64,000 nt of DNA from an uncultured delta proteobacterium (lineage in GTDB: Bacteria > Desulfobacterota > Desulfobacteria > Desulfobacterales > SG8-13): contig CAWKCK010000005.1 of assembly GCA_963848135.1 (NCBI GenBank), positions 496,001 through 560,000 of the forward strand, in the 5' to 3' direction. The notes beneath the pieces are model-generated. The model searched no databases, had not been told where the DNA came from, and was given only the letters and a program-made list of their open reading frames with translations. Shown here one piece after another: positions 1-64,000 of this stretch. Each line of letters opens with the position of its first letter. Positions within the stretch are counted from its first letter, which is position 1. Both the position numbers and the translations under genes were made by a program.

Positions 1-149
1 CAATACTATTGATTTCTAACCACTGAATGACATAAAAGGAAATCGACTGTTTGATAGCTCAGGGATCATGCAGATAGATCAATTAAGCCTTTGTGACAGA
101 TAAGCTGTCATTTTAGCTGGTTTCTTGGGAGGCGGGTTTACTGTGATAT

Positions 150-217
150 TCTTCAAGGTTTGAAATGGGCGGCCGCAGAGCGAAGGCAGTCCGCTCGATG
201 GAAGGATTAGGTTTCAG
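150..217 (-). mobile_element. degenerate attC-like site downstream of the PaaI gene
   Basis: Minus strand ACCTAATCCTTCCATCGAGCGGACTGCCTTCG...GCGGCCGCCCATTTCAAACCTTG resembles short attC sites, with mutated R boxes. Confidence 0.55.
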
Positions 218-251
218 ACAGTCTCTAAGAAAAAATTGGCGGTTTCGTATC

Positions 252-653
252 CTACCGTGGAATCGAGTACGTGCCGACGACATGGGCCACAGGTTCTTCG
301 ATACCCTCCGAGTACAAAGATACCTCACCGACTGCCAACGATTTGCCCATTTTCATGAGATTGCAGACACCGACGATGGCTCTGTCCGCTGACGGTTTCC
401 GCATGAAGTTGATGCTCAGGTTTGTTGTGACAATAAGGGGAACGATTCCGATTTCGCCAAGAATTGCCACATAAAGCGCGACGTCAGCGACGGTCATGAG
501 CACGGGACCGGACACGGTTCCACCTGGTCGTAGTTGGTGGGCACCGACCTGAAGTTTGACAGTTGCCGATCTGCCCCCAACCGCCTCAACGGTGCAATTG
601 GTATGGGGATACTCCGCGGCAAGGAATTCAACAATCTCTGCCCTGGTTGCCAT
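252..653 (-). CDS. PaaI family thioesterase (hotdog fold)
   Basis: RPGGTVSGPVLMTVAD and TTNLSINFMRKP motifs; AAGGAG RBS. Confidence 0.9.
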   Translation of the reverse strand: MATRAEIVEFLAAEYPHTNCTVEAVGGRSATVKLQVGAHQLRPGGTVSGPVLMTVADVALYVAILGEIGIVPLIVTTNLSINFMRKPSADRAIVGVCNLMKMGKSLAVGEVSLYSEGIEEPVAHVVGTYSIPR

Positions 654-664
654 ACGCTCCTTTC

Positions 665-760
665 CTGAAACCTAATGTTCAAGGTAGCCGACCGCCGCAG
701 GCCTGAGGGAACCTGCAAGCGTGGCTTGCAGGCGGACCGAATTGACCGAGAGGCTAACCA
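665..760 (-). mobile_element. degenerate attC-like site between GNAT and PaaI genes
   Basis: Imperfect palindrome with CCTGCAAGC-CAC-GCTTGCAGG core; R''-like GGTTAGC overlaps the GNAT stop; R'-like ATTAGGT. Confidence 0.6.
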
Positions 761-1155
761 CCCTTCAGCATCCATGCCCGAGGAGTATGTTCGAAGCCGA
801 GCCTCGGGTAGTAATCATTTGCTTCGGGTGCGGCCAAAAGGACGATCATGCACTCAGGCCCCAGACGGCGCTTAGTTTCTTGGATGAGCTGCTTACCGAT
901 GCCTTGTCTTTGATAGTCCGTGTCGACAACGAGGTCTGCAAGGTAGGCGACGTATGTGAAGTCGGTCAGCGATCGTGAAATGCCCACCAAACGCTTGCCA
1001 TGCCAAGCCGAAACGGTGAGGTTCGCGTTCTTCAGCATGCCTTTGAATATGTCGGGGCGATCGACAGGCCTTCTTTCGCCAAGAGTTGACCTCTTGTAGA
1101 GATCAATTGCGACCTCGACAGTGATGTCGGCATCATCGCGGTATTCAATGTCCAT
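754..1155 (-). CDS. GNAT family N-acetyltransferase
   Basis: YLADLVVDTDYQRQGIGKQLI (motif A), YYPRLGF. Confidence 0.9.
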   Translation of the reverse strand: MDIEYRDDADITVEVAIDLYKRSTLGERRPVDRPDIFKGMLKNANLTVSAWHGKRLVGISRSLTDFTYVAYLADLVVDTDYQRQGIGKQLIQETKRRLGPECMIVLLAAPEANDYYPRLGFEHTPRAWMLKGG

Positions 1156-1245
1156 CGGAGCTCAACTGAAGTGGCTAACAATAATTAGATTGATCCGCAC
1201 AAAATGCGGACTTCCTTGTTTCTGTCCGCATAAGACACCTTAAAT

Positions 1246-4044
1246 TTACTTTGATCCGGTCAGTTTCAGAATGATTCCGGAGGGTAACGACTCGCCGAAC
1301 ATGGCCTTCTGTTCCTGACGCGCAATCGGCATGGTTTTGCGAACCGGATCGATCAGATCTGACGGCAATTCATTTTCTTGCATCCAGGTCAACACCCGGG
1401 TGCGCATTTTTTCATCCAGGTCCCGGATTCGGTCGTTTGTTTTTCGGGCCATTCGGGAGACCGCCCGGGCAATCGTGATCGGATTGGAACGGTCATAACC
1501 GAGAAGTCGTTCGATCCAGGGTACCACCTCCGCCGGCGGTATAACGCGGTCTACCGGACCGTATAGCAATTCTCGGGCCCCAAGCCGGGATAACGCCCAT
1601 AGATGCTGCGCTTTAATTTTTCGGGGGGGCACCTCGTCGATCAACCGCCCTCCCAACGCGGCTTTTTCCTTGGGATCGAGTTTTTCCATATTTGCTACCG
1701 CCATCCAGATTTCAAGACGTTCCTGGAGCGGGATTCTGGGTGAAGCGGTTTTCTTACCGAACAACACCATGGAAATATTTTGGAAAAACTGCCTCTGCTG
1801 GCCGGGAGTCAGGCCGGCCGCGACACGGCGCCACAGAATCCACCACTCCAGCCGGACCCGGGGATGTTTGGGATGTTTCAGGCCGCTCATGTATAACTTC
1901 CATACGTGGCCGATGCGCTGCTTGTCGAAGCTTTCGCCGATACCGGGGCGCAGGCAAAAGCCCAGCAGGTTCATCCAGCCGCTCTCATGAACAGGGCTTA
2001 GATTTCGGGCGGAATCCACTTTAAGCAGATCATCGGCCAGCGTACGGATCATCCCCAGCGGCCATTCGTCACGGGGCAGTGCCACGCACTGGGTGATACC
2101 GGCGACCAATTTATCGACCCCCTGTTTGTCATTGGCCGTCAAGACCCGGCGCACATGTTTCTGCGCCGCACTGACAATTGAAGCATCCAGGATTTGCGAA
2201 TCGGCGACATCGAAATTCTGGACGTCACCTCTTAGGTGAAATTGTAAATTCCAGCGATGCCCGCTGACCTGGGAACGGCACTTTAGCGCCAGAGTCCCAA
2301 TTTCCGTATACTCCGCCTCGATCTGTACCGGCAGGGTCTTTTGCACGCCTTTTTTTCCGTATTGGACGACGGTCTGCAACGGCGGCAGCGGCGTCAAAGA
2401 ATCTTCTACTGCCACCACATCCCCACGCCGATCACCACTGCGGTAACTCGAGCTGTAAAGATCAAAACTGACCGGCTGATTGGTCAGCACTTCAAAGGAC
2501 TGGTCTGCCAATGATATCGTGTTGCCTTCCTCCAGGCCCCGTTCCACGACGCAAATCGCTTGCTTTTTCGTGTCGCTTGGGGCGATTCCTTCTGACCGGG
2601 CCACGCCCAGATAATAGGCTCTCGGGCTTCCGCTGCCGACTTTCACGCCTTCACCGATTTTTACCAGGCCGTAATAGACGGCGCCGAGTGCGACTGCGGT
2701 ATCCAGGTTCGGGTTTTCCAATGCCCGAAGAGCGGAAGAATCCTCTTCTTCAAAGCCATGCCGGACAGCGGTTTGAATCCGATCCTGAATGATTTCCGGT
2801 TTCAGGGAACCGCCGTTAAACAGTATCAGATCCGGCAGCGGTACCTCCCGATCGATACTGCGGCGGACATCCTCCGCATGCCGGTTAAGAAACCACAGCA
2901 AATGTTTTGTTATGGCCGGCTCCTGTTCATAGGGCAGGCCGAATTCCGTAATCCCTTTACGACCACCCTGCTTTTCCTGGCCCGTCGTTCGGACTACCGG
3001 GAAAAACCCTTCGAGCACCTTTTCGGCCACCTCGTCCCGGCTCAGCGACGCCGTCAGCGTGTTGGCAATCAATTTGCTGCCCTGCCCCACCACAGTCACA
3101 TTGACATTTTGTGCGTCGCCGTTCAGGAGGGACTCCTTGGCCTGGCGGCATTGATGGCACAGCTCCTTCCAACGTTGGGTACTCATGGAGCGTCGAGTCC
3201 CGGCCATTCGGTTTTCAACCAACCGGGCCAGGGTGAGATCGATGTTGTCTCCGCCCAAAATCAGGTGATCCCCCACGGCAATCCGTTCAAATCGCGGACT
3301 GTCTTTATGATCTGTCAGCACGATCAATGTGAAATCGGTCGTGCCGCCACCCACATCGCAAACAAGGATCAGTTCCCCGGGCGATAGAAAATCTCGCCAG
3401 TTTTTTTCGTGGCGCATCAACCAGCTGTAAAAAGCCGCCAGGGGTTCTTCGAGCAAAATGAGGTCAATGATACCCGCCTGCTTGGCGGCTTCCAAAGTCA
3501 ACTCTCTCGCAACCTCGTCGAACGAAGCCGGGACGGTTATGATGACCAATTGGTTCTCGAGATGCCGTTCCTCGTCTTCACCCTGAAACTGGTTCCAGGC
3601 CATTCGGATGTGTTTCAAATAGGCCGCGGTGGCCGTTACCGGTGACACTTTTTGGATCTCGCCACTCGATCCCCAGGGTAGAATTCTGGCACGACGGTCG
3701 ACCTCTGAATGGCATAGCCAGCTTTTAGCGGAGGACACCAGGCGGTCCGGCACTCTGGATCCGTGATCGCGGGCGAAGATGCCGACAAAATGAGATTCCC
3801 CGTTGTCCCAGAGTCGGCGGATGGCTTCCCGGGAAATGTCGTATTCTCCGGGTATATACAAAAATGATGGCAGCACCGGCGCAGAGGCAATTTCACCGGA
3901 CGCGACCATCTGGGCCACCGGAAAACTGCGTATGCGTTTCGCATCGAGACCGTCGGCTTCGGTGTCCAGAAACGAAACCGCACAATTGGTCGTTCCCAAA
4001 TCGATGCCGATGATAAACCGGCGATCTTCCATTTGGATCGTCAT
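1246..4044 (-). CDS. Hsp70/DnaK-like protein with C-terminal helical extension (DUF3731-like)
   Basis: GIDLGTTN, TVPASFD, EEPLAAFY, DVGGGTTDF, GGDNID; start moved to ATG at 4044. Confidence 0.85.
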   Translation of the reverse strand: MTIQMEDRRFIIGIDLGTTNCAVSFLDTEADGLDAKRIRSFPVAQMVASGEIASAPVLPSFLYIPGEYDISREAIRRLWDNGESHFVGIFARDHGSRVPDRLVSSAKSWLCHSEVDRRARILPWGSSGEIQKVSPVTATAAYLKHIRMAWNQFQGEDEERHLENQLVIITVPASFDEVARELTLEAAKQAGIIDLILLEEPLAAFYSWLMRHEKNWRDFLSPGELILVCDVGGGTTDFTLIVLTDHKDSPRFERIAVGDHLILGGDNIDLTLARLVENRMAGTRRSMSTQRWKELCHQCRQAKESLLNGDAQNVNVTVVGQGSKLIANTLTASLSRDEVAEKVLEGFFPVVRTTGQEKQGGRKGITEFGLPYEQEPAITKHLLWFLNRHAEDVRRSIDREVPLPDLILFNGGSLKPEIIQDRIQTAVRHGFEEEDSSALRALENPNLDTAVALGAVYYGLVKIGEGVKVGSGSPRAYYLGVARSEGIAPSDTKKQAICVVERGLEEGNTISLADQSFEVLTNQPVSFDLYSSSYRSGDRRGDVVAVEDSLTPLPPLQTVVQYGKKGVQKTLPVQIEAEYTEIGTLALKCRSQVSGHRWNLQFHLRGDVQNFDVADSQILDASIVSAAQKHVRRVLTANDKQGVDKLVAGITQCVALPRDEWPLGMIRTLADDLLKVDSARNLSPVHESGWMNLLGFCLRPGIGESFDKQRIGHVWKLYMSGLKHPKHPRVRLEWWILWRRVAAGLTPGQQRQFFQNISMVLFGKKTASPRIPLQERLEIWMAVANMEKLDPKEKAALGGRLIDEVPPRKIKAQHLWALSRLGARELLYGPVDRVIPPAEVVPWIERLLGYDRSNPITIARAVSRMARKTNDRIRDLDEKMRTRVLTWMQENELPSDLIDPVRKTMPIARQEQKAMFGESLPSGIILKLTGSK

Positions 4045-4091
4045 GATACTTCCCCCCAAGCTGAGCGTTTCATATTTTCGAAATTACAAAA

Positions 4092-5894
4092 TCAAGAATC
4101 GCTCAATTTGGGTTCCCGTGTATTGAACTCGAGTTTCCAGCGATCAGCGCTGTTACGGGAAACGCACCATAGTTCCAGCGTACCGACTTCGGTGAGTCGG
4201 ACCTGAATCGAGACCGGAATAACAGTGCCGGCTTTGCCCTCGAGGGTGGTTTCAACGGTCGTAATCGGTGCAATCTCCTGTTCCCAATCTTCAATGATCA
4301 TACCAATTGTATCTTCCGTACGCACAGTGGAGCCGAGAAACTCGAACTTGGCCGTTTCCCCGACAACCAGGTTGAATTCCCGCTCGGTGAGCGCGGTTTC
4401 CGAGCCTTCCTCCATTCCGAAGGGGGCAACACACAACGCCTTGATCGGTGCCGGCATCCCCGGCACCGCCGGCAATGCTGCGGCGACCCCGATGTAGTAA
4501 GTCTGATTCAACCCACTGCGAATCCGAATACCCCGTCCCCGCCGGGCCAAGCCGTAGTATGCCGCGCCTCTGGCAACGGCAAGATCGAGACTTGCGGATT
4601 CCAACTGTCGCGGTGGGATCCCCTCCTGCCATGAAGAGAGAACATCGATGACCCGTTGGCGTATCATGGGCGCTTTCATGACCCCACCGTTGAACAATAG
4701 GGCCGTGGGAGCCATCGGGGTATTTGCGGATTGCCGGTTGAGGAAATGGGCCAGGTGCCGTGTCACCGCAGGGTCGGTTTCATAGGCCAGTCCGGTCTCC
4801 TGGATGCCGGTTTGGGGAACGGCTTCCGGGAGGGATGCCGGCGCGCAATGGGGAAAAAATCCATCCAATATGACCTGGTCGACCACGTTTCGGGCCAGGT
4901 CGGCTTTCTGGGTGCCGCCAATGACACTGCTGCTTCTTCCCAAAATAGAGACAGACACCGACTCACGGTCGGAAGTTTGCAAAAGCGTTTCTTTGGCATT
5001 CCGGCACTGGTTCCAAAGGGCCCGCATCTGCCATGAATCCAGGCGCACCCCTCTTTCATTCATCTGTTTGGCCACGGCATATGCCAGCGCAAGATCCATG
5101 TTGTCGCCGCCGACCAACAAATGGCTCCCTACGGCAATACGCTCCAGTTCCAATGCGCCCGCTGATTCCGAAACCTGGATCAAGCTGAAGTCACTGGTGC
5201 CACCACCAATATCGCAGACAAGCACAAGGTCACCGGGGGTCACTGAATCGCGCCAATGGCCATTGGATGCCGCGATCCATGCATAAAACGCCGCCTGGGG
5301 TTCTTCCAGCAGGGTAATATTCGGCAGTTTTGCCATTTCGGCCGCCTTTACGGTCAATTCCCTTGCCACGGCATCAAATGATGCCGGTACGGTCAGGTAT
5401 ATATCCTGAAATTCCAAAGCTAAGCGGTCATCTTCGCGCGCCATACGCTCGTTCCAGGCCCGACGGATATGGTCCAATAGTGCGGCCGAAGCTTCCACGG
5501 GAGATAATTTCATGATCTCGGGCGCGGCACCCCAGGGAAGAATGGCTTTTTCGCGGTCCACTGCCGGATGACACAGCCACGATTTGGCTGAATGAATCAA
5601 ACGATGGGGTATTTCAGCACCACGCTTACGCGCAAATTCCCCGGCGATGTACTCAGCCGAATCTTGCCAGGGTAAAACCAATGCATCGGGGGCGATGTCC
5701 TTTTCTCCGGGTATGTAAATAAACGATGGCAGCATCTGCTGCGGGGCAACTGTCCCGGGACCGACAAGCTGCGGTATTTCCAGAATATGCGTATCCGGCT
5801 GCTCGGACTGCTCCAAGTCGGAGATGCGTGTGTAGGCCAGGACGCTGTTGGTCGTTCCCAGATCGATGCCGACAATGAATTGGGGATCGTTCAT
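4092..5894 (-). CDS. Hsp70/DnaK-like protein
   Basis: GIDLGTTNS, EEPQAAFY, DIGGGTSDF; likely start MNDPQF at 5894. Confidence 0.85.
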   Translation of the reverse strand: MNDPQFIVGIDLGTTNSVLAYTRISDLEQSEQPDTHILEIPQLVGPGTVAPQQMLPSFIYIPGEKDIAPDALVLPWQDSAEYIAGEFARKRGAEIPHRLIHSAKSWLCHPAVDREKAILPWGAAPEIMKLSPVEASAALLDHIRRAWNERMAREDDRLALEFQDIYLTVPASFDAVARELTVKAAEMAKLPNITLLEEPQAAFYAWIAASNGHWRDSVTPGDLVLVCDIGGGTSDFSLIQVSESAGALELERIAVGSHLLVGGDNMDLALAYAVAKQMNERGVRLDSWQMRALWNQCRNAKETLLQTSDRESVSVSILGRSSSVIGGTQKADLARNVVDQVILDGFFPHCAPASLPEAVPQTGIQETGLAYETDPAVTRHLAHFLNRQSANTPMAPTALLFNGGVMKAPMIRQRVIDVLSSWQEGIPPRQLESASLDLAVARGAAYYGLARRGRGIRIRSGLNQTYYIGVAAALPAVPGMPAPIKALCVAPFGMEEGSETALTEREFNLVVGETAKFEFLGSTVRTEDTIGMIIEDWEQEIAPITTVETTLEGKAGTVIPVSIQVRLTEVGTLELWCVSRNSADRWKLEFNTREPKLSDS

Positions 5895-6030
5895 AAAACC
5901 CTTCTTAGCGTTCGGTGTTCCATGTTGCGATAACAACCCGGGAGGCCCCCCGGGTTGCAAGTCAGAAAGATAACGCCTAAAATTCGCGTTTCAAATTTTC
6001 AGGAGTAGAGAAGCCTTATTTATGAAAGTC

Positions 6031-6768
6031 TCAGGTAACCTCGATTTCAGCGGGGGCAATAACTCTTGCGTTTTGACGACCGGAAAGTTTCGGCAGATTG
6101 ACTTTGCCGGTTTGCCAACCTTTGTGGCGGATGATTCCGGTAAACGGAGGGTCGCCAACGACTTTACCGGTCAGGGTAATGAAGCCGGGATCGAAGTCCT
6201 CCGCCACGACTGTCTGTTCTCCTTCCGCCTGGGTCATCACCGGTTCCGGGTTCAAATATTTTAGAATCACTTGTTTGCAACCGGCATGAATGTTTCGCAC
6301 GGCGGAACCGATTTGGGCGTCTTCGTAATGATCAAGATCCTCAGATAGAAAATCCATTAACCGGCCGTCTCTCTGCATGGCCGAAAACAAATGCAAAAAC
6401 AATCGCCGGTCTGAAAGTTCTCTGTCCTGCGGATCTGATTTCGGGCCAGTTTTCAGAGGTTGTACAAAAGTGGCATCTCTTTTAAGCCCAGGTCGAACAA
6501 AAAGCCATACAATTAAGGCGGCCAAGAGCGAAAACATCATGATGGCCGGGAAAACCGTATACCAGTACTGTGGTTGAAAAGTTTTCACCAGATTCCAGGC
6601 ATTGCCTTCAGGCATCGGTTCCTGTTGGGCAGAGAGTACCGCTTGAAGATCCTTCAATAATTCAATAAGGCCAAAATTTAATGAAACACCGAATATGGCG
6701 CCCAAGAAGATGCCCAGAAAAATGAAGGCGACCAGGGCCTTCAAGTGAATTCGATTCTTTTGACTCAT
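6031..6768 (-). CDS. DUF2760-like membrane-anchored protein
   Basis: Two N-terminal TM segments; QRDGRLMDFL, GDPPFTGIIRHKGW, IAPAEIEV; adjacent to the Hsp70-like pair. Confidence 0.8.
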   Translation of the reverse strand: MSQKNRIHLKALVAFIFLGIFLGAIFGVSLNFGLIELLKDLQAVLSAQQEPMPEGNAWNLVKTFQPQYWYTVFPAIMMFSLLAALIVWLFVRPGLKRDATFVQPLKTGPKSDPQDRELSDRRLFLHLFSAMQRDGRLMDFLSEDLDHYEDAQIGSAVRNIHAGCKQVILKYLNPEPVMTQAEGEQTVVAEDFDPGFITLTGKVVGDPPFTGIIRHKGWQTGKVNLPKLSGRQNARVIAPAEIEVT

Positions 6769-7045
6769 TGATACAAACTCCCTTTAATTAAAGATGACGA
6801 TACAAATTCTCACCCGAAAATATTATTTTAGTTTCGGGGTCAGCTTATCGGTGAACGGGGTTCCCGCGAAAAAAGGCCATTTATGGATGGCCACTAATTA
6901 ACGCAGTTACCTTTACAATGCAACCGGTGAGAACCCATTCGATTAGGTTCTATCCCCTATTTTCAAGGTCACTCTTAATAGTCTGTGCATGCGCGGTCGC
7001 CAACAAACCACATCATTTTGATAATCCTTATTAATTTAAACATAG

Positions 7046-7127
7046 AGTGAGCGTTTCAAATTATTAATGGAGGCGGAATGACATCTTCCCTGTTCTGCGG
7101 CAACCTCGACAATCGCTCAAATTAGGT
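7046..7127 (-). repeat. dispersed repeat family A, internally deleted copy
   Basis: Reverse complement matches both the 5' end (ACCTAATTTGAGCGATTGTCGAGGTT) and the 3' end (AATTTGAAACGCTCACT) of the copy at 57502-57724. Confidence 0.85.
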
Positions 7128-7262
7128 TAAAATATGATCCTTCAGCCGGAAGTCAATTTTACATTTTTATTGACACCGGACACCAACTGTTACAATGTGG
7201 CATACGGATACTGTTTTTAATTATTATTGCTCTGTTGAAAAATTATCGATTCCGGCGACAGC

Positions 7263-7592
7263 ATGGAAGTCAAATGGGAACAAGGAGATTCAGAGGTTAA
7301 CAGTCGGCATAGTTGTCTTCACGCTATACTCGTGGAGAGACGGGTGGATGATTCGGAAAAGCAAATCGATCGATTGGGCTCGATTGAAAAGAGATATTTA
7401 AAAGTTAATATTCCTTGTACACGCGAGTTTCACCAAGGCCTGTTCTGGTTGGGGGTCGACAAGAAATTGAACCGATTAGGATTGAATCAAGAAACAAGGG
7501 CGGCAATCGAGTCGCAAATAGCTGAGACCGTTCCGCGACCCGGGGCTAACTGGGCACTTTGGGGGGTGACATGCATTCCCGACTACGATTGA
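7263..7592 (+). CDS. hypothetical protein
   Basis: 109-aa ORF co-oriented upstream of DsrE-like genes; no motif recognised. Confidence 0.55.
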   Translation: MEVKWEQGDSEVNSRHSCLHAILVERRVDDSEKQIDRLGSIEKRYLKVNIPCTREFHQGLFWLGVDKKLNRLGLNQETRAAIESQIAETVPRPGANWALWGVTCIPDYD

Positions 7593-7706
7593 CTTCAAAT
7601 CCTACCGGTAATGAATTACGCTCTGAACTTTCAGGCTATCGTGAACGCGTGACAGCCGTTTTCATCGTGTGGGGAGAATTTGGGCGACGATGACACAGGG
7701 GACATT

Positions 7707-8012
7707 ATGGCAAAATCAATTGGTATATATGTAACGTCGGATCGGTATCTGGACAAGATCATTGAAATCTGCAAAGCCGCAAAAACCAAAGGCGTCGAAA
7801 CGAAGGTTTTTTTTACCCACACCGGGACCCGCCTATGTATGGATAAGCGTATGAAGGACCTATTGGATACGGCAACGGTCGCTTTGTGCAAAGTGGGTTT
7901 TGAAGACAATGCACTGAATCCAGAGGATGGATACATCGATAAAAAGGCCTATTTATCACAATCATGGCATGCGGAAATGATATATGACTGCAATCGCTAT
8001 TTAACCTTTTGA
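7707..8012 (+). CDS. DsrE/TusD-like sulfur relay protein
   Basis: KVFFTHTG, VALCKVG with Cys at the DsrE-like position, C-terminal DCNRYLTF. Confidence 0.7.
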   Translation: MAKSIGIYVTSDRYLDKIIEICKAAKTKGVETKVFFTHTGTRLCMDKRMKDLLDTATVALCKVGFEDNALNPEDGYIDKKAYLSQSWHAEMIYDCNRYLTF

Positions 8013-8105
8013 CCCCAAAATACCATGAATTCTTTCCAAAGCTCATAAAGTCTTCAATTGGTGAAATGATCGGGGTCGTCGATCGATGAAAGATAGGACA
8101 GAGAT

Positions 8106-8423
8106 ATGGAAAACGTAAAGCATTGCGCCGTTGTGGTGAGAAGACCTCAGGACGTGTGGGAAGGGACCCGGACGACACTCGGTCTTGCGGCACACAATTA
8201 CTGGGCGTATCTGTTCGTTCTGAATGTCGATGTAGAAATGACGGAAGCGCTTAAAGAAAATCTCGAGTGGTTGGAAGAAATGGAATGCCCCTTCATTTCA
8301 AATTCTGAATCCAATGATATTCATGGATTCAAATATCTTCCAACGGATAAACTTGCGCGTGAGTTAAAAAAAATGGACTTGGTGATCCCATTCGGCGACC
8401 GCCCGGCACCGGATATAAAATAA
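8106..8423 (+). CDS. DsrF/TusC-like protein
   Basis: WEGTRTTLGL and MDLVIPF resemble the DsrE/F fold; RBS present. Confidence 0.6.
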   Translation: MENVKHCAVVVRRPQDVWEGTRTTLGLAAHNYWAYLFVLNVDVEMTEALKENLEWLEEMECPFISNSESNDIHGFKYLPTDKLARELKKMDLVIPFGDRPAPDIK

Positions 8424-8431
8424 GGTAAACG

Positions 8432-8629
8432 ATGCCTCCTATACGAAAAAAAATGCTGCATATTCTCAAATCCGAACCTGACGATCTGCAGAGGACGCTC
8501 ATGTACAATCTGTCTCTCGGCTACAATTGTCTCCAATTTCCTTTATACGATTTCGACGATATGGAACCTGACTATGAAGAGTTAATCGATCTTATCTTCG
8601 AATTCGACGAAGTCATCACCTGGTGGTAA
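8432..8629 (+). CDS. short DsrH/TusB-like protein
   Basis: MLHILKS N-terminus and DYEELIDLIFEFDEVITWW C-terminus resemble DsrH/TusB. Confidence 0.55.
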   Translation: MPPIRKKMLHILKSEPDDLQRTLMYNLSLGYNCLQFPLYDFDDMEPDYEELIDLIFEFDEVITWW

Positions 8630-8748
8630 ACGACGAAATATCATCCTCTTAAAAAACAGGCCTGTCCCGCATCGAATATCCGGAGTTTAAAAAGGTTGTG
8701 ATTCACAGCGCCGCTTTGTCTTCTAACGGCGAATAGCCGATGGCTGTA

Positions 8749-9444
8749 TTAAGCCGATAATGCAAACCTGACCGCCTGGGCGGCATGAATTTCGGTCGTG
8801 TCGTAAAGGGGTATAGAGGTATGCTTCTGCTGAACCAACAAAGCAATTTCCGTGCAACCGAGTATAACGGCTTCGGCCCCCTTTGCATGCAACTCGTTGA
8901 TGATTTTAAGGTATTGCTCCCGGGAGCGGTTTGAAATCTTTCCAAGGCAAAGCTCGGAAAAAATAATCTTATGAACAGTATCCCGCGCTTCGGTATCCGG
9001 AACCATTACGTCGATACCGAATTTATCGGTGAGCCGACCTTTGTAAAAGTCGTGCGCCATCGTAAAGCGCGTACCGAGCAGTCCGACGCGCTTTACCCTG
9101 TCAGCCAAGAGTTTCTCGGCGGTGGCATCAGCGATATGCAACACCGGTATAGAAACAGCGCTCCCTATTTGCGGAGCGACTTTGTGCATGGTGTTCGTGC
9201 AAATGATTAAAAAATCAGCCCCGCCGGCTTCAATCGATCGTGCCGCTTTTGACAGAATTTCCGCTGTAGCCGCCCAGTCGCCTTTGCTCTGCAGCTTTTC
9301 GATTTCATCAAAATCAACACTGTACATGCAGATCTTGGCCGAGTGCAACCCGCCAAGGGCTTGTTTCACTCCCTCATTTATGGCCTTGTAATAGCTTGTG
9401 GTCGACTCCCAGCTCATGCCGCCGAGCAGCCCGATCGTTTTCAC
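8749..9444 (-). CDS. aspartate/glutamate racemase family protein (YgeA/RacX-like)
   Basis: GLLGGMSWEST, ICTNTMH, LGCTEI catalytic Cys motifs. Confidence 0.93.
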   Translation of the reverse strand: MKTIGLLGGMSWESTTSYYKAINEGVKQALGGLHSAKICMYSVDFDEIEKLQSKGDWAATAEILSKAARSIEAGGADFLIICTNTMHKVAPQIGSAVSIPVLHIADATAEKLLADRVKRVGLLGTRFTMAHDFYKGRLTDKFGIDVMVPDTEARDTVHKIIFSELCLGKISNRSREQYLKIINELHAKGAEAVILGCTEIALLVQQKHTSIPLYDTTEIHAAQAVRFALSA

Positions 9445-9477
9445 TTATCTTTCCTCCTTTGTTTCAAGGCGTCCATA

Positions 9478-10200
9478 TCATGCGCATTCGGGATTTTTTC
9501 TCAATATTTTCAGCCCATGGGGACAGACCGCCGAGCAGATACCACAGTTGTGCCCGTTGTGATATTGGAAGTAGTGTTCCTTTTTCCACTGGTCGCATGC
9601 GCGCACATTCAGGATTTCTTCCCTTGGTAAGCCTGGATACCATGCGTTGCCGACCAGGGCATCTGCCGGGCAGGCATCGACGCACGCCATGCACCGTCCG
9701 CAAAAACTGCGATTCACTGGTAATCCGAAGGGCAATATCATATCTGTGAAAACCGTTCCCAGACGGACCCAGGGGCCGAATTCACGCGTAATCAGCTGGC
9801 AGTGACGCCCGATCCACCCGATACCTGCCCTGGTGGCGGCCGATTTGTGCGGGAAGTCTCCCTTGATATGAATCGTATCCGTGCGCTCGGAAGCTTCCAG
9901 TGGAAGTGCTCGATATCCGCGTTTTTTTATCTCTGTTGCCAGGTTTACAGAAAGTTTGTTGATGCGCAGGTTAACTCTGGTGTACTCATCAGCATAGTTT
10001 TGATTCGGACCCTTTTGGATTGCGGCCATTATTTGTGGATCCATCGCCATCGCCATTGATATGGCTGATGGATACCGCTGACCGGTATTATCCAGGGGCG
10101 TGGAAAATTCACGTAGATCGGCAACACCCCAGAGGTGAATGCTTTGTGCATTCATCCAAGAGGAAAGCCAAGTCGGAAAAGAGGGGTTGGCGTCCGTCAT
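9478..10200 (-). CDS. QueG-like (epoxyqueuosine reductase family) 4Fe-4S dicluster protein
   Basis: HKSAATRAGIGWIGR, FGPWVRL, CGRCMACVDACP, CGICSAVCP. Confidence 0.8.
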   Translation of the reverse strand: MTDANPSFPTWLSSWMNAQSIHLWGVADLREFSTPLDNTGQRYPSAISMAMAMDPQIMAAIQKGPNQNYADEYTRVNLRINKLSVNLATEIKKRGYRALPLEASERTDTIHIKGDFPHKSAATRAGIGWIGRHCQLITREFGPWVRLGTVFTDMILPFGLPVNRSFCGRCMACVDACPADALVGNAWYPGLPREEILNVRACDQWKKEHYFQYHNGHNCGICSAVCPHGLKILRKNPECA

Positions 10201-10216
10201 TAATATACCTCAAGGA

Positions 10217-10480
10217 TCGGGGAGTTTTTCCCGCAAATGCTGAACCAGAGCGGATGGAATAATCAGCAGCGCAAGCGGGCACTGTCTGAATGTTTTAGGC
10301 CGCCTTGGGAAAGAACAGCGGCAAGCCCGGCTCTCGTAATCAGGCCCCAAACGGTGAATAGGGCTGAATAGTTTTATATCATTATGAAATCTGTTCTTTC
10401 CTTAGGCTGCCTTATGCATGAGTTTGCGCGCTGAAGTCGCTGATTATTCCATCCGCTCCCGGTTAGTGAAAACTCCCCGA
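10217..10480. repeat. long imperfect inverted repeat (foldback), possibly a long attC-like site
   Basis: Perfect 12-bp (10217-10228/10469-10480) and 20-bp (10248-10267/10439-10458) arms; inner 19/22-bp arms. Confidence 0.85.
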
Positions 10481-10691
10481 GGGCTCATATACCTTTAAAA
10501 TTGTTACCAGATTCTTGAAATTGTTGGAAACGGATATGTAGCACCGCATTACGGCTTTTGTGCTTTATCATTTTAAAATTGAAGCATCAATAAACGATTG
10601 AATGCATTTTACCGAATGGCGGCCCCAGGACCCCGGGTAAAACCGTCAACTTTCTGGTGTTTACCGCAACACGGTAGGGATACTCCTTTGT

Positions 10692-12344
10692 TTGGTCCGA
10701 AAAGCAAAATCTTACGGGAAACCGCAGATGAAAGCAGACCATGAAGCGAAGGGAGAGATTCGATTGGTGGATGAAAAATTGGGTACTCAAAGCAGCATCA
10801 CTTCCGAAGACGACATCACTGAAGTGGTTACACGAATTATGGCTGCGCTTGTACGCCGGTTTCCGGTCTGCATGGCCAGTGACGAGTTTCATTTTTTCCC
10901 TCAGGCCCGCGCCGACCATCCCGATTGGTCCCGCTGGGACGATTTCTCAGCGGAATCCATCGCTGAATTTGAAATGCTTACGGGGCAATGGCAGAAAACA
11001 CTTGCGCACTTCTGTAAATCCAATCCGGATCCTGCCGCGGTCATCGATGCCGGGCTTATCCAGCGTGTACTCCAGACCCTGGTGGAGCAGTTGACCATCG
11101 TTTCGCCCCAGCGCAATCAACCCACTTATTACCTGACGATCCTGGGTATCGGCCTGTCGGAGGCATTTGATCACGGAACTCAGGCATGGTTTGCCCGCCT
11201 GCGCGGCCTCCCCAACTTCCTCCGCCAGGCCCGCCGCAACCTGCAAAGTGTTCCTCAGGAATTCGGCCGTATGGGACTGCAGATGCTACACAGCCAGGTC
11301 GCCTGGCTGAAATCCCTGGTGCCGCCCGGAAATCTCCTCCAGCCGGTTCTGGCAGCACTGTCTGATTTTGAGACCTTTCTCCGAAAGGCCCCGGATGCCA
11401 AAGCGTATCTGCCCGATGTGGCCGTTTTTGAGAGTATTGCGGAAGTGCACATGGGCTGCGGGCTGAAAGTGGATGCAATCGCGAACGCCATCGAGCAGGA
11501 ATTGGACGAAACCCGAGAAATCTTGACCCAAGCGGCGGAACGCCTGGCACCCGGTCAACCCTGGCAAAAGGTCATTGGCGGGTTGCCCCGACCGAAGACA
11601 ACCACCGGAGGCGTATTAGAACTTTACCGTCAAACCATTGACCAGTTGTCCCGGCACTGCGTGGACCAAGGAATCCTGGCTTCCGAGGAGGCGCTGGCCT
11701 GGCCGGTCAAGGTTGAAATAATTCCGGAATACATGCGCCCAGTGCGCAGCAATGCCGCCTTCAGCGCGCCTCCCGGCCATCCGCCGCGGGGCGGAACATT
11801 CTACATTCAGTCCCCAACCGATGGAAGAAATGAATTACCAGCAGACTACCGCCTGCTGGTCGCTCATGAGACCTTTCCGGGTCACCATTTACTGGACAGC
11901 CGCCGCTGGTCATTAGAGCGGAGTTCCCGGCGCTACATCGAATTTCCTATCTTTTACGAAGGCTGGGCCAGCTTTGCTGAAGAATTGATGTTTGAAACCG
12001 GATTTTTTGAAGATCTAATCGACCGGATACTTCTGGCCAACCGCCGATTCTGGCGAGCTATGCGCGGCCGCGTCGACCTGGAGATCCACATGCGGCAACG
12101 CACCCTGGACGACGCTGCGGCCCTGCTATCTAAAAACGGTCTGGCGCCCGCGCGTGCCCGGGCCATGGTAAAGCGATACATCTTGAAACCGGGCTATCAG
12201 TTAGCATACACCGTTGGACGGCGCCGGTTTCGACGGCTTTATGATCAATTCCGGCAAACAGGTCAGGCAGCGCCGGCCTTTGCCCGCCGGATACTGACCC
12301 AGGGGGAAATCGGGTTCGATACCCTCACTGACGATCTTTTCTAA
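10692..12344 (+). CDS. DUF885 family zincin-like metallopeptidase (start uncertain: 10692/10728/10767)
   Basis: AHETFPGHHL, YEGWASFAE, PGYQLAYTVG motifs; no signal peptide evident. Confidence 0.85.
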   Translation: MVRKAKSYGKPQMKADHEAKGEIRLVDEKLGTQSSITSEDDITEVVTRIMAALVRRFPVCMASDEFHFFPQARADHPDWSRWDDFSAESIAEFEMLTGQWQKTLAHFCKSNPDPAAVIDAGLIQRVLQTLVEQLTIVSPQRNQPTYYLTILGIGLSEAFDHGTQAWFARLRGLPNFLRQARRNLQSVPQEFGRMGLQMLHSQVAWLKSLVPPGNLLQPVLAALSDFETFLRKAPDAKAYLPDVAVFESIAEVHMGCGLKVDAIANAIEQELDETREILTQAAERLAPGQPWQKVIGGLPRPKTTTGGVLELYRQTIDQLSRHCVDQGILASEEALAWPVKVEIIPEYMRPVRSNAAFSAPPGHPPRGGTFYIQSPTDGRNELPADYRLLVAHETFPGHHLLDSRRWSLERSSRRYIEFPIFYEGWASFAEELMFETGFFEDLIDRILLANRRFWRAMRGRVDLEIHMRQRTLDDAAALLSKNGLAPARARAMVKRYILKPGYQLAYTVGRRRFRRLYDQFRQTGQAAPAFARRILTQGEIGFDTLTDDLF

Positions 12345-12355
12345 GGAGGTAAACC

Positions 12356-13747
12356 GTGTCCAGTTTTCAAGGCTATCATTCCGAATGGAACTTGGGCAGT
12401 CCCGGCGGATGGGACTATCAGCGCATCACACAGGAAATTGCGCGCGTCGTATGGCACGAGATCAATCGGGTCCGGCCCACCGGGGTTGAACTGGATTTCG
12501 ATCACCCCATGTTTTACCCTGTGGTCGGTTTCACCGAAATGCTGATCCAGGTGCACCGCCGCCGTAATGGTAACAATCCCGGCTTAATCGCCGTGGTGGC
12601 CGAAGAGGAAACGCTGACAGAGGTGACCGAAAATATCAATCTGGCCCGCCGGTTGGACACTGTCGAAGGTATCACCGGCATTCTGGCTGCCCCGCATGAA
12701 TTCGAGCTAAAAAACGGCCGGGTCTGCCACCAGGGACGACCTGTCTCCCTGGTATTTATGGATTTCAACAACGATGTTTTTTTAAAGTTACACCGCCGTC
12801 ACGATCTGACCCCGCTGATGCAGGCTATTCGTGAAAAGCGCACCCTCAATCCCCGCGGCACTGAACCCATCAATGTTAAAAGTATGTTCGAAGTCATTAC
12901 CGGCCCCCAATTCGAGCGGTTTCACCCGGAAACAGTCGCGCGTACGCCCTGGACCCGGCGGTTTTTCGAACGCCGGACCATTGGCCCCAGGGGCGAACGT
13001 ATTGATGATCTGGTCGCGTGGACCCGAGCGAACTGGTTAGATCTGGTTCTTAAACCTGAGCGGGGTTATTCCGGCATCGGGGTAAAAGTGGGGGGTGTGG
13101 ATCCATCCGGTGACGATGCTGTGGCCACCGCCTTGACACAGGGAGGCTATATTGTCCAGGAAAAGGTTGCCCTGGGCCTATGGGGAGAGGTCATGCCGGA
13201 ACTCGACCATGATCAGGGGCGAATCGTGCTGAAAAACCGGCAGACGGATTTCCGTTGCCTGATTGGGCCCAACGAAGTTTTCGGCTTCCTTTGCCGATTC
13301 GGCGATGTACCCACCAATGTGGGCAGTGGCGGCGGCGTCCAGCCCCTGGCAATCCTTCGATCGAACCTTACGGTGCGCCAGGCCGTCGACACGATTAACA
13401 ACACCATAGCCGATATGAATTTCACCGAACTGCTGGCGATAGAAGAGAAACAGAAAGCCTTGGCTCTGGAACAAAAATTCACCTATCTTCTGGGCCCCAT
13501 CAAGATGGCCTTGCGACCGCGCATCATCACCATTGAACAGCTCGCAGACCTCCAAAACTATTGCACCGCCATGTGGGCCGACAGCATGTTGCTGGAACAG
13601 ATGTGGTTTGCCGGCGAGCTGGACGAATACATCGACATCGAAGCCGAAGAATTGGAGATCGCCCGATTGCAACCCTGGAATGGAGGACCGGCAATCTTTG
13701 CCGCCGACGGTCTCTTCGACTTCGGCGCTCACCTGGAGGAACCATGA
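12356..13747 (+). CDS. ATP-grasp amide ligase related to circularly permuted ATP-grasp/glutathionylspermidine synthetase families, apparently with altered permutation
   Basis: EWNLGSPGG, TPWTRR, LVLKPERGYSGIGV, YIVQEKV, TNVGSGGG; AAGGAGG RBS. Confidence 0.75.
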   Translation: MSSFQGYHSEWNLGSPGGWDYQRITQEIARVVWHEINRVRPTGVELDFDHPMFYPVVGFTEMLIQVHRRRNGNNPGLIAVVAEEETLTEVTENINLARRLDTVEGITGILAAPHEFELKNGRVCHQGRPVSLVFMDFNNDVFLKLHRRHDLTPLMQAIREKRTLNPRGTEPINVKSMFEVITGPQFERFHPETVARTPWTRRFFERRTIGPRGERIDDLVAWTRANWLDLVLKPERGYSGIGVKVGGVDPSGDDAVATALTQGGYIVQEKVALGLWGEVMPELDHDQGRIVLKNRQTDFRCLIGPNEVFGFLCRFGDVPTNVGSGGGVQPLAILRSNLTVRQAVDTINNTIADMNFTELLAIEEKQKALALEQKFTYLLGPIKMALRPRIITIEQLADLQNYCTAMWADSMLLEQMWFAGELDEYIDIEAEELEIARLQPWNGGPAIFAADGLFDFGAHLEEP

Positions 13748-14523
13748 CCATCCACGTGAATCCGGACTGGTGGAAGACACTATTCGACGAAGTCTACCTG
13801 ATCACCGATGCCCGCACGGTTGGTAACGATGACACCACCCGCCGCGAAATCGACCTTTTCAGCCGCCTGCTGCCCATGGACACCGAGGATCGTATTCTGG
13901 ATCTATGCGGGGGACATGGCCGTCACACACTGGAATTGTGCCGGCGAGGATATAAGCACTGCACCGTTCTTGACTATTCGAAAACGCTACTGCGGATTGG
14001 CGCGCAAAACGCCGATCAAGGACACTACCCGATCCGATTTATCCAAGGCGATGCCCGGCAGACCCGGCTGGAATCCGGGTCATTCGACCATGTCCTGATA
14101 CTCGGCAATTCATTGGGGTACATCACTGACGCCGAATCCGATCTGCTTATTTTAAAGGAGAGTCGCCGGCTTCTCAAACAGGGGGGATGGCTGTTGCTGG
14201 ATGTAACCGACGGCGATGCGGTCCGGTCCCGGCTGACGCACACCGCCTGGCACGAAATCGACCAAAACGTGGTGGTCTGCCGGCAGCGCGAAATACGGGA
14301 TAATTGTGTATGTGCACGCGAAATGGTGCTCAGCAAAGACCGGGGATTGGTTCGCGATGCAACCTACTGCATCCGTCTCTACGATAACCGGGAGTTGATG
14401 ACATTGGCGAACAGCGCTGGTTTCCGTGAAGTCAGCATCCACACCATGGACGAAACCCAAGATCCCAAGATCGATTTGGGTTGCATGAACAACCGGTTGA
14501 TAGCCGTGGCGCGGCGACCGTAG
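13744..14523 (+). CDS. class I SAM-dependent methyltransferase
   Basis: ILDLCGGHGRH, QGDAR, GNSLGY, LKQGGWLLLD; ATGA overlap with the upstream stop. Confidence 0.9.
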   Translation: MTIHVNPDWWKTLFDEVYLITDARTVGNDDTTRREIDLFSRLLPMDTEDRILDLCGGHGRHTLELCRRGYKHCTVLDYSKTLLRIGAQNADQGHYPIRFIQGDARQTRLESGSFDHVLILGNSLGYITDAESDLLILKESRRLLKQGGWLLLDVTDGDAVRSRLTHTAWHEIDQNVVVCRQREIRDNCVCAREMVLSKDRGLVRDATYCIRLYDNRELMTLANSAGFREVSIHTMDETQDPKIDLGCMNNRLIAVARRP

Positions 14524-14563
14524 CCATCCTGTTAAAGCGAAAAACATTGCGCAGCAGCCCTTA

Positions 14564-14580
14564 ATGCAATATATTTGCAT
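14564..14580. promoter_or_regulatory. candidate Zur operator
   Basis: ATGCAA-TATAT-TTGCAT palindrome upstream of znuA; operon ends in a Fur-family gene. Confidence 0.55.
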
Positions 14581-14740
14581 TATAATATATATTGATTTAC
14601 TTGGGAATTTTTAAATAAACCAAATAAATACATATCCTTGACAGACAGATGTGATTTCTATGATATCGCTTGGCAATGGATATTTAGTTGCGAAATAATG
14701 GCAATGGCAAGGCTGTATCGTTTCAGTATGGATCTATACA

Positions 14741-15631
14741 ATGGCTCGGTTATTGATAATTAAAACTGTTATTATCTCAATTATAATAACTTTTTCTCAA
14801 GCAGGGCTCGCAAATGAACGCATGCCAGTATTTGTCAGTATTTCTCCGCAAAAATATTTTGTGCAACAAATTGGCAAAGATTTTGTCGATGTGCAGGTCA
14901 TGGTGCAACCCGGTGCTTCCCCCCATACCTATGAACCCCGGCCGCAACAAATGGTCGCTCTTTCCAAATCGAAACTGTATTTTGCCATTGGGGTTGCATT
15001 TGAAAACACCTGGTTGAAAAAAATAGCCGCCACGAATCCATCAATGAAGGTAATCCACACGGATCAGGGTATCGAGAAGTTCCCCATGGCCGATGGTCAT
15101 CATCATACTGAAGAAAAAGAGCCCCATGAGAGGGGCGAAAACGGCAGGCTCGATCCTCACATCTGGCTGTCGCCTCCCCTGGTGAAGAACCAGATTCGCA
15201 CGGTTTTGACCGCCTTGCAGGAAATCGATCCATCCCATCGTGATGTCTACGCGGCCAATTTCAATCAATTCGTTTCCCGAATTGACAAGCTGGACGCTGA
15301 GTTGAAGACCACATTCGCAAACCAACAGGGACTTCAGTTCATGGTGTTTCATCCGTCTTGGGGATATTTTGCCCATACCTATGGACTCGAGCAGATTCCC
15401 ATCGAGATTGAGGGCAAGACGCCAAAGCCGGGTCAATTGAAAGAGCTGATCGATCAGGCGAGAAAAAGGGGCATCAAGGTCGTTTTCGTCCAACCCCAGT
15501 TTTCCGCGAAAAGCGCCGCACTCGTCGCAAAAGAAATCGGCGGTCAGGTGGCATTGGCAGACCCTCTGGCAGAAGATTGGCTGTCAAACCTGAACCAGGT
15601 GGCCACCAAATTCAAAGCGACCTTGAAATAG
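14741..15631 (+). CDS. znuA: zinc ABC transporter substrate-binding protein
   Basis: Signal peptide, PGASPHTYEP, His-rich loop, DPHIWLSP, FHPSWGYF. Confidence 0.9.
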   Translation: MARLLIIKTVIISIIITFSQAGLANERMPVFVSISPQKYFVQQIGKDFVDVQVMVQPGASPHTYEPRPQQMVALSKSKLYFAIGVAFENTWLKKIAATNPSMKVIHTDQGIEKFPMADGHHHTEEKEPHERGENGRLDPHIWLSPPLVKNQIRTVLTALQEIDPSHRDVYAANFNQFVSRIDKLDAELKTTFANQQGLQFMVFHPSWGYFAHTYGLEQIPIEIEGKTPKPGQLKELIDQARKRGIKVVFVQPQFSAKSAALVAKEIGGQVALADPLAEDWLSNLNQVATKFKATLK

Positions 15632-15635
15632 AAAG

Positions 15636-16412
15636 ATGACGATGAAGACGCCAATTGTCGAAATGAAAAACGTGGCCTTTGCCTATAACGGGGAAGCCGT
15701 GCTGCGCGACGTGAGTCTGAATATCTGGCCGCAAGATTATATCGCCATGATCGGCCCCAATGGCGGTGGCAAAACCACCCTGCTGAAATTAATACTTGGC
15801 TTGCTCAAACCGGATACGGGTGTCATCCGTGTTGTTGGCCAATCCACTCAGAAGGCGTCATCCTGCATCGGATATGTACCACAGGACGTCCATATCAACC
15901 GCAGCTTTCCCATCACTGCCCTGGATCTGGTCCTGATGGGCAAGCTCGCCCCAAAAAAACGATGGGCCCGCAATTCGGCTTCTAACCGGCAAGAAGCATT
16001 GGCAGCACTTGAACAACTGGAGATGGCGTCCCGGGCGACAAAAAAAATCGGAGAACTTTCCGGGGGTCAACTCCAACGCGTCTTCATTGCCAGGGCTTTG
16101 GTGACTAAACCGAAATTGCTTCTTTTAGACGAACCGACAGCCAGCATCGACACCAAAGGACAGGCGGACTTTTTCAAGCTGCTCGGAGAACTCAATAAAA
16201 ATATTGCCATTTTGGTCGTGAGCCACGATCTTTTGGCCATATCCCGGTACGTCAAATCGGTGGCCTGCGTGAACAAGGGGATGCACTATCACAAGCAGGC
16301 GGAAATCACCGGGGATATGCTGGAGACAATGTATCCCTGCACTGACGAAGAATGGTGCCCCGTGGAACTGGTCGCCCACGGCTTGCCGCATCGGGTGTTA
16401 AAGGATCACTAA
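15636..16412 (+). CDS. znuC: zinc ABC transporter ATP-binding protein
   Basis: GPNGGGKTT, LSGGQLQR, LLLLDEPT. Confidence 0.9.
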   Translation: MTMKTPIVEMKNVAFAYNGEAVLRDVSLNIWPQDYIAMIGPNGGGKTTLLKLILGLLKPDTGVIRVVGQSTQKASSCIGYVPQDVHINRSFPITALDLVLMGKLAPKKRWARNSASNRQEALAALEQLEMASRATKKIGELSGGQLQRVFIARALVTKPKLLLLDEPTASIDTKGQADFFKLLGELNKNIAILVVSHDLLAISRYVKSVACVNKGMHYHKQAEITGDMLETMYPCTDEEWCPVELVAHGLPHRVLKDH

Positions 16413-16455
16413 TACGCATACGTCATGAATAGTCTTCAGGCCAGGGAACGTAACA

Positions 16456-17280
16456 ATGATCGATGCCCTACAATATGAGTTTATGCGCAACGCTTTGGTT
16501 GCCGGTTTATTGGCCAGCGTGATCTGCGGTATCATGGGGACTCTTGTGGTCGTCAACCGTATCGTATTTCTCTCCGGCGGCATCGCCCATGCTGCCTATG
16601 GTGGTATCGGTCTGGCTTTCTATTTTGGCTGGCCATACCTGTTGAGTACCATCGGCTTTTCACTTTTTGCCGCCATGGTGATGGCCGCCGTGAGCATGAA
16701 GGCCAAACATCGCGCCGATACGATCATCGGCGTCATATGGGCCTTGGGAATGTCTTTTGGTATCATACTATTGGACTTGACCCCGGGCTATAATGTGGAC
16801 TTGATGAGTTACCTGTTCGGCAGCATCCTGACGGTCCCCGCGTCGGATATCATCACCATGCTGATTATGGGAATATTGATTACGGTCTTGGTGGCGTATT
16901 ATTATAAAGATTTAATGGCATTATCCTACGATGAGGAATTTGCGCAGATCAGGGGCGTCCCGGTAAAAGGGCTCTACTTTGCGCTGATCGGCATGCTGGC
17001 GGTGACCATTGTCATGGTGATTCAGGTCGTCGGCCTGATACTGGTAATTGCCCTGCTGACCATACCGCCGTTCATCGTTGAAAAGCACGCCAAATCATTG
17101 GCGCAAATGATGGTGGGTTCCAGCGTACTGGGTGCCCTGTTCACCGTTACCGGCCTTTGGTTGTCATATACATACAACCTCACATCGGGCGCCTCGATCA
17201 TCATGGTCTCAGGAGTCTTTTTTTTGATCTCTATGGTGATTGAACGGGTGAGGTTGCATTCGGGAGTAAAAACCGATTAG
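16456..17280 (+). CDS. znuB: zinc ABC transporter permease
   Basis: GIAHAAYGGIG, YLFGSIL, multiple TM segments. Confidence 0.9.
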   Translation: MIDALQYEFMRNALVAGLLASVICGIMGTLVVVNRIVFLSGGIAHAAYGGIGLAFYFGWPYLLSTIGFSLFAAMVMAAVSMKAKHRADTIIGVIWALGMSFGIILLDLTPGYNVDLMSYLFGSILTVPASDIITMLIMGILITVLVAYYYKDLMALSYDEEFAQIRGVPVKGLYFALIGMLAVTIVMVIQVVGLILVIALLTIPPFIVEKHAKSLAQMMVGSSVLGALFTVTGLWLSYTYNLTSGASIIMVSGVFFLISMVIERVRLHSGVKTD

Positions 17281-17427
17281 AACGCCTCTTAAAAAATGCG
17301 CCTATAGACCCGACGCTGTGTTGCGGGCGGGCTCAAAATGTGCACAGACTTTCCGTGTATGCTTCGCTTTTTTGCCAACCCGCGCCTATTATTGACCTCT
17401 GATCCGCTATTTCTGAGATGGGGGTTG
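17278..17427. repeat. degenerate MITE-like intergenic element (family B)
   Basis: TAGAACGCCTCTTAAAAA...TTTCTGAGATGGGGGTTG ends resemble the element at 59716-59861. Confidence 0.4.
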
Positions 17428-17482
17428 TCGTAGAATATTCACTACCGCAGGGACGACTGTCTCCTCAATCCGAAGGATTGTT

Positions 17483-17923
17483 ATGTGCCATCAATGCAAT
17501 TACAATGAGATGTTAGCATCAGCGAAATTGGACGCCACAGCTAACCGGCTGCGCGTGTTGGAAGTCGTTGGCAACAACACATTCCCACTGTCGGCAGGAG
17601 ATATTTTTAAAACGCTCGCACGCGGTCGTTCGATTAACCGGGTGACCGTCTACCGTATCCTCGACCTGTTGGTCGATTATGGGGTTGTGGAACGGATCAG
17701 CACCGGCGGACGGGCCTTTTATTACGGACTGGCCCCCAATGATTTTCACGAACCCCACCCTCACTTTTACTGTAAGCGCTGCGGGCAGATGGACTGCCTG
17801 CGTCCGGAAAGCTTGAGCGTCGAAACCGACCCCTTATGGAAAACCTTCCCCGGCCGTATCGACAAGGTGGAAGTGCGTGTGGACGGAGTTTGCAAGAACT
17901 GCTTGAAACAGAACTCTAACTAG
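17483..17923 (+). CDS. Fur family transcriptional regulator, probably Zur
   Basis: TVYRILDLL, HPHFYCKRCG, CKNC; follows znuACB. Confidence 0.85.
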   Translation: MCHQCNYNEMLASAKLDATANRLRVLEVVGNNTFPLSAGDIFKTLARGRSINRVTVYRILDLLVDYGVVERISTGGRAFYYGLAPNDFHEPHPHFYCKRCGQMDCLRPESLSVETDPLWKTFPGRIDKVEVRVDGVCKNCLKQNSN

Positions 17924-17924
17924 A

Positions 17925-18053
17925 ACCTAATTTGAGCGATTGTCGAGGTTGCCACAGCTACAAGGAAGAAGTTCCGCGTTATAGTCGGCGATGCGGGACG
18001 GCATATGACGCCGTAGATGCGGCAAGATCGGCAATCCCGAAGCGGTTTCAAAT
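17925..18053 (+). repeat. dispersed repeat family A
   Basis: Closely matches 57502-57650, e.g. ACCTAATTTGAGCGATTGTCGAGGTT and ATGACGCCGTAGATGCGGCAA. Confidence 0.9.
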
Positions 18054-18230
18054 AATAAAATCAAACATGGATCATTTACCCGCAAAAACCACCAACTTTT
18101 TTGGAGATGATCCTTTTTTTAACTGCCCGCGCCTATTGCTCGAGCCTATATGTGAACCCATGGGCTTGATAACTATTGGAGGATCGATTTTCTTTCGACT
18201 GGCGTGTGAATGGTTGTAGCGGGGTTATGC

Positions 18231-19910
18231 TTATTTCGATCCGGGCACGGCCACCGTGCTCAATTCTATCCCTGATGAACCTTTGAACACGATGATATTT
18301 TTTACCCAGATATCGTTGTCCTCGAGGGGAAAATCTGTCCGATAGTGTGAACCCCTGCTTTCGCTGCGCGCCAAGGCGGCCCGGCCGACCATTTCGGCCA
18401 CAAGACGCATATTCTCGAATTCGAGATAGATAATCAGCCCTCGGGGGGTCGTGATGGCCGGTCGGGGCCAGTGGTTGCTAATTTGCTCAATCGCAGCCTG
18501 AAGTCCAATTTTATTGCGGATAATACCGACCTTACGCCACATGACGGTTTTTAAATCTTCAATCAAGCGTCCGGGATGAACGCCCTTGCTGTGAAACAAG
18601 CTCTCCAAGCGTTGTTTTTCATCTTCAACCGGCTCTTCGATCCATGCCGGTTCCGGCACTTTCATGGCATACCGGCCTGCTTTTCCTCCGACATGGGAAC
18701 CCATGGTAAAGATTTCCGCCAATGCATTTCCCCCCAAACGGTTGGCACCGTGAGCGCCAGCCGTAACCTCGCCGACGGCAAAAAGGCCTTTTATAGAGGT
18801 CCGGCCCGAATCATCGATGACGACACCGCCCATGCAAAAATGGGTGGTGGGCATGACTTCAAACCGTTTTTGCCCTTTCCACCAATACGCATTAGGCAAC
18901 AGCGGGGTTAATTTACGGGCTTTATCTTCGCTGAGCGACGCCAGGTCCATCCAAACTGTCCTCTTCCCGGTGTCCGACACAGGGATGGCTGTCTCCCCCT
19001 CTTCCATACCACATGAAATTTGCCCCATTGTCGCCTTCATAATAATCTGGGCCAGTTGATCTCGCGTTACTGACAGGGGATCGGAAATGCCGTTGGCCTT
19101 TAAAATATCTTCACCCCTGTCGGTTTTTAAAGCGACGCCTTTCTGCGCCAGCATCTTTTCATACAAAAACAGTCTGCTGCCTCGCCGGCCACGTGCGGTG
19201 GGATAAAACTGGACGAATTCCATGTCTTTCAAATCAACACCGGCCGCGTACGCCAGGGCATGACCGTCCCCAGTGATTCCGGGGGCGTTGTTTGTATTCA
19301 GATAAATCTGAGCATGACCACCGGTGGCCAAAACGACTGCGCGGGCCTTAAAGACAATAAAGCGGTTGTCCCTGCTAATCCCGGCAGCACCGCTAATGCG
19401 ATTGTCTGATACCAGCAGGCGGGAAACGAACACGTGCGCCCTAAAACCGATGCCCATTTGGGCCGCATGGTGCATCAACGGGAAAACCAGATTCCGTCCA
19501 ACCCAGTTTTCTCCGTAAACATGGCGGGCATAACGATGACCGGGGGTTTGCATGACCTTGGGCCGGTCATTTTCCATTTCGAACCGCACCCCGCAGTCGC
19601 GTAAAAACGCCACTTCGGACTTGGCATGTTGAGCAATTCGGGCCACGATAGACGGATCGTTAAGGTAACAACCGCCAGCGATAGTGTCCTGTGCGTGCAC
19701 TTGGGCATCGTCATCCGAAACGCCCCAGCCTGAAGCGGCGATTACCGCTTTGGATAAATACGTGTTGGTGGAACGGCCGATCTTTGCCTTGGAAACCACT
19801 AAAACCCTGGCCCCGCTGGATGCCGCGGCAATGGCGCTTCTCAAACCCGCTCCCCCGCCGCCGATGACAAGAACATCGCAGGATACAATCTCTGGAACGT
19901 CAAATTTCAT
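18231..19910 (-). CDS. SdhA/FrdA/NadB-family FAD-dependent oxidoreductase
   Basis: GGGGAG, ATGG, DMEFVQFYPT, HFCMGG, HGANRLGGNAL, ESRGSHYR. Confidence 0.88.
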   Translation of the reverse strand: MKFDVPEIVSCDVLVIGGGGAGLRSAIAAASSGARVLVVSKAKIGRSTNTYLSKAVIAASGWGVSDDDAQVHAQDTIAGGCYLNDPSIVARIAQHAKSEVAFLRDCGVRFEMENDRPKVMQTPGHRYARHVYGENWVGRNLVFPLMHHAAQMGIGFRAHVFVSRLLVSDNRISGAAGISRDNRFIVFKARAVVLATGGHAQIYLNTNNAPGITGDGHALAYAAGVDLKDMEFVQFYPTARGRRGSRLFLYEKMLAQKGVALKTDRGEDILKANGISDPLSVTRDQLAQIIMKATMGQISCGMEEGETAIPVSDTGKRTVWMDLASLSEDKARKLTPLLPNAYWWKGQKRFEVMPTTHFCMGGVVIDDSGRTSIKGLFAVGEVTAGAHGANRLGGNALAEIFTMGSHVGGKAGRYAMKVPEPAWIEEPVEDEKQRLESLFHSKGVHPGRLIEDLKTVMWRKVGIIRNKIGLQAAIEQISNHWPRPAITTPRGLIIYLEFENMRLVAEMVGRAALARSESRGSHYRTDFPLEDNDIWVKNIIVFKGSSGIELSTVAVPGSK

Positions 19911-21718
19911 CTGTGCACCAATCCCAATTCCACAAGTTTATTTTCGGAAGGTATTCCACGTTCGTTCCAACCCCTGGTTTTGTAATATAAGGCGCGAGCA
20001 TTAATGAAGCGTTCCTCACTGATCGCTTCTCCACCTTTTTTCCCATCATCCAGGTTTTCGCGGAAGAATCTTGGCGCCGCACGATCCTCCTCGACACTTT
20101 CACGCAAATTGTATAACCGCTCCAGGTTCCAGATGCGTTCACCGGCCAGCAGCAATTCTGTTTCGGATAGCTCAATTCCCGAGAGGGCATGGTAGAGTTC
20201 AGTGAGCACCGGCATCGTGTACTGAGCGTTGCGCATACCAAATTTGCATGTCAGAAAGGAATCGGCAAGGGCCATATAATGTTCCTTTTCTACAAGCGTT
20301 CCCATGTGGTGCTCAAAACCATCCTTCTGAAACTCTCCTGCAAAGATTTCGTTAACGTACAGCGCCGCGCGCAAATGACATGCCCCACGGTTACTGGTGA
20401 CGAGTGAAAAACCGGTACCAAAACTTCGCCGGGACTCGTACCCGGGGTATTCTTGCTTTTTAACGTGAATCACCCGCTCCAATGCGGCGGTTCCCCATTT
20501 TTCAGCAACACGGTAGGACCCTTCGGCAAGCAAATCACCGACACCCTCCCGCAGGGCAATTTTGGGAATCAATTTGTGAATCGATTCATGATCCCCCCAG
20601 TTCATCGATACACCATCCAAATGTCCTTGGTCGATAATGCCCAAATCAAAAATATCCATCAACCATGCAAACAGGTTGCCACAGGAGATGGTATCCATAC
20701 CCAAATCGTTGCAAAGGTAGTTCGCCTGGAGGATCGACTCCACATTCGTGTTGGCGCAATTTGAACCGAATGCCATCAATGTTTCGTATTCCGGGCCTTC
20801 GACTTCATCGAGTTTGTAAGGGCCCTCTTTTACGGTGTGAATGTTCCCGCACTTTAGCGGACAGTTAAAACACCCGCGATCTTTTACAAAATAACCGGTT
20901 TTTAGAGCTTCGGCATCAATCTGTTTGATTTCATTGAAATGACCGCTACGAAAATTTTTGGTGGGAAGGGAATTGGCTTCATTGAAGACATTTAAAGCGA
21001 TTGAGGAGCCATATTTAGCAAAAGCCGCGCCACCCTCCATAGCCAATTTGGCGCCGTTGCGCGATATTTCTGTTACTTTTTTAGGGTTGGCCGGGACGAT
21101 CGGCAATTTCCCCTTGACGGCAATGGCCTTCAAATTTTTACTGCCCATAACAGCGCCGGCGCCACCCCGGCCAGCGGCACGCTGGTTGCTCATTATCGCC
21201 GCATAGCGCACCTTATTTTCCCCGGCTGGCCCTATGGAAATAACTTCCGCTCGTCCTTCTCGCTCCTTGATGATATGCTCGGTTTCAAATACACCTTTGC
21301 CCCATATATCTTTTGCTGGTTTCAATTCAGCCTGACCTTCGTCAAGGACAAGATAACAGGGTTCTTTGGCGGCACCCGTGATGACGATACCATCAAATCC
21401 GGCCTTCTTTAATCGGGGACCCCAGTGTCCCCCACAGTGGCTGCTAAGTGCTATGCCGGTTAACGGCGCCTTGCAGGTGACGTTGAAGAAGGCTGAAAAA
21501 ACTCCGGTGCCCGTATATGGCCCGGTTGATATGATCAAGGGATTTTGAGGATCCAGTGGATCCACACCTGCGGGGGCCAAATCCGAAAGAAGCTTGATAC
21601 CCATCCCCCTTCCCCCGATAAAGCGTCGCAAATCGCCCCCGGAAGTTGATTCGATTTTGAGTGTCCCCTTCTCAAGATCCACCCAAAGCATTTGGCCAGT
21701 GTAGCTGTTTGCTTGCAT
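19907..21718 (-). CDS. aor: tungsten-dependent aldehyde ferredoxin oxidoreductase family protein
   Basis: AGRGGAGAVMGSKNLKAI, CFNCPLKC, EGPEYET, DLGMDTIS, RGACH. Confidence 0.92.
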   Translation of the reverse strand: MQANSYTGQMLWVDLEKGTLKIESTSGGDLRRFIGGRGMGIKLLSDLAPAGVDPLDPQNPLIISTGPYTGTGVFSAFFNVTCKAPLTGIALSSHCGGHWGPRLKKAGFDGIVITGAAKEPCYLVLDEGQAELKPAKDIWGKGVFETEHIIKEREGRAEVISIGPAGENKVRYAAIMSNQRAAGRGGAGAVMGSKNLKAIAVKGKLPIVPANPKKVTEISRNGAKLAMEGGAAFAKYGSSIALNVFNEANSLPTKNFRSGHFNEIKQIDAEALKTGYFVKDRGCFNCPLKCGNIHTVKEGPYKLDEVEGPEYETLMAFGSNCANTNVESILQANYLCNDLGMDTISCGNLFAWLMDIFDLGIIDQGHLDGVSMNWGDHESIHKLIPKIALREGVGDLLAEGSYRVAEKWGTAALERVIHVKKQEYPGYESRRSFGTGFSLVTSNRGACHLRAALYVNEIFAGEFQKDGFEHHMGTLVEKEHYMALADSFLTCKFGMRNAQYTMPVLTELYHALSGIELSETELLLAGERIWNLERLYNLRESVEEDRAAPRFFRENLDDGKKGGEAISEERFINARALYYKTRGWNERGIPSENKLVELGLVHR

Positions 21719-22168
21719 GTTCCTTGCTCCAAATATCCTATGGCTGGGATAGGTTTCTCAGGCTGCCATTGCACCTATGTCTTGATCGCCTGCTGCAATG
21801 TCGGTGTTACCTTTCAAATGTCCGCGAAAAAAACTGGCGCGTCAATCAACCATCAAGCTTGGCAAATTTGTCACAATTAACGAAAATGCGATGATAATCA
21901 ACAGCAAACAGGATAAAATACCGCTCTGCTCCAGCGTTTTATACAATACTGTCGGCAGTTTGTTACGTTGTAATTATCGGCCTGGTATGATAGCAAATCT
22001 ATACGGCTGATAACAGCTGCAAAGATCATTCTCAAAATATATGCTCTAAATATTATTAGCTCCCGTCTATCCTAAATCGCTCCCTTGGGGTCTTGATTTT
22101 ACACTAATGCGGTTTCCCATAGTAAAAAGGGCTAATTTTTACCTCTTAGCGTCGTAGAAACTCGCCAT

Positions 22169-22672
22169 ATGGAAACTGCTCTTCATTCGTTTCAAGACTC
22201 CATTTTTATGTCCGCGAACGCTCATCAGCTACTTCGTCGTTTTTCTCTCTCCTACCGGCATGAATTTGCGTGCATTGATTACTATATAGATGACCTCGAA
22301 ACCGGCTTACGCATATCAAAAGATATTCTTTTCACATTGGACCGCTTTGAGAATCGTTTAGTGGTCTCCAGATTTTACCCGGAGCTCTCCCATCAGGTGA
22401 ATTCAAAATACCTTTCAGCGACCTGTTTTTATTTGATGATTCACCATTTTACGAAAACACTAAAAGTCCCCTCCAGCTTTAATATCTATCTGAATGCCAG
22501 GCCTTCAGTCTTTCAGAACTTCTATGAAAAACTAAAGGATTTTACCTTTCAGGTGCAAGGCCCCAAGTCAGATTGCTACTGGAATTTAATCAGTGCGATC
22601 GAAAAAACATGCGTGGATACGTCTATGATTACCCCGTCTGTTGACGTCACGAAAACATTTAAATCCAAGTGA
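22169..22672 (+). CDS. hypothetical protein
   Basis: 167-aa ORF filling the intergenic space; no motif recognised. Confidence 0.6.
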   Translation: METALHSFQDSIFMSANAHQLLRRFSLSYRHEFACIDYYIDDLETGLRISKDILFTLDRFENRLVVSRFYPELSHQVNSKYLSATCFYLMIHHFTKTLKVPSSFNIYLNARPSVFQNFYEKLKDFTFQVQGPKSDCYWNLISAIEKTCVDTSMITPSVDVTKTFKSK

Positions 22673-22804
22673 TGGCACGCCCGTTTATACGATGACACGG
22701 CCATTCTCGATCCTTCTAAGGAATCGACGGTTCGGGCGGAAGTAACGTGATTGGGGATGAACTTATCAAAAACGCGACAATACGTCGGAATCAAAAATCG
22801 TTTT

Positions 22805-24004
22805 CTATACTGAAATTTTTCGCCACTTCAGCAGATGCCCGACGACAATGCCGAATATAAAACCCGCAGCCAAATTGGACGCCAGGGTGATGCCAAGGAT
22901 TAAAGTCGCTACCAAAAGATCCTTACGATTATCGAGGTCCAAAATCGTCAACGTTAGCTGTGAGCCTGCAAAAATCAACAATACCCCCAGGATAGACATG
23001 GGCAAAAGATTGAAAAAGTTGATGATTTTATCACCAAGGATCAAGGCCAATACGACGAAAATAAACCCAATCATCAAATTGGATCCAGCCGTACGCGCAC
23101 CGAAACGATAGTGCGCTGCAAGTCCCCCCGCGCCGTGGCAAAGGGGCATGCCCCCCAAGCAGAAGCTCAAAAAGTTAGCGAAGGCCATACTCAAACACGC
23201 ATTTCGATTTGATACCTTAGAGGCTCGATCGCCAAAATACGCCTCCGATAAATCCGTATAGGCGAGTACGGCGTTACCAAGGGTCATTGGGAGTTGTGGC
23301 AACACGAGAACAAATAGAGCAAACGTAAAATCGATCTTTCCCGGAAAGGCAAAAGGTAAAATTTCCGGTAGGTGGAATCCAATGTCCCCGCTTCCAAGAC
23401 CGACTCTGGCACCGAGTAACAGACCTGTTACGAATCCACCCAACACGACAATCAAACCCGCCGGTAATTTTTTGCTGTCTAATAACAGCAACGTAACTAA
23501 ACCACCGAGTACACCAATGACTATTCCAATTTGAATCGGGCCGATAAATTGAAGTGTTAGATACGGCTCCGCCGCATTTTGAAGTGCCTGATATTTTGAT
23601 GTACCGATGATGAATTTAACGCCTCCTGAAATCAGTAGCGCCCCGGTGGATAACTGTACGCCCCTTATGACCGCTTTGGGGGTAAATTTCCTGATAGCCT
23701 CGATGGCTCCGGTCATCCCAAGGATCAATAGAATTACACCCATTAAAAGGGATGAAGCCAAAATTTGAGAAGCACTCATGGAGGTTGCAATCGCATAGGC
23801 ACCAATGACTTTCATCGGCTGAACGGGGACTGTTACGCCGAAATAGATTCCAGAAATAATGTAAAATATCCCAATACTGAAAAACAGCCCCAATGGGTTG
23901 AGCCCATTTATCATGACCATTGCAATGGCAATCGGCAAAAGCGTTCCGAAATCCCCTAAAGAACCTGCCAGCTCCATTCGATCGAACCTGAAACGTTCAG
24001 ACAT
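22805..24004 (-). CDS. MOT1-like molybdate/tungstate (sulfate) transporter
   Basis: GSLGDFGT, PVPVQPMK-like VTVPVQPMK, GGMPLCHGAGGLAAHYRFGART. Confidence 0.88.
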   Translation of the reverse strand: MSERFRFDRMELAGSLGDFGTLLPIAIAMVMINGLNPLGLFFSIGIFYIISGIYFGVTVPVQPMKVIGAYAIATSMSASQILASSLLMGVILLILGMTGAIEAIRKFTPKAVIRGVQLSTGALLISGGVKFIIGTSKYQALQNAAEPYLTLQFIGPIQIGIVIGVLGGLVTLLLLDSKKLPAGLIVVLGGFVTGLLLGARVGLGSGDIGFHLPEILPFAFPGKIDFTFALFVLVLPQLPMTLGNAVLAYTDLSEAYFGDRASKVSNRNACLSMAFANFLSFCLGGMPLCHGAGGLAAHYRFGARTAGSNLMIGFIFVVLALILGDKIINFFNLLPMSILGVLLIFAGSQLTLTILDLDNRKDLLVATLILGITLASNLAAGFIFGIVVGHLLKWRKISV

Positions 24005-24808
24005 TACTTACCCCTTCAGCAAAAATCGATGCATCGTAAGAATTCACAGGGCACCTCATCTGCTATGTCGTCGGGCACTTGAAGTACAAGAGTACGTCTG
24101 CGCGCCCGACGCCTTGCATCCGCGGCACCCTGTAAACATTTACAATTCTGTGGTCTAAAGCACATTGGACTTTGCAACCCTTTGAAACGATACAGAATAA
24201 GATTATTTAAGAATCAGGCAGGTAATCGATATCAAAGATATCCTGAATTTCAAACTTACCACCGGCAAGAGCACGCTGTAAGATCCAAACGATACCGCGG
24301 ATTTGCCTCATTATGGATTATCTAAAAAATATCGAATATTTACATCACTAATCGAAAATCGTCAAAAACTAAATCACCGACAATGTTTTTTAAAGTGGGT
24401 TCGGGTGAAATCAATCCGAATTTTTTTTGGGCATTGTTCGCTAATAATGATATATCTTCTTTGGTGATGAATGTTTGACATGTGGACAATGCCCGCGTTA
24501 AACCGATGGCATGTGGGCTTCATGCGTAGTATGCACGTTATTTCTCTCAGTTACGATTTTGGCAAAAACATAAAGGATGGACTGCTGTATGAATATGAAA
24601 TAACCCCATATCTATTAAAGAAAAATGAAATTGTGAGAAAAACAAGTTTGATGGCTAAGGTAGCATTTCGTTTTTACCTGTTACTCAAAGAACACTTCAC
24701 ATTACCAGCAAGGTTGTTTTTGGCAATTCAGATACTATGAATCGAATTGGATCTGAATTCACAGCTTCTGGCAATATATTCCTTGTCAGTCAGAGGAGAC
24801 TGAACAAT

Positions 24809-25312
24809 ATGCGGAAAACATTCTTCGTTATTTTATCGATTTTTGCAATATTTTCTACAGGTCAAACAAACGCTCGTGCTGATGGTTATATAATGGTTAT
24901 TGGCGATGATGTGAATATTCGATTAGAACCAAACACCAATTCAACCGTCATAGCGAAGAGCCAGAAAGGAGATATTTTCAGATTAGCTGAATTGGAAGGC
25001 GATTGGTATTCGATATACATGTTTAGTGGTGAGAAACGATATATATTTAAATCTCTGACGGATAAAATAAATGCAGTGCCCGAATTGACCCAATCGATCG
25101 AAACGAAGAAAAAAGTGTACAGAGAACTTTCTGACGCCAAAGTAAGAGCGGCAAATGAATCATATGCAAAATATCCAAATGATATCTTTAAACAGATCGA
25201 TTTGGAACGTCGATTAAACGACAGTTATAAATTGCCTGCTTTTCAAAAACACACCATACCGCCGGCAAGTTATCACAAGCTAATGGGAGAAGGATTAAAG
25301 AATAATTGGTAG
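24809..25312 (+). CDS. exported SH3b-domain protein
   Basis: Signal peptide; VNIRLEPNTNSTVI...GDWYSI; GAGGAG RBS; AT-rich. Confidence 0.75.
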   Translation: MRKTFFVILSIFAIFSTGQTNARADGYIMVIGDDVNIRLEPNTNSTVIAKSQKGDIFRLAELEGDWYSIYMFSGEKRYIFKSLTDKINAVPELTQSIETKKKVYRELSDAKVRAANESYAKYPNDIFKQIDLERRLNDSYKLPAFQKHTIPPASYHKLMGEGLKNNW

Positions 25313-25350
25313 TGCGCAACACTTAATTTGTCCCGGAACAAATAACGGGT

Positions 25351-26079
25351 ATGAAGCTGATGAGGAAAAAAAACGTTCTGATCATCGAGGACGATGCCAA
25401 CACCGCCGATCTCGTGGCGCTTTATCTCCGGCGTGAAGGGTTTCGGGCCCTGACGGCCAACGACGGTGAGCAAGGCCTGGCCCTGGCAGAACGTAACCGC
25501 CCGGATCTGGTGGTCCTTGATTTGATGCTTCCGAAGGTAGATGGTTGGGAGGTTTGCCGCCGGTTGCGGCAGATATCGGATGTACCGGTTATCATGCTGA
25601 CGGCCAGAGATGAAGAGATCGACCGCGTCGCCGGACTCACCCTGGGCGCAGACGATTATGTGGTCAAACCCTTCAGCCCCCGGGAATTGGTGGCGCGGGT
25701 AATCGCCGTGCTTCGGCGTGCGCGGCCTTATGAAAACGCCCCCGGCAAAGTGCGACACCAAGGCAATGTTCTATTAGATCTCGAGAAACGGCAGCTCTAC
25801 GTCCGTGGCCACGCAATCGACCTGACACATCATGAGTATACGCTACTGGAAGCGCTCATGAGTGCACCTGGCAAAGCCTTTACCCGTGACGAACTGCTTG
25901 ATCGCATTTACCCCCGGGGAGAAGCCGTGGTCATCGATCGTGTTGTGGACGTGCATATCGGTAAACTACGCAAAAAAATCGAAACCGATCCTACTTATCC
26001 AAGTTATATTCTCACTGTTCGCGGCATCGGCTACCGATTTGCCGAAAGAAAACCGTCCTCACCAGGGGTTTCCCAGTGA
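25351..26079 (+). CDS. OmpR/PhoB family response regulator
   Basis: IIEDD, DLMLP, GADDYVVKPF, VDVHIGKLRKK, TVRGIGY. Confidence 0.95.
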   Translation: MKLMRKKNVLIIEDDANTADLVALYLRREGFRALTANDGEQGLALAERNRPDLVVLDLMLPKVDGWEVCRRLRQISDVPVIMLTARDEEIDRVAGLTLGADDYVVKPFSPRELVARVIAVLRRARPYENAPGKVRHQGNVLLDLEKRQLYVRGHAIDLTHHEYTLLEALMSAPGKAFTRDELLDRIYPRGEAVVIDRVVDVHIGKLRKKIETDPTYPSYILTVRGIGYRFAERKPSSPGVSQ

Positions 26080-27149
26080 ACCAACGCTTGATCTTCAAAT
26101 TGTTGGCCGTTCATCTTGTGGTGATTGCCTTTACCATGGCGGTGATGTGGTTGGTCATCGACACCCTTGCGGCCGGGTATTTCGTCACCTTGATGGAAAA
26201 GTATCATATCTCCCCTGAACCCGCTCACGAGATGTTCGTGAACGCCGTACATCGCTACTTGATATGGGCATGTCTGGCGGCCTTGACTCTGGCTGTGGTC
26301 CTCAGCTTCTTTATGATGCGACGTGTGTTGGCGCCTTTGACCCGAATGACTGAAATTACTCAGGAGATCGCCGCGGGAAACTTTTCCGCCCGTGTGCCCA
26401 AAGGGAGTAAGGACGAGGTCGGCAGACTCGCACAGGCGTTCAACTATATGGCCGAAAACTTAAAGAAGCTTGAAAATCTGCGCCGTTCGCTGATGATCGA
26501 CGTGGCCCATGAGTTACGTACCCCCTTGACCAACATTCGAGGCTATCTGGAAGCGCTCAACGATGGCGTCTTGCCACCGTCGAAGGAAACATTTTCTCTG
26601 CTGCAGAGCGAGACCATGCGGTTGGTGCAGCTCGTGGAGGAAGTCCTGCGGCTTGCCCGGGCTGATGCCGCCCAAAAAACCCTCAAATTTGAAAATGTCG
26701 ATTTATGCCAGGCCGTCCGCAAGGCCATCGAGCCCTTTTCGCAAAAATTCGACCAAAAAGAATTGACTGTCGACCTGCAGCTGCCGTCCTCCGGAGCAAT
26801 GGTGCCAACCGATCCGAACCGAATCGCCCGGGTGCTGCGCAGCCTGATGGACAATGTCGCCCGATACACACCTCGCAATGGCAAGGTGAAAATCGTTGTT
26901 GCGTTCGACGCCGACATTGTCCGTATTGACTTCATCAATTCCATACAGGAACTCGCGCCGAAAGATTTGCCCTATCTATTTGAACGATTTTACCGCGGCG
27001 AAAAATCTCGCTCCCGCCAGCACGGCGGCGCAGGCATAGGGCTGGCCATCGTCAAAGAGTTGGTGAAAGCCCATGGGGGTTCAGTTGGGGCCCAATTAGA
27101 CGGTGGCAATATCCGAATCTGGCTGACGCTCCCTAAGGGGCAAGCCTGA
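26076..27149 (+). CDS. HAMP sensor histidine kinase (BaeS-like)
   Basis: 2 TM segments, HAMP, AHELRTPL, FERFYRG, GAGIGLAIV. Confidence 0.95.
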   Translation: MNQRLIFKLLAVHLVVIAFTMAVMWLVIDTLAAGYFVTLMEKYHISPEPAHEMFVNAVHRYLIWACLAALTLAVVLSFFMMRRVLAPLTRMTEITQEIAAGNFSARVPKGSKDEVGRLAQAFNYMAENLKKLENLRRSLMIDVAHELRTPLTNIRGYLEALNDGVLPPSKETFSLLQSETMRLVQLVEEVLRLARADAAQKTLKFENVDLCQAVRKAIEPFSQKFDQKELTVDLQLPSSGAMVPTDPNRIARVLRSLMDNVARYTPRNGKVKIVVAFDADIVRIDFINSIQELAPKDLPYLFERFYRGEKSRSRQHGGAGIGLAIVKELVKAHGGSVGAQLDGGNIRIWLTLPKGQA

Positions 27150-27426
27150 TAGCGACATCCTAACACGGAATCTTGATCAATATGGAGGCTTTTGGGGCCA
27201 CTCGCACACCGTCAAACAAATTATCAGATGTGTGATCCCGCAAAGCGGGAGGCATTTCGAGGTGATGCGGTCATCAGTCGGCCGCGATCCTCTAATAATC
27301 ACGCTATAGCATGACCATGGAAGCTTCCGGTTGACCTGAAGTCAGAATTTACTTTGACCCAAGTTGAGCGTTTCATATTTTCGAAATATGAAAAGCAATA
27401 TATTTTACCCGATACCCCAGCCCAAA

Positions 27427-27466
27427 CTTCACACAATCTTTACATACCCTTTAAGCCCTCTTTAAG
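27427..27466 (+). promoter_or_regulatory. four direct repeats at 11-bp period, candidate OmpR-family operator
   Basis: CTTCACA (27427), CTTTACA (27438), CTTTAAG (27449), CTTTAAG (27460) upstream of msrAB. Confidence 0.65.
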
Positions 27467-27509
27467 CATCGGCCTTATATTTGATTATAAAAACAACGGA
27501 GGTGATGCC

Positions 27510-28703
27510 ATGAAATACACGATTTTCACAATAGGTGCCATTGCGGCCCTTTTTCTGACCGCCTACCAGGTAATGAGCATGGATGATGCCCAGAAAATGC
27601 AGCCATCCAGTAAAATACAACCCCAAAATACCCGGATGGCAGTTTTTGCCGGCGGCTGTTTCTGGTGCACAGAATCGGATTTTGAGAAAGTTGACGGAGT
27701 GATCGAAGCCATATCAGGTTACTCCGGCGGTCATGTGGTCAATCCCTCATACAAACAGGTGTCCGCAGGCGGCACCGGGCATACAGAAGTCGTCAAGGTG
27801 ATTTATGACCCGGCCAGAATCGATTACGAGGGCCTCCTGGATATTTTCTGGCGCAGCATCGATCCAACGGACACCGGCGGCCAGTTCGTGGATCGCGGAT
27901 CGCAGTATCGTAGCGCCATCTTCTATGTCGATAAACAGCAGCAGGCCCTGGCCGAAGCCTCGAAAGAAAAACTTGCGGCTTCAAGCATCTTCGCTCAGCC
28001 GATAGTCACCGAAATTGTGCCATTGGAAGAGTTTTACGAAGCCGAAGACTATCACCAAGATTACTACAAAAAGAACTCCCTAAGATACAAGTGGTACCGT
28101 TCGGGGTCTGGCCGGGATCGCTTCTTGGAAAAAGCTTGGGCAGATAGGCCATTGAAGATGAAGGAAAAGAAGATGAACACTATCCAAAAACAAATGCCGG
28201 GTGATGCCATGACCAATAGTTCCGCGTCAGGCCGCCGTTACGGCAAACCTGATGATGCCGAACTCCGCAAACGCCTGTCGCCCCTGCAGTATGATGTTAC
28301 CCAAAAGGGTGCCACCGAGCGACCATTCCAGAATGCGTATTGGGACAATCACGAGAGTGGCATTTACGTGGACATCGTTTCAGGGGAGCAGCTCTTCAGC
28401 TCGACGGATAAATTCGAATCCGGAACCGGCTGGCCCAGTTTTACACGCCCTCTGGAACCGGAGAATATCGTTGAAAAAACCGACAAAACCCTGTTCATGG
28501 TGCGAACTGAAGTCACTAGCAAGTATGCCAATTCACACCTGGGGCATGTCTTTGACGATGGACCTCCGCCCACCGGCCTGCGTTATTGTATCAACTCGGC
28601 GGCCTTGCGATTTATTCCTAAAGACGATCTTGAAAAGGAAGGCTATGGGGAATATGCCGCGTTGTTTGAAAAAATGCCCCGGATGAGTGTTAAGGAGGAT
28701 TGA
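27510..28703 (+). CDS. msrAB: exported bifunctional peptide-methionine sulfoxide reductase MsrA/MsrB
   Basis: N-terminal hydrophobic signal; [44 protein letters not shown]. Confidence 0.95.
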
Positions 28704-28705
28704 CA

Positions 28706-29011
28706 ATGAAATCTCATTGTATGGCCGCAGTGGCACTCTTTTTTCTGCTGTCGCTAACCTCGTTTGGAGTGGCAGATGTCGAGAATCCGCAACGCGTGGT
28801 TCTCTCTCAAGTCGTTTTTTTTGTACATTGATACGGTGTCGGCAGAGCAGCCCTGGAGGGGTTGCCTGGGGTTCGAAAAATATCCAGCGGCTTTCAAGGA
28901 TTTCGCGAGATCAACACGGTGCACTATGACCCTACTTTGATTTCTCCTGAACAAATGATCGCAGCTTTGAAGAAGGCCGGCACCTATATCGGCGTCGCTC
29001 ATGAAAAATGA
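28706..29011 (+). CDS. putative exported selenoprotein (101 aa, UGA codon 42), MsrA/HMA-like small domain
   Basis: AAGGAGG RBS, signal peptide, in-frame TGA at 28829 followed by 59 more sense codons; downstream hairpin. Confidence 0.75.
28847..28865 (+). promoter_or_regulatory. candidate bacterial SECIS hairpin
   Basis: GCAGCCC-TGGAG-GGGTTGC stem-loop starting 15 nt after the in-frame TGA. Confidence 0.6.
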
Positions 29012-29195
29012 ATGCGTCTTTCAGATGGGCACATGCAACGCGTGAAATGGCTGAGGTGGCGACTTGCGGAGCTTGGGCGGACGCCCGCTTTGACAGGCGA
29101 TGAGACACGGGCACCGCTGACGAAGGTGACAACCCTCTCACAGAAGGGCATTGCGAACCAAAGCACTTCAACCGGCCATGACCGTTTTAAGGTCA

Positions 29196-29465
29196 TCAAT
29201 CGTTGAGAAAGTAAATGTCCGGCTTATCGAGTACCCCTAATTTCTGCATCGTCTCTCGCAGCTCCGCAGAGTCGATAAATGCCTTTGCACGGTCGAGATC
29301 CTTAGCTTCGAAGAGGAGAACGACTTCATTTGAGTCGAGAACGCTGCGAAGAAGATTTTTCTCGCTGAGTCCCGCCTCGTTGCGTTTGACAAGATGGTTA
29401 TCGTACCCGCGTTTCCACTCCGAAAAGTCCCTCACCTTGTGTCGTACAAGTAAGTAGCTGGCCAT
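29196..29465 (-). CDS. small dimeric alpha-beta barrel ('cyclase'-like) protein
   Basis: VRHKVRDFSEWK...FEAKDLDRAKAF; start at MASY. Confidence 0.75.
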   Translation of the reverse strand: MASYLLVRHKVRDFSEWKRGYDNHLVKRNEAGLSEKNLLRSVLDSNEVVLLFEAKDLDRAKAFIDSAELRETMQKLGVLDKPDIYFLND

Positions 29466-29481
29466 TGTAAACTTCCTTTTG

Positions 29482-29796
29482 CTAATATTTGGGGAAAATG
29501 CCGCCCACAAGGGGTTCGTAGATCCGAAACTCGGCTTTTTCACCCAGCAATTCATCCACCTGATCTTGCAGGACGCGGCGTTCGTCACTGTTTAACCAGC
29601 GGTTCCAATCCTCTAAGCTGTTCCAGGTACTAATGACCAGGTATTCTCCGGAGCAATCCAGGCAGCGGAAAGTCCGTCCGGTTATGTATCCCGGTTGCAT
29701 GGTCGCAAGTGATCGCAACTTGACAACTAAAGGGGCGAGTCTGGCTTCTTTTTTCGAATCATTAAAAGTGCGCCTGATCAATACTGACACTGCCAT
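29482..29796 (-). CDS. antibiotic biosynthesis monooxygenase (ABM) domain protein
   Basis: QPGYITG, YLVISTWNSLEDW; AAGGAGG RBS. Confidence 0.85.
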   Translation of the reverse strand: MAVSVLIRRTFNDSKKEARLAPLVVKLRSLATMQPGYITGRTFRCLDCSGEYLVISTWNSLEDWNRWLNSDERRVLQDQVDELLGEKAEFRIYEPLVGGIFPKY

Positions 29797-30226
29797 GATA
29801 ACCCTCCTTGGTCTATGTTCGGCGTTTATGTATTGAGTGGATGAGATGCTGCTGGAAATCGGCTTTGGTTTGTAAATTGTGCAGACCGCTTGGCAGCTGT
29901 CGAAGTCAAATGGGGGTGGAACAGAGCAGTGATTCTCCGAGGTAGAGTCAGAGTGGAGCCAATACTTACATTTAATGCAGATGTTATATTATGTAAAGGG
30001 GTAATCCCGTTCGAGAATGAATTGCGTATATAATAAAGAAAGAGATTACAACACATTGAAATAAATATTATTTATGCCTGTCTAACTACGATTCAGATAG
30101 CGACGATCGTTGCGAGACAGACTCACTTTTCAGATCCTCTTGATATATGCGATGACTATCAATATTGTGAGATAGAGTTAAATATAAGCATGTATGATCT
30201 ATCTCCCAAAAAATGAGGAGGAGCAT

Positions 30227-31309
30227 ATGTCGAACACGATAATTCACGACCGCGCGTCAGGTGCCATCATGGGCGCCTTCATCGGTGATGCCATGGCACT
30301 CGGCCCGCACTGGTATTATGATCTTGCCGAACTTCGCCGTGACTATGGCAACTGGATCGACAATTACACCGACCCCAAGCCCGGCCGGTATCACGCCGGG
30401 CTCAAGGCCGGTCAACTTTCCCAGGCCGGCTTTATCCTTGGCCTTCTGGTTCGCTCCCTGATTGAGCGTGGTGGTTATGACGAACTCGATTTTTGTCGCC
30501 GGATGGATAATGAACTTTTTCCGCTCCTCGACGGCACCCCGATAAGCGGTCCGGGTGGATACACCAGTCAGTCGATCCGGGAAGCTTGGCGGCGGCGTGT
30601 ACAACAACATTTGCCCTGGGGGCAAACCGGTGGGCATGCGGACACCACCGAAGCCATAGAACGCACCCTTGCGATAGCCGTTCGCTATGCGCTGCACCCG
30701 GCCCAACTCGCCGCGGCTGTGGCCGAAAACGCCACCCTTACCCAGGCCGATGAAACGATCGTATCGATGACTGTTGCCTACGGTGCGGTGCTGAGCCTTC
30801 TGGTCCTGGGGGATACCCTCGACACCGAGCTGTCAGGTAAACTCATGCGGCTGGTGAAAAGCGGGCAACTGCCCTTTCACGCCGTCACCCGCGGCCATCT
30901 CGAGCCGCCGCGCCCCGGGGATCCTGATCCGCCCCGTGCCGGTCGATTCGCTTCGCCGGACGCCCTACTTACGCCCTCTTATATGGCTGCCGCAGCGGCA
31001 GACGCGGATATCCGCATCGAGCCGGCCTGGAAAGTTTCCATCGTTTATGGAATGCCGTGCGCGATTTACCACCAGCTGCCGGCCGCCTATTTCCTCGCCG
31101 CCCGTTTTCACGACGATTTCGAATCGGCCGTTTTGCATGCCGTTAATGGCGGTGGACAAAATCAGGCACGGGCAATCCTTACCGGTGCTCTCGTCGGGGC
31201 TCAAACCGGTTTTTCTGGCATCCCCCAGCGCTTCATCGATGGACTCGAAGATGCTGATGGACTTAAAAAACTGGCCCAAGACCTCGCGTCAACGGTGCAC
31301 AACTTCTGA
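30227..31309 (+). CDS. ADP-ribosylglycohydrolase family protein
   Basis: GAFIGDAMALGPHW, AVNGGGQNQARAILTGALVGA. Confidence 0.85.
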   Translation: MSNTIIHDRASGAIMGAFIGDAMALGPHWYYDLAELRRDYGNWIDNYTDPKPGRYHAGLKAGQLSQAGFILGLLVRSLIERGGYDELDFCRRMDNELFPLLDGTPISGPGGYTSQSIREAWRRRVQQHLPWGQTGGHADTTEAIERTLAIAVRYALHPAQLAAAVAENATLTQADETIVSMTVAYGAVLSLLVLGDTLDTELSGKLMRLVKSGQLPFHAVTRGHLEPPRPGDPDPPRAGRFASPDALLTPSYMAAAAADADIRIEPAWKVSIVYGMPCAIYHQLPAAYFLAARFHDDFESAVLHAVNGGGQNQARAILTGALVGAQTGFSGIPQRFIDGLEDADGLKKLAQDLASTVHNF

Positions 31310-31355
31310 GGTCTCTTGATCAAAAAGGACAATTTGGCAGGACGGTAAAAAGAAC

Positions 31356-31453
31356 GGGACCATTGTGGGCGATATGATCGGGTCTCCGTACGAAGCCTTA
31401 CCGATCAAAACAACCGATTTTTCTGTGAGGGAAATTTGCCGTAAGACCTGGTA
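31356..31453 (+). pseudogene. remnant of a second ADP-ribosylglycohydrolase N-terminus
   Basis: Translates GTIVGDMIGSPYEALPIKTTDF, resembling the GAIxGDIIGSxYE start of this family; no start codon, early stop. Confidence 0.55.
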
Positions 31454-31574
31454 ACCATGATGGAGCGTTTAAAATAAAAATACAATTGCGAATATTGACC
31501 GTTGCTGATAGTCGAAGCGTTGCGAAAAACCCATAGACACGTTACTGAATAAACAAAATCTGGAAGGGAGACCA

Positions 31575-32663
31575 ATGGATTACAGCAAAGAGCAGTTGCT
31601 GAACACGCTCGCGCAAATCGCCCCCAACCGTTATCTTCAGGCCTTTTTAATCATTGTTCTTTTCGTCTTTGTCGCCAAGATAGTTGATATCATACTGACC
31701 CGAGTCCTCCGGCGACTGCTGAGCAAGACGAAATTCACTCTCGACGACCAGATTCTCGACATTTTTCACAATCCCATCTTTATCAGCATCATGCTCTTCG
31801 GTCTCGCGCTGGCCGCCGACCGTCTCGATTTTCCACAGACCGTTCATTTCGTCACCTTGAGCGGCCTGAAAACCGTGGCCATCCTTTTGTGGGCGAAGGC
31901 CGCCGCGCGGTTCATGAAGCTGATCGTTGGGCTCCTGAGTCATGACGCCAGCCGGTTTACCTTGATTCAAGACCGCACCCTGCCGTTGTTCAACAACCTT
32001 ATGGTCATCCTGGTGGTGGCCTTGGCCCTCTACTTCATTTTCCTGGCCTGGAAAATCGATGTGACGGCCTGGATGGCCTCAGCCGGTATCCTCGGTCTGG
32101 CCATCTCGTTTGCTGCAAAAGATACCCTGGCAAACCTGTTCTCAGGCGTATTCATCCTGGCCGATGCCCCCTACAAACTTGGAGATATGATTGTACTCGA
32201 TTCGGGTGAACGCGGTGAGGTGACGCATATCGGTATCCGCAGCACCCGCATCCTGACCCGTGACGATGTTGAAATTACCCTGCCCAACTCCATCATGGGG
32301 AATGTCAAAATCACCAACGAGGCCGGCGGCCCCCACGAACGTTACCGCATTCGGATCAATGTGGGTGTGGCTTACGGGTCGGATATCGACAAGGTCCAAG
32401 CCTCACTAATGGATGTCGCCAACAATCATCCGGATGTCTGTAAAACCCCGGCACCGCGGGTGCGCTTCCGCACCTTCGGAGATTCGAGCCTCGACCACGA
32501 ACTGTTATGTTGGGTGGAAAAACCCGTGTTGCGCGGACGCGTGGCGCATCTGCTAAATACCGAGGTCTACAAAAAATTTATGAAGGAGGGCATCGAAATC
32601 CCCTTTCCCCAGCGTGACCTGTACATCAAGTCTGCACCAGCGGCAACGCCCAGTGATGCCTAA
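31575..32663 (+). CDS. mscS: MscS family mechanosensitive channel
   Basis: TM segments, FAAKDTLANLFSG, GVAYGSDI, FGDSSLD, GIEIPFPQR. Confidence 0.92.
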   Translation: MDYSKEQLLNTLAQIAPNRYLQAFLIIVLFVFVAKIVDIILTRVLRRLLSKTKFTLDDQILDIFHNPIFISIMLFGLALAADRLDFPQTVHFVTLSGLKTVAILLWAKAAARFMKLIVGLLSHDASRFTLIQDRTLPLFNNLMVILVVALALYFIFLAWKIDVTAWMASAGILGLAISFAAKDTLANLFSGVFILADAPYKLGDMIVLDSGERGEVTHIGIRSTRILTRDDVEITLPNSIMGNVKITNEAGGPHERYRIRINVGVAYGSDIDKVQASLMDVANNHPDVCKTPAPRVRFRTFGDSSLDHELLCWVEKPVLRGRVAHLLNTEVYKKFMKEGIEIPFPQRDLYIKSAPAATPSDA

Positions 32664-32723
32664 GCCATATAACCAGCATTTCGCTCACCGTTACCATTAT
32701 TAAATACCGTGAAAGGAAAGAAA

Positions 32724-33638
32724 ATGCCGATCGATCTTCATGCATTTAAACCGGCCTATGAGAAATGGGTGAAAGAAAGCTTGCCGGAATTTCAGGCGGG
32801 AAGAATGACGGAAATTGTTAAAAAGTATCCGTTAATTGATTCGCAGGATGTGCCCTGGACCCCTTACACAGGTCAACCTTCAGCGCAGACCTTTGCTTTG
32901 GTTACCAGTGGCGGCCTCTACCTGAAAGACAGCCAACCGGCTTTCGACACCACCTCGATTCACGGCGACCCATCCTTACGGGAAATCCCCAAAGACGTGC
33001 GTCAAGAAGACATCGGCATCGCCCATGCACAATACGATCACAGTCTGGCGGAGGAGGACATCAATGTCATCTTCCCGATCCACCGCCTGATCGAGTTGGA
33101 AGAGGAAAAAGTCATCGGTAAACTAGTGAATACAAACTACAGTTTCAGCTATGTCAATGATGTGGTGACACTGGTGACCAAAACAATTCCGGAATTTATC
33201 TCGCGGATCAAGTCCGACGGCGTCGACGTTCTTCTGCTGGTACCGGTCTGACCCAAGTGCCATCAGACAGTTGGTCTGATTCAACGGATGACCGAGGAAG
33301 CCGGAATACCCACCATCTCCATGGGGAACATGCCCGACCGGATGGCGTTCATTAAACCACCCCGTGCCCTGCTGGTTAAATTCGGACGGGGCAGCATGTT
33401 TGGTGAACCGGGCAACGCAAAGCGCCAGCGACGAATTCTCCTGGATGCGCTGGAGGCCCTGAATACCATGACGGAACCGGGCACCATTCGTGAACTGCCC
33501 TATAAGTGGAAACGTCCTGATCCGATGGATCGATTCCTTTCGGAAATGATTTCTACGGCACGTCAGGGCCGGCGGCACAAAGACCGCTCACGACACACCC
33601 CAAAGCCAGCGCCCAATTTTAAAAAACATTTTATATAA
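32724..33638 (+). CDS. GrdB/PrdB-like selenoprotein (UxxC), 304 aa with Sec at codon 176
   Basis: ORFs 32709-33251 and 33288-33638 are in frame across TGA 33249: LLVPV-U-PKCHQTVG; ALVTSGG, GDPSLREIP, DINVIFPI motifs. Confidence 0.88.
33262..33280 (+). promoter_or_regulatory. candidate bacterial SECIS hairpin
   Basis: Perfect ATCAGAC-AGTTG-GTCTGAT stem-loop 10 nt after the in-frame TGA. Confidence 0.7.
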
Positions 33639-33741
33639 TAAGATGTTATACTCGCAGACGAGCTTTTACCTCCAAAAAGTTTGTTGTCAACACGCGTTGG
33701 GTGTGCAATAGAAAACCCGCAGCAGCGGCGCTGTCGCTACA

Positions 33742-34041
33742 GTGAAGGACACCGTGCGTGTCTCACAACACCACATAGGCAGACTTTTGAGAAAAAGATC
33801 CCTGACATTCGGTTATATCATTTTCTATATCCTCTTTTCGCCCGATACATGGCGCATAGTGATCGGGCTCACAGTGGCCGTTTTACTGGGCCCCAGTATT
33901 ATCCAACCCAACCACGGTGTGTTGGGAGCAGGGATCATTTACCTCATGCTCGCATCTATCGGGTATGCCTTCAGCATGCGGCCGGGCCGTTGGATCAGCA
34001 GCACGCTAAAAGATCTGATATTGACAGACAAGCAACCGTAA
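33742..34041 (+). CDS. hypothetical membrane protein
   Basis: Three hydrophobic segments; co-oriented with neighbours. Confidence 0.6.
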   Translation: MKDTVRVSQHHIGRLLRKRSLTFGYIIFYILFSPDTWRIVIGLTVAVLLGPSIIQPNHGVLGAGIIYLMLASIGYAFSMRPGRWISSTLKDLILTDKQP

Positions 34042-34084
34042 CCACCGCCATTGGACCCTATATGGCGAAAGAGGCGTTGCAATC

Positions 34085-34777
34085 GTGAATAAAACCGAAC
34101 GGAAACCACAAGCCAAATGCGCCACATGCGACCTCGCAACCCCGCAGAGGATCTGCATGACCGCAGATGGCAGGGGCTCGAAAGATTGCCCCACCCTCGC
34201 CCGAAAAAAAATTCTCGCCGAAGCCAACAAAGAATACAATACGGCCGAAACTCTAAAATTTGCACATACGGCCTCCGTTCAGGAAGCCGATTGCTATGCC
34301 AACCGCGACCAGCAACCATATATCATGCAACCCACGAAGACCCGCATGCTCGAAATATGCGAGTTTGCCGAAAAAATGGGGTATACGCGCCTGGGCCTGG
34401 CGTTTTGTATCGGTTTGTCAAAGGAGGCGGCCACCGTGGAGCAGATCTTGAAAGAACGTGGATTCGAAGTCGTTTCAGTGCTCTGCAAGGCGGGGAGAAC
34501 GCCCAAGGAAACGATCGGGATATCCGATAACGATAAGATCTACCGCGGTACAGACGAGGCCATGTGCAACCCAATTTTCCAGGCCAAACTGCTGAACCAC
34601 TCAAACACCGAATTCAACATAGTGCTGGGATTGTGCGTGGGTCACGACGCGCTGTTCTTCAAACATGCCCAGGCCCCGACCACGGTGTTGGCAGTCAAAG
34701 ATCGGGTGACGGGCCACAATCCTTTGGCGGCAATTTACCTGGCTGATTCCTATTACCGCAAGATCAGGAAGCCATAG
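34085..34777 (+). CDS. DUF1847 family Cys-rich putative metal-binding protein
   Basis: GLAFCIGL, MCNPIFQA, GLCVGHD, KDRVTGHNPL. Confidence 0.88.
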   Translation: MNKTERKPQAKCATCDLATPQRICMTADGRGSKDCPTLARKKILAEANKEYNTAETLKFAHTASVQEADCYANRDQQPYIMQPTKTRMLEICEFAEKMGYTRLGLAFCIGLSKEAATVEQILKERGFEVVSVLCKAGRTPKETIGISDNDKIYRGTDEAMCNPIFQAKLLNHSNTEFNIVLGLCVGHDALFFKHAQAPTTVLAVKDRVTGHNPLAAIYLADSYYRKIRKP

Positions 34778-34861
34778 ATCGCTCTGGGCATGCCGGCGTG
34801 ACCTTATGAACTGCCTGACCCTGTCTGGCGGGTTTGTCCACTCAACCAAGGAGTATCCAGC

Positions 34862-35791
34862 GTGAAGCAGGCTGTGTTACAATCGATCCCCCAGGAGCCA
34901 GTGGTCATCCTGATTTGTGCAATATTTTCGGTCCTGCTATTATTTCTATTTTTAATTCGAAAATATTACCGGTCACAGAAACCCCAGTTGCCGTTTACCC
35001 GAAACTTTCTGCGATTACCCGGCCAGTCACTGCTGAAAGAACTCGCCCATCTCAATCAGGAAATCATGATCTACTTCGTCTTCCTGATTGTTATACCGGT
35101 TTACACTTACGCCGCCTACATTTCTTATCTTTACTTCGCCAAAAAGCCATTCAACATGATAGAACTGGGTCTGGTGTGTTTGTTTCCACTGATGTTCATT
35201 TTTTTCAGCCTTTATAAAATGGCCACGTATCGGGGTCGTCGCAGGCTGTTACGACTGGGATACGACGGCAAAGTCGCGGTGGGACAAGACCTCGTCCGCC
35301 TCCATCATGAAGGCTATCACGTATTTCACGATTTCCCGGCGGACGGCTTCAATATCGATCACATCGTGGTGGGCAGCAAAGGAGCGTTCGCGATCGAAAC
35401 CTATGCCAGATCGAAACCGAAGACGAAAAACCGGCTGCAGGACGCAACGGTAGAGTATAACGGAAGGGTGCTTCGGTTCCCCAAGGCTACAGACAAACAA
35501 ACCGTCGAAAAAGCCATTCGTCAGGCCGACTGGCTTTCGCAGTGGTTGTCCGGCACCATCAGTGAACCGGTGGTGGTCCGAGGGATCGTCGCCCTGCCCG
35601 GTTGGTTCGTCAAACGCTCATCCGCAGAAGGCATCCCGGTCGTTAACCCTGAGCAATTCGGTTCTCTCTTTCAATATATCCAGCCCCGAATGCTATCGGA
35701 AGAAATGATATGGCAGGTCGTTCACCAACTGGAGCGGAATTGCCGGGACGTCGATCCAGACTTGGAGGCATATGAATCCGAAAAAGCATGA
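34862..35791 (+). CDS. membrane-anchored NERD (nuclease-related) domain protein
   Basis: TM segments, then VFHDFP, FNIDHIVVG, FAIETY. Confidence 0.75.
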   Translation: MKQAVLQSIPQEPVVILICAIFSVLLLFLFLIRKYYRSQKPQLPFTRNFLRLPGQSLLKELAHLNQEIMIYFVFLIVIPVYTYAAYISYLYFAKKPFNMIELGLVCLFPLMFIFFSLYKMATYRGRRRLLRLGYDGKVAVGQDLVRLHHEGYHVFHDFPADGFNIDHIVVGSKGAFAIETYARSKPKTKNRLQDATVEYNGRVLRFPKATDKQTVEKAIRQADWLSQWLSGTISEPVVVRGIVALPGWFVKRSSAEGIPVVNPEQFGSLFQYIQPRMLSEEMIWQVVHQLERNCRDVDPDLEAYESEKA

Positions 35792-35832
35792 GAGGCATAG
35801 TTTGGTTTCTGCCGAATCCTGGCCCGAATTTG

Positions 35833-36093
35833 TTACCGCGTCAAAACCAGGATCGCAAACAAGACCGTTCCTAACAAGGAAAAATGCAGCCCATTGAGGA
35901 TCATGTTATATTTGGTTTGGATTTTCTCGGAAGGCTCCTTAGGAATCAAGGCTTTGAACCTTCGGTAGTCCTTCAACCAACCCCTGAACGCATCGACCGT
36001 GTATCCCTTGTCCCTTAAGATTAGCTTAATCTGCTGAACGTTATACAGCGCGACGACCACAGATAAAATCATCGCAAATTCAAAGAGACCCAT
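35833..36093 (-). CDS. hypothetical membrane protein
   Basis: Two terminal hydrophobic segments; AAGGA RBS. Confidence 0.6.
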   Translation of the reverse strand: MGLFEFAMILSVVVALYNVQQIKLILRDKGYTVDAFRGWLKDYRRFKALIPKEPSEKIQTKYNMILNGLHFSLLGTVLFAILVLTR

Positions 36094-36361
36094 GGGTGTC
36101 TTTTCCTTTAGTTAGTGCTCATCCGCAAGTGGTTATGGGCATTACAGCGTTTCCAATTCATAAATGGAGGTTTTTTCACAGGGCAAGACCTCACCGAGGC
36201 GGTAGGGCCATTTATGAATGGACACAAGTTAGAATGACGTGCGAGTCTACATATCACAAGACGGCATTATAAAAAACATTTAACCCCAACTGCACGACGA
36301 TGTCTCATCCCTATCATGAATCAAAAAATGCGCATCGGTTAGTCTTTACCGTAAATTTCTC

Positions 36362-37231
36362 CTAGTCCTGAGGATAAATACGAAAACGCTTCAAATCCGC
36401 TATCCCTTCCCATTGGGGAAGTCTTTGACCGGGCCCCTCGATACGAATCAGTGGTGGTTGGCGATCGGCTAACGAATTGATTTTCGCCCATAGCGTAATG
36501 TCGCCCCAGAATTGCGGTGGCGAGTCATTTAGGGACGCTTTTTTCAAGATCTCCCCGGGTGATTGGCAACCGGATCGAATCGCCTCGAGCGCGAGTTTCT
36601 CAAGGCGCCCCAACCCCGTTTCAGAATCCGGTTGTTCCTGAAGCCAACGATATACCGCCGCTGGAATCCAGGGCAAGGGTGCATCAGAACACTGGGTCAA
36701 TCCGATAAAAGCCTCCCTGTCTTGCAACGCAAAGGCCCTGTCAACGTGATCTGCAAAAAGAAATTGATCATGCGTTACAGTTTGAAGCTGATTGTAGGCG
36801 GACGCCAATTGTTCCGGACGAAGTTGACCGAGGCCGTGGTACGGTTCAATTCCTGGGAAAGAATCGATGCAGATAAGCTCGGCCTCCCGGTTTCCCAAGT
36901 AATTCAGGCATGCGAGTATGTGCGCTAACATCGACTGATCGAACAGACAGGCATCAAACCAGAGAAGCAGCTTGTCATACTTATTGGCAGTTTCAAGTTT
37001 GTGGTACTGATTCTTGAGGGTCTCGAGAATATCTTCCCTGCGCAGTCCCCCGTCTGTCACTGATTCAAGGAACGACGCGCGCGAAAGGAGGGTATCACCA
37101 TCCGGCCATCCCGGATTACGAGGGCCGTCATAAAGGATATCGTGCCAGACGAAGATTTCCCCAGGAATGCCAGATCTCTCGAGACGGCTTCCCGCAGAAT
37201 CACCGCTTGTTATGTGAAGAGTTGCTTTCAT
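36362..37231 (-). CDS. DUF1835 family protein
   Basis: LHITSGDSAG, WHDILYDGP, LWFDACLFDQ. Confidence 0.75.
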   Translation of the reverse strand: MKATLHITSGDSAGSRLERSGIPGEIFVWHDILYDGPRNPGWPDGDTLLSRASFLESVTDGGLRREDILETLKNQYHKLETANKYDKLLLWFDACLFDQSMLAHILACLNYLGNREAELICIDSFPGIEPYHGLGQLRPEQLASAYNQLQTVTHDQFLFADHVDRAFALQDREAFIGLTQCSDAPLPWIPAAVYRWLQEQPDSETGLGRLEKLALEAIRSGCQSPGEILKKASLNDSPPQFWGDITLWAKINSLADRQPPLIRIEGPGQRLPQWEGIADLKRFRIYPQD

Positions 37232-37425
37232 GATATCCGCGTGCTGCCAGAAGATTTGATCAAGAGATTTGATTCCGATGCGTCACCCAAAGAACGATCA
37301 GCGTAATAGCAGACAGATCTAACCTAATGCTTTTATTTCAGATTACCAGTCTTGTTGGTTATGCCGCAAATTCAGAGCCTCAAATACTGCCTTGAAATTC
37401 GGCCGATGAGTCTCATAATGAACCT

Positions 37426-38313
37426 ATGAAAAAAATACCGGTCTTGCTCATACTGATTTCGATAATTATCGGTTGCAGTCCTCGTGTGCTCTACCCAAAA
37501 CTGGACTGGCTCATACCCTGGTATGTGGATGATTATATTTCACTGGATCGCAGCCAGAGCCGTCACGTTAGCTCTCGATTGGCCCACCAACTGGATTGGC
37601 ACTGCCGGACGCAGCTGCCTCAGTATGCTGAATTTCTGCGAAACATGCGCCGTGATGTCGATAGCAGCAATCAACCGCTTACAGTGGAACGCCTGGAAAT
37701 TTACAATGCTCAGCTTACCCGTCATTGGTATGCCCTTCTCAGGCAAATCGGACCCGATATTATCGACATACTTGTCTCGGCCTCAGACGATCAGATTGCG
37801 GAGCTCTTCGATAACCTCGAAAGGGAAAACCGCGAAATGGAAATCGAATTGACCGAACAGTCGCCCCAACAAATCACTCGCAACCGTCAAAAGCGCATGC
37901 AAAAGCGGTTAAGTTTCTGGTTTTCAGACTTGTCCGCACCTCAAAAACAGGCGCTGGCCGAGTGGAGCACGACGCTCAATCCGATTGCCATGGACAGGAT
38001 AGCCCACCGCCGCAGAGTTCAGGACGCAGCCAAGCGTCTTTTAGAAGATCGAGACACATCGGTCGAATTCGAGGCTGAATTCCTTGAACTGCTCACCAAT
38101 ACCAGAAAATTTAGGACCGAAAATTATCAGCGAAAAATTGATATGAACACCGAACGGACTCTCGCCTTACTGGTCGATGTGTCAAACACACTGACCCCGG
38201 AGCAGAAAACCCATTTTTCCAACCGTCTCACGTCTTTGGTGGCGGATCTTGATCAACTGAGCTGCGATCCGGCATTGAAAGCGGATCGAACCAGAATGAA
38301 TTTGGAGAGTTAG
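37426..38313 (+). CDS. lipoprotein (DUF6279-like)
   Basis: Lipobox IIGC; YPKLDWLIPWYVDDY, WHCRTQLPQY. Confidence 0.75.
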   Translation: MKKIPVLLILISIIIGCSPRVLYPKLDWLIPWYVDDYISLDRSQSRHVSSRLAHQLDWHCRTQLPQYAEFLRNMRRDVDSSNQPLTVERLEIYNAQLTRHWYALLRQIGPDIIDILVSASDDQIAELFDNLERENREMEIELTEQSPQQITRNRQKRMQKRLSFWFSDLSAPQKQALAEWSTTLNPIAMDRIAHRRRVQDAAKRLLEDRDTSVEFEAEFLELLTNTRKFRTENYQRKIDMNTERTLALLVDVSNTLTPEQKTHFSNRLTSLVADLDQLSCDPALKADRTRMNLES

Positions 38314-38319
38314 ATCGTT

Positions 38320-39213
38320 TTGCGATGGGGAAACAGAATCCTGAAGATAGTTCTGGCAGCCATGACAGTTGCAGTGGTGGTCATCGGTGGCATATGGCTA
38401 AGGGCACGGCCGGCTGCCAACCATCCGTATTTCACATCGGACGATTTCATGGTGATCGCCCACCGCGGCGGTCGGGGCCTGGGTCCCGAAAACACCCTGA
38501 TGGCATTCCGGCTCAGCCTGGCGGCGGGCGCCGATGTCCTGGAAATGGATGTCCGCACCACAGCCGACGGGCACTTGATTGTGCTTCATGACGATTCGCT
38601 GGATCGTACCACCGATGGTTACGGTGCCGTGAACGAGATGATGCTGGCTCAAGTTAAAAAACAGGATGCCGGCTATCGCTGGTCAACCGACGGAGGGCGA
38701 AGCTTTCCATTCAGGGGCCGTGGCATCACGATTCCCACCCTACAGGAAGTTTTGAATGCAGTTCCCGAAAAGCCGCTAATTGTGGAACTCAAGGAGAATC
38801 GGCCAGCGATAAGCCAGCTGCTGTGCACAGAGTTGCGCAAGTATAATCGAACGGCCAGCGTCCTGGTGGCATCGGCCCATTCGGATGCACTGGAGAGCTT
38901 CCGCACTGCCTGCCCCCAGATGGCCACCTCTGCCGCACCCGCTGAAGCGATGCAGTTTCATCTGCTCAACCGGATGGGCTTGACCTCGCTATACTCCCCA
39001 ACCGAGAAAGCCCTTCTCGTCCCCACAACATTTAGAAAACGAAATGTTGTGTCACCAAAATTTGTTGCGGCTGCTCACCGCCGCAACCTGAAAGTCGCCG
39101 TATGGACAATCAATGCGGACGAAGACATGCGGCGGTTGATTGCCGCCGGTGTGGACGGTATTCTTACCGATTACCCCGACCGCCTATCGGGCATTATCCA
39201 TGAAAAGCCATAG
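38320..39213 (+). CDS. glycerophosphodiester phosphodiesterase
   Basis: IAHRGG, PENT, EMDV, VLHD, WTIN, GVDGILTDYP. Confidence 0.93.
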   Translation: MRWGNRILKIVLAAMTVAVVVIGGIWLRARPAANHPYFTSDDFMVIAHRGGRGLGPENTLMAFRLSLAAGADVLEMDVRTTADGHLIVLHDDSLDRTTDGYGAVNEMMLAQVKKQDAGYRWSTDGGRSFPFRGRGITIPTLQEVLNAVPEKPLIVELKENRPAISQLLCTELRKYNRTASVLVASAHSDALESFRTACPQMATSAAPAEAMQFHLLNRMGLTSLYSPTEKALLVPTTFRKRNVVSPKFVAAAHRRNLKVAVWTINADEDMRRLIAAGVDGILTDYPDRLSGIIHEKP

Positions 39214-39291
39214 TTCGCATAGCCGTTGCACAGTCAAGGCATCCGTAAACACAGCCGGCAATCGAAACGCGTATATGTGAGGATGGGTACA

Positions 39292-39329
39292 AGGAAAGGT
39301 CACCCTGCAGGCACAGGCTGACCTTTCCT
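39292..39329. terminator. stem-loop, candidate terminator
   Basis: AGGAAAGGTCA/TGACCTTTCCT arms. Confidence 0.5.
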
Positions 39330-39576
39330 CAATTCCTGAGCACTCTCCGCAACGGGGCCACCACCCCCTATCATCGATCCCTGCCTCTTTGGTGTAAAGA
39401 TTCAGGGCGTCACTTCAGAAGCTCTCAATAGCGGCTCTTTCCGGAAGCGATATAATCGTTGGACACATCAAAGTACTTAATGCTACTTTACCCATTGATA
39501 AACGGTGCGCCTTCACTGGACTTAGCCCGAAATTTCAGCAAACGCTCAGGTTAACCCTCCGCAAACCCCAGACCTG

Positions 39577-40281
39577 TTGGTCATGATGATATTGCCCCGG
39601 ATAATTTCCCTCGGTTTTTGCCGGATAATCATAGTGGTGACCTGCCTTGGTATGCCTGCTTGTGGTATTGTCAAAACCACCTACAAGATCACAAAAGGGA
39701 CAGTAAAAACGGGTTATAAGATTACCAAAGGAACGATAAAAATAAGCTATAAGGTCACAAAATTTGCCGGGAAAACAGTGTATACCATCGGCAAATACAC
39801 CATCCCCGTCGTTATGGCACCATTGACATGGCCGCTGACCCATGCAGATATCGAATCCATCGATGACCTGCCACCTAAAGACGCCATAAAGCAGGGCCGC
39901 GTCAAGAAATCGCCTTATGTTGTCAAAGGCAAACGCTATGTGCCCATGAGTGTTGAACAGGCGCAAAGTTATCGACAAAAAGGAATCGCTTCCTGGTACG
40001 GCTATGAGACCTATCGGCAAAAGGATGGGCATATGACGGCCAATGGGGAAGCCTTCGATCCCAAAGGCCTGAATGCGGCCCACAAATACCTGCCTTTGCC
40101 GACCTTCGTACGCGTAACCAACCTGGACAACCAGCGCCAAATTATCTTGCGGGTCAATGACCGCGGACCGTTTGTCGACGGTCGGATCATCGATTTGAGT
40201 GCGGGAGCGGCCAAGAAACTTGGGTTTTATGAAGAGGGGACGGCAAGGGTGGTCGTGGAAACCGTCGATATTGACGGTTGA
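39577..40281 (+). CDS. rlpA: RlpA family lytic transglycosylase lipoprotein
   Basis: GIASWYG, TANGEAFD, AAHKYLPLP, RVNDRGPF, IIDLS. Confidence 0.88.
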   Translation: MVMMILPRIISLGFCRIIIVVTCLGMPACGIVKTTYKITKGTVKTGYKITKGTIKISYKVTKFAGKTVYTIGKYTIPVVMAPLTWPLTHADIESIDDLPPKDAIKQGRVKKSPYVVKGKRYVPMSVEQAQSYRQKGIASWYGYETYRQKDGHMTANGEAFDPKGLNAAHKYLPLPTFVRVTNLDNQRQIILRVNDRGPFVDGRIIDLSAGAAKKLGFYEEGTARVVVETVDIDG

Positions 40282-40532
40282 TGGGTGCCCGAATGGCAGT
40301 GAACATCCTCATGTACGACATATATCCTCATCCACGGAGGGCCTATTTCACCTTGGAGGGTGTTCTCCATGGATATCATGTTTATCATAAAGTAAATGGT
40401 CAAAGTGTAAGCTGACATTATCTGGCAGAATACTTTTACCGCTTTGATATGATTTTTTTTATTTTATAAGGCCCCTTAGTGAAAAATGCGGATTCGCGGT
40501 TTACTCTGACATACAGGGGGGAATATATAAAA

Positions 40533-40760
40533 TTAAAACATTGAATAGCCTTCTCTACCGGCAACGATCATGATGATGCCGAAAATGATCGGGGCAATGC
40601 AGTAAAGAACCAAATGTATCAATCCACCGTTTTTCTCACCGAATCTTTCCTGCATCCTTTTCAATTTTTCGAACTTGTCATTCCGGGTGATGCGCAGGTA
40701 GAGGGAATAAATCCCGAAGAGTATCGCTGCAATGCCGATGCCGATAGTTGTTCTGTTCAT
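40533..40760 (-). CDS. small hypothetical membrane protein
   Basis: Two TM segments. Confidence 0.6.
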   Translation of the reverse strand: MNRTTIGIGIAAILFGIYSLYLRITRNDKFEKLKRMQERFGEKNGGLIHLVLYCIAPIIFGIIMIVAGREGYSMF

Positions 40761-41004
40761 GACGCCCTTTCTTTTTTCAGGATCATCACTGGGGGGCAGA
40801 GAAATCCACTGAACAAACAAATTGAATCATGGGAAACCAGATTATCGGTTTCCGGTTCATTCTGCAAGAGCTATAAGCACCCGATGTTTATCAGTCAGGA
40901 ATGGCCACTGTCGCAACCTGCATTTCCCGCAACAAATTCATTGCTGCCGTTATCAGCGAGCGGCCTCTGCGCTGTTATGCCGCTTTTCAAAAATCAAGGA
41001 ACTG

Positions 41005-42570
41005 ATGGTGAATCGTGAAGAGATGATCAACAGGGTCATGGATCGAGATGAACCCTGGGACATGCTGGTTATTGGCGGCGGCGCCACGGGGATGGGTATT
41101 GCGGTGGACGCAGCATCGCGTGGATATGACACGCTGCTATTGGAACAAAGCGATTTTGGTAAAGGGACCTCCTCCCGAAGTACCAAACTGATCCATGGGG
41201 GGGTTCGATATCTCCAGCAGGGCAATGTGTCCCTTGTTATGGAGGCGTTGCGGGAGCGTGGCATCTTGCGCAACAATGCCCCCCATCTGGTACATGACCT
41301 TGCCTTTATCGTCCCCAGCTATGACTGGTGGGAATCGCCATTCTACGGCATCGGACTGAAGATTTACGATATCCTGGCCGGCCGATACGGTTTCGGACCA
41401 TCCAAGGTTCTTACCAAAGAAGAAACGCTGAAACGCATTCCCACCATCAAGCGCGAAGGCCTGCGCGGTGGAATCATATACTACGACGGCCAATTCGATG
41501 ATGCCAGGCTGCTGATAAACCTTGCCCGCACCGCCTCGCATCAGGGCGCAACACTACTGAACTATACTCGTGTTACGACGTTGACAAGGAGTAAAAATGG
41601 ATTTTTGAACGGTGTGTTTTTTGAAGATGTGGAAACCGGCACAGAATATCAGGCCAGGGCCAGGGTCGTGATCAACGCCACCGGCCCCTTCACAGATTGC
41701 GTGCGCCGAATGGATGACCCCAAGGCACAGCCGATGATAACTCCGAGCCAAGGCATTCACCTGGTGCTGGACAGATCCTTCCTTCCGGGCACTTCCGCAA
41801 TCATGGTACCACACACCAGGGACGGACGTGTGATGTTCGCGCTTCCCTATCTCGGGGTCACGCTTGTGGGGACGACGGACACGCCGATAACAGACATCTC
41901 ACTCGAACCTCAGCCGATGACCGAAGAAATAGATTTTATTCTGGATACCGCGGGAGCTTACCTGGAGAGAGTCCCCACGCGAGCCGATATTTTGAGCCAG
42001 TTTGCCGGAATACGCCCGCTTGTTAAAACCGGAGAAGAGAAGAACACTATGGCCTTATCGCGTGATCACACCATTCATATATCCAACTCGGGCCTGCTTA
42101 CGATAGCGGGTGGGAAGTGGACCACTTATCGGCAGATGGCAAAAGAATGCGTCAAGCATGCTGTCGCCCTCGCTGACCTCGATATGAAACCCTGTATCAC
42201 CGAGCAGTTGAACATCCACGGGTTTCACAAAGCGCCGGAAAAGTTTGGGGAACTGGCCCTCTATGGTTCCGATGCACCAGCCATTCAAGATCTAATGCGC
42301 GTGCAGCCGGCGTATAACGAAAGACTGCACCCGGCATTGCCGGCCCGGCTTGGCGAGATCATCTGGGCCGTAAGATTCGAGGCCGCACGAACGGTTGACG
42401 ACGTCCTGGCACGCCGCACCCGATGCCTGTTGTTGAACGCCCGGGCAGCAAGGGAAGCTGCGCCAAAAGTCGCTTCGCTGATGGCCAAAGAGCTGGGGCA
42501 CAATCGCCAATGGGTGCGCGACCAAACAAAGACATTTCTGCAGATGAGCGAGAACTATCTGCCGCTATGA
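41005..42570 (+). CDS. glpD: FAD-dependent glycerol-3-phosphate dehydrogenase
   Basis: GGGATG, GTSSRSTKLIHGGVRYL, GGKWTTYR; start after AAGGA RBS. Confidence 0.92.
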   Translation: MVNREEMINRVMDRDEPWDMLVIGGGATGMGIAVDAASRGYDTLLLEQSDFGKGTSSRSTKLIHGGVRYLQQGNVSLVMEALRERGILRNNAPHLVHDLAFIVPSYDWWESPFYGIGLKIYDILAGRYGFGPSKVLTKEETLKRIPTIKREGLRGGIIYYDGQFDDARLLINLARTASHQGATLLNYTRVTTLTRSKNGFLNGVFFEDVETGTEYQARARVVINATGPFTDCVRRMDDPKAQPMITPSQGIHLVLDRSFLPGTSAIMVPHTRDGRVMFALPYLGVTLVGTTDTPITDISLEPQPMTEEIDFILDTAGAYLERVPTRADILSQFAGIRPLVKTGEEKNTMALSRDHTIHISNSGLLTIAGGKWTTYRQMAKECVKHAVALADLDMKPCITEQLNIHGFHKAPEKFGELALYGSDAPAIQDLMRVQPAYNERLHPALPARLGEIIWAVRFEAARTVDDVLARRTRCLLLNARAAREAAPKVASLMAKELGHNRQWVRDQTKTFLQMSENYLPL

Positions 42571-42611
42571 TAAGAAAAAGTGCAATACGGGCCCGTTGAT
42601 TATTTGACAAG

Positions 42612-43162
42612 CCGGATATTGGGAATACCTTCTTGACAGCGCCATCTATATAACGCCGGCCCATCCTAATTTCGGCGGTGCGGCCCTGATTGGACCCGAC
42701 GGACGATTGATGGGTATCGGCTCAATTGTCACCCGAATGACCGTACCCGAATATGGTCAGGTCCCCGGAAATGTGTTCGTCCCCATCGATCTGCTCAAGC
42801 CCATCCAGCAATCTCTCATTGAAACCGGGAGGTCCCTCTTCCCTGGACGGCCTTGGCTGGGAGTTTTTCTGGAGGAAAGTCATGGACGGGTTATTGTCAC
42901 CCGGGTTGCGGCGGACAGTCCGGCCGAAAAAGCGGGTCTGCAGCCCGGAGACATTATTCTGACGGTGAACAGGGAGCCGGTCAGCACATTGGCCGATTGT
43001 TATCGCAGAATCTGGGCCATCGGAAATGCCGGGGTAGAAGTCCCTCTCGAAGTTCTCAAACGGACCGAAATCCAGCCCCTGAAGATTCAATCAGCCGATC
43101 GTTACCAATATCTCCACATTCAGCCGGTAAAGGCTGGGCAACAGAAAACCTACTCGTTCTGA
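42612..43162 (+). pseudogene. 5'-truncated S1C-like serine protease with PDZ domain
   Basis: Frame reads AGYWEYLLDSAIYITPAHPNFGGAALIG upstream of the ORF start, then PDZ (SPAEKAGLQPGDII); N-terminal half missing. Confidence 0.7.
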
Positions 43163-43319
43163 AAGAGCAGCCGGCCATCACAAAAGGCGGATCTCTCACA
43201 TGAGACCAATTCATCGAGTACGTCCTTCAGATCGAAACCGGTGTCGCCGTGATCCGAATGTGAAGAATGTCCGCGGCCATTAAATATCTCTGGTGGCTTC
43301 GAATCGCTGTCTGCTATAT

Positions 43320-43673
43320 TTATTCCGGCAAAGTCGGCATATTTAACCGCAACAATACTGCTGTTATCCCCGGTAAAGTGTACATACAATGAAACAGTAG
43401 AGATGCGTATCGATACCTGAGTTTAAGTACAAAATACCGTGTCCAAGGGGTCAGAACGGAGGCGACAAGGATCCAAAAACCTTCAATGACCAAATTAGAC
43501 AAACTGGCCGTATCGCCAATTTCGGCAACAGTCAGTAATATCCAGATTGGCAGGCCGACTGCCGGAAGCGCATAGTCCCACCAGCGAATCTTTATGTATT
43601 TCCTGCTCATCTTCGTCGGTGGAAGACCGATGGCTATGAGAATCAGGATGATGATCGGCAGGCTGACGAGCAT
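43320..43673 (-). CDS. hypothetical membrane protein
   Basis: Four hydrophobic segments. Confidence 0.6.
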   Translation of the reverse strand: MLVSLPIIILILIAIGLPPTKMSRKYIKIRWWDYALPAVGLPIWILLTVAEIGDTASLSNLVIEGFWILVASVLTPWTRYFVLKLRYRYASLLFHCMYTLPGITAVLLRLNMPTLPE

Positions 43674-43770
43674 TTTTTGAGAGGTCTTACCGTAAGATAT
43701 CGGCAACTGATATCAGGTTAGAAAGCAGTATAGAGTACCTGCAATTGTTGCGTTATCGGATACAACGGAG

Positions 43771-44325
43771 CTAGGCGTGTCCGAAGGAACTTTGGAAAAG
43801 CTCGTGAAGGGCTTTACGACCATCATCGGTCAGGTTCCGGGTTCCCGTTCCCGCAAAGGTCTTGTCGGAAATCACCGGTGTGTCGGCCACCCAATTGTTT
43901 TCCTTCCAGGAAAACCACCCCTTTCGGTCCTGATCATACACACTGACCGGACGGTTGAAGAGCTTTGCCAGTTCGACCCCCCAACCGGTTCCCCCTTTGA
44001 CGGTATCGTCCGGTTGAATCCAGCCGACGGCAAAGACCTGGTAGCCCTTATTGACCATGTGGAATATGGTCTGAATGACCTTACGGATTTTCTCAGCCTT
44101 GGTATAGTTCCGATCCATACGGGTCGAAACGATCTCCATGCTGACGTCTCCTTTGTCGAGTTCGGCCGGCCCCAGGACGCGAATTCCGCGGTTTCGTTCG
44201 GTGTCGTGACCCTCGAACGAAAAATTAACCTCCTGGATACCCCAGCGCTCGGCCAACCGCCCGAATTCAGACTCAGCCCCCTTGTGGCCTCCACTGTAAA
44301 GTGTAATGTGTGATCGATCTGTCAT
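43771..44325 (-). CDS. SLOG-like (Rossmannoid nucleotide-binding) hypothetical protein
   Basis: SGGHKGAE, GGTGWGV, FAGTGTR motifs. Confidence 0.6.
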   Translation of the reverse strand: MTDRSHITLYSGGHKGAESEFGRLAERWGIQEVNFSFEGHDTERNRGIRVLGPAELDKGDVSMEIVSTRMDRNYTKAEKIRKVIQTIFHMVNKGYQVFAVGWIQPDDTVKGGTGWGVELAKLFNRPVSVYDQDRKGWFSWKENNWVADTPVISDKTFAGTGTRNLTDDGRKALHELFQSSFGHA

Positions 44326-44503
44326 TTCAGCATCCCCTTGTTGTTATTAGAATCTATATCGCTTGCGGTGCGCTAATGGTCGCTAACATTAAAAAACAGC
44401 ACACCCCATTGTACCGGAGTGTGCTGGCAGGTAACAGTAACCAGTTTTGTTCTGATTGCAACTGTGGAAATCGATTTTTTTCCGCTTTTCGAACATCAGG
44501 CCG

Positions 44504-44698
44504 CTACAAATAGATTTTTTTGACCCTTCCGACCTGGCCGTCGACCATTCGGACCTTGATGCCATGCGGATGATGGACCGATGACGTCAGGATTTGCTTG
44601 ACAACACCCCGGGTCAATTTCCCGGTTCGCTGATCTTTTTTCAGTACGACATCAACCGTTATTCCTGGCCTTATATTCCCCCTGTTTTTTCCATCCAT
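44504..44698 (-). CDS. YwbE family protein
   Basis: KKDQRTGKLTRGVV, HPHGIKV, GQVGRV. Confidence 0.88.
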   Translation of the reverse strand: MDGKNRGNIRPGITVDVVLKKDQRTGKLTRGVVKQILTSSVHHPHGIKVRMVDGQVGRVKKIYL

Positions 44699-44977
44699 CG
44701 GCATTTCTCCTTGAATATCGAAGCGCACCCAGACTCCGGTTTCAACGAACCGGGTTGATACTTTCAATTTTTGTTGTATTATGGATCAGGTCATCGCACA
44801 ATATTGTATATGGCATAAAGGAACTGTCCATCGTCGTGCGCCCATCGCCCGAAAATGTCACGAAATCTCTATCGGCAAGTAATTGTCATTTACCAGGTGT
44901 TGAGGTGATATTCAACATATCGCCTTATTCAGCAGGTGGCCTGCGGTAAAACCTATATTCGGGATAGGAGGCATCCC

Positions 44978-45442
44978 ATGATAACCGTCGAAGATATCAT
45001 GACCACCGAAGTGTTCACGCTCACTCCGGATATGGAAATCGCCACAGCCGGCAAAATATTGCTCGACAATAGAATTAACGGTGCGCCGGTGTTGGATGAT
45101 AATGGCCGTCTGGTTGGCATTCTCTGCCAAAGCGATCTGATTGCCCAGCAGAAAAGACTGCCGATACCGACCGTCTTCACACTAATGGACAGCGTGATCC
45201 AACTGACGTCAAAAAAGCAAATCGAAAAACAGGTCCGGAAAATAACAGCCCTCACAGTATCAGAAGCCATGACGCCGAACCCCGTCACTGTGCGCCCGGA
45301 CTCCGGCCTCGAAACGGTTGCCGCCCTCATGGTCGAAAGTAATTTTCATACGCTGCCCGTTTTAGACAATGGCCGCCTGGTGGGAATCATCGGTAAAGAG
45401 GATGTTATTCGCAATCTGTTATCCACCCTTGAAAAACACTGA
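44978..45442 (+). CDS. CBS domain pair protein
   Basis: VEDIMT, GAPVLD, AMTPNPVTV, LPVLD; AGGAGG RBS. Confidence 0.9.
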   Translation: MITVEDIMTTEVFTLTPDMEIATAGKILLDNRINGAPVLDDNGRLVGILCQSDLIAQQKRLPIPTVFTLMDSVIQLTSKKQIEKQVRKITALTVSEAMTPNPVTVRPDSGLETVAALMVESNFHTLPVLDNGRLVGIIGKEDVIRNLLSTLEKH

Positions 45443-45518
45443 AACTGGCTACTATTCTGCTTTCTTTCCTTCGACCTGAATGATTCGATTTCTCATCCCC
45501 GATCAGCGGGACACATCA

Positions 45519-45947
45519 ATGCAACCACAAATTCAAACATACAGCACCGAAGAAGTTAACCGTGTCATTCAGCGGGCACTGCACCTGAAACGGCGGATCG
45601 GTATCAGTCAGGAAGAACTTTTGGAAATCGGAAAAGATTTGGGTCTCGATTCCCGGATAATCGAGGCGGCGATAAACGAAGAAATTGTGGTTCAGTCAAA
45701 AGAAAAGGCTGAAAAGGACTGGCGTCAAAGCCGCAAGTTCGGATTTCACTGGCACCTTTGGAGCTACATCGTTACCAATGGCGTCCTGCTGCTGATCAAC
45801 ATACTGACGCCCGGTCCGTGGTGGTTTCAGTGGTCGGTGATCGGCTGGGGGATCGGCCTGGCATGTCACTTCCAACGTGCTTATTTCCCCACAAAGCGCC
45901 AGGTGAAAGAAGGTCTCCGGCGCGACAGCGCGCTTGAAAATCAATGA
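45519..45947 (+). CDS. 2TM domain protein
   Basis: FHWHLWSY...WWFQWSVIGWGIGLACH. Confidence 0.8.
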   Translation: MQPQIQTYSTEEVNRVIQRALHLKRRIGISQEELLEIGKDLGLDSRIIEAAINEEIVVQSKEKAEKDWRQSRKFGFHWHLWSYIVTNGVLLLINILTPGPWWFQWSVIGWGIGLACHFQRAYFPTKRQVKEGLRRDSALENQ

Positions 45948-46285
45948 CTTTAGTATGTCCAAAGTGAAAATGACAAATTGGGTGGCAACGATTGTTCATC
46001 GAACGTCACCTCAAGACAAGCGCCCAGGCAGTATTTCTAACCGGTTTAAAATGCTCACTCGCAGCCTATATGCGCCACTTTTTTAATGTTTCGAGCGTTA
46101 CCATCACCTAAAACCCTTAGGCGCCACGAGGCATTCCGATCGTTCCCGCCTGGGCCATTTGTGTGTCGCAGGTGTGCACTTCCCAAATATCACGCCCCGC
46201 AATCAAATCACCCCATCGGTAATTCCTAAAAAATTGGACGTACGCGTCCAACATGTGTTAGAATAGGACCATAAAACATAGAACA

Positions 46286-46369
46286 GGTTCCACGAAAAAG
46301 CCTAACCTGTCGTGAGACAGGGACGGAAAGCCACGGACCTTATAAAAGGTAGCCGGGTTGCCAAGGAGC
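46286..46369 (+). ncRNA. cyclic di-GMP-I (GEMM-I) riboswitch
   Basis: AACCTGTC-GTGA-GACAGGGACGGAAAGCC...TAGCCGGGTTGCC matches GEMM-I P2 (GNRA loop) and P3 architecture. Confidence 0.88.
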
Positions 46370-46381
46370 ACTGAGTAATGT

Positions 46382-46413
46382 GCCGAGCTACCGTTAAGTG
46401 GTTCGGTTTTTTT
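46382..46413 (+). terminator. intrinsic terminator (riboswitch expression platform)
   Basis: CCGAGCTAC...GTGGTTCGG stem followed by T7. Confidence 0.75.
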
Positions 46414-46526
46414 ATACCGCTTTCCAAGAATAAATTCCGAATAACGGAACGTTTTTCTGACAACCACTATAGCGTTTACCTTAACCGATTTACTAAAGAC
46501 GAAACCCTGAATCGAGGTATTTAAAA

Positions 46527-48002
46527 ATGAGAGGCTTGGTTCTGTTCATGGCGATTCTGGTGTCGGTTTACAGTACGGCGTTTGCGGAAACCGGCATTCG
46601 AGATTCGATTGTCAAAATATTTTGTGTCAGCAACAGCCCGGATTACGACAACCCGTGGAATCGTCGCGGCCCCAGGCGGGGATACGGCTCCGGATGTGTG
46701 ATAAACGGCAATAGAATTTTAACCAATGCGCATGTCGTCAGTGACCATACCTTTCTCCAGGTTCAGCTCAACGGAAACCCCGTGAAATACAATGCCCGCG
46801 TCGCATTCATTTCCCATGAGGCGGATTTGGCCCTGTTGACGGTCGATGATCAAAACTTTTTCGCAGGGGTAACGGCACTCGATCTCGGAGAACTACCCCA
46901 GGTCATGGATAAGGTCATCGTCTATGGATTCCCTGAAGGCGGTGATACGTTGAGCACGACAACGGGCGTGATTTCCAGAATAGAACACCGCCCTTATGCG
47001 CACAGTTTCAAAAATCTTCTGGCCGTGCAAATCGATGCGGCGATCAACCCCGGAAACAGCGGCGGACCTGCCATTGTCGAGAATGAAGTGGTGGGTATCG
47101 TCATGCAGCAAAATAAAAATTTTGAAAACATCGGTTACATCGTACCGACGACAGTTGTGAAACACTTTCTGGATGATGTTCAGGATGGGCGATATGACGG
47201 GTTCCCCCGCATCGGGGTCAAAACACAGAAGCTGAGCAACAAAAACATCAAAAACATGTACAAATTGAGTGATAATCAAACCGGCGTACTGGTGACCAAT
47301 GTCACTCCTGGGATGCTATCTGAAGGCATCCTCAATGCCGATGATATTCTCGCCTCGGTCGATGACCACCCCATTGCGGATGATGGTACCGTTGAATTTC
47401 GGCGGAATGAAAGAACATCCTTTTATCATTTTATTCAACGCCACCAATACGGAGATGTACTGAAACTAACGGTTATCCGTGAAGGTCAGGAGTTTCCTGT
47501 CGAACTGAATCTGAAAAAGGGTCTGGAGGATCATTATTTCGTTTCGACCTGTGAATACGATACCAAACCTAAATATTACATCTATGGCGGACTCGTATTT
47601 TGTCCCCTAACATTGAACTACCTGAGAACCTGGAAAGACTGGGAGACTAATTCCCCTTCAAATCTTTTAAATCTTCTCGTGAATAACGGTACGACGGAAG
47701 TCAAGGAAGAAGTTGTCGTGATGATTAAGGTTTTGGAGTCGGAGATCAATGTCGGGTATAACGAGTACACGAACCAGCGGATAGTGAAGGTTAACGGTCG
47801 AAAAGTCATCAATCTGAATCAGATGATCGCAGCTATTGATGCACAGAATGAAAACTCTTTCATGGTGTTCGAAACAGAAAGAGGCGAACAGCTCGTTTTA
47901 GATAATCGGAGGGCCATAGCCGAGCACGATGAGATTTTGGGTATATATGGGATTTTACAGGACAGATCCGAAGATTTTCGCAGGGTTGCCAAACTGGATT
48001 AA
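46527..48002 (+). CDS. exported HtrA/Deg-type serine protease with PDZ domains
   Basis: Signal peptide; LTNAHVV, DLALL, INPGNSGGP; YYIYGGLVF second PDZ-like domain. Confidence 0.92.
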   Translation: MRGLVLFMAILVSVYSTAFAETGIRDSIVKIFCVSNSPDYDNPWNRRGPRRGYGSGCVINGNRILTNAHVVSDHTFLQVQLNGNPVKYNARVAFISHEADLALLTVDDQNFFAGVTALDLGELPQVMDKVIVYGFPEGGDTLSTTTGVISRIEHRPYAHSFKNLLAVQIDAAINPGNSGGPAIVENEVVGIVMQQNKNFENIGYIVPTTVVKHFLDDVQDGRYDGFPRIGVKTQKLSNKNIKNMYKLSDNQTGVLVTNVTPGMLSEGILNADDILASVDDHPIADDGTVEFRRNERTSFYHFIQRHQYGDVLKLTVIREGQEFPVELNLKKGLEDHYFVSTCEYDTKPKYYIYGGLVFCPLTLNYLRTWKDWETNSPSNLLNLLVNNGTTEVKEEVVVMIKVLESEINVGYNEYTNQRIVKVNGRKVINLNQMIAAIDAQNENSFMVFETERGEQLVLDNRRAIAEHDEILGIYGILQDRSEDFRRVAKLD

Positions 48003-48190
48003 GCTATATCCAACAAATCTTCATCCTAACGACCAGTGCGCAAATTGGATCCCCGTTTGCAGCACACTGGTTGAAACCATCAGCGAGACACCCCCCATCG
48101 GCCCATTCCGACGAGAATATACGACACAAAGGATGGTGCCATTACTCACTTCACGATGATGCGTGAAGAAGAAATCAATTGCCGGATCAG

Positions 48191-48610
48191 TCACCGGCCG
48201 GTCACATCCCGTTGGATGGCCATGTAATGAGTGATCTCTTCTTTATCATTGCGAATGGGGGCAATTTTCCATTCCATCACAAACTCTGAACCGTCCTTGC
48301 GGTAATTGATAGCCTGACCGTGAAAAACGTCCCCGGCCTCGATATCTTCTCCCAACTTGCGAATGACATCCATGTCGGTTTTGGGTCCTTGGAGAATGGC
48401 GGGTGACATGCCGATGACTTCATGAGGGCCGTAACCGGTTAGCTCACAAAAAGCGGGATTGACATATATGATGGGAAAACCCTTGATAGCTTCAGTAATT
48501 ATGATCGAATTGAATGACTCCTCCATGGATGCCTCCAACAAACGCTTCATGATGATGCGGTAGTTGGGATCTTTTTCGAAAATATCGAATACATCCTTTA
48601 GTACCATCAT
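48191..48610 (-). CDS. stand-alone PAS domain protein
   Basis: YVNPAFCELTGY, ILQGPKTD, NYRKDGSEF. Confidence 0.88.
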   Translation of the reverse strand: MMVLKDVFDIFEKDPNYRIIMKRLLEASMEESFNSIIITEAIKGFPIIYVNPAFCELTGYGPHEVIGMSPAILQGPKTDMDVIRKLGEDIEAGDVFHGQAINYRKDGSEFVMEWKIAPIRNDKEEITHYMAIQRDVTGR

Positions 48611-48746
48611 TTATTTCCTTCCTTCATCTCACAATTTAGAATAAGGGTTCTATACCGACGTGCCGGTCTTTTTGATGCCGAAAGTTTGTGCGTGTTAAGC
48701 CGTTTAGTCTAAAAAATTTCTGCACAGGCAAAATCAAATCAATGTT

Positions 48747-49235
48747 TTATTTCTCCATGGCCGTAAAACCGGAGCGCGCCGTCTCGATTATTTTATCCTC
48801 CCCCACCGCTTGCATAAAATCGTCGACATATTTTGAGGTGCCGGCCACTTGAACGATAAAAAGTTCGTGGTTGCGGCGGTCGAGAATCTGAAAATTGAAT
48901 TGCCGTTCGAGTTCCTCAAGCGAGGTTTGGTCCGCCTCTAGTTTGATGATGGCCACCTCCCGCCAGAAGCTGCCGTCTACATCCAGCTCTTTGGCCGATA
49001 GAACTTCGGCAACCTTTTCAATCTGTTTGATCACCTGCAGCACCTTGTCATCGCTGTTTTCGTAAAGGGTCAGCGTCATGCGGCTGATGCCGGGCCGGTG
49101 CGTGCGGCAGGCGGTGATGGTTTCAACGTTGTACATTTTCCGACGGATCAGCATCGAAATTTTGTTCAGAACGCCCGGGCGATTCAACATGAAAATCAAG
49201 ATGGCCCGTCTTTTTATCGGCTCTTTCGCTGTCAT
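48747..49235 (-). CDS. ilvN: acetolactate synthase small subunit
   Basis: NRPGVLNKI ACT domain, IETARSG; follows ilvB. Confidence 0.88.
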   Translation of the reverse strand: MTAKEPIKRRAILIFMLNRPGVLNKISMLIRRKMYNVETITACRTHRPGISRMTLTLYENSDDKVLQVIKQIEKVAEVLSAKELDVDGSFWREVAIIKLEADQTSLEELERQFNFQILDRRNHELFIVQVAGTSKYVDDFMQAVGEDKIIETARSGFTAMEK

Positions 49236-49259
49236 TGCAATTGCTCCTGGCGGATGGGT

Positions 49260-50993
49260 TCATTTTTTGAGCGATGTAATCATGTCCGTAATCCCGCCAC
49301 CCGCCGGTACCATTGGCAAGACGATTTCACTGGGATCACAGAGAAATTCGACCATGTAAGCTCCGCGATGTTCGGCCGCGGCAGATAGGGCATCCTCAAT
49401 CGCCGCCACTTCGGTGACCTGCCGGTAGGGTATCCCATAGGCTGACGCAATCTTACCGAAATCGGGATTTTTCATCGGTGTTCCTGCAAATCGGCCGTCG
49501 TAGAATAACGTTTGCCACTGCCGCACCATTCCAAGATACCCGTTATTGAAAAGCAGGATCTTAATATCGACCTCGTGCTCCATTACTGCGCCCAATTCCT
49601 GAATGTTCATCTGAAACCCGCCGTCACCGCTGACCGACCATACCCGTTCACCGGGTCGAACCAGTTTTATACCAATGGCCATCGGCAGCGCACACCCCAT
49701 GGTTCCGGCGCCGCCAGATGTAAACCAGCTGTTGGGGGTTTGAAAATTATAGAACCGGGCCAGGATCATCTGGTGCTGACCGACATCGGAAACGATGATA
49801 TCTCTGCCACCGGTCACATCTGAAAGTTTGCTGACGATGGTTTTCATCAGCAACTGCCCTTCATTCCCGACGCCGTTGCGAATTTCTTCTTGAACTTCAT
49901 CGGCAATTTCGCGGCGATGAAGTTCGATTTGCTCGAACCAGAGCCGCCTCGGTTTGGCTATCAGTTCCGGATTTTGTAGCATTTGGTGGAGCGCTCCGGA
50001 AACACTTGCATTTATCGCCACTGATGTCTTGACGTTTTTATCGATTTCCGAAGGATCGATTTCGACGTGAATAACCTCAGACGTGGTGGCGAATGTTGCC
50101 AGATTCCCGGTTACCCTGTCGTCGAAACGCATACCCATCGCGATGATCAGATCAGCATTCAACAAGGCTCGGTTCGATTCAACCGTCCCGTGCATCCCCA
50201 CCATGCCCAAACTCAGCGGGTGGTCAACCGGAAAAGCAGAAAGACCGTGCAGGGTGAAGGCAACCGGAATATTGGCCTTTTCGGCAAATTGTCGCATGGC
50301 CTCACCGACATTGGCGGCAATAACACCGTGCCCGCAAAGAATCACCGGCCGTTCGCTCCTGTTGATCAGCGCCACCGCATGGCGGATGGCATCTCGATCG
50401 GGATGGGGCGAATGAAGTACACCGGCAAGCCCGGGATTGAACGCAATGGGATCGAAACGATAGCCTTCTTTGGGCTCCAGGTTTTGGATGTCCTTGGGAA
50501 TATCGACCACAACCGGCCCACCACGGCCAACGGTGGCAACAAGAAAGGCCTCGTGGATCGATTCTTCGATTGTTTCCACACGCAGCGGCATATATGTCTG
50601 TTTCGTCAGGGGCATCATCACTCCCACCACATCGCTTTCCTGGAACGCATCCGTTGCAATCACTCCGGTGGGGACCTGACCGGTGATTGCAACGAGTGGA
50701 ACCGAATCCATACCGGCGTCAGCGATTCCTGTGACCAGGTTCATGGCTCCCGGACCCGAAGTAGCCATACACACGCCGACCTGTGGATTCGCGGTGGACA
50801 ATGAACCCCGGGAGACCCCCTGGGCCATAAAGGCGGCACCCTGTTCGTGTCGCGACATGATGAAGGCAAAAGCATTCTGCCTTTCCATCTCGTCAAAAAC
50901 CGGCATGATAGCCCCGCCGGTGTAGCCGAAGACGTACTTAACGCCCTTGTCTCTCAAAGCTTTAATAACCAGTTCCGAACCTTTCATTGTCAC
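49260..50993 (-). CDS. ilvB: acetolactate synthase large subunit
   Basis: RHEQGA, TSGPGA, RFDDRVTG, GDGGFQMN, GMVRQWQ. Confidence 0.95.
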   Translation of the reverse strand: MTMKGSELVIKALRDKGVKYVFGYTGGAIMPVFDEMERQNAFAFIMSRHEQGAAFMAQGVSRGSLSTANPQVGVCMATSGPGAMNLVTGIADAGMDSVPLVAITGQVPTGVIATDAFQESDVVGVMMPLTKQTYMPLRVETIEESIHEAFLVATVGRGGPVVVDIPKDIQNLEPKEGYRFDPIAFNPGLAGVLHSPHPDRDAIRHAVALINRSERPVILCGHGVIAANVGEAMRQFAEKANIPVAFTLHGLSAFPVDHPLSLGMVGMHGTVESNRALLNADLIIAMGMRFDDRVTGNLATFATTSEVIHVEIDPSEIDKNVKTSVAINASVSGALHQMLQNPELIAKPRRLWFEQIELHRREIADEVQEEIRNGVGNEGQLLMKTIVSKLSDVTGGRDIIVSDVGQHQMILARFYNFQTPNSWFTSGGAGTMGCALPMAIGIKLVRPGERVWSVSGDGGFQMNIQELGAVMEHEVDIKILLFNNGYLGMVRQWQTLFYDGRFAGTPMKNPDFGKIASAYGIPYRQVTEVAAIEDALSAAAEHRGAYMVEFLCDPSEIVLPMVPAGGGITDMITSLKK

Positions 50994-51400
50994 TCTCTTT
51001 TCCTACGCTTTAAATTTGTGCGCTACCCTGCATGACCTAATCAAATCCGGTATTTGTGTCCGGGACGACAGATATGAGGGAAAGAATTACTTCGTTTGAA
51101 ATGAAAATACAACCATCCTTCATATTCGCCAACTCATTTGGACTTGAGTAATATAATGGCAATGTTTCACATTTCTACCCCCTTCAGTTAAAAAGGCGTT
51201 CGAAAGTGCTCGTTTTGTGTCGTTATTTCAGGTTTTGGCTGAATATTTCTGATGTGATTGACAATCGAGGCACTAAATGGCATGTTTCGATATGATGGCG
51301 ATAGTGATGGTTTCTGCCTGAATTGGCCGCTCTCTGACCGGTCTTCACCATTGGATTCGTCGGGCAACCCGACTCATCAGATACTATCCAGAGAAAAAAC

Positions 51401-52810
51401 ATGGGCAAAACACTGTTTGAAAAAATATGGGACACACATGTCGTAAAGGAACTCCCCGACGGGGCAACCCTTATTTACATCGATCGGCATCTGGTACATG
51501 AGGTCACAAGCCCCCAGGCATTCGAAGGACTGCGCTTGGCCGGTCGCAAAATCAGACGGCCCGACCTGTCGTTTGCAACCATGGATCACAATGTTCCCAC
51601 GACATCAGACCGGCTGAATATCGAAGATCCCATCTCCCGGGCTCAGGTTGAAGCCATGAGCCGAAACTGCGAAGAATTCGGTGTCACACTGTTTGGATTG
51701 GGTCACAGGTACCAGGGTATCGTTCACATCATCGGTCCTGAACTGGGATTGACGCTTCCGGGCCTGACCGTGGTCTGCGGTGACTCACATACATCGACCC
51801 ATGGTGCTTTCGGCACTTTGGCGTTCGGTATCGGGACTTCGGAAGTCGAGCACGTGCTCGTAACCCAAACGCTGGCCCAACCCAAACCACGCACCTATAA
51901 AGTGGAGTTTTCCGGGCATCCGGGACCCGGCATCTACTCGAAAGATCTGGTATTGAAAATGATCGGAACCATTGGCACAGCCGGGGGGACGGGCCACGTG
52001 CTCGAATATTGCGGCGAAGCCGTGCGGTCCCTGTCGATGGAAGCACGCATGAGCATCTGCAACATGAGCATCGAGGCCGGTGCCCGGGCCGGCATGATCG
52101 CCCCCGACGAGACCACCTTTGAATACATCGCTGCCGGAAATCGCCCGTATGCACCCCGGGGTAAAGAACTGGAGCGTGCCATTTCCTACTGGAAAACCCT
52201 GCCCAGCGACGACGATGCGGTTTTTGACCGAAGCCTCACCATCGACACCAGCCGAATCGCCCCCCAGGTGACCTGGGGAAACAACCCGGGCATGGTCATT
52301 GACATTGACCAACCGATTCCCGAGACGGACCAAGCTGTCGGACACAGCCGGGCGGACGCCGAGAAAGCCCTGGAGTACATGGGACTGACTCCCGGAACTT
52401 TCCTGACCGATGTCAATGTCGATGTGGTTTTCATCGGCAGTTGCACCAATTCGCGCATCGAAGACCTGCGTTTGGCGGCCGAGATATTGAAAGGTCGAAA
52501 AAAGGCCGAACACGTCCAGGTTCTGGTGGTACCGGGCTCCCAGCAGGTGAGAGAACAGGCCGAAGCGGAAGGCCTGGATAAGATTTTCAAAGACGCCGGT
52601 GCCGAGTGGCGCTATGCCGGGTGCAGCATGTGTTTAGGCATGAATCCAGATCAGCTGCAACCCCAACAGCGCTGCGCTTCTACATCCAACCGCAATTTCG
52701 AGGGACGCCAGGGTAAAGGTGGGCGTACTCATCTGGTCAGCCCGCAGATGGCTGCGGCGGCAGCGGTAGAAGGAAAATTCGTCGACATTCGCAAATGGCC
52801 GAGAATCTAA
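51401..52810 (+). CDS. leuC: 3-isopropylmalate dehydratase large subunit
   Basis: [40 protein letters not shown]. Confidence 0.97.
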
Positions 52811-52843
52811 TCCTGGACATTGCACCACAGATAAGGACCTCAC

Positions 52844-53479
52844 ATGAAATCTTTCACAACACACACCGGAATCGTGGCCCGGTTGGACCGGTCGAATGTG
52901 GATACCGATCAGATCATTCCCAAACAATTTTTGAAATCGATCAAAAGAACCGGCTATGGGCCAAATGCCTTCTTCGATTGGCGTTACACAGACGCTGGAG
53001 AACCCCACGCCGATTTCGAACTCAATCATCCGCGTTTTGAAGGACGTTCCATCCTGGTTGTCCGCAACAATTTTGGTTGCGGATCGAGCCGGGAACATGC
53101 GGTATGGGCTCTGCATCAGGACGGTTATAGGGTCATCATTGCACCCTGGAAGGAAATCAACGGCGAACGGGTGCCCGGTTTTGCCGATATCTTCCGCAGC
53201 AACGCCGTGAAAAACGGATTGTTGACCGTGGAACTTTCAAGCGACGAAGTGGACCGAATTTTTGAACTTGTTAACACTCACGAGGGATTGAAAGCCACCA
53301 CCGACCTGACCTCGCAGAAAATCATCGTGCACGCTCAGGAAACGGTGGTCTTTCACTTCCAGATGGACAAAGGCATCCGCGAAAGACTCATTGGGGGTTT
53401 AGATGATATTTCCCTGACTCTCCAGCATGAAGAGCACATTACGCACTTTGAATCGAACCTCGATTCAATGCTGCCGTGA
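52844..53479 (+). CDS. leuD: 3-isopropylmalate dehydratase small subunit
   Basis: NVDTDQIIPKQFL, NFGCGSSREHA. Confidence 0.97.
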   Translation: MKSFTTHTGIVARLDRSNVDTDQIIPKQFLKSIKRTGYGPNAFFDWRYTDAGEPHADFELNHPRFEGRSILVVRNNFGCGSSREHAVWALHQDGYRVIIAPWKEINGERVPGFADIFRSNAVKNGLLTVELSSDEVDRIFELVNTHEGLKATTDLTSQKIIVHAQETVVFHFQMDKGIRERLIGGLDDISLTLQHEEHITHFESNLDSMLP

Positions 53480-53537
53480 AACGACTCGACGCCTTTAAGT
53501 CGAAAGCAGTTTAGCAGTTATTGGTCATTATTCTCCA

Positions 53538-53975
53538 TTAAAAATCCGGGTCTTCCGGATGAGGCTTTCCGCGGCCCTCCTCGAGATATCTCTTGAGGCT
53601 GACGCCGAGAAAAAATCCCCACTTGCTGTTGCAGTGCATGTAAAATTCACTGGGCGCGTTCCAGTCGCGGTGCCCGAATAACAGCTCTGCACCCTTGTCG
53701 TGCGGCCGAATTTCAAAAGTCAGGCGGGTGCCCACCCATTCCGCCAACGAATCCACGCAACGCCACTCGACATATCTGCCCGGCTGTAGATCGATGATCT
53801 GCATATCGGGACCGATGGACCCGTCGCCGAACCGAAACCTGGCGACACTGCCAACCTCCGGCTGTACCTCGGTCATCGGGGTCCACCAGCCTGCCAGCCC
53901 TTTCTGGGTCGTCAGGGCTTCGTACACGTTATCCGGTGCTGTATTGATAATGATCTTATGCAGGATATCCGCCAT
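53538..53975 (-). CDS. SRPBCC/AHSA1 domain protein
   Basis: VYEALTT..GLAGWW, EWVGT, HCNSKW. Confidence 0.85.
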   Translation of the reverse strand: MADILHKIIINTAPDNVYEALTTQKGLAGWWTPMTEVQPEVGSVARFRFGDGSIGPDMQIIDLQPGRYVEWRCVDSLAEWVGTRLTFEIRPHDKGAELLFGHRDWNAPSEFYMHCNSKWGFFLGVSLKRYLEEGRGKPHPEDPDF

Positions 53976-54061
53976 GACATGCTCCTTCTTCTGCTGGCAT
54001 TGAAACCGTACAAAGGAATCGGGGATCTTCGATCGGACAACCGTATTGCCAGTCGTTAAAT

Positions 54062-54487
54062 TTAATCCATAAGTTTTGCATTCATCGAGATCTTGACGTT
54101 AAGGGCCCGGCTGACCGGGCAACCCGCCTTGGCTTTCTCAGCAGCCTCCAAAAATGCTTTCTCAGCGGCCCCGGGCGCACGTACCTTTACCTCGAGATGA
54201 ACCGCTGTTATCGAAAATCCACCGCCATTTTTATCGAGGCTGACAGTCGCTGTGGTGTTGATTTGTTCCGGCTTGATGTTCGATTCACCGAGCATCATCG
54301 AAAGCGCCATCGAAAAACAGCCAGCGTGTGCAGCGGCAATCAGTTCTTCGGGGTTGGTTCCAACCCCCTCTTCGAACCGCGTGTTAAAAGAATACGGCGT
54401 GTCAGACAGCACACCACTGTTTGTCGTCAGGCGACCCTTTCCGTCTGTAAGTCCACCTGTCCATACGGCTGATGCATTACGTTTCAT
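54062..54487 (-). CDS. osmC: OsmC family peroxiredoxin
   Basis: GTNPEELIAAAHAGCF, CPVSRAL. Confidence 0.93.
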   Translation of the reverse strand: MKRNASAVWTGGLTDGKGRLTTNSGVLSDTPYSFNTRFEEGVGTNPEELIAAAHAGCFSMALSMMLGESNIKPEQINTTATVSLDKNGGGFSITAVHLEVKVRAPGAAEKAFLEAAEKAKAGCPVSRALNVKISMNAKLMD

Positions 54488-54620
54488 GATTGACTCCTTT
54501 CAAACATATTGAATTTTTCCTCCCTCGAAGTAGAATAAGTATCCTCTATTCGTAGGATCCGTATCCAGTTAATTCGTGAGAGAGTTGGTAATAACTTTAC
54601 CCCTCAATGAACATTTTCAG

Positions 54621-55199
54621 CTATTGCCCGAAATTGATATTCCCGACCACCCTGTAGGGAACCTCCTCATTGAGAGTCAGAAGAACCCCTTGACCCGATG
54701 AAACGCCGGTGTCGGCAATGGCAGCGATCGTGACGAAATGGGTGACCAAGATAACCAACTCGCCATCCACCGGCTGTTGCATAATGAAATCGTTTAATGC
54801 CTTGACGTTCGGCTCGCGGTCCTGAACCCGTTCGTAAAACGAATTCAACGCCGGCAACTCCTGGACCGGCCCCAAACCTATCAGCGTAGCGGTTTCGAGA
54901 CAGCGGCACCACTGGCTGGAAAATACCCGCGCTGACCCGACCCCTTTGGAGCGCAGCCAATCCCCTATTTTTCGTGCCTGATCCCTGCCGGAAGCATCGA
55001 GGTTGCGCTGAGTGGCGCAGTCACCGATTTTAAAAGTGGATGGATCGCCACTTCCGGGTGCTTTGGCATGACGAATCATAAGAATGTGCCCACCGGATGT
55101 CAGCCGATCGATGACCTCGGACGGGTCTGCTGAATCACCGGATGCGGTCAGGGCGACCAATCCTATCAGCATGAATACGACGAAATATAACACCCTCAT
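54621..55199 (-). CDS. exported histidine phosphatase family protein
   Basis: Signal peptide; IRHA, SSQWCRCLETA, LVTH. Confidence 0.85.
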   Translation of the reverse strand: MRVLYFVVFMLIGLVALTASGDSADPSEVIDRLTSGGHILMIRHAKAPGSGDPSTFKIGDCATQRNLDASGRDQARKIGDWLRSKGVGSARVFSSQWCRCLETATLIGLGPVQELPALNSFYERVQDREPNVKALNDFIMQQPVDGELVILVTHFVTIAAIADTGVSSGQGVLLTLNEEVPYRVVGNINFGQ

Positions 55200-55267
55200 G
55201 TTTGAGAACCTTGATCAATGGTTGCATCGTCAATGGGACTTAACACCCTGTTAAACAGGCCATCTCG

Positions 55268-56257
55268 CTACACGGTCACCACGATTTTGCCCATTTGCTG
55301 GTTGGACTCCATGAAGCGGTGGGACTGGACGATGTCTTCCAGGGAGAATGTCCGTGCAATGATCGGTTTCAATGCGCCTGAGGCCAAGCCATCGTAGGTG
55401 AATTTTTTACCACGGGACAACCTTTCGGGATCGGCAACAATCTCGAATAAGGTGTAACCCCTCACGGTCAGACCTTTTCCAATGGCGTCAAATAGGGGAA
55501 ACGGTGTAGGCTCCGGCGACAGCGCACCATACTGAAAAATGATGGCGCGGTCTGCAGCAGCAGCAGTAAGTTTTTCCAGAAAAGGCCCGGCCACCGGATC
55601 GAAGATAATGCTGGCACCCTTGCCGTCGGTGAATTTCTTCATTTGGGTGGCCACATCTTCCTTCTCGGTCACAATGACGTGGTCCGCCCCGGCCTCGAGA
55701 AGAAATTCCTTCTTTCCATCGCCGCGAGTTGTGGCCACAGCCATGGCCCCTGAAGATTTGACAATCTGAATAGCGGCGAGCCCAACGCTGCTGCTCGCAG
55801 CAGTTATCAACACGGTATCTTCTCTTTTCAGGCGGCCATATTCTACCAACGCGCCGAAGGCGGTCATATACTGCATCCAAATGGCAGCGCCTTCGACGGC
55901 GGAAAGATTGTCAGGGTAACTGGCCACCGAATAGGCGGGAACGATCGCACTTTCTCCATAGACCCCGTATTTGCCGATAGAAAATGACGGAATGGTACTT
56001 ACGCGGTCACCGATATGAATATCCCCGCTCCCCGGTCCCACGGCATCGACAATTCCGGCGGCTTCATACCCGATTCTCGACGGAAATTCTGGAGCTTCCA
56101 GATACTGTCCTTGCCGGAACATCACCTCGGCGCGGTTAAGGCCAATCGCCTCCACTTTCAAGCGAACTTCCCCTTCGCCGGGTTCGGAAAGCGGTGCATC
56201 TTCCAGCTTAAGCACGTCGGCGGCTCCTGTTTGATGGAAACGAACGATTCTCGGCAT
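55268..56257 (-). CDS. MDR-family NADPH:quinone oxidoreductase-like protein
   Basis: GLNRAE, GYEAAG, TAASSSVGLAAIQ, GKIVV. Confidence 0.9.
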   Translation of the reverse strand: MPRIVRFHQTGAADVLKLEDAPLSEPGEGEVRLKVEAIGLNRAEVMFRQGQYLEAPEFPSRIGYEAAGIVDAVGPGSGDIHIGDRVSTIPSFSIGKYGVYGESAIVPAYSVASYPDNLSAVEGAAIWMQYMTAFGALVEYGRLKREDTVLITAASSSVGLAAIQIVKSSGAMAVATTRGDGKKEFLLEAGADHVIVTEKEDVATQMKKFTDGKGASIIFDPVAGPFLEKLTAAAADRAIIFQYGALSPEPTPFPLFDAIGKGLTVRGYTLFEIVADPERLSRGKKFTYDGLASGALKPIIARTFSLEDIVQSHRFMESNQQMGKIVVTV

Positions 56258-56587
56258 GACATTTCTCCTGTATAGACAGTTTTTATAAATCGTATATCAA
56301 TTAAAAATGTAAGGCCTGGGGCCATGTTGTCAAACCCTGTACAAAATGCCTTTCGTTTGGGGAGTTAACGCTACCAAACCAAATCGAGTTTGTGAGCGCA
56401 ACGCCAGCTTTTGCCCGGTGTATTAATATTCATACACACGTAACATATCGAAAACTATATAAATAGATTGCACAATCCCGGAAATTGGCACCCGGCTGAC
56501 CTCAAAACCCTACGATTGACAGGGAATTGAACCTGGAGAGATGTATAACCTACCGAAAAATTTATATTTTTTAATTAATACCGAAGA

Positions 56588-56602
56588 TGGCACGAAAATT
56601 GT
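56588..56602 (+). promoter_or_regulatory. candidate sigma-54 promoter
   Basis: TGGCAC-N5-TTGT (-12 element has GT for GC), preceded by an AT-rich tract. Confidence 0.4.
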
Positions 56603-56822
56603 TCTACCAATTAGGGCTTACGGCGTCTTTGAGGTTCAGAATCCCATCTGAAGCCGGAGATAAAACAGATGGATTCGTCTGGTGTTCCCTATATTAAATA
56701 TTTCAGCAGTCGGGGAGTTTTTCTAATCAACCCTTAACTGGAGAGGAAGGGGTTACGGAAGATCTCCAATTGTTTAAATATTTCTTCATACTTTAAAAAT
56801 TATAATTCGAGGGAGAAAAGCC

Positions 56823-57293
56823 ATGACAAAGAAAAAGTTTTTTTTACTACCTTTACTCTTGATTTTTAGCCTCCTTATCGGCGGGTCTTTCCCGGTCGTA
56901 GCATCACCGCCGCCAAAAACCCTCAAAGATGCCGTCGATTATTTTTATACCGGTCAAAATGAAGGTCCGGTGCTGGTCGAAACCAAAGTATGTAAGGTCA
57001 TGCACTCCCTTGACTGCAAGACCGACCTCGACCCCAATGCTGTTCCCATGGGAGAAACAGTCAACGTCTGGATGCAATTTTTTGTACCAAAGGACGCTGT
57101 CTATGATGATATTATGGTTGAATATGCCCATGAAGGGGTGCCCCGGCTGCTAACGCCACACAAAATACAAGGATCCATCCGATACCGCCTGGTAGACAAG
57201 TATAAGCTCGACAAACCCGGTAGTTGGACGATCAGTGTCAAGAGGGGCAAAACGAGTTTGAAAAAAATCGATGTCAAGGTCGTAAAGAAGTAA
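56823..57293 (+). CDS. exported hypothetical protein (beta-rich)
   Basis: Signal peptide; GGGAG RBS; two Cys. Confidence 0.75.
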   Translation: MTKKKFFLLPLLLIFSLLIGGSFPVVASPPPKTLKDAVDYFYTGQNEGPVLVETKVCKVMHSLDCKTDLDPNAVPMGETVNVWMQFFVPKDAVYDDIMVEYAHEGVPRLLTPHKIQGSIRYRLVDKYKLDKPGSWTISVKRGKTSLKKIDVKVVKK

Positions 57294-57441
57294 TTGCGGC
57301 CGACAGTTGCGGGGGTTATTAAGATATCGATCCGCTATTATAACGATGTTTTCACCGACACTACCCTTCCGTGCCGTGGAATATATTTTTGAAAAGCGGT
57401 ATAAATCCTCGGACCCGGGATTTCTCGGGTCAATGATCGAG

Positions 57442-57477
57442 AGAGCCTGTCAATCCTGAGGACAGGCTCTTTCTTTT
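57442..57477 (+). terminator. candidate intrinsic terminator
   Basis: AGAGCCTGTC/GACAGGCTCT stem followed by TTCTTTT. Confidence 0.55.
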
Positions 57478-57501
57478 CCCGTGTGTATGAGGCAATTCGA
57501 T

Positions 57502-57724
57502 ACCTAATTTGAGCGATTGTCGAGGTTTCCACAGATACAAGGAAGATGTCGTTTCGTTATAGTCAGGCTATGCGGGACGGCGCATGACGCCGTAGATGCG
57601 GCAACCCTCCAGATGCGGATAAAGATCGGCAATCCCGATGGGTTTCAAATTTTAACATCGAACGAAGATAGAATTCCTTATAAATAGAGCCGTTCCCTCT
57701 CCATTTAAAATTTGAAACGCTCAC
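57502..57724 (+). repeat. dispersed repeat family A, longest copy
   Basis: Shares its 5' ~150 bp with 17925-18053 and both ends with 7046-7127. Confidence 0.9.
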
Positions 57725-57747
57725 TTTAGGAGATAGTAAGGTTGCGA

Positions 57748-58151
57748 CTACACTCCGACAAGTTGGATGACCGTCACCTCCGGTGGTGCAAGAAACCGTA
57801 CCGGAGGTCCCCAGGTGCCCGTACCTCTGCTGACGTACAATCGCTGGTTATCGCCGAGAACCATAAGCCCGGCGGTTCTAGGGTAGACCCTTTTAACGAT
57901 AAGGTTGAACGGAAAAACCTGCCCTTTATGCGTGTGCCCCGACAACTGGAGGTCGAACAAGCCATCGATTCCCTCTGTTACTGCGGGGCGATGCTTGAGC
58001 AACAATATGAATTTTTCATTGTCCAGTTCTTTCAGCAAACCGCTTTCACTGCCGCCGTGGCCATAGGGTCGGGGTCAAGGGCGTGCTTGAACCTGAGAAA
58101 GGCAAACAGATTGAATCCACCGTAAAGGCTAAAGAAGACGAGGAAAAACAA
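57748..58151 (-). pseudogene. membrane metallophosphoesterase (YkuE-like) with large internal deletion
   Basis: C-terminal LLKHRP, LSGHTHKGQ, YVSRGTG; out-of-frame N-terminal LFFLVFFSLYGGFNLFAFLR just upstream; central motifs absent. Confidence 0.7.
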
Positions 58152-58181
58152 ATGTGATCCACCCTCCGTGAACATCCCGGG

Positions 58182-59423
58182 TTAATGCGTTTTGGGTTTC
58201 CGCAGCAATATTATCAACGCCAGTCCCATTACCGCTAAAGCGGTTAATACGATGAATGCCGCCTGATAGCTTCCGGTCAGATCAAAAATATACCCGGTCA
58301 ACAACGGGCCGACTGAACCGCCGATTGTACCGCTGAACAGGATCACACCGAAAAGAAGCCCATGGGATCCGGTGCCGAAAAGCTCGGCGACTGTGGGCGA
58401 CATAACGGTGAAGAGACCGCCATGCGCAAAACCGTAAATGACAGCAAAAGCAAAAAGCATCCACGCACCCTTGGCCACTTGCAGCCAGATGAGACTGCTG
58501 ATCAGGATAATGAAACAGATTATCAGCGACCGTTTACCGCCGATCCCATCGTTGGCCGTACCCATTATGATCCTTCCCAGCATGCTTACACCGCCGATCG
58601 TCGCAAGTACACCCGCGGCAACATTCGGCGCCAGGCCCTGGTCCCTTGCATGCGGCACGATGTGGACGATGGTGGTAAGCAGGCAGTAGAATATGGTAAA
58701 CTCGGCGATACATATGGTCCAGAATTGTATGGTCCGCGCCGCAGCTGGCAGGGAAAGACTTGGGATCTCAGAAAGAGCTGTCTTGCGGGCCCTATGCCGC
58801 CCCCCATCGGGCAATAAGCCGATTCCCTGCGGATCGCGTTTCATCACTTGGGCGACAGCCACCAGTGCCACCATTGCAACGGCTCCGATAATCAGGTAAG
58901 CGCTGCGCCAACCGAAGGCGGAAATAAGTCCTGTGGCGATCAAAGGCACCAGGAGCTGCCCCGCCCCGGTCCCCACCTTGACAAGACCCGACATCATACC
59001 ACGGCGGATGGTGAACCAACGGGCAACCGTGGACAACGTGATCACATCGTGGGTGCTGAACCCGATGCCGACGAATCCGCCATAAAGCAGGTAGAGCTGC
59101 CAGGGCATTTCCAGGTGCGACAGAAGCATGTACCCGAGCCCTAAAGATACGCCAGATACGGTAATAATAATCCTGGGGCCGATGCGGTCATTGAGGGTGC
59201 CGGCAAGAATTCCAACGGCGCCCATTACCAGAAATGCCAGAGATGAAGCCCCTGATATCAGCGCTCGAGACCACCCAAATGCCGCCTGGAACTCCTTGAA
59301 GAAAACGCCATATGTAAACATGGCGCCGATACACACCGCCTGAATTAGAAATCCTGCCGCGACAATGTTGTAGCCGTAAAAGTACCGTGTATTCAACCTG
59401 CCTCCCGAGTTTGAATGTCTCAT
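58182..59423 (-). CDS. MFS transporter (MCT/OFA-like)
   Basis: About 12 TM segments; GTLNDRIGPR motif A. Confidence 0.9.
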   Translation of the reverse strand: MRHSNSGGRLNTRYFYGYNIVAAGFLIQAVCIGAMFTYGVFFKEFQAAFGWSRALISGASSLAFLVMGAVGILAGTLNDRIGPRIIITVSGVSLGLGYMLLSHLEMPWQLYLLYGGFVGIGFSTHDVITLSTVARWFTIRRGMMSGLVKVGTGAGQLLVPLIATGLISAFGWRSAYLIIGAVAMVALVAVAQVMKRDPQGIGLLPDGGRHRARKTALSEIPSLSLPAAARTIQFWTICIAEFTIFYCLLTTIVHIVPHARDQGLAPNVAAGVLATIGGVSMLGRIIMGTANDGIGGKRSLIICFIILISSLIWLQVAKGAWMLFAFAVIYGFAHGGLFTVMSPTVAELFGTGSHGLLFGVILFSGTIGGSVGPLLTGYIFDLTGSYQAAFIVLTALAVMGLALIILLRKPKTH

Positions 59424-59715
59424 CTTGATTGCCGGAGAAAGGACCTTTTCAAATTACACTTAAAGATGCAATAGTCAAAATAAGCGGAATATGCTTAGTT
59501 TATCCCGATGCGTGACTCTATCAAGAACATGCCCGTCCGCGAGTGGTTGATGGCACTTTTTAGCGACCGCCATAGTTTGACGGCAAATCACACCATATTG
59601 CGCTGATTTCGTGACTTCTTTTAAAGCCTCTCCATAAATTCATTGTAGCTTTCCGCGTCGGATCATTTTTCGATTCCTTGACAACCGGCGAGGCAGTGGC
59701 CAATCTGAGACTCAT

Positions 59716-59861
59716 TAGAAGCCATCTCAAAATTAGGATTTTGGCCCAAGGTCAAGGCGGTTCATAGTTTCATCCCGCATGCGTACTGAAGTATGTCGAG
59801 GACTTGAAACGAGAAACCAACGTGGAGATTAGGCCAAAAAACTTTTTTGTGCTGGCTTCTA
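59716..59861. repeat. MITE-like element with terminal inverted repeats (family B)
   Basis: TAGAAGCCATCTCAAAA / TTTTGTGCTGGCTTCTA termini; internally palindromic. Confidence 0.65.
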
Positions 59862-59907
59862 GTCGTGGACCGTTTAGAATTCACCCACTCAACAAGGAGT
59901 ATACCAA

Positions 59908-60195
59908 GTGGAAACCTGCAGTCTGATTGACTTTATGCAAGTGTTCAAGCCCTGGCTCAATCGTGATTACATCCGCAAGGCTTATCTGGATGCCAACGGC
60001 GATCTCAGGTTGATGTTCGTCGATGGTGGTGAAAAAGCCTTTCGAATCAGTGATTGCAACCAGACACAATTGAATGACATCCTTCAGGATCTGATCAGGA
60101 ATGGCGTACCGACAGAGAAATATGACGCCGATATATCCGAAAGGACCGGGAGCAAGACGGCACCTTCAGCGAGAGATAGCGACGGTCAAATTTAA
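59908..60195 (+). CDS. hypothetical protein
   Basis: AAGGAG RBS before GTG; 95 aa. Confidence 0.65.
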   Translation: METCSLIDFMQVFKPWLNRDYIRKAYLDANGDLRLMFVDGGEKAFRISDCNQTQLNDILQDLIRNGVPTEKYDADISERTGSKTAPSARDSDGQI

Positions 60196-60310
60196 AAAGA
60201 CACCATGCCCTGATAATTGACGCAGGCCGATGGTGACAAGGTTCCCTTATCGACTCACGATGGCCTCTGAGACACCGTCATGCAACCAGACAATCGCCAC
60301 GCAGCACCGA

Positions 60311-60990
60311 ATGTGGAAACTTGCCCTCGCTCTGCAAATCGCAAAGGAGGATCGCCCGGAGATCGCCGCTCCGTTCCTCGATTTTTACGAAGAGGAGCGA
60401 CGATCCGTTGTCGAAAGCTGCATTGAGACCAGCCTAATAAGTTATCATATCACCACGACGGTTCCGGCGGCAATCGGCCTTGAACCCGGGGCCAGGACTT
60501 GGGAGCAATATTTTCCGATCCCAAAAAGACGCTGGCCATGCGGACCCCTCAGCTCGATCTCGGATCGATCTACCAAAGGGGATTTCTGGAAAAATCAAAG
60601 AAATCTGAAACAGACAGCGGCAGTTCGGCCGGTTTCAACCCCAAGCTGACCGTCGGTCAGCGTCTGCCTCATTTTTGGCTCGCAGACTCCGGTGGAAAAC
60701 ACAATCGAAAGTTTTCTTCGCTTGACTTGACGGCCAGGGCCGCCGAAACAGAAGGCCGAACGTTTCATATTCTTCTTATCTACGACATGTCGCACAGTCG
60801 CGTGGAGAAATTCGAAAGGAAACTGCTGAACAAGTTTGCCCCTTTGAAGAAAATTCACCTTTCCAATGACAAAGGCATGCCCGGCGATGTGGTTTTCGCG
60901 CCGGGCGAAGACATTCCCTCTTTTCTTCCGGACAGCTTCGCGGTGATCATACGACCGGACGGTCATGTCGCCTGGCTCGAAAACGGATAA
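60311..60990 (+). pseudogene. C-terminal fragments of an FAD-dependent monooxygenase (PheA/TfdB-like), frameshifted
   Basis: WKLALAL...DFYEEERRSV in one frame; LDLGSIY, GQRLPHFWL, IIRPDGHVAW in another; no GxGxxG N-terminus. Confidence 0.7.
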
Positions 60991-61151
60991 CAACAGGGCT
61001 GAATGCCCGAAGAAAACCGGCATTTCCATGACCAGCGCGATCGAACGAAATTCATAGTGGTGAAAAGATGTCATGAAATTTTCGGGTTAGTAAACCATTT
61101 CTGCACCTTTTTCGTCTAAATAGGCAAACCCACAAATGAAAGGAGTGCGCT

Positions 61152-61574
61152 ATGAAGACGAACTTTATGAAACTATTGATAATTCTGGTTACGCTGATTT
61201 TCTTGGGGGCGGGTACAGCTCTTGCGAAAGACCGCCATGGCGATCGCAATCACAAGAAATCAAGTAATGCCTATGCGCAGAATAAAGGTGACCGCCATCA
61301 CAACGACGGGTATGGCAGACTTCACAAAAAGCACTCTGCCCCTCGCTATCATGGAAGAAATCAACGGTCCAAACATTACGTAAAACACCACAAACCCAAG
61401 TATTACTACCATCAGCACCGGAAACATTATCATGATCACCGTCCGGTGGTTCATAAACGCCACCGTAATCATTACCACGGCGCTTCTGGCTATTCACCCT
61501 ATAGCCGTTTTTCGTTCGGACTGGCAGTGATCGACCCCAACATGGCCTTTTCAATCGGTGTCAATGGCCGTTGA
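61152..61574 (+). CDS. exported His/Lys/Arg-rich low-complexity protein
   Basis: Signal peptide (ALA), AAGGAG RBS, His-rich body. Confidence 0.75.
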   Translation: MKTNFMKLLIILVTLIFLGAGTALAKDRHGDRNHKKSSNAYAQNKGDRHHNDGYGRLHKKHSAPRYHGRNQRSKHYVKHHKPKYYYHQHRKHYHDHRPVVHKRHRNHYHGASGYSPYSRFSFGLAVIDPNMAFSIGVNGR

Positions 61575-61607
61575 CATTTCACCAGACTCTATCATAACAT
61601 ATGAACA

Positions 61608-61659
61608 AAAAATAGGATAAGGCCTGCAGAATTTTGCCTGCAGGCCTTATCCTATTTTT
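61608..61659. terminator. bidirectional intrinsic terminator-like hairpin
   Basis: Perfect 22-bp stem AAAAATAGGATAAGGCCTGCAG with 8-nt loop. Confidence 0.8.
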
Positions 61660-61806
61660 GACAACTTGATTGTGCTTATCCGGCCCAAATATTGACAGGA
61701 CTCTGCATCGTAGCGATAATTATCTTGCTTCCAACGAATTGGAACGAAAATAATACTGCCCACCTCTTTGCACTCGGCAGTAATATAGGTTTAAGGAGGA
61801 TTTCTG

Positions 61807-62112
61807 ATGACACTAATACATGGCGATACGTCGGATAGCCCGAAGGAAGAAATCGACCTGCAGATCGAAGACCCTGACCTCGAGTTTGTGAAAGCCAAAG
61901 CAATCGTCAAGAAAAAGGCGCAGGAAATGTACGGCGAAACCATGCTGTTGTCCTGGCATAACGCTCTGACAGGAGAATATTATCCCACTTATGATTGTGG
62001 CGGCAGCGATCAGCCGGCGTGGATCGTCTACGCCGAATCCAGGGGAGCAAACCTGATTATCCGCATAAATGGCGGCATATACACATTCATGTTTATTAAA
62101 TTGTCCGGATAA
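61807..62112 (+). CDS. AF1514-like protein
   Basis: MLLSWH, PAWIVYAESRGA; AAGGAGG RBS. Confidence 0.65.
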   Translation: MTLIHGDTSDSPKEEIDLQIEDPDLEFVKAKAIVKKKAQEMYGETMLLSWHNALTGEYYPTYDCGGSDQPAWIVYAESRGANLIIRINGGIYTFMFIKLSG

Positions 62113-62259
62113 ATAGCCTCAGGTTAGCAGACCCGGCCCGGCCGCTTTCATTGCGGCACAAAATCACCACAAGACCCAAATATAGCATCAAAAGCTCTTT
62201 GGGGCTCACGAGTTATGACAATATCTTGGAGCGTAGGCATGCAACAGGCTTTAGGGGTT

Positions 62260-62613
62260 TTACTTTGGCCCTTCCCGTTTTCTCTTCTGAGGATAAACGT
62301 CTTTTAACTGGTCGATCCATGTTTTCTTCCACAACTTGATTCCGGAATAGTAGGCTGCACGACCGATGAGGTGGGCCGCTACCGGCGCTGTCAGCAATAA
62401 GAAGACAATCGCGACCAGGGCCCGTAAGGTGATCCCGATCTCCTGATAAAAGGCAGCAACGGCAATCAGTATCAGTCCGGTCCCGAGCGTTCCGGCTTTG
62501 GTAGCGGCGTGCATACGCGTTAGTGTGTCAGGTAGTCTGAGCATACCGAGTGCGGCAACGAAGGAAAAAAAGCTTCCCGCTAACATCAGAATGGAAGTCA
62601 CCCATTCACTCAT
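62260..62613 (-). CDS. mrpG: Na+/H+ antiporter subunit G
   Basis: RLPDTLTRMHAATKAGTLG, TAPVAAHLIGRAA. Confidence 0.92.
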   Translation of the reverse strand: MSEWVTSILMLAGSFFSFVAALGMLRLPDTLTRMHAATKAGTLGTGLILIAVAAFYQEIGITLRALVAIVFLLLTAPVAAHLIGRAAYYSGIKLWKKTWIDQLKDVYPQKRKREGPK

Positions 62614-62932
62614 TTTCTTCTCTACCATGTTGTGGTTTTTTTCTGACTATTTTTGCCGAACGCATCAGAAATCGAGAAAGCGCAACAGTCCCCAAAAAAG
62701 CAATCAAAGCATAGGCGATGGCGACATCCAGGAACGATGTTTCACTGGCATAAATTGAATAGGCCGCCAGAAAGGCAACAATAAGAATAGATATCACATC
62801 GAGTGCCACGATTCTGTCAGCCGCACCGGGGCCTCTGACGAGGCGAATGAACGCCAGCGCAATACTCAAGAGCAATACAAACAAAGAAATCCGACCGGCC
62901 AAGCCGACTATAACATCACTTCCGGGCATCAA
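62606..62932 (-). CDS. mrpF: Na+/H+ antiporter subunit F
   Basis: RGPGAADRIVALD, FLGTVA. Confidence 0.92.
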   Translation of the reverse strand: MMPGSDVIVGLAGRISLFVLLLSIALAFIRLVRGPGAADRIVALDVISILIVAFLAAYSIYASETSFLDVAIAYALIAFLGTVALSRFLMRSAKIVRKKPQHGREENE

Positions 62933-63405
62933 CGCATCACCTCCAAAACGCGTCTTTCAAGTCCTTCTTTGATTGCACGGCAAGTCTCATCAACGTCTTC
63001 GAGGAACATGACATGCACGTACAGGATCGTTTTGTCTTCGGAGACATCGATACTCAGCGTACCTGGCGTCAAAGAGACCAGGTTCGCCACGAGCGTTATT
63101 TCCAAATTGGTTTTTGCGTCTAAAGGAACCCCGATGATGCCGGGATGGCTGATATGCTTTGGTGTGATCACATCCCACAGGACCCGAAAATTTGAAATAA
63201 AAAGTTCTTTGACAAAATAGCCGATTAAAAGGAGTACCTTTGGCGAGCGTTGAAAGTAGCGTGTATTTCTATACAGTGGTTTGGTCAGCCATAACGCACC
63301 GTAGCCGACGATAAAACCGGAGAGCAGACCGCCGAGAGAAAATTCCCCTAAAACAGCACTGAATCCGATAGCGAGAAAAATGTTCAATAAAAATAAGTCG
63401 ATCAT
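62929..63405 (-). CDS. mrpE: Na+/H+ antiporter subunit E
   Basis: ANLVSLTPGTLS, LYVH. Confidence 0.92.
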   Translation of the reverse strand: MIDLFLLNIFLAIGFSAVLGEFSLGGLLSGFIVGYGALWLTKPLYRNTRYFQRSPKVLLLIGYFVKELFISNFRVLWDVITPKHISHPGIIGVPLDAKTNLEITLVANLVSLTPGTLSIDVSEDKTILYVHVMFLEDVDETCRAIKEGLERRVLEVMR

Positions 63406-64000
63406 TTATACCCTAATACAGCATTGTAATACATTTCTGGATGCAAAAGCTCTTTGGCCGTTTGCTCGGCTATCGCCACAAATGTTTCGGCCCCGAGGCC
63501 GATCACAACTGTCAACAATGCCAGCCCGGCAATGGGGGTGAGCATCCATTTAGATGGTCTGGCGGATAAAGAAGCCTTTTCGATCTGGATCCCGGCAGGC
63601 GTTGGTTTCCAAAACACTTCCCCCCAAATTTTGGTCATCGAATAAACGGTCAATAAGCCGACAACCGCCGCAATCCCTGCCACCAGATACTGATGGATGT
63701 CGAGGCTGGCACGAATCAACATCATTTTGGCCCAGAAACCGGACAAAGGTGGAAATCCGGCAAGCGAAAATGCCGGGATAAAAAACAATACGGCAACCCA
63801 CTTGTTGGTCCGGTAGATATCACCCAGTCGTGATAATTCGAGCGAGCCTCTTAGTTGCTGAACGACACCGCTGACAAGAAAAAGGTTGGCTTTCACGATG
63901 ATATGATGAATCAAATAAAAAATGGTACCCGCCAGCGCTAAAGAGGTATGGAGTGCCAAACCCAATACCATATACCCCACCTGGCTAATGATGTGAAAAG
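63402..64000 (-). CDS. mrpD: Na+/H+ antiporter subunit D (5' part outside window)
   Basis: HIISQVGY, HHIIVKANLF, LAGFPPLSGFWAK. Confidence 0.92.
   Translation of the reverse strand, partial: FHIISQVGYMVLGLALHTSLALAGTIFYLIHHIIVKANLFLVSGVVQQLRGSLELSRLGDIYRTNKWVAVLFFIPAFSLAGFPPLSGFWAKMMLIRASLDIHQYLVAGIAAVVGLLTVYSMTKIWGEVFWKPTPAGIQIEKASLSARPSKWMLTPIAGLALLTVVIGLGAETFVAIAEQTAKELLHPEMYYNAVLGYK

Follow-up and report, generated by a model that had tools for sequence, protein, structure and literature searches.

Does the in-frame TGA at positions 28829-28831 of the window (the whole 64-kb stretch of DNA that was analysed) end a reading frame or encode selenocysteine, and, if it is read through, what does the product do? 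A reading made from the sequence alone had proposed a hidden gene for an exported selenoprotein here, and each element that it named was found: a ribosome-binding site AAGGAGG (28692-28698, forward strand), which was read from the sequence, is contained in the 3' end of msrAB and leaves a 7-nt spacer to the start codon; ATG at 28706; the in-frame TGA; and a hairpin 15 nt further on. The small selenoprotein gene occupies 28706..29011 of the forward strand and has 101 codons and a stop TGA (29009-29011), with selenocysteine (Sec) at codon 42. Two nucleotides separate its ATG from the stop TGA (28701-28703) of the upstream MsrA-MsrB fusion. Purine runs resembling a ribosome-binding site precede the chosen start in most homologues of the small selenoprotein. 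Promoter and terminator scanning of 25000-29500 gave counts at chance level. The second TGA-interrupted gene claimed for the window is a GrdB/PrdB-like frame at 32709-33638, with its TGA at 33249-33251 in the context VPV-U-PKC.

UGA-42 (28829..28831, forward strand) was assigned to selenocysteine from the alignment of Cys and TGA in relatives. Homologues were expected to carry TGA or Cys at this site and not a random residue, and they do. The same in-frame TGA was found in 42 of 48 matches from 301 genomes of the order, and in 30/30 loci analysed. Of 137 species-level loci that were confirmed, the best 80, from two phyla, comprise 77 with TGA, 2 with Cys (L128 and L140, the genomic Cys forms) and 1 with CGA. 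Of 80 database relatives spanning the site, 49 have Cys at the Sec42 column, two of these 49 being outgroups (P0154, P0156); a further 27 have W, and these residues look like table-4 readings of TGA. Conservation extends to both sides of the TGA, as predicted, with columns invariant in 30/30 sequences at F38 and V40 before it and at Y43, V45, G46, L50 and others after it. The source genome encodes the Sec machinery that such a gene requires, all of it scoring over curated cut-offs: selA (622 bits, cut-off 268), selB (374, cut-off 242), selD (372, cut-off 125) and tRNA-Sec (76.5, cut-off 47). On these comparisons the small gene is strongly supported as a genuine selenoprotein gene in which UGA-42 would be recoded.

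The SECIS-type hairpin GCAGCCC-TGGAG-GGGTTGC (28847..28865, forward strand) has a 7-bp stem, starts 15 nt after the UGA and carries the apical loop UGGAG (GGA if a U-G pair closes). A bacterial SECIS element is a stem-loop shortly downstream of the UGA with a G in its apical loop, and the distance and loop of this hairpin agree with that description. Rfam gave no SECIS family match anywhere in the window. A single-sequence fold of the window's 72-nt stretch was as stable as its shuffles (z = 0.13), so comparative evidence was relied on instead. Across 92 distinct homologous genes the stem pairs in register in 87.1% of cells, versus 23-55% when slid by 1-3 columns. Codons of the stem are frozen in the same genes (GCC in 88/89 Ala, CTG in 91/92 Leu, GGG in 82/92 Gly); at conserved Gly and Val codons beyond the stem the third-base entropy is 1.4-2.0 bits. 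Both Cys-form genes are without the hairpin. RNAalifold on the 92 genes gave a weak 5-pair consensus (-0.87 kcal/mol); the hairpin is short, lies within conserved coding sequence and shows few compensatory changes (4/7 stem pairs, 24 cells). By this comparison the conserved putative SECIS hairpin, with its frozen synonymous sites, shows selection at the RNA level.

The in-frame TGA hides the small gene from gene callers. A species-wide scan confirmed 137 genome stretches, mostly from Desulfobacterota and Nitrospirota. A word search of 5.8 billion sequences returned 6 matches, none of them a correct full-length protein and none a Cys form; Cys forms were found only by exhaustive profile search. 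In the ESM Atlas, the search for a natural Cys homologue gave unnamed clusters only, with scores <0.9. Longer fused forms were also considered, and the two found were rejected as artefacts, one a table-4 read-through and the other a chimeric frame. The suggestion that the family may be undescribed agrees with these searches: no Pfam or NCBIfam model matched at its cut-off, and Table 1 in a 2026 catalogue of 119 families (PMC13188914) has no row matching the small selenoprotein. Nor was the family described in the accessible portions of the literature searched (including PMC1976440, PMC12013277, PMC13326102 and PMC2398784); Haft & Tolstoy 2025 (mSystems) could list it. It is apparently an uncatalogued, conserved selenoprotein family whose genes neighbour those for methionine-sulfoxide repair in bacteria of sulfate-reducer type. 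Annotation routinely misses selenoprotein genes, and the members of this family are all either missing from public protein sets or cut short there. Its addition would extend the catalogue of the prokaryotic selenoproteome and give annotation pipelines a new model.

Residues 1-23 (28706..28774, forward strand) form a signal peptide, with n-region MKSH, K/R before the core and a hydrophobic core at 6-20 (Kyte-Doolittle 12-residue maximum 2.62). The pattern recurs in 29/30 family members, and a low-confidence helix was modelled at residues 4-19. Cleavage likely follows G-V-A, where positions -3 and -1 hold small residues, and the protein is predicted to be exported via the Sec translocon as a mature chain of ~78 residues. 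Cys5 lies inside the signal peptide and the mature chain is without Cys, as is that of every other member (0/30 with a mature Cys), so that the earlier claim of no second Cys extends to the family. No CxxC was seen by eye in the 49 Cys forms. AlphaFold2 gave a folded domain at residues 34-97 (28805..28996, forward strand), with pLDDT >93 over the domain and 85.6 overall. Its predicted elements are β1 (34-40), the Sec42 loop, α1 (45-50), β2 (56-64), β3 (67-74, starting at Glu68), α2 (81-91) and β4 (94-97). Prediction and alignment show it as a pared-down MsrA-core/HMA-like β-α-β-β-α-β domain. In the model the single selenol is placed at the N-terminal end of helix 1, the site of the MsrA catalytic Cys and of the second Cys of the HMA CxxC, and the invariant Glu68 sits at the position of the MsrA catalytic Glu.

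The upstream gene, msrAB (27510..28703, forward strand), encodes a fusion of MsrA and MsrB that is exported and whose N-terminus is a signal or anchor segment (Pfam PMSR 214 bits, SelR 162 bits; both domains over the NCBIfam cut-offs); its start, ATG 27510, was chosen within an ORF from 27354. The MsrA domain has GCFWC, and the MsrB domain has RYCINS and GTGWPSF replacing the usual resolving-Cys motif. The only invariant Cys of MsrAB are C50, C53 and C360, one of them in the MsrB domain. Neisseria PilB carries a thioredoxin-like domain, whereas the exported MsrAB here is without one of that type. Sixty of the 79 loci have MsrAB ≤4 kb from the small gene. Its placing varies (upstream, downstream or in MsrB-MsrA order), and the pairing extends to Nitrospirota and to both Cys forms. 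By tblastn, 17/79 loci had no Msr gene within reach. In the order sample, 39/40 genomes with the small gene have the MsrAB fusion, and 136 of 175 MsrAB-bearing genomes are without the small gene. Since most relatives with MsrAB do without the small selenoprotein, it is an accessory to MsrAB whose presence is not obligatory.

A two-component system (25351..27149, forward strand) precedes msrAB, with an OmpR-type regulator at 25351-26079 and a HAMP/HisKA kinase at 26076-27149, both identified with Pfam. Its best sub-cutoff NCBIfam matches are of BaeS/BaeR type and heavy-metal sensor types, and about 30 residues were read from the sequence between the two putative membrane helices of the kinase. 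A homologous kinase is present in 52/79 loci and a regulator in 46/79. Other neighbours are less frequent. A SUOX-family molybdoenzyme occurs in 12 loci, in some of them in place of Msr, and stands directly upstream in several (e.g. L093, L109, L133, L138). Its identification as MsrP was considered and rejected, since the SorA and SoxC models gave it higher scores, themselves below cut-off. YHS-domain selenoproteins adjoin the small gene in 6/79 loci, including some without Msr. Among recurrent neighbours no thiol reductant (DsbD/CcdA or thioredoxin-like) was found.

The context favours redox chemistry over metal binding, and we infer a redox role in envelope oxidant repair. The best explanation of the whole, to which we give a probability of about 0.58, is an exported selenoprotein acting as a one-selenol redox catalyst or relay in the repair of methionine sulfoxide and oxidant damage in the envelope. 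The small gene would be co-expressed with msrAB across the 2-nt gap, probably under the adjacent two-component system, and UGA-42 would be decoded with the SECIS hairpin and the genome's own selA, selB, selD and tRNA-Sec. The selenolate would attack an oxidised sulfur, either a sulfoxide or a sulfenic acid on the resolving-Cys-less MsrB domain of MsrAB, to give a selenenic acid or a selenylsulfide. An external thiol reductant of the envelope would then reset the small selenoprotein. The family points to an unstudied part of envelope methionine-sulfoxide repair in anaerobes. It makes testable how an exported MsrAB without a resolving MsrB Cys is recycled outside the cytoplasm, and it offers a very small Sec/Cys scaffold for asking what favours selenium where a site has a single nucleophile.

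A bolder proposal is put forward tentatively, as possible but doubtful: the protein could be the smallest self-contained Msr-type catalyst, a Sec-Glu dyad on an HMA-like scaffold of ~70 residues that reduces sulfoxides or scavenges HOCl or peroxide alone in the periplasm. Together with the MsrA-like CFWTGE domain, its closest relative, it could then be a living intermediate of a common origin of the MsrA core and the HMA fold. In sequence space the family is placed between those two: E is 1.6e-9 from the small selenoprotein to HMA and 1.4e-12 to CFWTGE, and 2.6e-11 from CFWTGE to MsrA, with a direct MsrA-HMA value of only 3.6e-5.

The small selenoprotein could instead be a periplasmic metallochaperone or buffer of MerP/CopZ type, its selenolate, perhaps paired in a dimer, binding Cu(I), Hg(II) or another soft metal, with one regulon for metal stress and envelope oxidation. 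This is rather unlikely, though the fold speaks for it. With the predicted model, the top 50 rows of VIA-align are all HMA (PF00403) domains, and the best structural matches are ATP7B, CopZ and MerP (1osd, Z 10.8, rmsd 1.7 over 66 residues). A profile search of the PDB put MerP first (E 0.004), and hhalign to HMA gave 96.3% (E 1.6e-9, close to the similarity to the CFWTGE family) with Sec on the second Cys of CxxC. In NCBIfam, models for CopZ, MerP and the UxxU metal-binding selenoprotein are among the sub-cutoff matches. The predicted export is a MerP-like trait, the kinase scores 197 bits, sub-cutoff, on a heavy-metal sensor model, and the YHS-domain selenoproteins of the 6/79 loci fit such a role. 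Sec is also a metal ligand in other families, according to a review (PMC13188914). Against a metal site stands the single Cys/Sec: the first Cys of the HMA motif GMxCxxC is absent from 30/30 members, where the position three before Sec is variable and never Cys, and from the 49 Cys forms, the latter judged by eye. With the Pfam HMA model the whole protein scores 12.9 bits and the part after the TGA 14.5, versus a gathering cut-off of 24.8. Only 1/79 loci has a heavy-metal P-type ATPase within 6 kb, and there are no mer or cus genes among recurrent neighbours. The nearest relative, moreover, resembles MsrA and is found in fusions with thioredoxin-like domains. Of the canonical HMA domains aligned, 3 of 6 have a Glu where the small selenoprotein has Glu68, so this residue does not discriminate.

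Regulation offers another account, an improbable one, in which the protein is an envelope oxidant sensor for the adjacent kinase, oxidation of its selenol altering kinase binding and switching on msrAB. The frequency of kinase and regulator near the small gene agrees with it, as do three loci (L090, L112, L138) that keep the two-component system and the small gene without MsrAB, a kinase apparently almost without a periplasmic domain of its own (the ~30 residues between its hydrophobic segments), and an MsrAB that does not require its accessory. However, in 11 loci that contain both MsrAB and the small gene, neither a kinase nor a regulator was found within 4 kb, and the 3' end of the regulated operon is an unusual, if admissible, place for a sensor gene.

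A sulfur or selenium carrier, handing a persulfide or perselenide to periplasmic sulfur-oxidising or -reducing enzymes, is more improbable still. A single nucleophile at the N-terminus of a helix in a small α/β domain would suit it, and we take this arrangement to resemble that of TusA-type carriers; the SUOX-family (SorA/SoxC-like) enzyme is directly upstream in several of its 12 loci. MsrAB is nonetheless the far commoner neighbour (60 vs 12 of 79 loci), and Pfam and NCBIfam scans gave no likeness to TusA, DsrE or rhodanese.

That the TGA truly ends the frame or arose by nonsense mutation, leaving a 41-residue peptide and a separate ORF, or a pseudogene, is scarcely credible: public gene calls give only the post-TGA piece in 4/6 word-search matches and in 71/151 aligned stretches, and the GTG of Val45 just past the TGA is usable as a gene-caller start, but the TGA keeps the same frame and column in 77/80 loci of two phyla and splits one domain (signal peptide and strand 1 before it, the rest after), relatives have Cys at that codon, the conserved SECIS indicates RNA-level selection, and the Sec machinery is complete.

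The small selenoprotein was compared with known systems, among them catalogued selenoproteins. A small HMA-type selenoprotein is already represented by NF041115, the 'UxxU' metal-binding (seleno)protein; the window protein scores 28.8 bits on it over positions 18-66, versus a cut-off of 95, and has a single U-Y-G-V in place of two Sec. TsoY (NF047643, UxxV) and the hypothetical proteins DG/DW/DF (NF049953, NF041197, NF049942) were not among NCBIfam matches at E ≤ 10, in a scan whose HMMER filters drop most matches above ~0.1. The UxxC of a Sec-bearing cation-transporting ATPase presumably lies in its HMA domain. This ATPase is listed, with that motif, in the review (PMC13188914). The 'MerP' selenoprotein in the table of a 2008 GOS paper was rejected as a member of the family, the printed fragment having Sec beside Cys in an unrelated context.

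The best profile match is the CFWTGE domain, which is C-terminal in NF041383 (VPGUxxT family thioredoxin-like (seleno)protein, type 2; 'OS_HP5' in the 2026 review's table) and also stands alone in proteins of ~170 aa. hhalign gave 97.7% (E 1.4e-12) over 67 gapless columns. The two share the layout strand, Cys/Sec, aromatic residue, helix, G-V, G-F/W, R-E-x-T/N-x-V-x-Y-D-P, helix. All tested members match positions ~139-205 of the NF041383 profile (141-204 for the window protein), although the window protein's score on the full model is 31.6 bits, versus a cut-off of 275. It is without the thioredoxin-like VPGU/VPGC domain of NF041383 and without the C-terminal extension of ~70 residues (YRxAPxSDQKKQ...) of the CFWTGE family, and its U-Y-D/G-V-G stands in the place of the C-F-W-T-G-E of that family. 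By our reading the Sec of NF041383, where present, belongs to the VPGUxxT motif of the thioredoxin-like part, which is VPGC in fused Cys forms, and does not correspond to Sec42. The fusion of CFWTGE domains to this thioredoxin-like VPGC/VPGU domain points to a recycled redox Cys. Compared with MsrA, the CFWTGE family gave 97.3% (E 2.6e-11), with its Glu on the MsrA Glu. Foldseek with a CFWTGE model returned 13 matches at E ≤ 1e-3, all MsrA, the best being the Sec-MsrA of Clostridium oremlandii; the CFWTGE model thus matches MsrA structures best, whereas that of the small selenoprotein matches HMA domains.

The small selenoprotein itself is about half the size of MsrA (PF01625), and is without the Trp of CFW, a 17-residue insert and the C-terminal half. 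The MsrA motif GCFWG/GUFWG and the core of ~150 residues are absent, with H-U-Y-G-V in the window protein and x-U-Y-D-V-G in the family. There was no PF01625 match at E ≤ 1, and NCBIfam MsrB/A models gave 11.6 bits, versus 330. The substrate pocket is not kept, the Tyr of the MsrA GY being Phe or Trp here; Tyr94 may, by conjecture, be MsrA's second active-site Tyr. The source genome also encodes a Sec-containing MsrA (GUFWG). The likeness to MsrA lies in the active-site arrangement. In both, the nucleophile comes after strand 1, at the start of helix 1 and before an aromatic residue. Its distances to G-V, G-Y/F and E-x-x-x-V-x-Y-D-P equal those in MsrA once the 17-residue insert is removed, and the 26 residues from Sec42 to Glu68 equal the spacing of MsrA Cys50 and Glu93 minus the insert. 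Cys/Sec and Glu are in register, Sec42 on the catalytic Cys and Glu68 on Glu71 of CFWTGE, itself on the MsrA Glu, which is presumably catalytic, as hinted by the titles of PDB entries 4lwl and 4lwm. Foldseek on the model of the small selenoprotein matched MsrA 2j89 with rmsd 1.4 over 76 columns. The parallel to both MsrA and HMA domains that was drawn from sequence is borne out by a profile-profile probability of 94.5% to MsrA beside the 96.3% to HMA, by a predicted fold of HMA type, and by a closest relative, the CFWTGE domain, that is MsrA-like.

The small gene is encoded on the forward strand at the end of the gene order response regulator, histidine kinase, exported MsrA-MsrB fusion (MsrAB, 27510-28703, +), small gene. 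The ribosome-binding site, ATG, in-frame TGA and hairpin on which the sequence-only reading was built were all present. AAGGAGG was read in the sequence at 28692-28698 (+), and the start codon ATG is at 28706 (+), 2 nt past the stop of the upstream gene. Translation places the Sec codon TGA (codon 42) at 28829-28831 (+), followed 15 nt later by an inverted repeat, GCAGCCC/GGGTTGC with loop TGGAG, at 28847-28865 (+). The terminal stop TGA at 29009-29011 (+) closes a frame of 101 residues. Read with table 11 this frame is split into a 43-codon and a 49-codon ORF, which is why the gene is missing from the ORF track. A second Sec gene had also been claimed, and another frame interrupted by TGA, of the GrdB/PrdB type, was found at 32709-33638 (+) (TGA 33249-33251, context VPV-U-PKC). 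Its product is 'selenoprotein B'-like, with sub-cutoff scores to TIGR04483 (137 bits vs 300) and TIGR01918 (55 vs 65). Separately, a c-di-GMP-I-GGC riboswitch aptamer was detected at 46291-46366 (+) (72.5 bits vs gathering score 59).

The genome containing the window (6.03 Mb, 98.65% complete) was searched for selA/selB/selC/selD, and selA (622 bits), selB (374 bits), selD (372 bits) and tRNA-Sec (76.5 bits) were all found above curated cut-offs; selD has an in-frame TGA of its own. Outside the window, the same genome carries a Sec-MsrA (locus L049, G000:C5:93656-93964, -) with motif GUFWG and a hydrophobic N-terminus ahead of it. One in-frame TGA was also seen in many MsrAB matches of related genomes (e.g. 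G058, G103, G119, G215, G226); they could reflect either Sec in the MsrA domain of MsrAB fusions or gene boundaries.

The read-through product was compared with 301 genomes of the same order, yielding 48 matching places in 40 genomes (three of the 40 being weak matches without TGA), with an in-frame TGA at 42 places. Thirty loci (the window's own and 29 others) were dissected. All have the motif [V/F]-x-U-Y-x-V-G, begin with a hydrophobic N-terminus and continue for 57-65 residues after the TGA; most have an RBS-like run ahead of the start. The predicted conservation on both sides of the TGA was evident in the 30-sequence alignment, with F38 and V40 invariant on its N-terminal side and Y43, V45, G46, L50, G52, G55, G62, E68, T71, V72, L88 and T93 invariant on its C-terminal side. 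When one genome per species was scanned, 137 relatives were confirmed, by record title Desulfobacterota of many orders and Nitrospirota, all of them metagenome-assembled or single-cell genomes. The Sec-site codon in the best 80 of the 137 was TGA in 77, Cys in 2 (both Nitrospirota) and CGA in 1. The CGA (Arg) locus, L127, yet retains a SECIS-type hairpin; it may have mutated recently, be inactivated or result from a sequencing error. Two TGA-bearing copies occur in several genomes (L081 and L104 on one chromosome; G085, G107, G194, G228, G285).

Of 5.8 billion proteins, a word-based search matched only six, four of them post-TGA fragments and two near-full-length with W at the Sec site; one of these two also ends in W at the family's stop position. 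W at both positions reads as the signature of table 4 gene calling. An exhaustive profile search returned 335 proteins at E <= 1e-3. The best 150 gave 151 aligned stretches, of which 71 begin downstream of the Sec site and 80 span the Sec column (49 Cys, 27 W, 4 others). Several W rows continue beyond the family's C-terminus via another W. Among the Cys rows are two outgroups, one a canonical multi-HMA protein and the other the CFWTGE family (the C-terminal domain of NCBIfam NF041383, also found as stand-alone proteins). From the Cys rows, Sec and Cys forms of the family exist with identical neighbouring residues. In a short contig (L036/L092) and in database protein P0069, the N-terminus of a response regulator is joined in frame to the mature part of the small protein, without a signal peptide; either an assembly chimera or a regulator-to-small-gene deletion may account for this.

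Folded alone, the 72 nt downstream of the window TGA were no more stable than shuffles (z 0.13); the single sequence proves nothing, and the case for a SECIS element therefore rests on comparison. For this, 92 distinct 60-nt stretches beginning at the UGA were used. A 7-bp helix, columns 19-25 with 31-37, was paired in 87.1% of cells (23-55% when slid by 1-3 columns), and 0 of 500 shuffles matched the observed helix pairing or covariation score. Compensatory change in the helix was modest (4 of 7 pairs, 24 cells), and codon usage is the stronger evidence. In the stem, Ala 8 is GCC in 88/89 (third-base entropy 0.09 bits) and Gly 11 is GGG in 82/92 (0.59 bits); Leu 9, at the stem/loop edge, is CTG in 91/92 (0.00 bits). 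Outside the stem, codons are mixed at Val 4, Gly 5, Gly 14 and Val 18 (1.66, 1.41, 1.84 and 2.00 bits, respectively). Both Cys-form genes use different codons at the stem positions and have no such hairpin. The apical loop reads UGGAx and lies about 22 nt from the UGA, a sequence and distance in keeping with the published bacterial SECIS pattern.

A signal-peptide-like N-terminus is present in 29/30 members; for the remaining one, with a response-regulator N-terminus running into it, the mature part alone was analysed. None of the 30 has a Cys in the mature chain, in agreement with the earlier claim of no second Cys. The AlphaFold2 model (pLDDT 85.6 overall, >93 for residues 31-100) has a beta-alpha-beta-beta-alpha-beta fold and puts Sec42 in the loop joining strand 1 to helix 1. 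Under the usual topology of this fold, one edge of the sheet would bring together the places where strands 1 and 2 finish and where strands 3 and 4 begin. On this basis, the invariant Sec42, Tyr43, Gly62-Phe/Trp63, Glu68 and Thr93-Tyr94 should cluster at that edge.

Gene neighbourhoods were collected for 79 loci, 4 kb per side where the contig allowed. Neighbours were an MsrAB fusion (60/79), histidine kinase (52/79), response regulator (46/79), SUOX-family molybdoenzyme (12/79) and YHS-domain selenoprotein NF041384 (6/79); eight loci had none of these. Using tblastn, with partial genes at contig edges included, an Msr gene was found at 62/79. Msr genes are mostly upstream, at several loci downstream and at a few in MsrB-MsrA order. 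The Msr linkage survives rearrangement and change of phylum, and both Cys forms also have Msr genes beside them. Across the order sample, the fusion occurs in 175/301 genomes and in 39 of the 40 with the small gene; the lone exception has Msr pieces interrupted by a masked run. The small gene is thus an accessory of the MsrAB module that MsrAB does not need. These counts come from genomes that are related and hence not independent. In the adjoining MsrAB, Cys is invariant only at the CxxC-type pair of MsrA (GCFWC) and at the catalytic position of MsrB, which has GTGWPSF where a resolving-Cys motif is usual. The SUOX-family neighbour was rejected as a methionine-sulfoxide reductase, as SorA and SoxC models outscore MsrP (all sub-cutoff). 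The operon histidine kinase (26076-27149, +) was read as having ~30 residues between two N-terminal hydrophobic segments, and may sense within the membrane or via an accessory protein.

Sec insertion at codon 42, the export signal, the fold class, a single conserved nucleophile and msrAB linkage are each shown or strongly supported. We consider that the small protein is probably part of an envelope redox module (probability about 0.58). Its selenolate would react with oxidised sulfur in the envelope by redox chemistry. It could be a minimal reductase of sulfoxides or oxidants in its own right, or could serve the MsrB domain, with its one Cys, as a resolving partner in trans; an envelope thiol system would regenerate it either way. 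Thioredoxin-like domains fused to its MsrA-like kin and its lack of a second Cys favour redox chemistry, as does Sec/Cys exchange, typical of redox nucleophiles according to the review PMC13188914. A metal chaperone is a possible but doubtful alternative: the HMA fold itself, export as for MerP and occasional YHS neighbours fit it, but metal-transport genes are missing among the neighbours, which speaks for redox, and 1/79 loci has a heavy-metal P-type ATPase closer than 6 kb. A sensor for the operon kinase, itself a frequent neighbour, is improbable, and a sulfur or selenium carrier more so. That this is not a selenoprotein gene at all is hardly credible beside the conserved TGA and stem codons. 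The finding is real and the sequence-only interpretation is supported; the family has a clear, testable link to envelope methionine-sulfoxide repair, in which its role is putative.

The suggestion of a possibly undescribed family agrees with the sources covered. No Pfam or NCBIfam (June 2026) model matched at cut-off, NCBIfam models of TsoY and the DG, DW and DF proteins gave no match, and the 2026 review PMC13188914 has no entry for it among the 119 families of its Table 1 (nearest rows NF041383, NF041115 and a Sec-bearing cation ATPase). The 2008 GOS 'MerP' entry was rejected as a different fragment. No description was found in the literature covered. The small protein apparently represents a new selenoprotein family. 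Its fold is a known one, its single-Sec site is unusual, and its place between HMA and MsrA is informative.

The claimed MsrA/HMA parallel was recovered by structure and by profile. With the small-protein model, the best Foldseek rows were HMA domains (E ~3e-3), followed by MsrA (~0.045, low rmsd; 2j89, rmsd 1.4 over 76 columns). The top 50 VIA-align rows were all HMA, the first being periplasmic MerP (Z 10.8, rmsd 1.7 over 66). A PDB profile search also ranked MerP first (E 0.004), with an MsrA at 0.86; the Pfam HMA model scored below cut-off. The NCBIfam scan gave sub-cutoff matches only, the best to NF041383 at profile positions 141-204, which also match the adjoining MsrA domain. In NF041383, the first 139 positions form a thioredoxin-like domain also found alone; the C-terminal part of the model corresponds to the CFWTGE family, comprising ~170-residue proteins and ~296-residue thioredoxin fusions, some with precomputed PF01625 matches. 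In profile-profile comparisons the small-protein family matched CFWTGE without gaps (97.7%, E 1.4e-12), HMA (96.3%, E 1.6e-9) and MsrA (94.5%, E 7.6e-8); CFWTGE matched MsrA (97.3%, E 2.6e-11) and HMA (94.2%, E 1.1e-7). All 13 Foldseek rows at E <= 1e-3 for a CFWTGE protein model (pLDDT 88.4) were MsrA, led by the Clostridium oremlandii selenoprotein MsrA, with HMA only from rank 43. The direct likeness of the MsrA N-terminal core to HMA is weak (71%, E 3.6e-5), and both are much closer to the small-protein family and CFWTGE. The pattern hints at an origin of the MsrA core from an HMA-like domain via insertion and extension. Membership tests placed the small protein outside HMA, MsrA, NF041383 and NF041115. 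In the profile alignments, the catalytic Cys of MsrA corresponds to Sec42 and its conserved Glu to Glu68, and the small protein is best seen as a pared-down MsrA-core/HMA-like domain in which a nucleophile-acid pair is retained.
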